From: Octopus sinensis
Lineage: Eukaryota
DNA: 64,000 bases
Reading direction: 5' to 3'
Assembly (NCBI RefSeq): GCF_006345805.1
Contig: NC_043001.1
Coordinates: 92,566,001-92,630,000, forward strand
The position numbers were made by a program, and so were the translations under genes. The notes under the pieces are model-generated. The model searched no databases and had not been told where the DNA came from. It saw only the letters and a list, made by a program, of their open reading frames with translations. This document shows, in pieces, positions 1 to 64,000 of the stretch (position 1 is the stretch's first letter; every line of letters begins with the position of its first letter).

Positions 1-484
1 AAAACACAAAGTTATATGCAAATTACTCTATTCATAGTAACATAATCATGAACTAGAAATAAATAGCTTTGACTATATTTCCAGTCTCTTCTCTGGCATG
101 CATGCATGCACACACACACACACACACATAAATACAGATAAACAGACTCTACTATTTTGTGTGATAAAGACAACCTTCTCTAGTGTGCTGGAACAAAGAA
201 AATTTTGATAGTTACTTATAAATACTAACATATGATAAATCAAATAACCCATCATAATCACACTCAGACAAATACACAAAAGGAAATAATAGTAAAAAGT
301 TATTAATTAACAAATGTCCAGCTGTCATTTGCAATCAGGATTTAAGAAATGAAACAATATTGGGAAGCATAAAACAATTATGACAATAACAGTTCTAATT
401 AGAAATAGTTACAAAGTCACCAGCAGAAAATTCACTGATTTTCAAGAACACAAAAAATAGCATAATAATAATAATAATAATAAC

Positions 485-534
<50 letters not shown>

Positions 535-552
535 CAATGACAATAATAATAA

Positions 553-745
553 TTCTTTCTACTATAGGCACAAGGCCTGAAATTTTGGGGGAGGGGATAA
601 GTCAAGTACATCAACCCCAGAGTGTAACTTATTTCAATGACCCCAAAAGGGTGGAAGACAAAGTTGACCTCGGCGGAATTTGAACTCAGAACATAAGAAA
701 TGGAGCTAAGCATCTCACTTGGATTGCTAACAATTCTGCCAGTTT
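553..745 (-). mobile_element. SINE family B with (TTA)n tail (462-552)
   Basis: Minus strand TTCTGAGTTCAAATTCCGCCGAGGTCAACTTTG...CCCCCAAAATTTCAGGCCTTGTGCCTATAGTAGAAAGAATTATT, the same as 57159-57410. Confidence 0.85.
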
Positions 746-959
746 ACAACCCTAATAATAACAATAATGATGGTGAGGATGATGACTTCATATACTTTCC
801 ACAGAGGCACCTGATGAGAGTGACAACAGAAGGACAAGTTACAATTTATGTGGGGATTTACATAATAGGAAAGATGAAAAAGGAAGGGAAGGAAGAGAAA
901 TTAGATAAAATATTTACATAGCATACAAACTATGTGAAAACATGAACAATGCAGTCCTT

Positions 960-2230
960 CTAAAGAGAGAGGTGTCTGCACTCAAATCCTTTCAGCCTCA
1001 TCCATCAGTCTCTTTTGCCAAAACCACCAGACAGAGGCACCCTGCTTTGTTGAATGAGGGTGGTAGGCAATCTTCATGATGGACTCAGCTGATAGCTGGA
1101 TCTGTCCTACACATGACAATAGATGTTCAACATAACTCCACAAGCCAATAATGTTCAGACACTGCACGAGTGCTTGCAGTATATTTTCATTTCAGCCGAT
1201 CTTGCCTGATGGTACATCTATGCCTGTAAAGGTTATCTTGGAATAGTAGTGCTTCTCAATAGCATTGTAAGGCCAAGGATTTCTGTAAGCTATCCACAAT
1301 TCTCCAGAACAGAGCAATCAGTTTGCCCTTGTTAACACCTACAGTTTCCTCATGAATTTCATTGCTCTTACCCACTATTAATTCTTTAAATATTGCTAAA
1401 GTAGAATTTCTACTGACTGCATTGTCAGATACTCAGTCTTGGCCTCTTCTTGATCCAGGACTGCAGCTCTGTCAAAGTGATGAGTGGTGGAAAAGCATGC
1501 CTTATAATGGGGACAACACCTGCTCCCTGTCTAGGAAATTCTGCAGGTGGTTCAACCACTATGTGTATCTGTGCATCAGCTAAGCCCACCTTCCAGAGGA
1601 GGCTGGTAACAGTGAAAATGGTGACCCTTTCACAAGAAGTGGAAGAGATGATCTAATGCGGTCAAACACAGAAATTAGGCAAATTCAGGCATTCACCACC
1701 TCAGCTCAACCTTTCAGGGATAACTTCTCTCAGTCCATTTCTGAATGAGGCTAACCATCCTGCTCATAACCTCATCCCAGTTCCTGTTCACCTGTAGGTC
1801 CAGACTGAACTAAACCTCGAGCAGTTTAACCAGATTATCTGTCCAGTGATCTACAACACAGATGGCATAGACATACCCCTTCAAATACAATGCTGCAAAT
1901 CCATCAACTTATCTGGATTCAATTTTTGTTCCTGCTATCATGGAGTATTCTTTAGAAAGATGTTATTTCAATGTCTGTGATGTCTGACATTACAGTGATA
2001 TCAGATTATATGTTGACCCAGCTCTCCTGCATCTCAACTTGAAATTGATGCCCCACAGGAGTATTAGCTTCTGCAGTAATGGTTTGAGAACCAGAATGTA
2101 TATGAAACGAGAGAAAACAACTCTCATGTTCAGAGCGTGTGATATAAAATGATTCTGAGCAGTGGCTGTTCACTTTGAGCACCGAGAAAATACCACTGTG
2201 TATTACTGCAATACAGCCTCAATAAACATG
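960..2230 (-). mobile_element. Decayed L1/Tx1-clade LINE ORF2 fragment (RT to C-terminal region)
   Basis: Minus-strand remnants with many stops and frameshifts: VLKVNSHCSESFYITRS, VKLLEV*FSLDLQVNRNWDEV, SLALQCY*EALLFQDNLYRH, ALVQCLNIIGLWSYVEHLL. Confidence 0.7.
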
Positions 2231-2699
2231 TCTGAAATTGTTTTTTCTTTTACATAAAGTTATGTAAGTCTAGTAATTTTGAGGAATGGGGTTTAGTTGA
2301 CTATATCAACCTCAGTACTTGACCAGTATTTTACTTAATCAACCTCAAAAGGATGAAAGGCAGAGTTTTCCTCTGAAAGATTTGAATGTATAGAATTGGA
2401 AGAAATACTGCCAATCTACTGTCTTAATAATAACAATGATGATAAGCTTTAGCTGACAAAATTGATGATAGTATACTAATTATCAACATAGCAATACAAA
2501 TAACTGTAATATGTAGAGACAAGCTGAAAAGCTAAGAAAATACACTGAAGTAGCTTTTAAATTAAAAAAAACAACATTATGCTAATTATGAAATACATCC
2601 ATTATCAAATTTGTAACTGAAGAAATATTAACATATTACTAATAAAGATAGACATAGGTAAGCAAAAATGATGATTATGATGATGTGATGATGATGATA

Positions 2700-3081
2700 A
2701 TTAAACAGACATGATGGATCAGTTGCTTACTAATTGACTTGTCGTGTCCATTTGATTCCAGAATTGCAAAGGAAGGAGAACAATTTTTTAAATACAATTC
2801 CTTAACATTTGAAATTGAGAGAATTTGGAGAATGAAAACTGTAAAGGTTGTGCTTGTAATAATGGGTACATTAGGAACTGTGAGTAATGATATAGACAAA
2901 TGGTTGAAGGAGATTGGTATAGAATGTTTTGTAGAGCTTCTACAGAAAGTTTGCCTCAAAGGGACAGGAAGATTGTCTGAAGGGTTATAAGCACTTGAAA
3001 AATTATAGAAAGCTTGTGAATATCTAAGATTAAAGGTACCTATATAAATTCTACCAGGAATAAGAACAAACCTGAATCAAG

Positions 3082-3141
<60 letters not shown>

Positions 3142-3230
3142 GGAAAGGAGAAAAAGTGCAATCCTGTTCTCTGCAAAAATCCTAAGAAAGATCCTTGAAA
3201 TCTGGGATTTGTCATTAAACCTCAAGATAA
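2700..3230 (+). mobile_element. 3' fragments of R4/Dong-like non-LTR retrotransposon(s) (restriction-like endonuclease domain) around an (AAT)n tract
   Basis: CLLIDLSCPFDSRIAKE...KYNSLTFEIERIWRMKTVKVVLVIMGTLG...LLQKVCL, plus a second terminal piece KSAILFSAKILRKILEI at about 3150-3200. Confidence 0.75.
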
Positions 3231-5759
3231 CATCCAAATTCTAATTAAATTAGCATGTAATAGCTTTGGAATGACAAAATAATGATGATAATAATAGTTT
3301 CTTTTAATGGTCATAAGAGACCAAGATGTTGAGAACAATACAAGGATGAAATACATTAATACAAGTATGGTAGGTGATTTCTTTCTAATACTAGTAATGA
3401 TTTTTTAAATAATAAAAATGGAAATAACATCAAAACAACAATAACGACGATACTAATTATAATTATAATCAGAGGAACATCTGACACTTAAAACACCAAC
3501 AAAAACATTGACAGGTACAGCAATGATTTCTTATGTAGGAGTAAAGAGATGGTGGGACATTCATGCCTTTTCTGTGGCCATTAATAGTGTAGGTGAAACA
3601 GTCCCCAAAAGGGGCAAGTTATATTTTCAATTGAATGATGAAAGTGTCACAGAATTACAGTAAACACCACAACAATAACAACACAAATAACAAGTACAAC
3701 AGTTAGAACAGAATATAATGAAAATTTAACACAAAATTGAAAATCACCAGCTTAAATGAATAACAGCAACAACAACAACAACAATAATAATGATAATTAT
3801 GAAAACTGAAACAAAACATTACATTAAAAGATAAGCTGAATTTAAAATAGAATAAGCGGAACTTGGGCAAAGAAAAGATGTGTTAACATCAGAAGCCAAA
3901 TCAATTATCTGCAAAGGAAAAAAAACATCAAAGGAAGAGGGAGACTCCTGCAAAACACTGCATAATCAAACATTCAAAAATATGAGAAGGCAAAACTGTA
4001 ATTACAATTTCTGCACAGTCAACAAGCACAAAGGAATGTTTGCACAAATGGTAGGAACTCTTGTTTTCTTAATAATAGTCATATGACTGTTATGTAGGTT
4101 TCAAACCTTCTGTGTAGTTTAGAGTAAATAAAATGTGATGTATGTATTGCAAATAGAGTGCCAGATTAGATACCTTGCTTTATCTATTTTTATGATTTCA
4201 TTGTCTTGCATTAAAAATTCTACTTGATTAAATTTGAACATTCATCAAAAAATGACCTAATATATAGTTGAAAGTATTTCATGGGGTTTATAAGGGTATA
4301 CCATACTGTACCCTAACTGCTAGAAAATTCAATAATGAAATTAAGAGCATAGTGGGTAAGAAAGTAAACTAATTTCATTACAGCACTAGTAAGCAAATAC
4401 ATTGTTTCCTGACCTGCCAGAAATAGTGGTCACACTGACCTAGAATCACACTTCACTCTCTTAACAAAATAGTGGGAGGGGGAGAGGACACATTCAAAAG
4501 TGAGTTCTTAGACTTTGATCTATAGTTAAACAGCACTGAAAGAGGACACTGAGATAGACTTTTAGTGTTTGATGATTTCTTTATTGATAAATAGCATCTG
4601 TATTATCCAAGTAAATAAGTTTGCATCTCCCATTAAGACTTCTCTGATTTGTAAATGATCTTTACATCTGTGTCTTTCACTTCAGAATCTTTTTACTTCT
4701 GCTCCAGAAATTGTGCATCTTTCAGTAGTGAAGGTGGCATTCTTGCATATTGATGTTAAGCAGCTGATCAGTCAAGAGCTTCTTATATTTGAGTGCATCA
4801 ATGACATTACTAAATCAGAAAAGTTTCTACATTCTTTAATATGTTTTGGTATTAGATATGTCTTTCAATTTTACTACAAACTGAGCAATTTTTTGAATTT
4901 CAACATCAATAATTCAATCTAATATTTCTGTTCTTCAATTATTGTAGTGGCAATTTCATAGTGTCACTCCATTTTGGATAGTTAAGCACATGTATTAATC
5001 TATTTCTTGTTAAACTCATGTAAATTCTTCATATTGACATTGTTGTTCTTCCACATCACCCTGTCCAGACCAACTGTATTACTGATGGCTAAAAGTTGCA
5101 AGATATCTATTTTTTTACTTGACCATGCATTTTAAGTCCCCAAAGGAACCACTACATGGCTGCTTGAACTGCTAGAATTAACAGTTAAATCTCCCACATA
5201 TTTCACACTACTTACCCAAATAAGGAAAAAAGCATGTGATGATGTAGTCCTACACACTCCTAAAAAGGATGGTCATGGTTGGAATATCTGTTCAATTGAC
5301 CTTAGGTTAAACATCATCTTAGCATTTTGTTAAACTTAAAGAAGTTGACTTGGATTGTTTGTTTCTAAAAGTATCTGTACATTGCATTGTAGTTAGTACT
5401 AGATTTGACCAAAACATTATACTTTCATGTTAAGCTTAATTTTCTTCTTGTGAAACCTTTTCCTATTCCATTAAATAAAAGACATATCTGTATAAATTCC
5501 TTATCTCCTTCTTAATAGTTTCCTTTTGGGCCACTTATTATAATGAAAAAAAAATTTCCTTGATCTTTGCTGTATTTAAACATTATCCACTGGGCATCAC
5601 TCAGTCACCTGAGGTAGATTGCAGATATGATGTTCTTAATACATTTGATGATTATATGACATTGAGAAGTGTTAGGATTGAATAAACTAAAAAAAAAAGT
5701 GTACACATGAGTGCACAATAAAAATTCTAAAGAAGTATGAAATTTAAGAAGCTCTTTGT

Positions 5760-6310
5760 AAAATGTGCACAGTGCCCATTGAGGTTATTTTTTTTTTCTA
5801 ATTTCTTTTAAGCATGGTATCATGTCTAAGAATTTCTCTGTTCCTTTCTTTATTACTGTTGAGTATAAAAGGTATTGTAGTACTTTTCATTGTCCACATT
5901 TTGATAATCTTCTTACCTATATCTTTGTAATTCTGTATGTTAAGTTCTTTGACTGTAACATTGTTGTCCAGGGGGACAGCTATATCATTTAGGTGGCAAG
6001 CTTTATCTATAGTTTTTTTTCCATTGATGATTTGCTTTGATCACTCTATAGCTTTGAACTGTAAAATCCCAGAGAAAAATGATACGACCAATTTCAGTAA
6101 CTGGTTGGGGAGGACATTCACACCAGTAGTTAGACATTTCTCTCCTATTGTGCTTGCAGATTTTCTAATGGTTATTTTGCTCTTTTTGATTGTGTATGTT
6201 TATCTGTTCATCAGCAGCCATTAAAGAACACCCAAAGACAACATGGTTGATTGTTTCTATCTGGGTATCACATAACCTACACTTTGAGTCTGTTCCACCT
6301 GGTAATTGTA
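5760..6310 (-). mobile_element. Decayed R4/Dong-like non-LTR fragment (CCHC finger and RLE)
   Basis: DSKCRLCDTQIETINHVVFGC zinc knuckle, followed by WDFTVQ and PLDNNVTVKELN remnants. Confidence 0.7.
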
Positions 6311-7254
6311 GGTAGATACATATAAGTGGTAATTTTGGGTTGATAAAGATTATTATGATGCAAAGCAGCAAGTTGTTAGAATATTAGAAAAGTATCAGCC
6401 AACTGCTAGTGTTATTTAAGTTGACTTATTACATCCAAACATTTCATAAACAATTAATATTATTATACATGTTGAGCAAAGTAAACTTACAGCAGAAGTG
6501 AAGAAATCCTAACTTCTGCATTCTTCTCTAAAAAAAACATCTTTTGAAAAGCTGATAAATATTTGTAACACTCTTCGAAATGAAGTTCTTGCAGAATATG
6601 TAATTTTTTAGTTAGTATAACTGAAAACTGTATTATGATACTTCGTATGGAAGTATATGCATCTGTATGCACATATATGTGTATTGAATGATAATATCAA
6701 CGAAAAACTGTGGCAGCATAAACTAAACTAAATGGGTAACAAAACAGAGTTGATAGCTTATAGAACAAATGGGTCTAGCTTTTAAAAGTATTACATTAAT
6801 GCAAGGTAGTTTGAATGCAACTTTTTAAAAGTCTTGTGTGGTTTTTGATTGAATAAGAACTGCCTTTAGGATTCTTCTAAAGTTAGTAAGAAATCCCTAA
6901 CAAAAGTTAGTAAAAAATCTCTATTTAAACTAAAGCTTTAAATTCAAGTCCAAAACTTTCTACTTGAGTAACTACCCAAATTTAAGAAAAGTAAATAGTA
7001 AAATATATTTACAAGCTCTATATAAAAACAATTATTTAGTACTGCTATCACTACTGCAATTGAACTACAACAAATTCTTATAAATTGATCATAAAGTCAT
7101 GATGATAAAGATCTCCAAAACAATATCCTTCTATTGGTTTCAGTATACAGCAAACAATTTTCAATTATTAATTATCAGTTCTGAAAAAAGATGAAATAAA
7201 TAATGTGCGTGTGTGTGCAAGTGTTTGGGTGAATGTGTGTATATGTGTGTGTGC

Positions 7255-7287
<33 letters not shown>

Positions 7288-7366
7288 TGCACATATACGT
7301 ATATACATACACACACACACGCATAAATATATGTATGTATGTATGTATGTTTATATACACATATGT

Positions 7367-7720
7367 TCTTTTACTTGTTTCAGTCATTTGACTGCGGCCA
7401 TGCCTGAGCAATTCCTTAAAGGGTTTTAGTCTAAGAAATCCTCCCCAGGACTTATTCCTATCAATCCCTTTTTGCTGAACTGCTAAGTTACAGGGACATA
7501 AACACACCAGCATCGGTTGTCAAGTGATAGTGGAGGGACAAATGCAGACACACATAAATATATACATATATATATGATGGGCTTCTTTCAGTCTCTGTCA
7601 ACCAAATCCACTCACAAGGCATTGGTTGGCTTGAGGCTATAGTAGAAGACACTTGCCCAAGGTGCCACATAGTGGGACTCAACCAGGAATGATGAGGTTG
7701 GGAAGTGAGCTTCTTGCCAC
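7367..7720 (-). mobile_element. SINE family A, older copy
   Basis: cttttacttgtttcagtcatttgactgcggccatg ... gaagacacttgcccaaggtgcc is shared with 40533-40939. Confidence 0.88.
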
Positions 7721-8393
7721 ACACACACACACATATATATATGGTTATATAAAAAAAGAAATCTCATCAAATGAGATACTAAACCTGATATTGAAAAGTA
7801 TCTATTCTGGCAATTTTACAATAATTCTTTGGCCCTAAGAAGAGATAGCAGCAGCATGGAAAGAATTAATAGTTTTTGTTTTCATTTCCACTTTATTTAA
7901 TTGCTCCATTCTCTAATTATTTTTAAGTACCTGGCTTTTACTTACAAGACATTTTTGTAAGCCAGGATTGAAGTTACAAATACATACTACTAGCAACTAT
8001 ATTGGTTTAAATGAATATAATATTTCTAAGATAATTTAACGAAATTTAAAAAATAACTAAATAAAAATAAGCATAGATGCTTCAGGATCCTTCATTTCTT
8101 AAATGTATAACAAAATTAAAATTGAATTCAAGAAGATTGGTTACAAAGAGTATTTATTTTGAAATTAATTAAGCAACATATCTAACAGTTTTAGCCAAAC
8201 AGTAAGGTCCAGCCATTTATGCATTGAGAGCTTAAGGTTTATAAAATAAATAAATGAGGGAGGAAAAAAGGAGAATGAATTGCCAAGCAAATTATGAAAT
8301 ACTTAACAATTAATAAACACAAATACAAAAGGACATATTTGAAAGAAAAAGAAAACTTAAATGATAACAAAATTATTTAAGAAGTCAGCTTAC

Positions 8394-8438
8394 GGCTATT
8401 ATCAGAATCATCGGTACCATCATTGTCATTATCAGGGC
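8394..8438 (-). CDS. Candidate 45-nt phase 1-1 exon, acidic peptide (x)PDNDNDGTDDSDNS
   Basis: gactgctatcattttcag|GC CCT GAT AAT GAC AAT GAT GGT ACC GAT GAT TCT GAT AAT AGC C|gtaagc; strong splice sites; 15 codons. Confidence 0.7.
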
Positions 8439-10359
8439 CTGAAAATGATAGCAGTCACCAGTGTACATTTGACTAACAGACACAGTTATTTTACAATGAC
8501 TTAGTTGTTAGCATAAGGAACTAACATGTATTTTTTGCACAAGAAACTTATAAACTTAATAAAAATTATTAGTACAACTCAGACTAACAAGTACTTAGTT
8601 ATTAATTAAAATAAAACCAAACTCAGAAGGAAAAAAGAACAAGAAAGAATGCACTGTTTTTTTAATATGCTGACTTTCTTGATTTTATGCACAAAGGATT
8701 TCTTACAGTGACATAATACTTCAGATAAATAAGGGAAGACTATAAACCTAACAAGTGGGAATAAAAAATATATCATTTGTATGCTATCAAACCAAAATGC
8801 TACATCATATACAGTATTAGAAACTGTTTATCTAAGTGTACTTTGCGTTAAGTTTCATTATTCGGACAGATTTTACAATTAAGTGTTGTACAGAAACAGA
8901 TTTTGAAAGAATAAAAAAATGTGTTGCTTAGTTGAGTTAGATTTAAAAATTATTTGCATTTAAGGCCCTCTTGAATACTTTAAAATACAACTTCCCCTAC
9001 ATTAATTAATTTTTGCTTGTTGATTTGATTCCAAATCACCTTTTTATTGGCTAGTGTGCACATTGGATATGAAGACGATTTTAGTGTCTAAATATACTGA
9101 ACATCAATTGCAACCAAAATTATATGAAGGATTTGAGAACTTGTCAATTATACTCATTTTAAATCTAAGCTGATTTAAAAGCTTATAGCTGAGAAATTAG
9201 TGCATTGAACATATATGAATGCTCAAAGTAACTTAGAACTTTTAAAATTATTATCTTTTAGTAATGACGAAACTTATGCAAAAATATCCTCTGCAATTAA
9301 TGGTTTATCTTTTACCATTTTTTTTCATCATCCTGCAATTTTATATTTATAAATGCATACAGCACAGGTTGAGAAAATTTCAATTGTTTGAAATGTTTTT
9401 AATAGATAAAACTATTTTATAGAATGACAAACTTGTAATTTGACACTGGTACTTAATTTATAAGCCAGACATAATGTAGAATAAAGAGTCTTGTTCAAGA
9501 GTGAATATACCTATTATGATTCATCATAAAGGTTAAACCCAAGATATGTGACTAACTTAAATAGGTGTAAAACATATGATTCAATGCCGAAGTGAATCTA
9601 TTACATTTTGAAGAAAACTGTCAAAAATGAAAATTGAACATTCCAATTTACATATTCTAATTTTTTTCCTTGGTTTCTTAAAATATGTCTACAGCAATAC
9701 GGTTTATTAGCCAATGAATTTAGTTTCTAAATTGTTACTGAAGCTATGGAATATCAATTGGTAAAGACATTTAACGTATAATCTATCAGGCAATGGACTC
9801 ACTATATAAGTAATAATTATCTGAACATGTATTGGTGAGTTCAAATGTTTTGATGGGAAAATATACAAGAGATAGTTACCTTATCACTTGTAAGTGTTAA
9901 ACAACTTAACTGGAATAAATTGCATTCAATTTTGTCAATTACCTTTTGACTACCTTTTGGAGGCATATTATGCATACAAAGATCTGTACAATCAATAAGA
10001 AAGGATACTTTAACTTATAGTTGCTATAAAAATAGCTTATTTCCATCAGTTGAATGAGTTGATATGTAAAATAGTGTATTTGAAATTTTGAGTGAAATAT
10101 CTAAAATACACTTAAACAATATTGTTAAATATAAATATAAACATATTAATTTGGAAAGTAAGAGACAAAAGAGTGACATAGAAGAGAGAGAGGTGGGGGG
10201 ATAGGGATAAATGGTTCTTTTTCCTTCTGAATTAGGTTGTACATTTAGAACAATGTAACAAAAGAATAAAACAAATTACTATGTAGTAAAATATTAAAAC
10301 AGAAATATTAAATAAAAATTAAAAGATAAAACTGTTTCCATGAGTATAGTTGAACTGAC

Positions 10360-10380
10360 CAAACTGCTCTCCGTTGTGTA
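10360..10380 (-). CDS. Candidate 21-nt phase 1-1 microexon (x-HNGEQF-G)
   Basis: tttatttggccag|TA CAC AAC GGA GAG CAG TTT G|gtcagt; GC-richer island in AT-rich unique DNA. Confidence 0.4.
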
Positions 10381-12327
10381 CTGGCCAAATAAACCAATTT
10401 CAGTGAAAGTGAAATTTCTTTTTATTTCAATCCGATGTAAGACTTGCGATGTTAAAAAATTATATAAAAATTTATTTGCAAAATTTTCTTCTTGAAATTT
10501 GAATATATTTTATTTTTAATCACTAATATCTAAAGTATAGTTTTTGATATTTGTAGTCATATACGTACAATGCTCTAATTCTATGTATTTTTATAAATCC
10601 AATTAGATAAAACAGGTTCTGTGAGCTGGTTAAAATATTGACACCAAAAAAGCTGAGAAACCTCAACGGTAGTTCCTTCCTTAATCAGAATTTGAGTCTA
10701 AACAGTACAGCATAAGCTGGACTTCAACTTTGTATGAGAAAAATTATATCAAAATTCATGACATGGTGAGTCTATAAGCCCATGAGTGTAAATGTTCTTT
10801 GCTATTATTGAAGAACATACAATTATACATTACGAAAATATCTTTAATCTAAGATACAATTTTAAATTTAAGAAGAAATACAATAATTGGTTTATAACTA
10901 AGACTGCAAGAGGGAAAAAAAATCTTTACTTGAGGAACTAAGTTTATTATAAACAAAATAAACATCGACAAGCTTACATTCGGAATTAGAATATATTTGC
11001 TTATTCAGCTCTTTTGTAATAATTTTAAACCTGAAAAAGATTTATTTGATGTGAAATAGCAACAGCACACTGCAGAGCTTTGCTGCAGGGAAATGGTCCA
11101 AAAAGCAGAATAATCACCGTTGTAATGTCATTCTAAAACAATATAGCTGTAAAACACTTGGTTAGAGATTAACATGGAGCTAGAAGTGAGTAATGGAACT
11201 ATTTTCTTTTGTAAACCAAAGAAAGAGAAGATCATTTCATAAAACAACCACCAAACACAAATCATGTGAAAAGAGCAACCAAATGGAAGCTCAGCTTATC
11301 ACTAATGTTTCTAGGGAACATTTTAATTACTTATTTACAGTGATGGTGGTGGAATGGTAAAGTAAGTGGAGAACTCTTACAAGTTATATGTGGAGATGTT
11401 CTTCCCATTTTATTTGGAAAAAAAAAGAGAGAAAAAAAGAAAGAAATTTCACTCAATCATTTGAAGGTGTATTAATAACTCTAATTCTCTTCTCTCCTAG
11501 CTTGCAATTTCCTTTCATGTTACAAATTATAGAAAAAATTTGGTAGCTTGGTAAGTATTTATTATGTTATCACAATAGAAAAACTTTATTATATCATACA
11601 TACAAATAAATATCATACATACACACACACACACATATATAAGTATTATACATACATACATGTATGTATAATATATATAATTACATAGAAGTTTATTTTA
11701 ACCTGTACATCATGTTTTTAAAATAATAATAATTTTCACATCAATTACCAAACACATTCTGAGTGCAAATGCTGTTCTTTGGCTTATCTAGGCCTATGCT
11801 GAGAGTAAAATACAACACTGCAGATTAATAAAAGCTGTTGTTAATTTAAAAGGTGCTACCATTTATTATATCTGAAATACATAATACTGCTTCTGGGACA
11901 GATTAACTGAAACATTTGAGATTTCACAGTATTAACCATTGGTATTGTTCACTGCAGGCACTGCAATGGCAGTGACAGAATATGAGTCAGACTCAACACA
12001 TTTTTACTCTATTTACAATTCACAGCGCCATGCACATATATATATACATATATATATATGTGTGTGTAAATATGTGTGCGTTTGCATGTGTATGCACAAG
12101 CTATATATGAATACACATGCACACACGTGGAAGCCTCTCAGATGTACTGCATCTATATATCACAAGGTGAAACTTTGTCATATACTGTTACATCGATTAT
12201 CTCAGAATCACATTAAGGTTATACATGACAGCAGAAAACTCAACCACTTTCATACTAACTCAATAAATAGGTTGTAATATGTTGTTTCAGTGATTAGATA
12301 ATTGGAAAATCATAATCTACCGATCTA

Positions 12328-12401
<74 letters not shown>

Positions 12402-13192
12402 TACACACATATATATATATATATATATATGTCAAACACATACATGTGCTCGCTCAGAAAGACAAGCAAGATATAACTATTGTGCTATTAGAAATCTTAT
12501 GTAATATACTGAAATAGTTTACAGCATGTTGCATGGAAGCTCTGACTGAATAAAGGCTTTTGAAACTAAACTGTTTTTGATATGATTGAACATCCAACAC
12601 TTTTTTCCTGTAACCGAATATTCCTTCAGCACCAATTTATTTTTACATTTTAAATTAACTAACTTATGAATTTAGTGTTAAGTAATCTTTTGAGAGGAAC
12701 GGGGAAGTAACTATTATAAAAAAATGATATAGTCATTGTTACTTACATGCAAAACAGTCATATAGAACTATTTTGTGCCTGTAAAATAGTTCCTTTCTTT
12801 TGTGCATTTATCTGTGATGTGTGTTATGTAGCTATGCCAACATGGTTTATGGAAGGTAACTCTAATACACATAAATTAGACACTGAAGTTTTACTTGAAA
12901 TTTATACCAGAATCATTAGAGTGATTATAAAGGTAGCTATAATTGAGTCTCTTCATTTTCAAAAATGTGATAATACTTTTATAAACTTACTGTGAGTTAA
13001 CATAATTCTAAGTTTAGGAAGAAGGAAAAAGTGACATCGCTTGTTTTGAGTAATAGAGATTCCAGTTAAACTCCAAGCGAAACAGGTATTTCATTTCCAT
13101 TATAATATTAATGCACTTGAGAAAGGAATAACAAATATTACACAGCTTCTTTTTTTCTCCATTATGATCCTCAGTATTTACACTTTTATTAA

Positions 13193-13414
13193 CCCTTTAG
13201 CATTTAAACCGGCCATATCCGGCCAAAAGTATTCTGCCTGATTTATGTTCAAACTGGCCAGATCTGGTCTCTCAGACAAACCCTACAATATTGTTTTAAA
13301 AATTAACAGCTACCTCATCAAAATCTCATAGCTACAAGATTAATGAATGATTAATTCAAAACAATGTAGATGAAGAAGCATTAATTTTGGCAGAATAATG
13401 TGAACACTAAAGGG
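13193..13414. mobile_element. piggyBac-type MITE, 222 bp
   Basis: TTAA|CCCTTTAG ... CTAAAGGG|TTAA (TTAA TSD and terminal inverted repeats). Confidence 0.9.
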
Positions 13415-16400
13415 TTAAAATAACTATTGCGTGTTTAGACAGATGAAAATAGGACAGCTGTCAGATATCCCAACTGCATCATTAATGCTATTTTCTATGA
13501 TATCTCTTAGTCTTGACTCCAAATGTCACTAGAGAAAGCATAAGTCTTGTATGCCATGTGAGCTAATATTATAATTCACTGTAAGATAACAAGATTAATG
13601 CCACTGAGCTACTAATTTTTCTTTTATAAAATTTCTGATGACTAAGGAAATTATTATTTTTCAATTTTCTAAGTTCTATAATGATAATGTAATGCAGTTA
13701 ATATGAGAATTATATCTTGATTAAGCTTAACTTTTATGTGAATTGTGTGCTAGAAATTCTTAAAGTAGATATTATACTTCAACCAAATTTCTGAACACTT
13801 TAATGTATTAGAGCAAGCTTTTCAAGGTCAATGTAATTTCTTCTATCTTCACTCATATATGCAATTTTCTATTACTGAGAAAGAAAAAAATTGTTGGATT
13901 CCAAGCAACAAAATCTTTCTAAATTTCCCTCAGTCGTCACTCATATCTATCCATTGGAAAAGAGTGAAATATATTAATTGGAAGTAAGGAAAAAATTTCT
14001 TGGTGATGTTCTTTAATGCACATTTTACTGGAAAATATTCCATTTTATCATTCAAACTACAATATGGACAATAAAAAATTTTCCAACTGTCAGAGAGGAA
14101 TACTAAAATTAATGGAAACTAATTCTGCAAGCTAGGAAAAATGAATAGAGCTGATAATCATTTGATTTTCAATCAGGATGTGTGTGCATGTGTGCATGAA
14201 AGAGTGTACATTAGTGTATGTATTAGAGGGAGAACACAAGAATTATCTAGATGAAATATACTTTTTTGTTTTCCTTCATATTTTTAAGGGAACTGTTTCA
14301 TAAAAGCCAAATTGTTCTAGAATTAGCATGAACAACAGATATTCTACACTTTAGACCATATTTTGAAATATCTTGTCAGATCTGTGAATGTACGTCTAAA
14401 AGGTCAACAAAATTATATCAATATTAGATGAAAACAAAAGTCCATTGTAGACAAAAAATATGCCAGTGATGCTGAGAAATGTTCTCCAGTCTACAACTAC
14501 TGGAAAATAGTAGTTTTAAATAGAATTATATATAAAACATTGAAATTAGTTGAAATGGTTCTTAGATATTAAAACTCATTCACTCATTGACACATTCATT
14601 TTGTGACAACTGTTCACATTTAGTTGTCATATTTCTTATTTATATGAAGTCATACTACATGAAGTTTAGAAATGTAAAAATATTAAAAATAGAAATTTGC
14701 CAAAAGCTGTATTGTATGTATCAGTTTAATTTAGTTATTAATATATTTGCAAGTATAATCATATACATGCAGTAATGGATATGATACTGTTACCATAACT
14801 TCATGTGTATATAGGTGTTTATGTGTGGATACAAGTGTTTAGGTCCCCTTATAAAATTGAAGTGAGAATAAAAGCACTAAGTGTAAACAGATAACTAAAT
14901 ATCAGGTACTAAATGATCCCAATGAAGACATAACCCAAAGTCACAGGATATTTTAGTTGAGAAACTTATTTTGAGAATAATATCAAGGGATAATTCTACT
15001 CTTAGTTAAGCAGTTTGTATTGAAATATCAGAAAATACATTACACAATACATATATGTATGCATGCTCATAAACATACATTATATACATATATATGTATA
15101 CACACACACACATATACATATGTGTGTGTGTATCTGTAATGTGTGCATGTACTTATAGTATACATATAATGGAATCTATACCTTTAAGCATCAGGAAACT
15201 AGCAGCAGCAGCAAATTGTATCCTACATACAACTAATAATAACAATAATAATTTCTTTTATTAATAATTTGACCCAAATAAGTAAGTCAATGTAAATTTA
15301 AGAGAAACTAGTTTAAGATATAATGTTAAATAAAGAATAGGAGGAAAATGTAATTTGCTGCTTTCTATAAATATATATGAGCGTGTATATCTGAGTGCAC
15401 TCATGTAATGTAATGGAGATTTTAATCCATGTGCAGGTTTCACACAACACACCTTGCACGGACACAAGCTCTGATAATCAATAGAAGTTAAGAAAGGAAG
15501 ACAGCTGGTGTTGTTTCAACCATTCCATGATATACAAACTGTGCTTGCTTATAAAATATGCTCGGAAGATACAGGATGAAGTAAACCAACAAATGTATTT
15601 AGGGATTTGGACAACTTAAGAAAGTGAAGTGATATGGAATTGTTGATTGTACTTACAAATAAGTTATCTATCAATATTTTTCTTTTACCACATATTAAAG
15701 TACTCTTTAACTAATTAATATTAGTCAGTAAAAATTGGCAGTGAATTGTCAAATTTGTCAGAACACTTTTATGCTTTAGGTTCAAATTTTGCCAATATCA
15801 ACTTTATTTTTCATCCTTCTGGATTGATAAAATATCAGTAAAGGGGGTCAATTTAATCACCTTAACTCTTCCTCAGCAATGTGTGGTTTTGTCCTACTGT
15901 TAGAAGCCAATATTATAATCATCCTCAGAACTTTCTAATAATGATAATGGTTTCCTACATTTTTGCCGGTAGGAAACATAAAATGATCAACATTAGACTG
16001 CACTCGTCTATACAAATAGAACAAAGAAAGTTATGTAAGAAAAAACAATTCTTTAACTTGATCAACTCAATTTCAGGGATATATCACAAGTCTGAACACA
16101 ATTCAACTGTCAACATAACACCACATTAAACAGTGCCATAGATGCAGCTGCCTTCTTTTTCTAATTTTCTACACATAATCACAGTTACTTCCCATGAAAG
16201 ACTAGCTGTGTGAAACTCAGGAAAGGATTAAAATCTCCAGCATTACACATAAAATTGTTTTCACACTCCACACACTTTTGCTACATAGTTTACTTTTATG
16301 TTTTTGCACTAATACAATAAACAAACTATCTTCATATATGACAGATTTCAATAGGACAGAAATAGACATATATCATACTTGAGTAACATAAATAGTGAAA

Positions 16401-16612
16401 CACAGAACAGGTTTGCATACAAAGTACAGCTTAAAGAAGAAATAACAAAGTGTTTTGTCAGCCATATAGCTAAAGGAATTAGTGATTTTGGGTGATAGTT
16501 CCACATTTTGGACAAGAATTCTTTCCATTCTTTCCAGTCTTATTATTCACTAACATGAAAATAAGTTAAAATCAAAAGAAAGTTTATTTTGTATCTATTG
16601 ATGATGATGATG

Positions 16613-16652
<40 letters not shown>

Positions 16653-18574
16653 TGATAATAAAAATAATAATAATAATAATGTGGTACAAAAAAATTATAT
16701 ATGTATAAATGTCATAGTTTTTTCCTAAATATTACAGTTATTAACTACATTAAATAAACTAAAAAGGTTGAATTTATCTTGATTCTAAGATTGCGAAAAT
16801 TGTCTTTTGTAAATCCATAACTATGTTTTATTCAATTGATAACATATTAACAAGTTGTTTCTAAATCATCAAGCAATATTAAAAACAAGAGAATGAAGTA
16901 ACAGAATAGAAGACTAGTGAATATCAGACATAGGTCTACATTAAAGAATAATGATAGAGCAATTATGTAAATCTGTTACGAACAGATCAATCTGCCAAAC
17001 TAGCAGAAATAATCAGACAACATAAATGACCAATGACAACAACAGCAACATCAATGACAACAATAACAGCAACAGACCCAACTACATTTGGTACTGAGAT
17101 AACATGAACATGAAACAAGATTGAAATTATAAACGAAGACAAAAAATACAAAATATAACAGAATTAAAACAAATAAACACATTAATAATAAATATATATA
17201 TTTTCCAAATATATCTATTTACATATATTACACATACACACACAAACCTGGTAACTGGTTCATCCTTCATTTACACATATCTTTGTATGGCAAGAAAGAC
17301 GAATATAGTCACTGAAACATAATTACATGTTCTACAACTACCCTCTGCAAATGATTCTATATTCCAGACTATCACATCTGTGAATATTTACAGTAATTTT
17401 TCAAATCTGATTCCAAAGAAGTGAATATATTATATGATTTAAGATACATTTACTATTCTGAAATATTTCAGCTGCATTTAATTTATTTCCTTTCTTACAT
17501 ACTCCAGCAATGCATACAACTGAAAATTGACAATGCTCTTCATAGGAGATAGATAATCTTCAAGTAGAGGTGTTCTTTAAAAGTGATATATACTATTGAT
17601 TTAGAAAATGATATCTAGATTAATAAATGTAAGCAATATCATAAATAACACCTATTTAACTGATATTTTGTGCAGTAGTAAGGCAACTCTATAATTTAGA
17701 TCTATAAAAAAATTGTCCTAATAACTATGCTTCTAAAATAAACAACTAAAAAATCAGGAATACTAGCAATGTTACCTTTTGGCTATGACATTGGATTCGA
17801 TATATAAAGAATTATAGTCAAAAGAAAATAATAAGATCTGTGTACATTTGCTGTCATTTAAAATAGAATTACTGGAATCATTATGACTTAACAACTAACT
17901 TACAGTAAACTTCCTATAAAAATCATTGTTTTTCTATTCACTAGTAAAGTGAAGAAAACAATCTATAAAGAAGGCCCAATTCATTGATTCTATAACATGT
18001 TGTTTAATACAGCAAATTTTCATTTTATATTATTTAAAATTAGATTGTTTTCTCCTTTAAAAATATCTAACTTAGACTCAAGATCACATATTTCTAGAGG
18101 AGAGGAGGAGGATCAGTTGATTTCAGTGTATTATGGGTACTTGTTTTATTGACTTTGAAGAGATGAAAAGTAAAGTTGAGTCTGATATGATTTGAATGCA
18201 ACAGGTAAAGTATTATAGCTTAAGACCACTACAAGGTGCTTCACTGCTCTATTTCCTTATACAATACCGAATCTGATTACATGTACAAGACTTCCTTCAT
18301 TAAAAGAATTGCAGGAAACTAGTATGAATTATAAACTTATACAACATAATAATATAGATCTAAATTCTAAAGAGAGAGCTGGGGGTAGAGAATACACAGA
18401 ATTTGAAAGTTCACTTGCATTCCCTCTTCCAAGTAAATGTATTTTGCCAATGAAGGCAATAAACTGAAATACTTGAGCACTTGCTTAAAGACCTCTTCAG
18501 TCTATTACTGTCGCCTGTTAGAACTGAAAGACCTGTTGTTTTTTCTTTTCTTTCAGTGGTGGTGAGATTTGGAC

Positions 18575-18790
18575 TCACATGGCACAAAGCCAGAACAAGC
18601 ACTGTAAAGTAAATCATCAAACATTCTAACAATTTCACCAATCCACTGTCTTGGAATGGTACTTTATTTACTGATTCCAAAAGGATGAAAGATATGACAA
18701 TAGCAGGATTTGAACTTTGAGCACATAAAGCTTGAATATACACCGCAAGGTATTTTATCTGAATAGCTTTGCCAATTCACTGCCTATATC
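18575..18790 (-). mobile_element. SINE family B, degenerate (similar copies at about 2270-2420, 15740-15910, 18100-18240, 31545-31760, 38160-38330, 41070-41250, 50720-50860, 58630-58800)
   Basis: ggtactttatttt...aaaggatgaaag...ggatttgaact motif. Confidence 0.7.
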
Positions 18791-19475
18791 AGCAATTTTA
18801 CTACTTAAAGTTATTGAATTAACTGGAAACTGTTTGAATGGAAATGCTACTAGAATAGCAAACACTTAAATAGCTTTACATTATCTTTCTTGTCACCTAA
18901 TCATTCTTATTGTACATTTTCATTATATTTGTATCCTCATATTTGTATCCAAAACGTTTAAAGAGTTAACTATAGCATGCGGAGGTAATTATTACTGTGA
19001 TTCATGATGTAAGAAACATTGCAGGACTATATTTATAATACTTCTGGTAAATATCTTCCTTATAAATTTGTAATCTAAGATAAAGTACCTAAAAACATGT
19101 AAATTGTAAGCAAATATGATTGTTAAACTAGGCAGCTGAATGAAATAACTGGAAATAGTTCACATGTGCAAAGGATAAGTTTTATATATAATTCCATGCA
19201 AATCACAAAGAAAACACAACTTGACAATTCCTTATTTTCTTTTGAAGACTAAACAAAAAACAAATATTTTCTTTAACAAAGAGATACAAGGACACCAAAC
19301 AATAAGAAGTTGTAACTAAATACAGAAAGAAAAATAAAAAAAACAAAATGAAAATAAAAATTGTAAATCATTTTACCAGAATTACCAACTGATTCAATAT
19401 TTCTTCAGTAATAAACATTTTTTTCTAATGTTAACAGTTAACATATATGTGTATGTATACATGTGTGTGTGTGTG

Positions 19476-19508
<33 letters not shown>

Positions 19509-19716
19509 ATGCTATTGATAACTAAGGCTTATTTCTGAGCAAGGTGAATATTTGAAATCCAAATTTAAGTGAAAAATTCTAGTACTACACAAAGATACAA
19601 TTCCAGACTGCATATTTCAATCATAAGCATATATTGATCTCTCATGTTTGTGCTAATGCTTTAAAAAATTCATGTACATATATGTAAGTCTACACACATA
19701 CACATAAATAAAGCCT

Positions 19717-19764
<48 letters not shown>

Positions 19765-20736
19765 TACACACACAAATACATATGGATGTGTGTGTATAGA
19801 TATACACACTCAATAAGGTAATGGTAAACTGGATTATTTTCCTCTATCTATAAGATATTTGGCAGTTGACTGCAATAATTGGTGCGCCTGAAATATTATT
19901 TCAGACACTGATGAATATGACCATCAACTACACAAAAAAGTTAGATATGAGAAAATAATCTGGTTTATCAATGCATAATTATAATCAACTCTACACACTT
20001 TAACAGATATGTGCATTATGTGTGTATATGTTTGTGTGTGTATGCACACACACACACATTAGTATTAACAAACAGAAGAAAGAGTACACAACCCCAGAGT
20101 ACAATATTTATTTATGGCCAGCAAGAATTTGTATCTCTATCCAAGGCTTCATACTAGAATGAAAGGATGTCACAAGTTTTGGATTATGAATTCTGGCTAA
20201 AGATGGCGTAATGATATAAAGTATAAATATGACATAGATGAGATACATGAAGCGTGTCTCAGCAGGTTTTAATATTGTTGACAGGAAAATAATTCTCAAA
20301 GCAACAAATAGCAACAAATGTAAATCTACTATGACAAGAGGGGTGATTCTCCTTTCTGAGTTAATGAACATATGCTTTGATACACACAAAAATACTTAGG
20401 AGAATATAGGAAAAATACATATAAAACTAAGGGTAAGCATATATCATGTATGCAATAGGCATATTCATATACATATGATTATTTACCCAGAAAGGAGAAT
20501 CACTTCCCTAACTCTTGTAGATTAGTACCTGCTGTCTTGAGAATTACCACATTTTAGCATACTGAGGCAAAAATTCATATGTATTTTCTCTATGTTGGAC
20601 TTATGCTCCTCAGATCAAAATATGAACTTGTCTACCATCTTAGCTTCAATCATAATTTTCAAACTGAAGATAGCAACATGATTTCAAGTCAACATGAAAC
20701 CTTAAGTACTGATATGTATTCAGGCTGACCATAAAA

Positions 20737-20804
<68 letters not shown>

Positions 20805-20815
20805 ATGTATGTATG

Positions 20816-20866
<51 letters not shown>

Positions 20867-22100
20867 ATCAAGGAATGCTGATTCTGATGTGCCTCATATT
20901 GATAATGTGGTTTAACAGCTGTAGTAGGACCTACTGTTGAGAATTAGATATCATTAACTTAAATGACTTCAATATTAATAGTGACGATAACTGAAAGAAG
21001 AGAAGTGAAAGGAAAACAGAAAAAGAAAGCATGAACAGAATTTTAAAGAGAAATATTTTGTTTGTTCATGATATACTCAAGTTAGTTGAAGAATTTGTTG
21101 GTGAGTGAACTAATTGATTCAAAATTATATGAAATAAATCCCCCAAATATGAACATTTATTGTTAGTGAGAGACTGTAATGAAATTAGGCAAAAAAAAAA
21201 AATGAAAGAAAGAAAGGAAATGCTCACCAAATTATAATTTAGAATATTGAAGATAATATAAAATAACAATTAGGGACTTGCAAGCCTGTACTTCAGGAAA
21301 CATATCCATATTTTAGAAAGGGTTGAAACCTTACTTCTAAGAGTTTCAACTGAGGTTGAATTTAATTTATAAAATATATATTATATTATCATAGGCAAAT
21401 ACAACCATATTAGAATTTGACAAATTGGTCATAGAAAGTCAAATGATTTTTTTTCTTATTGCCTTTTTCAGTCAGAATATATATTTTTTATGATGGAAGA
21501 GATAAATGGTTGCTATAATGTAGGCATTAATAATTTACATGAAATAAAATAACTATATTTAGAAATCAAATTGCAAACTCAATTCATTTTAGGATCAAAA
21601 TTGATTCAATCAATTTCCAAAATTGTTAAATTCTTTAAGTATGAATAAATCACCTGCTGAACATTGCATCCAAAGTAATCTTTCTATTCTCTTTGTTCCA
21701 GTGTGTATTGAGTTCACTAAGCCTGACAGATCCTACATTTTCTTCCTTACACACAGATACATGAATATTTACTTAGCCTGAAATACGCTAAATTTTGACT
21801 AGCTGGATGCTCTCTTCAAAAAACATTAATTTTTTAAATGTAAATATCATACTTGTTATATTGTGTGAGAGATTACAGAATCTTCCTTCTGTATAATTTA
21901 ATGATATTAAAATTTTGGAAAGGGAAAAAAATCAAAATATGTGAATTATTAAATTTTCTTCAATTATGATATACATTTTTAGGTCACTGCTATTGCAATG
22001 TTTCTTTACTATTGAGAGGGGCATAACAGAATCAAGACAAAAAATACATAAAATGAAAACAAGCAAAATTATCTATACCCTTTTCATATATACATATATA

Positions 22101-24475
22101 AGGAGAAATAAAGTACTCAGAAATCTGGATGGTTTTATATTTACAGATATTTATTAATACGTCACATGTTTTTATAAATCATATATTAGCACTTGCATCC
22201 ACTCAAGTGGAGTCTTCAGATTGAATTTTTTCAGATCTGTCTCTTTTTATAGTATTATTGAGTGTGTAGGGGTGGAAAGACATAAGATAGTAAAAGAGGG
22301 TGAGGAATGGGGAGAAAGTGAGAGAGAGAGTGTGCGTGTGTGTGCCTTTTTATCTGAAAGAAGTGTCAATGGAAAAGAGAAAGAAAGGAAGAAGGAAGAG
22401 AGAAAGAAGAAAAAAATGTGTTTACTTTTATACAGCTGGTCAGTTCTTTCAACAGAAAGTCATTCTTGGCTTTTAGAACTTTTAGAACAGGGAACTCATA
22501 GATAAACGTTTCAAAACAGACTTTATCACCAAAGCCACCCAATTAATACTTGAAGAAAACACATTCTCATTTAACAACAAAACATACTGACAGATAAAGA
22601 GTATGGCTATATGTACGAAATTCGCACCTTCATATGCCAACCTGGTGATGGGTTTCCTTGAGAACAAAATATACGATGAAATAAGGAAAGTCTTCGAGCA
22701 TGAATTCAGAGAAGACATCAAGAAAAAGTGGAAACGCTACCTCGATGACTGTTTCATCTTTTGGAAAGATCAGAAGATCTATGAACATTCCACAACATCC
22801 TCAACACACTGCACCCATCTATCAACTTCACGATAGATACCAGCCACAATGAACTTTTATTCCTAGACATCAACATCAAGATACACAACTCCATCGTCAC
22901 AACCAGATATCCACTACAAAAAAACAGACACACACCAATATTTAAATTTCTACTCCTGCTACCCCTCCCACATAAAAAGAAATATTCCATATAGTATGGC
23001 GAGACGCATATGCAGCATAGTAACCAACTCACAAACACACCAAATAAGACTAAATAAACTTAAAAACTTCCTACTAGAACAAAAATACCCACTCAAATTA
23101 ATAAAAAACGGAATCTCCAAAAACGAAAAACAAAGAAAAACATCATCCCCTTCATAAACACACACAACCCTGGAGTTACCAACATGTTTCAAATCATACG
23201 TTCAAACTTACAAATAGTCCTACAAAGTCCCAAAATGAGAAACATATTAAACAAATATCGCATAAAAAACCTGAAGAAACAACTAACAAGAGTGAACTTC
23301 TCATCAGAGACTAAAGCCGAATTCTTTGTAAAAGAGTGCGGAGATGGTAGATGTGGGATCTGCAGTAACCCCACCTACAAATATATAGAGGGAAACAAGC
23401 AAATAAAATTTAAGAGCGGTCACATATTGAAAGTAAATGCAGACATGAATTGCAAGATGCAGAACATAATATACTACATAACCTGCCCCACATGCAAGGA
23501 GAATTATATAGGCGAAACTGGAAATTCTTTATGCCAACAAGCCAGAATTCACCGACAACATGTCCAACAGGAGGAACTGCAAAAGATTCCACTGAGTAAA
23601 CATTTAGATACATGTGGAGAAGGAAAATTTAAGATCTTTACGTTCTATAAATGCCTAAGGAATGACACCTTCTTCAAGAAAAATACTTCATAACAAAGTA
23701 CTCACCCAAACTGAATGGCTGAAAATATTTCTGTAATGATTTGTACTAGATGAAGTAAATTTTTGTAAAGTAAATTGTATTAAACACACACACACAGAGT
23801 ACTATACATATGTACATATACATAAATAGAAACATTCTTACATTCAGATTCTCCAACCCATACCAGCATGGGAATCAAACATTGGATTGAAAGAACTGAA
23901 CAGTGGTATAGATGTCAACACAATTTTTTCTTCTTCCTTCTTTCTTTCCTTCTCTTTTCCATTGACACTCCTTTCAGATACACAGACACACACACACTCA
24001 CTCTCTCTCACAAGACAATGATAAAAAGAAATCCAGACAATTTTTTGAAAAATAACATTTACCCACCTTGAAGTAGCCACCTGGTTTTGCCATTTCTAAA
24101 AGCCAAGAATCACTTTCTATTGAAAGAACTGACCAGCTGTATAAAAGTAAACACATTTTTTCTTCTTCCTTTCCTTCTCTTTTCCATTGACACTCCTTTC
24201 AGATACAAAGGCACACACACACACACACTCTCTCTCTCTCTCTTTCTCTCACTTCCTCCCCATTCCTCACCCTCTTTTACTATCTTATATCTCTCTCCAT
24301 CCCTACACACTCAATAATACTATAAAAAGAGACAAATCTCCTGAAAAATTCAATCTGAAGACTCCACTAGAGTGGATGCAAGTGCTAATATATGATTTAT
24401 AAAAACATGTGGCATATTAATAAATATCTGTAAATATAAAACCATCCAGATCTGTGAGTACCTTATTTCTTCTAA
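22101..24475 (+). mobile_element. Penelope-like retroelement (probably Neptune-type), 5'-truncated and frameshifted, bounded by about 375-bp inverted repeats
   Basis: RT motifs MAICTKFAPSYANLVMGFLE and WKRYLDDCFIFW; Cys linker CGDGRCGIC; GIY-YIG domain NIIYYITCPTCKENYIGETGNSL..RIH. Arms about 22101-22478 and 24095-24475 are reverse complements; (TA)n lies on the right flank. Confidence 0.92.
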
Positions 24476-24510
24476 TATATAATATCTGTACATCATCTGC
24501 AAACCTTCTA

Positions 24511-24571
<61 letters not shown>

Positions 24572-25500
24572 CTTAGTGACTGAACATGCAGTGGCATCAG
24601 ATGGACTAACTGAAACAAACCCTCACAAAGAATTGCACAACTAAGTATTGAAGAGTTTTAAACGGTTTATTTGTGAGAATGCGATTAAAGATTTGAAATG
24701 AATGGTGTTTTAATGATGTAGCAAATATGTCTGTGTTGCTTAATGATGTGTTTTATTTAGGCACAATATTGAATCAATACATAATTTGTTACTTTTGAGT
24801 TGTCTTATTAGTTCTGTTCAAACAACCTGAAGTAATCATTAAGTTCATTATCAGAGGTATCTACGGATTTGGGCTAGATTTGAATCGCACAGCATTGGCA
24901 TCTTAACTGGAGCACAATGTAGAAGTTATGGATTTCAATCAACATGACTTTGTATATTTAGGTGTAAAAATTTAATACACAGATAACTTTAAATTAATAA
25001 ACTGTGTAAATTATACCAAACCCATGAGATTTTATGTAAGCTTGAATTGCTGATTTCCAACTATAATCACCACATTTCAGACACTTAGATTAAGTAACTG
25101 AAAAACCTTTGTACTTGATTATGTTGTTTTACTGCTGAATGTAAAACTGAAATGTTTCCTATGGTTGTCTTCAAGTGCTAAGTAAAGATCCTAGGATTAG
25201 AGATCAATAAAATTTTTGAATACTTTTTATTTTAGTTGGTATTCTAACAAAATGATATATGTGTATAAATTGTTGGAGAAGTAAAAGAAGTGTGAAACAA
25301 AATGAGAGAGAGAGTGGCAGAAGAAAAATTAAAGAAATAGAAATAAATTAAATCAGAATTTAAAAAACTGATTATTTATCGAATGCAGAAATACACAATT
25401 TAAAGAAAGAAATGCAATCCACAGGACAAAACAATAACAAAACAAGAAAACAATTTTAAGAAATAGACATAAACTAAGTGAGAGAAAGATGAAGAAGAGT

Positions 25501-25540
<40 letters not shown>

Positions 25541-25773
25541 AAAAGCAAAAGTAGATAGAAAACTAAGATAGAAGAGAGAAAGAAAGAGAATAGAAGGAAG
25601 AGAGAAAAACGTTTGTAATGAGAAGGAAAGAAGCTGTAAAAAAAAACAAAACAAAGATAGAAAAGATGAAAGTAAGAGACAAAGAAGAGAGTAAGAGATA
25701 CAGAGAGAAGTGGGGGAGTAAAGAAGAGGGAAACAGAGACAGAGAACTGATAGCATATGATTGTATTACTCAC

Positions 25774-25860
25774 TCTTAGTGTCAGGGATACTAGTGGCAG
25801 TAGTAGAAACCGCTATCCCTGGGGGTGGAGAAATAATGGATTCAGCGGTGAGTGTAGAAA
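25774..25860 (-). CDS. Candidate 87-nt phase 1-1 exon encoding a Ser/Thr/Pro-rich (mucin-like) segment VSTLTAESIISPPPGIAVSTTATSIPDTK
   Basis: Acceptor tgctgctag|TT (weak pyrimidine tract) and consensus donor A|gtgagt; GC-richer than flanks; no stop in phase 1. Confidence 0.6.
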
Positions 25861-26203
25861 CTAGCAGCATTGAGTGCCAGCTAGTAATAGGACCATGTCA
25901 AATACACCAGTAAATATATACCAACGAGATTGCATGGGATGCCAAATTTTTATCAGGATGCTGCCCTTAATAAGTGTTACGAACATTGTCCCCAGATTAT
26001 CATTTTCAATACTAATATTTATTATACTTTGTTGTCTTACCATACAACATTTTTATTTAACATTTTCCTCTTTATATTGGGGTTAAGAGTCACATCCTTT
26101 TAGCTACCACAAAGCAAATGTGTTTGAGAATATGCATATGTGTGTGCGTATACATATATATACACATTGATACATACATATATAAATATATAATGTATAT
26201 ATG

Positions 26204-26267
<64 letters not shown>

Positions 26268-27415
26268 ATATATATATAGATAACATATATATATAACACA
26301 CACACAAGCTCATATATATAATTCATACATACATGAGCTCACAGAAAGGTTAAGTGCTGTTGTATATGGTGGGTGTTATAAAACACATAGGAAGCTAACA
26401 GGAAGTGGCTGGGCAGTCCACTGTTACTCAGCACCAGAAATATTTTTTCTTTCCAGGGACCAGAGGACCATCTGACCTAAAGTCAACTTAACTATTTCAA
26501 TGATCCTAACAATATATCTTATGTATTAAATGACTACATAGCTTCTAAGTAAGGTAGTGTTTAAATGTTAATATAATGTACTACTTGTGGTATCAAGCCA
26601 ATAGTGCTGAAAGACAAGATTAATCCAGGATAGAGCTGAAAAACAAGAGTGCCAAGACGTATGACTATACACTATATGGTACTGGACCAAAACTGCCATT
26701 AATATACCTTTCCTTAATAAACTATTGATCCATTGTTGTATTGTAAACAAATAAATACTTTGCTGCTGAACTATGTTATTAGTTATGCCACAATGACATC
26801 AAAAGTTTTAATATTGAACAATGTCTTAAAACTTATCTACATACATATTTGAACATGTGTGTGCTCACATAAACACAACCCCTCCTATGTGTAGAGACAG
26901 ACAAACAGACAGACAGAGAAAGAGAGATATATGTATTATATGCAAGTATTATAAGTATATGTATACAACACCAAATGTTTTAAGGTTACTTTCATTGATA
27001 AAGCATGTACTTTTGACAGTCTAAGCATTTACATCATGGTTCCATTTCTGCAACACAGTTTTATGGCCAGATGTCCTTCCTGTCACAAACCCTTACAGTC
27101 AGTTCTTATAATAGACAAAGTTATGGTGTACTGATTGCAAAGATTGGATAGAAGTAGTATTATATGTATATTACACGTTTGTTCATTTTATGTCTGTTTT
27201 TCCATTTTGGCTTGAATTGGATGGATACTTATTTGAGACAGCATTTCACAATCAGATGCTCAGCCTATTGTCAATCCATTCATGCTTTTCAAGTAAGGGA
27301 TTTTTTTGTTTCACTAAACTTCAAGAGTTAAAAGCTACAGGACATACAGTTTACAGATGCTGGCTCATGCAGAGGAGCAAAACAAAAAAAAAATATATAT
27401 ATATATACATATATC

Positions 27416-27462
<47 letters not shown>

Positions 27463-28049
27463 CAGAGAGAGAAACTTAAACTCCAACTCCTTCATCCGAG
27501 GCCGGTAACTCTGATGTAGGAAGTCAGCAATTAGTATGACCTTTGTCAAGCAGGTATGTAAGTAAAAAAAAATAGGTAGATAAACAAAAGTAGGCATAAG
27601 GAATGTATTTACATGGACAGTTGCATTTTCAAAGAAATAATGTATGATGTAATCAACTTTTATCTTTGCAACTATTTTGGATAAAGAATGACAGGTGACA
27701 TAACCATGTATAGTATGTAATAAGGCTTAATAATAATGTATGTGTATGGATTAACACAACATTTTAGAGATTTGTGATGCAGAATTGTTATCTGCATTAG
27801 AAGGTTCTGGCAAATATTTGAATATTAATGAAAGCTGAAGTTGTTAGGTATAATACCATAACGCTTTCTGCACTGCCAGTCATTACACTCACTCCCCTAC
27901 GCTATTTTCCTTTGACACCTATTGCTCCTTCTTACCATCAACCTCATCTGCCTCCCTCATTATTATTGTTCATCTTCTTTCTTATTTTCCTCAGACCACT
28001 TCCACTACTATTTTTCCATCATTAGCATTGCTGTTCAAACAGATGTCAT

Positions 28050-28460
28050 ACTATCTGTCTTTCACTCTGAATGAGAGACTGCTAATATTTCTGTGAATTA
28101 TTGCTTCTGTGCATCTTCCACATACAAAAACTATTTTTTCTGTTAACCTTCCTGCAAATCCACTATACCTGTTGTTTGTCCATAGCTTGCTCAGCATACA
28201 CAATATGGAATTCCTGCCTACATCCCTCCTACATATTGAGCAGGGCCATTTACCTGATGGGAGTAGCGTCCTGTCTGTCTTCTTGCTTACTGAAACTTTA
28301 ATCTTTGCAAAGTTAACTTAAAGATACTTTGACTCCAGGTTTTACTTTCATACCTGGAATTTTCTTTTCTAATTCTTCAACAGAATCTGCTATAAGAACA
28401 ACATTATTAGCATAAAGTAGTTCCCAAGAACAATCAGTCTTATAATCTTCTGTCATGGTG
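28050..28460 (-). mobile_element. Old RTE-clade RT fragment (same family as 43960-46058)
   Basis: TEDYKTDCSWELLYANNVVLIADSVEELEKK matches TEEFKTGCPWELLYADDLALIAESLSELEEK of the young copy. Confidence 0.8.
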
Positions 28461-28554
28461 AGGACTGATCTCAGGATGTTGGGCCTCATGGAGGCATTCA
28501 CACAACTATTTTATTCAGGTACTGACAACAGTCCCCCATCTATCCTCTCATTCC

Positions 28555-29090
28555 TCCTTTCAAATCCATAAATTTAGAACCACTACGATCAATGTTGGCA
28601 CAATGAAAGGTAAGACTGGTGAGATTATTGAAATGCAAGTGAGGTTGCATGTTGACATGTGCTATGTGCAAGAGAGAAGATGAGTGGAAGCATCAACTAG
28701 TTTCATTATGAGCTAGGAACATTCTTTTGGGTAGGTAGCAGCAATAGGGTGGGATTGTAGGCATATTTTTGGCAGAGAGATGGATAGCAAAATAATTAAA
28801 TCAGTCAGAACATGTGATAGTTAAGCTGAGGCATGTTTTAGATAAATCAATAGTGATGTTTAATTCTGCTTATGCTTCCTAATCTGAGCTGGCAGATGAA
28901 CAGATGGAGCAATTTTACAAGGCCCTTTTACAGATTACTTTAACGACAAATGACAGTTACTTTATTAAGTGCCAGGAGAGCTATGACTGGTACTAGAAAT
29001 GAGGAGAGAACAAGGCTGTCGGAGTTCTGTAATGCAAATGACTTGATGATCTGCTACACAAACTCCAGGAAACACACTTGTCACCTGATA
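28555..29090 (+). mobile_element. Old RTE apurinic-endonuclease (5') fragment
   Basis: TINVGTMKGKTGEIIEMQVRLHVDMCYVQERR (NV-TM, QE motifs), FWVG and EFCNANDLMICYT remnants. Confidence 0.75.
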
Positions 29091-30349
29091 AAAACTATTA
29101 TCAAGCTATTATGAAACTCATTTACAAAATTAAAGTGAATAAAATGGTTAGCAGCAAGTATTGCTCTCTGTTTGAAATAGGCCCTATATTTATAAAATAT
29201 GGTTAAGAACAAGTTTACTCTAAATGTTCTTCCATTATTGTCATTGTATCAATTAAGAGAGTGAATTGTCAAAAACAACAGACTATATGGCTCAAGTCTT
29301 TACTTTTACCTTCTAGATTTTCTAAGTTCAATTCTTGCTAGGATGGATTTTGACTTTCATTCTTCTTTGGAGGATGGTACATTCAGTTGAAGATCATACA
29401 ACATGTATTTTAAGTTCAAATCCATTTAGAGTTCAAACTTTCTCTTCAGGGTTGATAAAATTTATGCAGTTATTAAATTGGCAGTTAATTTATACCAATA
29501 AGTTCTATACATAGAGTAGATGTTGACTAACAAAAAATGAGAATACTATTTCAATCAAACAGGTCTAAGACTTCTGCAACAAGTAACTAAAGATCTGAGA
29601 CCTAAGCTTATAATTATTACTAGTGTTGTTGTTAACCTCAGTTCAGATCTTATTAGGATTGACTTTGCCACTTCGTTATTCAGAGAGTAATAAAGATATA
29701 CTTTAAAAGGAGTTAATTATATCAACTAACTACATTCCCAACAAATTTGTAACCTAATAACAAAATTTCAAGTTTTCCTCCTCTTTATTGTTATTAGTAT
29801 TATGCATGTTCTCTCCACCCACATTTTACATTGATATCCTCACTCCACTGAGTCCCCAAATTCTCTTTCCTTCTTTATTATTATATATCTTACTCTCTTC
29901 TATGCATGCCTTTCCTTCCACTCTCGCAACCTACCAAACCACATGTCAGCTCTCTTTCATCCATCCTCTGCCTACTATATCAACTACTCTCCCTCACTTT
30001 TTACTATGCAGTCAGTCCTGTTACACCTTCCAGCCTCCACCAACTCATGCATCATTGGGCATCCTCCACATTTTGTCTTCCATTCATTACATCCACCCTT
30101 CAACCCTACTCAATCTTTGCAGTTATTGGTTACCCTCATCTCACACCCTCATAAACTCTTGCAATCTCCATCCAGTCACACTCCTAATTTCTGTGTCCTT
30201 ACTTAGACACTTCATCACCACTATTTTCATCTCTTTCCAGCTCCATCTGCTCACACCCACTCTTCTAAAATGTGAGTAACTATGTATTCCACTGCAGCAA
30301 GAAACCTGTTCTGCTCTAGCTCTTTCTATCATACTTTAACACCTCATCG

Positions 30350-30590
30350 CCTAGCACGAAACTGTGTTCCTTGGGGTTTGTAGTCTTGTCTGCCACATGA
30401 TAACCCTACAAATGTGGTGCCAAAAAAAAAAGCATCCAGTATATGCTGTAAAGTAGTTGGTGTTAGGAAAGGCATAAAGCTGCCAAAGCAGACAATAAAG
30501 CATGATGTAGCCCTTGAATTCAACAGACCATGTCAAACTATTCAACCCATGCCAATATGGGAATATGGATGTTAAATGGTGATGATAAGT
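30350..30590 (+). mobile_element. Degenerate RTE 3'UTR/tail fragment
   Basis: ttggtgttaggaaaggcat...caacccatgccaatatgg...gttaaatggtgatgat resembles the reverse complement of 43960-44140. Confidence 0.65.
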
Positions 30591-32419
30591 AGTCACAGAC
30601 TGATGAGTTTACTGTCATCATCATCATCATTACAGTATTACAGTGCTTTTCCATCTTAGTATGAATTCCGTATGAGAATGGTAGACATCATGTATAAATA
30701 AAATTATTGAATTATTTTGTTTTCAGTATGGTGAACTATTTGCTTAGCCATTTTGTGATTATGTCTGAAATGATATACAGGGAAAAATTTAGCTAAGCTC
30801 ATTCTCACACCGGGTTTGAAATGCAACTTAACAAAAAGTTCATACATAAGATTATGGCAAAAAAAAATTTTAATTTGAAAATTGCCACTTTAAACTATTG
30901 TATATCAGAACTACAGGCAATGACAATTGGATTAATATCAAAAGATAAGAAAGGATTGTCCATGGTCCTAGTCAACATGTGATCACACAAACTATATATA
31001 TATGAATGATAAAATACAGTGCATTTTTGTATTTCCTTTCACTATGTAAGCATAAATAATGCATGGTAAAGAACTGATAAATCTTTTCCATTCATTATTT
31101 ACGCTTACACCCTTATTTGATTAGGTATGAGTGTAACTATATATGCACAAACGCTCACAAACAGACACACAAATATGTACATATATCAAGTCACTATAAT
31201 GATTGATGCATATGTAGAGGATGGAAAAACAAAAATACCTAGGAGTCCAAACACTCCTACACATGAATCAAAATGATTTTCTTTCGCTGTACACAAATAC
31301 ACACACACACACGTGCGCACATGCACACATACAAACATTTGAAATTTATATTTTTAAGAAATTTAAAAATCAACAAGTCACACTAACTGCAATGCACAAA
31401 CATAAATGCAGCATAATATTCCATTCAAACAAAATGCAAGATGTCTAGTGAAACACCACCAGCAAAACTTTGGAAGTTAAAGTTACCTTGCATTTTGATT
31501 GTGTATATACACACACACACAGACACACATACGTAGGTTTCAAAACTTTGCACAAAGTCAGTAACTTCAGGGGAGAGAGTACGTCAGTTACATCAACCCC
31601 AGTACTCAAATGGTGCTTATTTTATCGCCCCCCCCCCTCCACTAAAAAAAGGAGGAACGACAAAGTCAACATTGGTATAATTTGAACTCAGAATATAAAG
31701 ACAGATGAAATACCACTAAGCATTTTACCTAGTGTACAAATGATTTTACCAACTCACTACCATTACACACACACACACACACACACACATACATACATAT
31801 AAATATATATTATACATATATTATAAATTCAGTATATTTAAGTATAGCCTCACATAAAACTTAAATCTTTGGCTAAACGTTTAAGATTAACTACTGAAAT
31901 GCTCCTCTGATATTTGGTGTCCATATTTATAAATTTTTTTATTTGGCATCCCATGTAACAAACAAATTATTTAATCTTGGTTTATCAGATGAAAGGATAA
32001 CAAAGAAATGAAGAATGTTTAACAAGAGGTTCAACTTTTCCAGATGATATAGAAATGCTAGTTGAAACAGTGTGTATATAGGGAGCTAGTGAGGATTATA
32101 AATACAAAATATAAATATTACTTTTAATATTGTAGAAGAGAGAAAGAATACATAAGGGAAACCAATAAAGGTATTTTGAGGAAATCATTTAACAAAAAAA
32201 ATAAATAAAATATTCAGAGCAAAGTTAATCTCTGCACACGCCTGTATAAGTTTGTAGTAGGTATGCATGTATACATATATGCTTGATTACATAAAAGTGT
32301 GTGTACACACACACATGCATATATATATATATATACACACACACATAGATACTTAGGTCTAGGTACATATCAATTCATAGGTCATTAATGTATATACACA
32401 CATACATATATGCATGCAT

Positions 32420-32461
<42 letters not shown>

Positions 32462-32465
32462 TGCA

Positions 32466-32503
<38 letters not shown>

Positions 32504-33288
32504 CATGCAGACAATCATACACAAGTTTGTATATGCATATATATGCCCACATACATATAAACCTGTATATGTATTATATGTATGTGTGTATACATACATA
32601 TATATTTATATATGTGTGTGTTTGTACATATATATATACACTCACACACACACGGGATGGCAATGTGCACACACCCACGCACACACACGTTGTCAGACAC
32701 ATATATATACTAAAAAAAAAGTAATATTAGTGGCTAGGGATTATTCAACTACAATATAATGGCAATTCTGCTAAGTATGCTTCAAATGTAGACACAATAG
32801 GTCACTGAGATAAAAAAAAGAATCCCAATTTAGTGTATAACTGTCCAAATCTAGCAACCAAAAATATTGAAATGAAATAAAATTACTGTGGAAAGAAGAA
32901 TGTAAATAGCTGCAATAAAAAATAATGATTACAGAAACAAATTTGGCCATAATGATGACAGCAATGGCAATAAAACAGAACAGAAGAAATAAGTGAAATG
33001 CAAAAAGTTGTAAGGTTAGGAACAAAGTAATATGTAGATTAACTGAAATCTCTTCAAAGAAGAGAGTATATGGATATATTTACACACACACAGACATATA
33101 ATTATATATAAAAATAGCATTTATATCTGTGTATGTGTGTATATATGTGAGTACTTATATGTACACACATATATTGGAGCATGTGTTTGGAGAAAAACAA
33201 ATAGCAGCAATGCTATAGATACATAAAGATGGAAAAAAACAATAAAATAGCAACAGCAGGAAACACCAGTAACAGTAGTAGTTATTAC

Positions 33289-33348
33289 AAGCAGAAGTAG
33301 CAACAGCAGCATCTGCAATAGTAGTTAGTAGTTGGTGGGAGGAAGGTT
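33289..33348 (-). CDS. Candidate 60-nt phase 1-1 exon (EPSSHQLLTTIADAAVATSA), or start of an alternative terminal exon reading through to the stop at 33155
   Basis: Long pyrimidine tract ttttccatttttgtactttcgattttag|AA CCT TCC; weaker donor T|gtaata; S/T/A-rich peptide. Confidence 0.45.
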
Positions 33349-33563
33349 CTAAAATCGAAAGTACAAAAATGGAAAATAAAAATTTATTCATTAGTATCAG
33401 ATCAACAGTCATTCATATTCTGCATAACATATGTGGAAGCAAACATTATATATGTATATAACTGTGTCAGCCAGTGAGATATGCCAATATACATTAAATA
33501 ACATACACAACTGAGACACTAGGTTTGTGATTTAACTTTATTTCATGTTTTTAGTCATATCAA

Positions 33564-34136
33564 TTAATGACCTGCGCTGCCTCCGGAAAATCCTCCGCAT
33601 CAAATGGCAGAATCATACCCCCAACAAAGATGTCCTCAGGCAAGCAGGAATACCAAGCATGTTTGCACTCCTCACACAAAGACGTATGAGATGGCTTGGG
33701 CATGTTAGCCGTATGAAAGATGGCAGAATCCCCAAGGACATACTCTACGGAGAGCTTGCTAGGGGTACTAGGTCTGTGGGTAGACCGTTCTTACGTTACA
33801 AGGATGTTTGCAAAAGGGACATGAAGGCCTGCAACATCAATATTAGCGGTTGGGAGGCAGTTGCCAGCAACCGTGGAGACTGGCGACGTTCCGTAAAAGA
33901 GGGAATACAAAGGAGTGACAGAGAGAGAGAGGAGAAATGGAAAGACAAGAAAAGACGTCAACAAGAAACTATGGCATTACAACCAGCCAGGAACAGTCTT
34001 CGCTACATTTGCGGTACCTGCCAGAGGAGTGTTTGCCACAGCAGGAAATGTATCATGACATGAAATGTAAAAGCCGGACTAGACTACTTTATGCGCAACT
34101 CCATTGTCTCCCAAGACAAAAAGGATGCCAACAACA
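33564..34136 (+). mobile_element. 5'-truncated RTE (BovB/AviRTE-like) LINE with intact C-terminal ORF, (CAA)n tail and 11-bp TSD
   Basis: LRCLRKILRIKWQ...RRMRWLGHVSRMKDGRIPKDILYGELARGTRSVGRPFLRYKDVCKRD; ends ...ggatgccaacaaca; AGTCATATCAA at 33553-33563 and 34137-34147. Confidence 0.92.
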
Positions 34137-34360
34137 AGTCATATCAAATATTTCAGACTCCAGCTAAACATTGCAGTATATACAAAAATTTCTTCAGCTT
34201 ATAAGTTTTAATAAATAAATAATGATACACACACAAACATATATACATACTACCCTCTATATTGTAAAGAAAAATTACTTTTCTGAATCAAAAACTTACA
34301 ATAGATTTGTATTTAGTAGAAGTAATACACTTAGTAAATATAAAATTAACCCCAAGTTAA

Positions 34361-34569
34361 TCCTTTGACATTACTCTGTCAAATGTAATGCTTATTTAAT
34401 CACACTGTTCTAAAGTAATCATGCATTATCTCATAACTTTGAGATTTTGATATGATTGCTTATTGTTAAGATGACATTGTAGGGTAGATGTGGGAGGCCA
34501 GATCTGACCAGTTTGAACATAGAATAGAGAATAATTGGTCTAGACATGGCTGGTTTAGATGCTTAAGTG
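34361..34569. mobile_element. Older inverted copy of the 13193-13414 piggyBac-type MITE
   Basis: TTAA flanks; ggccagatctgaccagtttgaacata and ggctggtttagatgct match the reverse complement of 13200-13270; TIRs are degenerate. Confidence 0.8.
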
Positions 34570-34979
34570 TTAAACTATGATTCGCATGTCTCAAGTCACA
34601 TATTTTCTAAATGTATAAACATTCTCTCAAACAAATCAAAGCTGGCAAATAAAATCCAACAAGGGAGTTCTTATATGGTTACTCCACCTGCAAGAAATAG
34701 TAATGAAAAGTCCCTAAAATCTCTCATTTAGTGTCTTAAAAATATAAGGAAGGGCACACTGATTTATGTAATCCTAGATGTCATGCACTTGTGGAAAAAG
34801 ATAGGATGTTTATGATTAGAAAGCTTTTGATTGTAGGTTTATTCAATCAGGGCTGAAATGTAGGTAAGCGGCAATAACACACATAGATATATTGAACTAA
34901 GACACAAATAACAGGTAAGTTAGTGTTAATATATTTAATACAAGAGCATCAAAAGGCCATTCAGAAGCAAAAAAGTTTA

Positions 34980-35100
34980 AAGAAAGAAAGAAAGAACAAA
35001 AGAAAGAAAAGGAAGAAAGGAAGAAAGAAAGAAGAAAGAAAGAAAGAAAGAAGAAAGAAGAAAGAAAGAAAGGAAGAAAGAAAGGAAGAAAGAAAGAAAT
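34980..35100. repeat. (GAAA)n-type purine tract (a longer GA-rich tract lies at 25480-25750)
   Basis: Read directly. Confidence 0.9.
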
Positions 35101-35312
35101 GAATGACTACTTTCACTTTCATGAAAAATATGAGACAATTCTGAACATAATTCAGTGTTATTCTGACCTCACTAACAAAACAACTCTCACTCTGATGAAG
35201 TAATGAAGAAATATTTATTAAGTAAATACACAAAATTGTACATTAAACAAAAATTCTTGTTAGCATTAGACTTAAACAAAACTAGCACCCACAAGAAATA
35301 TAAAAGAATATC

Positions 35313-35727
35313 AGGCGCAGGAGTGGCTGTGGTAAGTAGCTTGCTAACCAACCACATGGTTCCGGGTTCAGTCCCACTGCGTGGCATCTTGGGCAAGTGT
35401 CTTCTGCTATAGCCCCGGGCCGACCAAAGCCTTGTGAGTGGATTTGGTAGACAGAAACTGAAAGAAGCCTGTCGTATATATGTATATATATATATATATG
35501 TGTATGTGTGTGTTTGTGTGTCTGTGTTTGTCCCCCTAGCATTGCTTGACAACCGATGCTGGTGTGTTTACGTCCCTGTCACTTAGCGGTTCGGCAAAAG
35601 AGACCGATAGAATAAGTACTGGGCTTACAAAGAATAAGTCCGGGTTCGATTTTCTCGACTAAAGGCGGTGCTCCAGCATGGCCGCAGTCAAATGACTGAA
35701 ACAAGTAAAAGAGTAAAAGAGTAAAGA
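35313..35727 (+). mobile_element. tRNA-derived SINE, family A, full length
   Basis: A-box-like TGGCTGTGG, B-box GGTTCAGTCCC, internal (TA/TG)n and (GTAAAAGA)n tail; near-identical inverted copy at 40533-40939. Confidence 0.9.
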
Positions 35728-36034
35728 GAGTCTCATTTGCCAGTACAGAATGTATCCCACTTCCCATCAACACACAGCTACTGCTATTGAAGAATCCAAT
35801 ATTCAATTCATCAAATATGTATTATTTGTATGGATAGAATGTCTGATTGCAGCTACTGTGGAAATAAAGAAGGTGAACTAAGTCAGTTAGCTAGGATTTA
35901 TAAAAGATTATCAACAAACCATTGAATGTAGGTGACTGGCAATTTTGGCATTATGTTGTTATATATACATACACATATGTAGATACACACACACACAAAT
36001 ATATACATATATAAATATATACATATATGTATAT

Positions 36035-36322
36035 TACCGTGATCACCGTGACTGACCAGGTTATCAGATGTTGCTACACATCGCTGGTCACAATGCACTT
36101 CCCATTGTTTTAGCCTTCAAATGATGCCACCCCGCTGGCTAAGCGAGTAGGCCAACAGAAGAAAGAGTGAGAGAAAGTTGTGGCGAAAGAGTACAGCAGG
36201 GATCGCCACCACCCCCTACAGGAGCCTCATGGAGCTTTAGGTGTTTTCGCTCAATAAACACTCACAACGCCTGGTCTGGGAATCGAAACCGCGATCCCTA
36301 ACCACTGGGCCATTGCGCCTCC
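36035..36322 (-). mobile_element. tRNA-derived SINE, family C, with a deletion in the tRNA-like head
   Basis: Minus strand GGAGGCGCAATGGCCCAGTGGTTAGGG (A box) followed almost directly by GGTTTCGATTCCC (B box); GC-rich body; (CACGGT)-type repeats at the tail. Confidence 0.75.
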
Positions 36323-39009
36323 ACACATATATGTATATACATTTCTGTATATGAGTGTGTGTACATATATATACACACACATACACATATATATATATAT
36401 ACATATATCTACACATGCACACACAATATTCTGTATTTGACAGAAGAGGTTGTTTTTAGAATATTAACTTTATTGTTTTTGAAGAGTGACCAATGATATT
36501 TAGTTAATTACACGAACTAAGTGATCTGGAGCAGGCGACAACCATGAACTAATAACCCTTTCATGTCTTTCACATTTTATATTGTTTTAGAAATTAGTAA
36601 AGGCAATACAGTGCTGGTTCTTGGAGCTTTACAGTAAATCATTTAATGAATCACTGTTCTCAGTTTTCTGTTTATTGATTATCCTTCTATTGTTTATAAA
36701 ATAGTTTCCCATAATATAATGAGGTTAATTCCATTTGGTATACACTTCTCTTACTGTTTATTCATTTTTAATGTAACTTAATGAACAATACACATCAAAC
36801 TTCAACAGACATTTAGTGAGAAAGAGAGAGAGAGAGAGAGAGAGAGATGGGAAGGAGAAGCAGAGGAGTGCATGTGTGTGTTTCTGTATGGTATAATACA
36901 ATATTCTCAACCTGTCTTGTTTAGAATCAACTCTAAATAGTAACAATTTGTACAGCAATATGAATAAATAAAAATTAAAACAGTATACCAATACATTATA
37001 CTGTTTGCTTTAAAATATTCTAACTATACAGTATTGTACATTATAATAGTATATGACATATAGTTGCTGGCTGACATAGAAATTGTATAACAGAGTATAA
37101 AAATGTACGAGATATGGTCATCATTAATAGTAAAAAGCTTATTAAAAAGAAAAAAAACTGCAAAGGAAAAACATAAATTTCACAATATTTAAAGCAATAA
37201 AAAAAATTTATTTGTTAAGATATTTGTAAGATATTTACAAATAGAAAGTTTTTAACATAATTTTTTAATTCAAACACAAAACATTTAATGTTTTCATTAA
37301 AAAATGGCTATTTCTAGAATGAAACCTTATTGCTAACACTTATGAAGTATCCTCTTCACTAATTTTATCAAGCATAAGACTATGTTAACAAATCAGTTAT
37401 TTTCATCGTTTTTCAAAACTTATAATTTCACATTAAAATAAAAAACTTTGTTCATTTGGAAATATTAAAAATGTTTAGTTACCATTAATTAAGCAGTTTT
37501 CTTGACACAAATAAATGGAATGCTGTATTTAAGCTGACTGTCTAGATTATAATTTCATGTTTCATATTTGTATCTACATCATATAAAAGTTCCAAGTTCA
37601 AATGTAACTCACAGGAAATGTATATCATTGAAAATAGGGCACCAGAAATACACAGAAAAGAGAAACACAAGATAATATTAACTTACAAAACCTATGCTAA
37701 CTCCAAAATGTTATGCCAATCCAAAAGTACTAGAATCAACAGGCCAAAATGTTCAACAGCAAGTGGATTAACCAATTTCAAAATTAAAATTTATTCACCT
37801 CTGATTGATAAAAAAATAAGAACTGGTAATGTCTAAATATTATTGATTGTAAAGAAAATAATTTAATTATTGACAATAAACATTTCTCAACAAAACTGAC
37901 TGAATATCTGGTCAAACACACAATTATGGTTATTATAAAAGGACAGTGAGTTTGTAACAATAGTAAAGCATCAGACAAAATTCCATACTGTATTTAGTAT
38001 TTTCCTAAGCTCAAAACCTGCCAACATCAGTTAACACAAATCATATCCTAAAAGTATTATGCAAATATGCTCCTTCCTTTAGAAATGTTTTAACCTATGC
38101 AGATGTGAAAAATAAGAATTATAACTATAATCATTAATTTTGTTTTCAGAGGGTAGTAGACAGTAGACATGTAGGAGATATGTAGAGTACTGGAGAACGT
38201 TTTGTGGTATCCATATGCATTGACATTTTGAGTTCTGCCAGGACTGGATTTGTCTTTCGTCTTTCGGACAAATACTGTGATCCATTTTATTGACTATATC
38301 CTCTCCACTAAAATGCTTGCTACTCTGACAATTAGAAAATAACTATTTTACTAGTGTACCAATATCATTAAAAAAAGACCGACAAGTTATAGAGAACTGT
38401 TAAAAATGATGATTAAAAATTATTGATAAATTTCTAATGTAAAGACTGCACTTTGCATTTAATAGTAAAATATTACAGTTTAATAATTTATAAGTGTGAT
38501 AGTGCATGCTGCTGCTAAAATGATAGATCATAATGGTATTTAAGTACATAAAAACTTACACCATCAAATGACAATTTTTCCTTATAACAATTTTATTGGT
38601 CCACTGCAAGTTTTAATGAAATTATTTAAAAAATTCATTAAAAATGATGATACAATATTCCAGGGTTGAAGAATGTTTCTATTTCTAGTCCTGATTAAAA
38701 TAACATATATTTAACTTCTTACTTCAGCTCACTGTTACTTTAATTTTCCCACTAACACTGTCTGCTATCAGAGCAGTGTGATAAACACCCTTAAACACCC
38801 TATCATCCCTCACATTTTCATTTTACTTCTACTTTTATTGATTCACTAGCTGTTCTTTAACAGCAAATTTCTTAATCTCACAGAAATGCATGTGCTTTTC
38901 CAGTCATGCTTGTGCTTATGAACTATGCATAAATATGAGAGAAAGTGTGATGTGGAAACATCTGTGTATAATAAGTGAAAATGCAATCTCTCTCTCTCTC
39001 TCTATCTTA

Positions 39010-39150
39010 TGTGCCCATAGCTTTCACTGGGTACACCATATGGAGTTTCTCCTGACACCTTTTCTACATATCAAGCAGAAGCATCTCTCTGAAGGGACAT
39101 ATGATTTGTCGGTTTTCCAACTTATCAACACTTTGGTCTTTGCTAACTGA
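39010..39150 (-). mobile_element. Short old RTE fragment (PHD-like finger region)
   Basis: LAKTKVLISWKTDKSYVPSERCFCLICRKGVRRNSIWCTQ is homologous to the ORF at 45069-45725. Confidence 0.8.
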
Positions 39151-39164
39151 CTTATCAATGCTTT

Positions 39165-39208
<44 letters not shown>

Positions 39209-39418
39209 AAGTACAAATAAAGGTTACAAGCCTCATTGAGGGATAGCAAAATTCTATGAAAGTACTGGCTCCCTATACAAAGACTGTTGAACATTACAGT
39301 TAATACTCAACAATAACAATATAAACCGTGGTTTATATATATTTATTTATTATAAGATAAGAATATAGAGAGATAATTAATAAATTATTATTTATTAATT
39401 AAAAAACTGACAAACAAC

Positions 39419-39502
39419 CCTTACAGCTGTTTCAGTTCAAGACATCCAGAAAATTAATTAATAAAAATGAAAAGTTATTTGTAAGTCAAATTTCATCAGA
39501 GG
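39419..39502 (-). ncRNA. Putative minimal type-I hammerhead ribozyme, mirror copy
   Basis: Minus strand cct-CTGATGA...GAAACAGCTGTA-agg, giving a 3-bp helix I (cct/agg). Plus-strand TCATCAG at 39493-39499 and TACAGCTGTTTC at 39422-39433. Confidence 0.65.
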
Positions 39503-39568
39503 TAGCTTAAGATATACGAAATATGAATAATGCAGGAATTGAACATCTATTTTGTATATCTTAAACTA

Positions 39569-39650
39569 CCTCTGATGAGATTTGACTTTCAAATAATTTT
39601 TAATTTTATAAATTAATTTTCTGGAGGTCTTGAACTGAAACAGCTGTAAG
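39569..39650 (+). ncRNA. Putative minimal type-I hammerhead ribozyme (Penelope-associated type)
   Basis: cct-CTGATGA (39572-39578), AT-rich imperfect stem II, GAAA-C-AGCT-G-TA-ag (39637-39650); palindromic helix III ACAGCTGT. Confidence 0.65.
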
Positions 39651-39711
39651 CGATGTTTGTCATTTTTAAAAATTAATAAATAATAATTTATTATCTCTAT
39701 TTTCTTATCCT

Positions 39712-39763
<52 letters not shown>

Positions 39764-40012
39764 CACTGCATAACGAAGACATAACACGATGTAAATAAAG
39801 ACATCTGAGAAAAATGAGAAATTTGAAAAGTTAACACGAACCGGTAATTTCTTCAAAAATTATGTTACTGTATGAAAAAATTTTATAACATTCTTCTAAC
39901 ATAATGACTCAAATATATTCTTTAACCTTATAAAACAAGCCTTCTGTAGTTTTTTCACTCTTTACTATTTTCTATATTTCCAACCACATACTTTTACACA
40001 CCAACTTTCTTA

Positions 40013-40056
<44 letters not shown>

Positions 40057-40219
40057 AATACATACATATTCACATGTGTGTATAATATATATATTGTATT
40101 TCATTTATTAAGGAATAAAAATTCCGGCATCACAGGGGTTCAATTTATTCTCAATGAGGAAATATATATTTTTTATTTAGAGATAGTAGCCCCCTTCATC
40201 CCACCATATAAAAGAATTT

Positions 40220-40345
40220 TAATTTAATACTTACTACTCATTTCTCAACTACACGTGTGTCTTGAGGTTCTTTTATGGTTCCTTAAGCATGCAGTATTTT
40301 ACAGGAACCTTTCTTAAAATGTAGCCCCAATCATCAGGCCTCTAA
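40220..40345 (-). ncRNA. Degenerate hammerhead-like motif in a (TA)n-flanked insert
   Basis: Minus strand CTGATGA-ttggggctaca...ggttcct...aggaacc...tgtagttga-GAAAT-gagta-GTA; stem II pairings are visible but the core is imperfect. Confidence 0.4.
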
Positions 40346-40532
40346 ATAACTTTATCATAGTTCGATATATATATACATACACATATACATAAAAATTATC
40401 TTGTGTGTATATTGTTGTCCCTTTTTTGTATCACCTAAATGTCTGGATGTTTTGCATTCTTGTCCAATTTTATATATATATATATTATATATATATATAT
40501 ATATTATATATATATATATAGTGACTTTGGTC

Positions 40533-40939
40533 TCTTACTCTTTTACTCTTTTACTTGTTTCAGTCATTTGACTGCGGCCATGCTGGAGCACCGCCTTTTT
40601 TTTTAATCGAGCAACTCGACCCCGGGACTTATTCTTTTGTAAGCCCAGTACTTATTCTATCGGTCTCTTTTGCCGAACCGCTAGGTAACGGGGACATAAA
40701 CACACCAGCATCGGTTGTCAAGCAATGCCAGGGGGGCAAACACAGACACACACACGCATATATATATACATATATACGACGGGCTTCTTTCAGTTTCCAT
40801 CTACCAAATCCACTCACAAGGCTTTAGTCGGCCCGAGGCTATAGTAGAAGACACTTGCCCAAGGTGCCGCGCAGTGGGACTGAACCCGGAACCATGTGGT
40901 TGGTTAGCAAGCTACTTACCACACAGCCACTCCTGCACC
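40533..40939 (-). mobile_element. tRNA-derived SINE, family A, full length
   Basis: Reverse complement of 35313-35727. Confidence 0.9.
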
Positions 40940-52549: not shown

Positions 52550-52592
<43 letters not shown>

Positions 52593-52720
52593 ATATATAT
52601 ATAATCACACACAAAAATATATAAACATTTACATGTAAACATATACATATGAACAAAATATATCAATATGCATATATGAAAACATACATACATATTTATA
52701 CACATACATATATAGAAAAT
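52060..52720. repeat. Compound TA/TG/CA microsatellite field (similar fields at 20739-20866, 26140-26330, 32260-32710, 43788-43960, 46058-46310, 48100-48560, 63230-63730)
   Basis: Read directly; source of the many YIYI/THTH/VCVC pseudo-ORFs. Confidence 0.95.
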
Positions 52721-53959
52721 GCATCTGATGACAAAACAAAAATAATAAAACAAATATAACCATGAGTTAAATAATGAACAAGAAATCACACAAATACAAA
52801 CATACATGAATTTGGGGAAAATTAAATTTATCAATTTACAAAGCTGTTGCTTCTTTTTTCAGTAAAGAAGCAGATGGGAAAGTATTGGAAAAAATGAAGC
52901 AAAGGAAATAACTAAAATGATGAAACAAAATGGCATGGCAGGCACAACTAAAAATAAATAGGGATAAATACAAAATTATTTATAAATGATGGAAAAAAAG
53001 CTGGAGTTAAACAAAAGTATCCACAAAATTCACAATGTTTTTAATGCTTTAGTTTAATGTGCTGGACTGGTTCTGAGTTCAAATCTTACCAATACAACTA
53101 TAGCGATGTTCTCCTGGGCAAGGCACACAATTTTGCTTTGTGGACAGATGAACAAATAAGATTCAATTCTACTTCTGTTTGATTGGGGAGTAAAAAAGTC
53201 TTTCAGCTGTAAAAATAATTGTTCCACCAATATGCAAATCCCCATATTTGCAAGAAAAGAAAATACTATATCCATACTAGAAATAGTGGTAGATAGTCTG
53301 GTAAAAAGTTTGACATTTTTCTTCTCATTTTGATGTTTTACATCCAACTTTACTTTTTCACTTCTAGTATGACTAAGAGAAGTTTTGCAAATTCAGATAT
53401 TTACATACTGCTGAAACATTTTTGTACATCTGAATACATTTCTTACATTTAACCATGAAACAGATTTATAACCAGGTAAACTGAGACAGAATAATATGAC
53501 TTCATTAGAAAGGACAACACAATGGTTGTAGCAAAGTTTTAATTTGTGACCAAATGGTGAATAGTCTAGCATTTTAAACTTGTAACTAAACATGAAAAAT
53601 GAAATCAAATAAAATATTTTCCATAATAGTGGCAGAAAAAAAATGAAAATTCATAAATATGGAAAAGGTGTAGTTAATGAAATGATAGTAAATACAACTC
53701 AAAATCACTGAAGAGTTAAAATTTATAAGTGATTATTATCATTATTATTATTATTATCATTATCATTATTATTATTATCATTATTATTATTATTATTATT
53801 GAAATGGTGAGACATTTAAACATTAGACTGTATGAAATTCACTACTTCATTAATATGAGATTAAATTCTATTAGAATCACCTTTATTTTCATGTCTTCAA
53901 CGTCAATGCAATAAATACTAGTGAGATATTAAAGATGATTCACCCTACTGCACTGATAT

Positions 53960-55157
53960 TCTAAAAGAGTGAATTTGAGCACCAGTGTTTAGTTTTATTG
54001 CTCTATATTCTAAATTTAAACCTTCCCAGAAATAATTTTACTTTATGTTTTGTCTGATTCATATGGTCAATAACAGAGACATGTTACAACAAATTCAACT
54101 GATTGTACACTTTTCTTTTTGAACCTACTATAAAAAAACCATTATTTTTATGAAGATGAAGATGGTACACAGCAAAAATGATCAAGCATTAGACAAAAGG
54201 CCTAGTGCATATCTGGTTATGTCCCTTTATGTTCTGAGTTGGAATCTTGCCAAGATCAACTTGGCCATATATATTTTTGGAACTGATAAAATAACTACCA
54301 GCCAATACTATACCATAATTTGATTAGACTCTCTTCTCAAAAATATGTAGCTTGTACCTAAATCAGAAGAAAGCATTACTCCTCCTCCTACTACTACTAC
54401 AACCACTACCACCACCACCACTACTCAGGGTGGTTGATTGGCAGAATAATTAGGGTACTGGACAAAATGATTTATGGTATTTCTTCCAGCTCTTTATATA
54501 CTGAGTTCAAATACCAAGGCAAGTATTGCCACTCATCCATTCAGGGTCAATAAAATGATGTACCACTCAACTACTGGGAGGTAATTAACTGACCACTGAG
54601 GTCGACTTTGCCTTTCATCCTTTCGAGGTCGATAAATTAAGTATCAGTTACGCACTGGGGTCGATGTAATCGACTTAATACCTATGTTTGTCCTTGTTTG
54701 TCCCCTGTGTTTAGCCCCTTGTGGGTAATAAAGAAATAGGTAATTAACTGACAACTTCCCCAAAATCACCAGCCATTTAAGGGTGGCAAGCTGGCAGAAC
54801 TGTTGGCATGCTGGACAAAATGCTTAGTAGCAATATGTCTTTTCATTCAGGGCTCAAATTCTACTGACATCAACTTTAGCCTTCATCCTTTTGGGATCAA
54901 TAAAATAAGTAACAGTTAAGTACTGGAATCAATGTAACTGACTTCTCCCTCCCCTCAAAAACTGCTGGCCCTCTACCAAAATTTGAAAACCATTATTGTT
55001 ATCATTTATTTTGTTTATATCAAACAATACAATGGCTAAGTAAGTTATTAACAGTACTAAGGACATTTGAGTTGTGAGTTCACATCATAGCTGCAAACAA
55101 TACATGTAATCTAGGGAATGGCATGTCAAACCTTATCCTTATTTTATAAACTTTTAT

Positions 55158-55205
<48 letters not shown>

Positions 55206-55410
55206 AACTACTACTACTACTACTACTTCTACTACAGTTGCTGTTAGAAAGTGGTTGAGAACAAATCAAAATGCCATAAAGTATTTTAGTAGGCAAAACT
55301 TTGGGCTTATATCCTACAAGGGTTGACTTTGTAATTAATATTTCCTGTAGTCAAGTACTGGGTTTGATTATAATTTCCCACATTTGTGTTCTGTGCCTAT
55401 GTTGATAATA
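53960..55410 (+). mobile_element. Cluster of 5-6 co-oriented family-B SINE copies of varying age, including one nested copy
   Basis: Repeated gagttcaaat / gtcaacttt / tcatcc / ggtcaataaaataagta motifs at about 54230, 54500, 54600, 54850 and 55320. Confidence 0.8.
55157..55235. repeat. (TAC)n microsatellite; (AAT)n tracts also at 3085-3140, 16600-16680 and 53731-53800
   Basis: Read directly. Confidence 0.95.
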
Positions 55411-55433
55411 ATAAAACCATTATTATTACCATC

Positions 55434-57134
55434 GAGTGAGAGAGCAGCACACACCATCAAAGGGATGCTGGGGTACAAATATACAAAGTCCAATATATCC
55501 ATCATGACTACCTATCTGATAAGGACACACAGGACACATGCATCTCAAACATAAGTGTGACATGATGACTTTGTATCAAGATAAACAGTGCATGACCTTG
55601 CAGGTGGAGTCCACTTACAACTTTCTTCAGGTTGAATAGCCCATTCTTCTCAAAAGGTCCTTGAATAAGGGTTAAGGATGATGAACAAAACACCCGTGTT
55701 TCCAAGGATGAATTATTTAAACCCTAAAGAATCTGTCTCAACACATGGCTATGATGTTCCCTCACTACTCCTACTCATGATCAGAGATGCATATATCATC
55801 AACCATTAAATGACATGCTCAACTGGTTATAGTCAAGTAACTTGTAAGCAAACCTGCAATACTGAGCAGAATATTTGCTGTAACCCATCTTTTATATCAA
55901 GACAAAACATGTACATGTTAACACTACCAAACAGTTAAGATAAGAAGCCATGAAAGCCACTGCTTAGTATTGCATGCTATTATTATTATTATTATTATTA
56001 TTATTGAGTGAGAGAGCAGTTTATGCCATCAAAGTGACACTGGGGTAAAATATACGAAGCCCAATATACCCATCATGACTACCCGTCTGATAAGGGTACA
56101 CCAGGCACATGCATCACAACCATATGTGCGCGACATGGTGATCTCATATCAAGATAAACAGCACATGACCTTGCAGGTGGGGCCCTGTTAGAATTTACTT
56201 CAGGTTGAGTAGCCCATCCCGCTCAAAAGGTCCCTGAATAAGGGTTGTTTAAGGATGTTGAAAGAACCACCCATGTTTCCAGAGATGAATTATTCAAACC
56301 CCAAAGAATCCCTCTCAACACATGGCTATGATGCTCCCCCACTACTTCTGCTCGTGATCAGAGATGCACATATCGTCAGCCACTAAGGGACATGCTCAAC
56401 TGGTTATGGTCAAACAACTGACAAGGAAATCTGTGGTATTGAGCAGAATATTTGCTGTAGCCCATCTTTTATACCAAGACAAAACAATGTACATGATAAC
56501 ACTTCCAATCAGTTAAGATCAGAAGCCATGAGAGCCACTGCCTGGTACTGCTTGTTATTATTATTATATTATTATTATTATTATTATTGAGTGAGAGAGC
56601 AGTTTATGCCATCAAAGTGACACTGGGGTAAAATATACGAAGCCCAATATACCCATCATGACTACCCGTCTGATAAGGGTACACCAGGCACATGCATCAC
56701 AACCATATGTGCGCGACATGGTGATCTCATATCAAGATAAACAGCACATGACCTTGCAGGTGGGGCCCTGTTAGAATTTACTTCAGGTTGAGTAGCCCAT
56801 CCCGCTCAAAAGGTCCCTGAATAAGGGTTGTTTAAGGATGTTGAAAGAACCACCCATGTTTCCAGAGATGAATTATTCAAACCCCAAAGAATCCCTCTCA
56901 ACACATGGCTATGATGCTCCCCCACTACTTCTGCTCGTGATCAGAGATGCACATATCGTCAGCCACTAAGGGACATGCTCAACTGGTTATGGTCAAACAA
57001 CTGACAAGGAAATCTGTGGTATTGAGCAGAATATTTGCTGTAGCCCATCTTTTATACCAAGACAAAACAATGTACATGATAACACTTCCAATCAGTTAAG
57101 ATCAGAAGCCATGAGAGCCACTGCCTGGTACTGC
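55434..57134. repeat. Three head-to-tail copies of an about 545-bp element separated by (TTA)n: 55434-55975 (diverged), 56006-56551 and 56589-57134 (apparently identical, period 583)
   Basis: Each copy begins gagtgagagagcag and ends agccactgc(c/t)t(g/a)gta(c/t)tgc. Confidence 0.95.
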
Positions 57135-57158
57135 TTGTTATTATTATTATTATTATTA

Positions 57159-57369
57159 AGGTGGCAAGCTGACAGAATTGTTAGCATGCCGGGTGAAAAT
57201 ACTCATGGTATTTTGTCTGTCATTATGTTCTGAGTTCAAATTCCACTGAGATCAACTTTGCCTTTCATCCTTTCAGGGTCAATAAAATAAGTGTCAGTTG
57301 AGTACTGGGTCAATGTAATAGACTATTCCTTCCCCCAAAATTTCAGGCCTTGTGCCTATAGTAGAAAGA

Positions 57370-57413
<44 letters not shown>

Positions 57414-57540
57414 GCTGAGTTCAAATCCCACGATATTGGGGTCAATAAAATAAGTGTCAGTCAAGTATTGTAGTTGATGTAATTGACTTCCCCATCCTCT
57501 TAATAACTGCTGGCCCTGTGCCAAAATTTGAAATCAATAT
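57159..57540 (+). mobile_element. SINE family B full copy (57159-57412) plus a partial copy
   Basis: GGTGGCAAGCTGACAGAATTGTTAGC...GAGTTCAAATTCC...(TTA)n tail. Confidence 0.88.
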
Positions 57541-58809
57541 TATCATTATTGCTATTATTAAACTAATTGAGAGTGATATTTTGGTAGGAAGAATAAAGTG
57601 CTGAATTAAATATCTTACTGCAGTTTTACTGCATTTTATTCAAGATTTATATCTCAAAAGAATCTTTGACTTTAGTTATCCTACCTCTGGAAATCAATAA
57701 GTATTAATAATATACTAATATCCATTCAAGCAACTATACTCACATCTCTAAGAAAGGATCATCTTGTGACTAAAGTAATTATCATTTTATATACCATATC
57801 TATTATTAATATTATTATTATTATGATTATCATCACCATCATCATCATCATCAAAATTCTCATTATTTTATCATCATCATCATCAGCATCATTCAAATAA
57901 TTTTATTTAATTTTACACACAGATATTTGAAATAATATTCTTATTTTGAATAATCTGAGGAAAGTTGAATGTTTCTTTTCTGCCCCCAAACAAAAGATTC
58001 AAAATTCTGTTCACAGCAGTGAGTTCTGTATTATCCCTCCCATGTGTGTGTATGTGTGTATGTGCGGGAGAGAGAGAATGTGTGTTTGTGTGTATATGTG
58101 TGTGTGAGAGAGAGAGAGAGAGAATGTGAGTTTCTATGTGTGTGTGTATGTACACATAGACACTCTCAAATTATGAATTACTATACATTTCAACACATAA
58201 TGTGATGTTAAAACCAAAGAATGACAAAAATGATAGAGTCACAGCTTGCAGCATTAATTAGATGTCAATCAACCACCCAAATAATTAACAGTTCATATTC
58301 TGTTACTCGTTCTTAATAATCCAGTCCATTTAGCTGAAAATATTAAATTGAAATGCATGTAACTGATGTGAGAAGCAGGAGCAGTTTGTAACTGATGGTT
58401 TTATTAACTTGCTGTGAGAGGAATGGATTCTACAAGAATGCTTTTTCTTCAATACTCTAAATGAAGACATGTTTCTTAATGATACAATTAAGTATGGATA
58501 TCACTGAAAATGTCATACAAGCATGAACTATGTTGGAATGAGGACATGGCAAACAATTGATGATTTGCTTTGTTGTGTTGTGAATATGTTGAAGTCACAA
58601 AATGACTCGTAACTGCAACATGAGGCCACACATTTTGGGCTAGAGGTGAAGTTAATGTAACCAGCACTCATGATGACTGGTGCTTATTTTAACACCCCAA
58701 AAGGATAAAAAGCAAAGTTGAGTTTGGCAAGATTTTAAATCAAAGCATAGAAAGTCATAACACTAAAGGGAATCTTACCATGTACTCTTTCACTCTGCCA
58801 TTCATCATA

Positions 58810-59230
58810 CTCAGGCTCCAAATAGTAGCAAACTCTTTACACAACTCAAGAGAAGCTCACATTGAAATACTTTTCCTGCATCAGGGATGCTGCTGCTGCA
58901 GCAAACACAGATATGCTAGACCGTATCCAGAAAAAAGCCATCTAGATCATCTGTTTCTTTTCTCACTATGCCTTTTCTACTACTACTATAGTGGACTTTA
59001 AATTTTGGAGCAGGTGGTTCTCATGCTACTGCCATTAAGATGAGCTCGTTTTGTTCCCAATACTGTGTCTACTCTAGGCTCTCATACTATAACCTTAAAT
59101 TCATTCATTTCAGAATATCAACTTTCTGGAATCCAGCACCTGCCCATATTTTTCCTCACAGTATGTGACTTGGTATTGTTCACAAACATCAACTTCACCA
59201 GTTTCAGAGGCCTGCAAAAGCCATAGATAC
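58810..59230 (+). mobile_element. Decayed CR1/Jockey-like LINE 3' fragment
   Basis: DMLDRIQKKAI and SLCLFYYYYSGL resemble the LDRVQRRA and SLSLFYRYY.G motifs. Confidence 0.6.
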
Positions 59231-61384
59231 AACCTCTTCATCTAGACTCATCCGCTAAAGAATAAAAAAACCTTTTCAATTTAATGGTAACAACTTTAAA
59301 GAGTAAATGAACTGAAATAGTAACAATCCAGATCGATTCTAATTTTGAAATTACCTCTTTATCATTTCATTATTAATTAGGATATTAGCAAGGATATTAA
59401 ATAATAATCATTGAAGTTAAGTTTCTCACTAATTATAGATCAAGCTTATTTGTGTTTTTGTATGTGCATTTATGTGCATATATGAGTGTGTTAGCTTTCT
59501 TTTGATAACTGTGAAAATATGTGCTCATATATGTAATACTAGATGTGAAGTGTTGATAAAGTTTTGATAGGATACAATCACTCAAAAGTCACCAGAGAAT
59601 AATCTCTGAAACAAATATACATAAATATGCATATACATACACATACATGCATATACATATACACACACTGGGACACCTATAACAGAACAACACTTCCTTG
59701 TAAAATACAGTAATAGGACAATGAAAAAAGTTTTTTCTTAAATTAAATCAAAAATAAATTATTATAAATTCATTTTACAGCTAGATATGAGACCAGTGGC
59801 TATACCAAAACTGACAAGGTGGAATAACTGAGTTTCTTGAGTAGAATTTAAGTAAGAGAAATAAAAATTACATTGTGAAAGTAAAGAAATCCCTTGAAGA
59901 CAGACTACTTATGTCTTAAAATTATGCTACTCTCAAGTGTTTCTATGAGGTTTTATTTACTCATGGAGGGAGTGGGGCATTCAGATATACCGACTTTATT
60001 TGTAAAAAGTAAATCTTCCCATAATATATATTTAGTATCTTTCAGTAGAGTAACTGCTACCTAATTATATATGTTATGTAATAATATATGTTAAATAATA
60101 GAAATCATGTGGACTAAATCCACTTGCTGAGAATCATACAGGCCATTACAAATTCTTCAGCATCATATACAGATAGAAGCAATATTAATTTTGAGTTGGT
60201 TAGGCAGTATATTGGTGAAGTATTGAGCGAGAAAATTAAGTCTTGTATATATATATTACATGAACAAAATAAGCTTGAGAAGATAATAACCTAAAAGGTT
60301 AATAACTAAAAGGCTAACATGTTTGTATGAATTAAAGAGCACTGCACTATAAGTAAATATATACTACTTTGCAGTAAAATTTACTGGTGTAGGCACTAAT
60401 GAAACTGTAACTTAAAGGGCATTTATTAACTGATAATAATGAGCACAAAAATATTTTCATGAGCCTGAAGGAAGATGTAATAGAAAGCCCCTCCAATGTA
60501 GCACAAAATCAAGTGGATCATTGGAAATTAAAATTACAAAGATTTTTCTTAAAACTAGGAAGGAATTTAACTTGAGTTTAATGCAGTATGTTACTTCTAA
60601 AAAAGAGGAGAACATCATAAGTTCATAGAGTAAAATTTTATTGCCTTGACTGGAAAGTTCAATATCTCACAGTGAAGAACTGAATTGAAAACAAAATAAC
60701 TGAGTAATAGGAGTATAAACCTTCTAAATTTCACCCTATCTCTCTCTCTCACTCTCACACACACACACTCTCTCTCTCCACACACACACACACATCTAAT
60801 TACTCCAAGCTAAAATATATATTTGAAAGAATTAAATGTAGTTATTCCAGTTTATAAGAAATCATAAAATGTCTCATAGGAATTAGTTAATGAGTTATTC
60901 TATCGTTTTTAAGTTGATTTAGGAATGTATTTCAAAAGGATTGAAGAAATAGTCAAATAACAGATCATAAAATAAATATAAACTTTTAAGCTATTTTTCT
61001 CAGAGAATCTTGTTAACAGTAACTAACATTGGTATCAACATGCATCCATATCTTAAGCTTCTCCCAGTTTCCACTTTATAAAATTCCTACAATAAACCAG
61101 AATACTCAAAATTACTATCAACAAAAGGGTACTAGGCTATCTCAGATGCAACTGCCACTAAAACCTGTTTATATGTAAAAACAGGCCAAATAGCAAATTA
61201 AATGTAATATACACAGATTGCCTTATTTAGAATTTTAGATAACTAAAAACTGGTTTATGAAATTCTACATTCTACCATGTAGTATTTGGATATCTTTTAA
61301 TCATAAGTATAGATAATATAATTGTGTAATTTATTTTGGGAAAATTTCAGAATTACATATATATATATATATATATATATATAC

Positions 61385-61570
61385 ATGCCATGATAGATTG
61401 CTAGCCACTACACATTCTTTATTTTCTCTCCTTCTTTCTTTCTGTGGAAGAGCGTAGGGTCAAAATGTTAAAGACTTTATTTATTTCCTGAGCATTATAC
61501 TAATATATCTGTTTGTTTTCTACAACACCCATCTTTGTCTTTTAATTTTTTTTGTGAATTCTTCCCCTAT
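61385..61570 (+). mobile_element. Probable Penelope-like terminal-repeat remnant between (TA)n tracts
   Basis: About 185-bp insert in (TA)n containing gtGGAAGAgcgtagggtcAAAATGTTA, resembling a decayed CTGAAGA-stem-GAAACGT minimal hammerhead. Confidence 0.35.
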
Positions 61571-63453
61571 ATATATACATATATATATATATAAAAGTAA
61601 CACAATGTCTTCTGAACATAAACTTTGTAACTTTGTATCACCCCAATTAGTAGTAAGATAATCAAATGCTAAATCTGCAGGTAGCTTTGCTCATTTCTAC
61701 ATGCCTTATTTTGTTATATCTTTTCTTTCATTTCTAGCACCATGCTAAAAAAAAATGTAACAAAAACTTGGATAATGGATAGGTAAAACAATATTCTTTA
61801 ATGAAGGGAGATAAAAAATTAAAGAAAAGTAAAATAAAAATAAAAATGGATGGATGAAAAATATGAGCAAAAATATGAGCCAAAACATTATTTAAAATTA
61901 AAATGTTGACATCAAATGCATTTTTTTTTTTTTTGCATGTGAAGATACCAAACATGTATCAAAAACATAGAAGGTGATTCGATGTTAATCAAAACCTCCA
62001 TTATATGCATTAATATTACTTTTAACAATGCTTAAATAACAACAACAACAGTAACACCAACAACAATAACAACATCAGCAACATGAACAATAAGAACAGT
62101 AAAGAAAAGAAGAAAGAAAGGAAGATTACAAACATTTAATAGACAAACAGTTCATTATTTTAATTGCTTTATTCATAGCTTAGTTTTTTTTTTGCTTATA
62201 TATTTTATCATTTAAAAAAATTTTTATCAATTAATTTTTTTTTTTTCTAGTTTTCTTTTAAAATCATTGCAACATTCTAGCAATCCTTTTCACAACCCTA
62301 GTGATACATAGATCACCAAAGATTGCTGCACTGCATGTATTGCATTAAAGTATGAAGTGCAGTATGCTGTTATTTTCTATTACTTTTACTGTTTTGGATC
62401 CATTAGTTCCTAATCAATTTTGGTATTTCAAAATCTAGGCATTTATATAGTGCTGGAGTAAATTACTTTTTCATTTCTAAGCCTGTTCTATTACTAAGCA
62501 CTCAACCTTAAATGAAAATGCATAAAAGCTGTCATTCACATGGCTGAAAAAAGAAGTATGGCCCTTCTAAAGGGACCTCTAGGTTTGAATGTGTGACTAA
62601 TTGACCAGCTTAGTTTCGTAATCACACACTTGTAATAACTCTGATTAGCAGTTGTAATTTCAAGAGTTTTGAGGAAAAAATTGCAGTAAAATAAAAGGAG
62701 AAAATGTGTTGAAACATAGATAAAAAGAACATTATGAAATAGGAAGAATGTACCTTAGAATTGCTAATGTTTTACAGCTTAGTACACAGATGGATTTGTG
62801 TCAGTCATAATTACTTCAATAAAGTTCACAAAAAGGAACGTGTGCCCCATGAGGAAAGAATTTTAATGCTCCACATAGGAAAATTTGATATTAGCTAGTC
62901 AACATGTTGCTACACTGAATTACAGGAAGTGATAGAGTAGAGTAAGAATGGATTTTATTTATTAAAGTCTAAACTGTATCTGTACTTTGCTCAACTGGTC
63001 ATGTTTAGTGGATTTAATTCATAATCTGAAATTATATTTTCTCCAAGTCATATTATGAAAACATTACTCTGATCCTACCCTAAGTTTCTCCATCAAACAA
63101 TGCACGTGTATGAGCACATTCATTTAATTTTCCATGCTGCCATGAGTTAAGAGGGTGAGTAGCCTAAGGCACAATTTTACAGTTGAAAGCTCTGCCTGGC
63201 ACCAAAGCATACCTGCTTTTAAAGTAATTGATTATATATATAATGTACACACACAGACACACACATGTATATACATATATATATAAACAATCATATGCAC
63301 ACATGTATGTATGTATGTATGTATGTATGTATGTATGTATGTATGCATGTATGTATGTATGCATGCATGCATGTATGTATGTATGTATGTATGTATGTAT
63401 GTATGTATGTATGTATGTATGTATGTATATACACACACACATACAATATTTCA

Positions 63454-63586
63454 AGGCACAGGATGGCTGTGTGCTTCAGAAGCTTGCTTCCTAACAATGC
63501 AGCACCTTGGATGAGTGTCTTCTACTATAGCACAAGGGTAACCAAAGCTTGGTGAGTAAATTTGGGAAATGGAAACTGATAGAAGC

Positions 63587-63588
<2 letters not shown>
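63454..63588 (+). mobile_element. SINE family A, degenerate 5' half
   Basis: gtgtcttctactatagc...accaaagcttggtgagt...ggaaactgatagaagccc. Confidence 0.75.
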
Positions 63589-63629
<41 letters not shown>

Positions 63630-64000
63630 TTATATTTATATGATGTGTGTATTATATACAAGTATATATATATAACAAAGATATTTGTATAAGTATATAT
63701 GTAATATATATGCATATATGAATATGTATATGGCCAAATCAATTCTGTACAAGACTATTTGAGAATATAATGCTTTCAAACCTGTCACTGGTGTTGCATG
63801 CATCAATAAAGTACATAACTCTTGGTAACTAAATTCCCCAAGATCTAAATATAGTTACTCCTATTGGTAAAAACATCACTGTAAGCAAAGGTTCTTAACG
63901 AGAGTGGTACCGTCTACAAGGGTGGCACTTATTTATTTACTGGCATTTATTTATTTTTGACTGTTGATGAATAATGGGCAAAACTGGATAATCATAGTAA

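What the first reader, a model, noticed from the sequence alone, without database searches (positions are those of the whole stretch)
39356..39709. Palindromic mini-element carrying two mirror-image hammerhead ribozyme cores
Seen: an about 350-bp foldback beside (TA)n whose arms each keep the full core CTGATGA...GAAA-CAGCTG-TA, with a short helix I (cct/agg in the left arm) and palindromic helix III, while neighbouring AT-rich arm sequence has diverged. Known: Penelope-like elements carry minimal type-I hammerheads with palindromic helix III, proposed to cleave as dimers. Inference: because the copies are head-to-head, a transcript from either strand makes the antisense arm first and the ribozyme second, giving a self-masked ribozyme inside a host intron. 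This may be an ORF-less Penelope derivative or a distinct non-autonomous family.
Basis: partly seen in the sequence, partly recalled or inferred. Interest (0 to 1): 0.72.

Follow-up and report, generated by a model that had tools for sequence, protein, structure and literature searches.

The report
Two-armed Penelope scrap with decayed hammerheads
This hairpin is two cut-off tail ends of a Penelope-type jumping gene joined head to head in a gene's likely intron, a known layout; both copies keep the core letters of a long-armed hammerhead (self-cutting RNA) motif, but mutations and the hairpin itself are predicted to keep them from cutting.

Summary
The foldback and both hammerhead cores are real. 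It is not a separate mini-element family. Both arms are 5'-truncated 3' ends of an older dispersed Penelope-like family (roughly 270 arms, about 8% from consensus). Longer copies run through about 2.4 kb of UTR into RT and C-terminal GIY-YIG remnants with Hydra-clade motifs. The insertion is larger than called (about 39213-39715): only the left arm carries a ~150-nt tail. 24 of 25 two-armed junctions pair one long and one short 3' end, and the arms share four variant bases, so one RNA was likely copied from both cut DNA ends. The family consensus folds as a type I hammerhead with a 58-nt helix II. Both window arms break the base of helix II, and the intact motif across the arms is within chance (P=0.11). 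The hairpin masks both cores, as a by-product. Unusual against print: the long helix II (2,116 exact motif matches with 50-95-nt spacers genome-wide) and the long tail. This scan already noted both the long helix II and the one-long-one-short layout on other DNA. Cleavage is untested.

The parts
39166..39208 (.). (GT)n(TA)n left flank, the microsatellite target
   Evidence: sequence
39213..39523 (-). Left arm: 5'-truncated 3' end of the element, family positions -100 to about +236 relative to the cut site (long end)
   Evidence: BLAST of family reference and consensus
39213..39335 (-). Tail between the short (about +90) and long (about +236) fixed ends, present on this arm only
   Evidence: 3'-end peaks at +80-99 and +230-249 across loci
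39419..39502 (-). Hammerhead motif, left arm (sense in the host transcript): helix I CCT/AGG, core 39499-39493, 59-nt helix II region (decayed), GAAACAGCTGTA 39433-39422, predicted cut after 39422
39524..39529 (.). 6-nt filler at the 5'-5' junction that matches neither arm
39530..39715 (+). Right arm: family positions -118 to about +90 (short end)
39569..39651 (+). Hammerhead motif, right arm: helix I CCT/AGC (third pair broken), core 39572-39578, 58-nt helix II region, GAAACAGCTGTA 39637-39648, predicted cut after 39648
39713..39760 (.). (TA)n right flank
49801..50085 (-). Host fibronectin type III exon; the intron that follows likely runs about 50 kb, past window position 1, to a transmembrane exon at G000:C5:92565544
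   Evidence: spliced-looking contigs match 49800-50086; PDB hits to titin, PTPRF, Dscam, sidekick; GT donor and phase-matched AG acceptor

Best explanation
The hairpin is one old two-armed insertion of the 3' end of a Penelope-like retrotransposon, likely of the Hydra clade, whose two mutated hammerhead motifs are predicted to be inactive. Shown: both arms belong to one dispersed family; longer copies lead into RT and GIY-YIG remnants; the family has two fixed 3' ends about 150 nt apart; two-armed copies join 5' to 5' and carry one end of each kind; the arms share variant bases. Inferred: the element's endonuclease nicked both strands of a (TA)n target; each DNA end primed reverse transcription on uncleaved element RNA from the same source copy, one at each fixed site; both cDNAs stopped about 100-120 nt past the ribozyme site and were end-joined with a 6-nt filler. 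Inferred for the source element: a type I hammerhead with 3-bp proximal helix I, 58-nt helix II and a 2-bp helix III whose palindrome lets two copies pair, likely cutting tandem transcripts weakly as a dimer. In host pre-mRNA (minus strand) the arms are predicted to form a ~170-bp duplex that buries both cores; this masking is a by-product of insertion geometry.
For: 44 matches at 78-100% from 40 of 283 candidates scored. Walk to ORF remnants; L084 and L091 hold endonuclease remnant, UTR, hammerhead and tail in one orientation. An intact 960-aa relative, flanked by two hammerheads with the same helix III palindrome, matches the remnants at 33-53% in the main aligned blocks of RT, linker and endonuclease. 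Linker CDCKIKSNC fits the Hydra CxCX5C motif (PMC8557442 section 11). 24 of 25 junctions are long+short, 8 of 8 among loci found without the tail query. Four shared non-consensus bases between the arms; no pairing of either arm with the other 52 arms reaches 4; random-pair mean 0.81. The consensus folds as a hammerhead unconstrained. Helix I covaries across families: 95 of 124 Watson-Crick pairs against 48 in permutations. An inverted 5'-truncated copy with a one-sided tail is described in PMC8557442; two RT start sites bounding the tail, extension of both strands and use of unprocessed RNA in PMC11167929.
Against: No tree was built, and the family's own N-terminal motifs (RWK, DKT) were not recovered. 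Pfam GIY-YIG match is below cut-off (E 0.012) and the homolog search found nothing. 2 of 6 foldbacks share only 1-2 variant bases. No compensatory change within the family (helix I third pair, P=1.0). The 31 clusters are imperfect and related, so that permutation overstates significance. Four 3' ends were assigned by hand from split alignments, 16 of 25 loci came from the tail query, and 'short' there means any end below +190. Snap-back copying is not excluded. No cleavage data.
Confidence: 0.85

Rival explanations
1. A distinct non-autonomous palindromic family (MITE-like or retrozyme-like) that moves as the foldback unit.
For: Short ORF-less copies far outnumber ORF-linked ones (283 and 426 first-look candidates for arm and tail, against 17 for far UTR). 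One other locus (L160) has a 5' end at the same -100 position. A short RNA from the terminal repeat cannot be excluded.
Against: 5' ends scatter from about +120 to -438 with different junction sequences; homology runs continuously into the ORF; only 5 of 27 loci have two hammerhead-spanning arms; no tandem array of the unit was seen in the family loci.
Confidence: 0.06
2. The second arm was made by snap-back: one cDNA folded on itself and was copied back as DNA, or the palindrome formed or was trimmed after insertion.
For: Explains shared variant bases. 5' ends within 10 nt of each other in 9 of 25 junctions (2.2 expected); 5 of 20 (1.9 expected, P=0.024) after dropping five junctions in an AT-palindromic zone. 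Many junctions overlap by 1-4 nt.
Against: Does not by itself give one long and one short fixed end in 24 of 25 cases; strongly unequal arms are common; the window junction has a 6-nt filler. Run-off of two RTs at one RNA break, or later loop deletion, also gives symmetry.
Confidence: 0.2
3. A selected, self-masked ribozyme switch that acts on the host intron.
For: Both 19-nt motifs are intact; the geometry masks the core; the intron is likely transcribed.
Against: P=0.11 for the intact motif; forced hammerhead folds cost 11 and 17 kcal/mol over each arm's best fold; the whole hairpin is about -180 kcal/mol; the arm that is sense in the host has the weaker helix II (-1.3 kcal/mol, z +1.2); 31 of 54 family arms still keep the 11-nt core, so retention is common.
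Confidence: 0.03

Closest known systems
Hydra clade of Penelope-like elements (Craig et al. 2021, PMC8557442; read: passages, section 11, supplement part 2 with File S2, supplement search hits; includes Hydra-1_Obim, 2507 bp)
   Same: C-terminal GIY-YIG, CxCX5C linker, CxxC and CxH around the conserved E and N, (TA)n targets, type I hammerhead near the 3' end with short palindromic helix III; inverted 5'-truncated copy with tail at one end.
   Different: Helix II region 58 nt against about 10-24 nt in the File S2 Hydra rows; about 2.4 kb between endonuclease and hammerhead (published elements generally under 3 kb in all); tail about 150 nt against 30-40; the File S2 hammerhead of Hydra-1_Obim has a different sequence.
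Poseidon element PAc of Anolis (Frangieh et al. 2024, PMC11167929; passages read)
   Same: Two fixed ends bounding a tail, AT-rich targets, copies that run through the uncut ribozyme site.
   Different: Other clade; shown in vitro there, only inferred here; tail about four times longer here.
Metazoan PLE hammerheads (Cervera and de la Pena 2014, PMC4209133; passages read)
   Same: Type I, short helix I, small palindromic helix III, dimer model, low expected activity.
   Different: Helix II there is 6-8 bp; here 13 bp with a 2-nt bulge plus a long AT-rich extension; helix III is present, so it is not the minimal form.
Non-LTR retrozymes (bioRxiv 10.64898/2026.07.22.740005, part 1 of 5 read; PMC7229834, listing and abstract start only)
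   Same: Non-coding stretch with a type I hammerhead tied to Penelope terminal repeats.
   Different: Retrozymes are head-to-tail tandem repeats; this is a head-to-head truncation product of a coding element.

Membership tests
EN+ Penelope-like element | RT plus GIY-YIG endonuclease in one ORF linked to the terminal repeat | tested here: met
   Broken remnants in the sense orientation upstream of the arm in L084, L091, L082; they align with an intact 960-aa relative. Absent from the window copy itself.
EN+ Penelope-like element | 5' truncation, inverted copy at the 5' end, tail at one end only | tested here: met
   26 head-to-head junctions against 2 tail-to-tail calls in complex loci; 24 of 25 long+short.
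Hydra clade | C-terminal endonuclease preceded by a CxCX5C linker | tested here: met
   CDCKIKSNC then VIYQCTV and YIGS in L082 frames; motif as.
Hydra clade | CxxC and CxH flanking conserved E and N; no CCHH | tested here: inconclusive
   Seen by eye in broken frames and clearly in the intact relative; no alignment run.
Hydra clade | RWK and DKT motifs at the N-terminus | tested here: inconclusive
   This part was not recovered for the family; the intact relative has RWR and DKT.
Hydra clade | Monophyly with Hydra in an RT/EN tree | not tested
   Reference proteins were seen only in a paper supplement; compared by eye.
Hydra clade | (TA)n insertion preference | tested here: met
   Both flanks here; most long ends are followed by TA repeats.
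Type I hammerhead | Core CUGANGA, GAAA, UH | tested here: met
   Both arms; position 7 varies A23/C16/T14 among 54 arms.
Type I hammerhead | Helices I and II close the junction (family consensus) | tested here: met
   8 of 8 junction pairs; helix II -10.5 kcal/mol, z -2.6; recurrent variants fall at N7, bulge, loop, CpG or wobble sites, except one in the distal helix II and one in helix I.
Type I hammerhead | Helices I and II close the junction (window arms) | tested here: not met
   6 of 8 and 7 of 8 pairs; both have an A-C mismatch at the second pair of helix II; forced fold -2.6 and +1.1 against -13.7 and -15.7 kcal/mol.
Type I hammerhead | Self-cleavage | not testable with these tools
   Only contigs were available.
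Non-LTR retrozyme | At least two head-to-tail units each with a hammerhead | tested here: not met
   No such array in the family loci mapped; definition.
MITE-like palindromic family | Fixed unit with matching termini repeated genome-wide (definition recalled) | tested here: not met
   Unequal ends and locus-specific junctions.

The most novel reading that the evidence does not exclude
Cephalopod Hydra-type retrotransposons form a radiation with long-armed hammerheads (50-95 nt helix II, missed by the usual descriptors) and a ~150-nt tail. Their two-armed insertions record both cut DNA strands priming on one uncut RNA. In introns these foldbacks become long double-stranded RNA that ADAR edits, so a retrotransposon's integration mechanism seeds editing substrates in the animal group best known for RNA editing.
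Probability: 0.3. Interest if true: 0.55.

Novelty: new variant of a known kind. Interest (0 to 1): 0.3.

Why it matters
This locus is a decayed scrap and matters little by itself. The family is a usable record of how Penelope-like elements integrate, which is still unsettled: two fixed ends 150 nt apart make two-site priming easy to test. The long helix II shows that descriptor searches with short spacers would miss many ribozymes, which may bear on the 'half-core' cases noted in PMC8557442. A young intact relative (L205, L206) offers a better test substrate than this copy.

Tried and rejected
Rfam: no hammerhead among the 150 of 234 rows shown for the window or the 16 local matches; the long spacer probably defeats the models. 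Run search: no RNA holder listed on record as RNA; runs are guessed RNA. In one search contigs of three such runs from one study cover both flanks but none matches the foldback as this locus; a hole in contigs is no evidence on expression, cleavage or editing, and no T>C cluster was seen there. Homolog search with a 132-aa RT piece among longer proteins: none. Naiad origin was considered because cephalopod Naiads are listed as 'HHR_half_core' and rejected because the endonuclease here is C-terminal. Within-family covariation: none. A pile-up of 5' ends at the cut site: not seen as a sharp peak (judged by eye). Dimer folding: the helix III palindrome duplex alone is -11.1 kcal/mol, and cofolding paired it for the right arm only; not decisive. 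Paper searches for a long stem II with retrotransposon and for cephalopod editing with Penelope inverted repeats returned 0; one search returned 5 papers, one relevant. The library lacks most subscription journals; Lunse et al. 2017 on dimeric PLE hammerheads is recalled, not seen; bioRxiv supplements were closed.

Full report
Observation. The foldback is real: 151 of 168 aligned bases are identical between arms. Both arms hold CTGATGA and GAAACAGCTGTA at the stated places, 58 and 59 nt apart. Contigs from a separate run match each arm exactly but do not bridge them. The claim that the core is spared while flanks diverged is not shown here: 15 mismatches in 146 columns, none in 19 motif columns, P=0.11.

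The family. The genome is 2.72 Gb and likely an octopus (inferred from its size and repeats; recalled). The right arm found 44 matches from 40 of 283 candidates scored. An exact 28-base pattern has 36 matches and fits 6 of 45 arms that were found by other queries, which gives roughly 270 arms. Arms average 7.7% from consensus. Walking 5' leads through about 2.4 kb of AT-rich UTR into broken RT-thumb, linker and GIY-YIG frames. L084 and L091 hold endonuclease remnant, UTR, hammerhead and tail in one orientation. The linker reads CDCKIKSNC, the CxCX5C motif of the Hydra clade (PMC8557442 section 11). [quoted passage not shown] No intact ORF of this family was among the 150 of 7,460 candidates scored; the best other match was 72% with a stop. 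The clade call rests on motifs; no tree was built.

Anatomy of the insertion. Family copies end at two fixed 3' sites, about +90 and +236 from the cut site, mostly into (TA)n. Here the left arm runs from -100 to the long end (39523 to about 39213), the right arm from -118 to the short end (39530 to about 39715), with a 6-nt filler between. One search found 26 head-to-head junctions and 2 tail-to-tail calls, both in complex loci. I dropped L037, whose junction lies at the edge of my reference. Of the other 25, 24 pair a long with a short end and 1 has two short ends. Caveats: 16 came from the tail query, though none of these had a second long end; 8 of 8 found by the body query were long+short; four ends were chained by hand. 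The window arms share four non-consensus bases; no pairing of either arm with the other 52 arms reaches four, and random pairs average 0.81. Four of six foldbacks share four, the other two share 1 and 2. 5' ends lie within 10 nt of each other in 9 of 25 junctions, but only 5 of 20 (P=0.024) after five junctions in an AT-palindromic zone are removed. An inverted 5'-truncated copy with a one-sided 30-40 bp tail is the described layout (PMC8557442). In vitro, the Anolis element extends both strands, starts at two sites bounding the tail and uses unprocessed RNA (PMC11167929). The best inference is two-site priming on uncut RNA from one source copy, then end-joining; snap-back copying remains a rival.

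The ribozyme. The family consensus folds unconstrained into helix I (CCT/AGG) and a long helix II, P(10.1-11.1)=0.965; helix II alone is -10.5 kcal/mol, z -2.6. Recurrent variants fall at position 7, the 2-nt bulge, the loop, a CpG and a wobble-tolerant site, with exceptions in distal helix II, the third pair of helix I and two upstream flank sites. The core differs from consensus at 4.9% of sites against 9.1% elsewhere in 54 arms, and 7.2% against 11.4% (P=0.04) in the 24 found without using the motif region; this likely reflects selection on source elements, since only 31 of 54 keep the core and 18 of 54 keep core plus helix III. No compensatory change was found within the family. 29 of 54 arms still close helix II with P>=0.5; the window arms rank last. 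Both carry a U-to-C change that breaks the second pair of helix II (6 of 54 arms have it), so the template likely already had a weakened ribozyme. Forced hammerhead folds are 11 and 17 kcal/mol worse than each arm's best fold, and the whole hairpin (-180 kcal/mol) pairs the cores on either strand.

Genome context. Exact CTGANGA-spacer-GAAACAGCTGTA matches number 2,079 (8-30 nt), 487 (31-49), 1,628 (50-66) and 488 (67-95), against 1, 1, 0 and 1 for the reversed pattern. In 60 sampled loci grouped into 31 imperfect clusters, helix I has 95 of 124 Watson-Crick pairs (permutation mean 48, maximum 73) and the first six positions of helix II 106 of 186 (mean 58); 10 of the 60 have an inverted copy upstream and none downstream. 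Published Hydra hammerheads have about 10-24 nt in helix II (File S2).

Host. A fibronectin type III exon (49801-50085, minus strand) ends in a GT donor, and a phase-matched transmembrane exon lies about 460 bp left of the window. The foldback likely sits in this ~50-kb intron; no read joint across it was seen. In that transcript the left arm, the one with the weaker helix II, is sense and comes second. A neighbouring foldback shows a T>C cluster that suggests editing (see noticed in passing).

Verdict. An ordinary two-armed Penelope-like insertion with decayed ribozymes, from a Hydra-like family with an unusually long helix II and tail. I found neither trait in print. Earlier notes of this scan report the long helix II in this genome and the one-long-one-short layout here and in other genomes; they are unchecked and are not counted as support.

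Noticed in passing
window 42861-43609: A second head-to-head foldback from another hammerhead family (core on the minus strand 43010-42931, 61-nt spacer). Contigs of one guessed-RNA run show 11 plus-strand T>C changes and 1 other inside it, against 4 of 20 in listed rows outside high-copy repeats (Fisher P=0.0001). 9 of 11 are in A-U pairs of the minus-strand hairpin and 10 of 11 have a 5' A or U. Looks like A-to-I editing; no DNA of the same animal.
   Followed up: partly
window 22094-24480: A third Penelope-like insertion: RT and GIY-YIG remnants (22591-23690, +) with a CxxxxCxxC linker (Neptune-like by recall), flanked by ~390-bp inverted arms.
   Followed up: no
L205:1171-6870 and L206 (G000:C26, C4): Two near-identical intact elements with a 960-aa Hydra-type ORF between two hammerheads whose helix II spans 85 nt (-38 kcal/mol), with a GUC cut triplet. 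Likely young.
   Followed up: partly
window 39213-39335 (-): The tail holds an AG/GTAACT sequence resembling a 5' splice site in the family consensus; it may be the start of the next copy's 5' UTR.
   Followed up: no
window 47363-47617 (-): A decayed Hydra-type RT thumb fragment (tblastn E 3e-4).
   Followed up: no
window 44474-46056 (-) and 40525-41014: A LINE RT fragment and a very abundant SINE-like repeat.
   Followed up: no
window 49801-50085 (-) and L197:9545: Host gene is an FN3 plus transmembrane receptor, turtle/IgSF9-like by recall only.
   Followed up: partly
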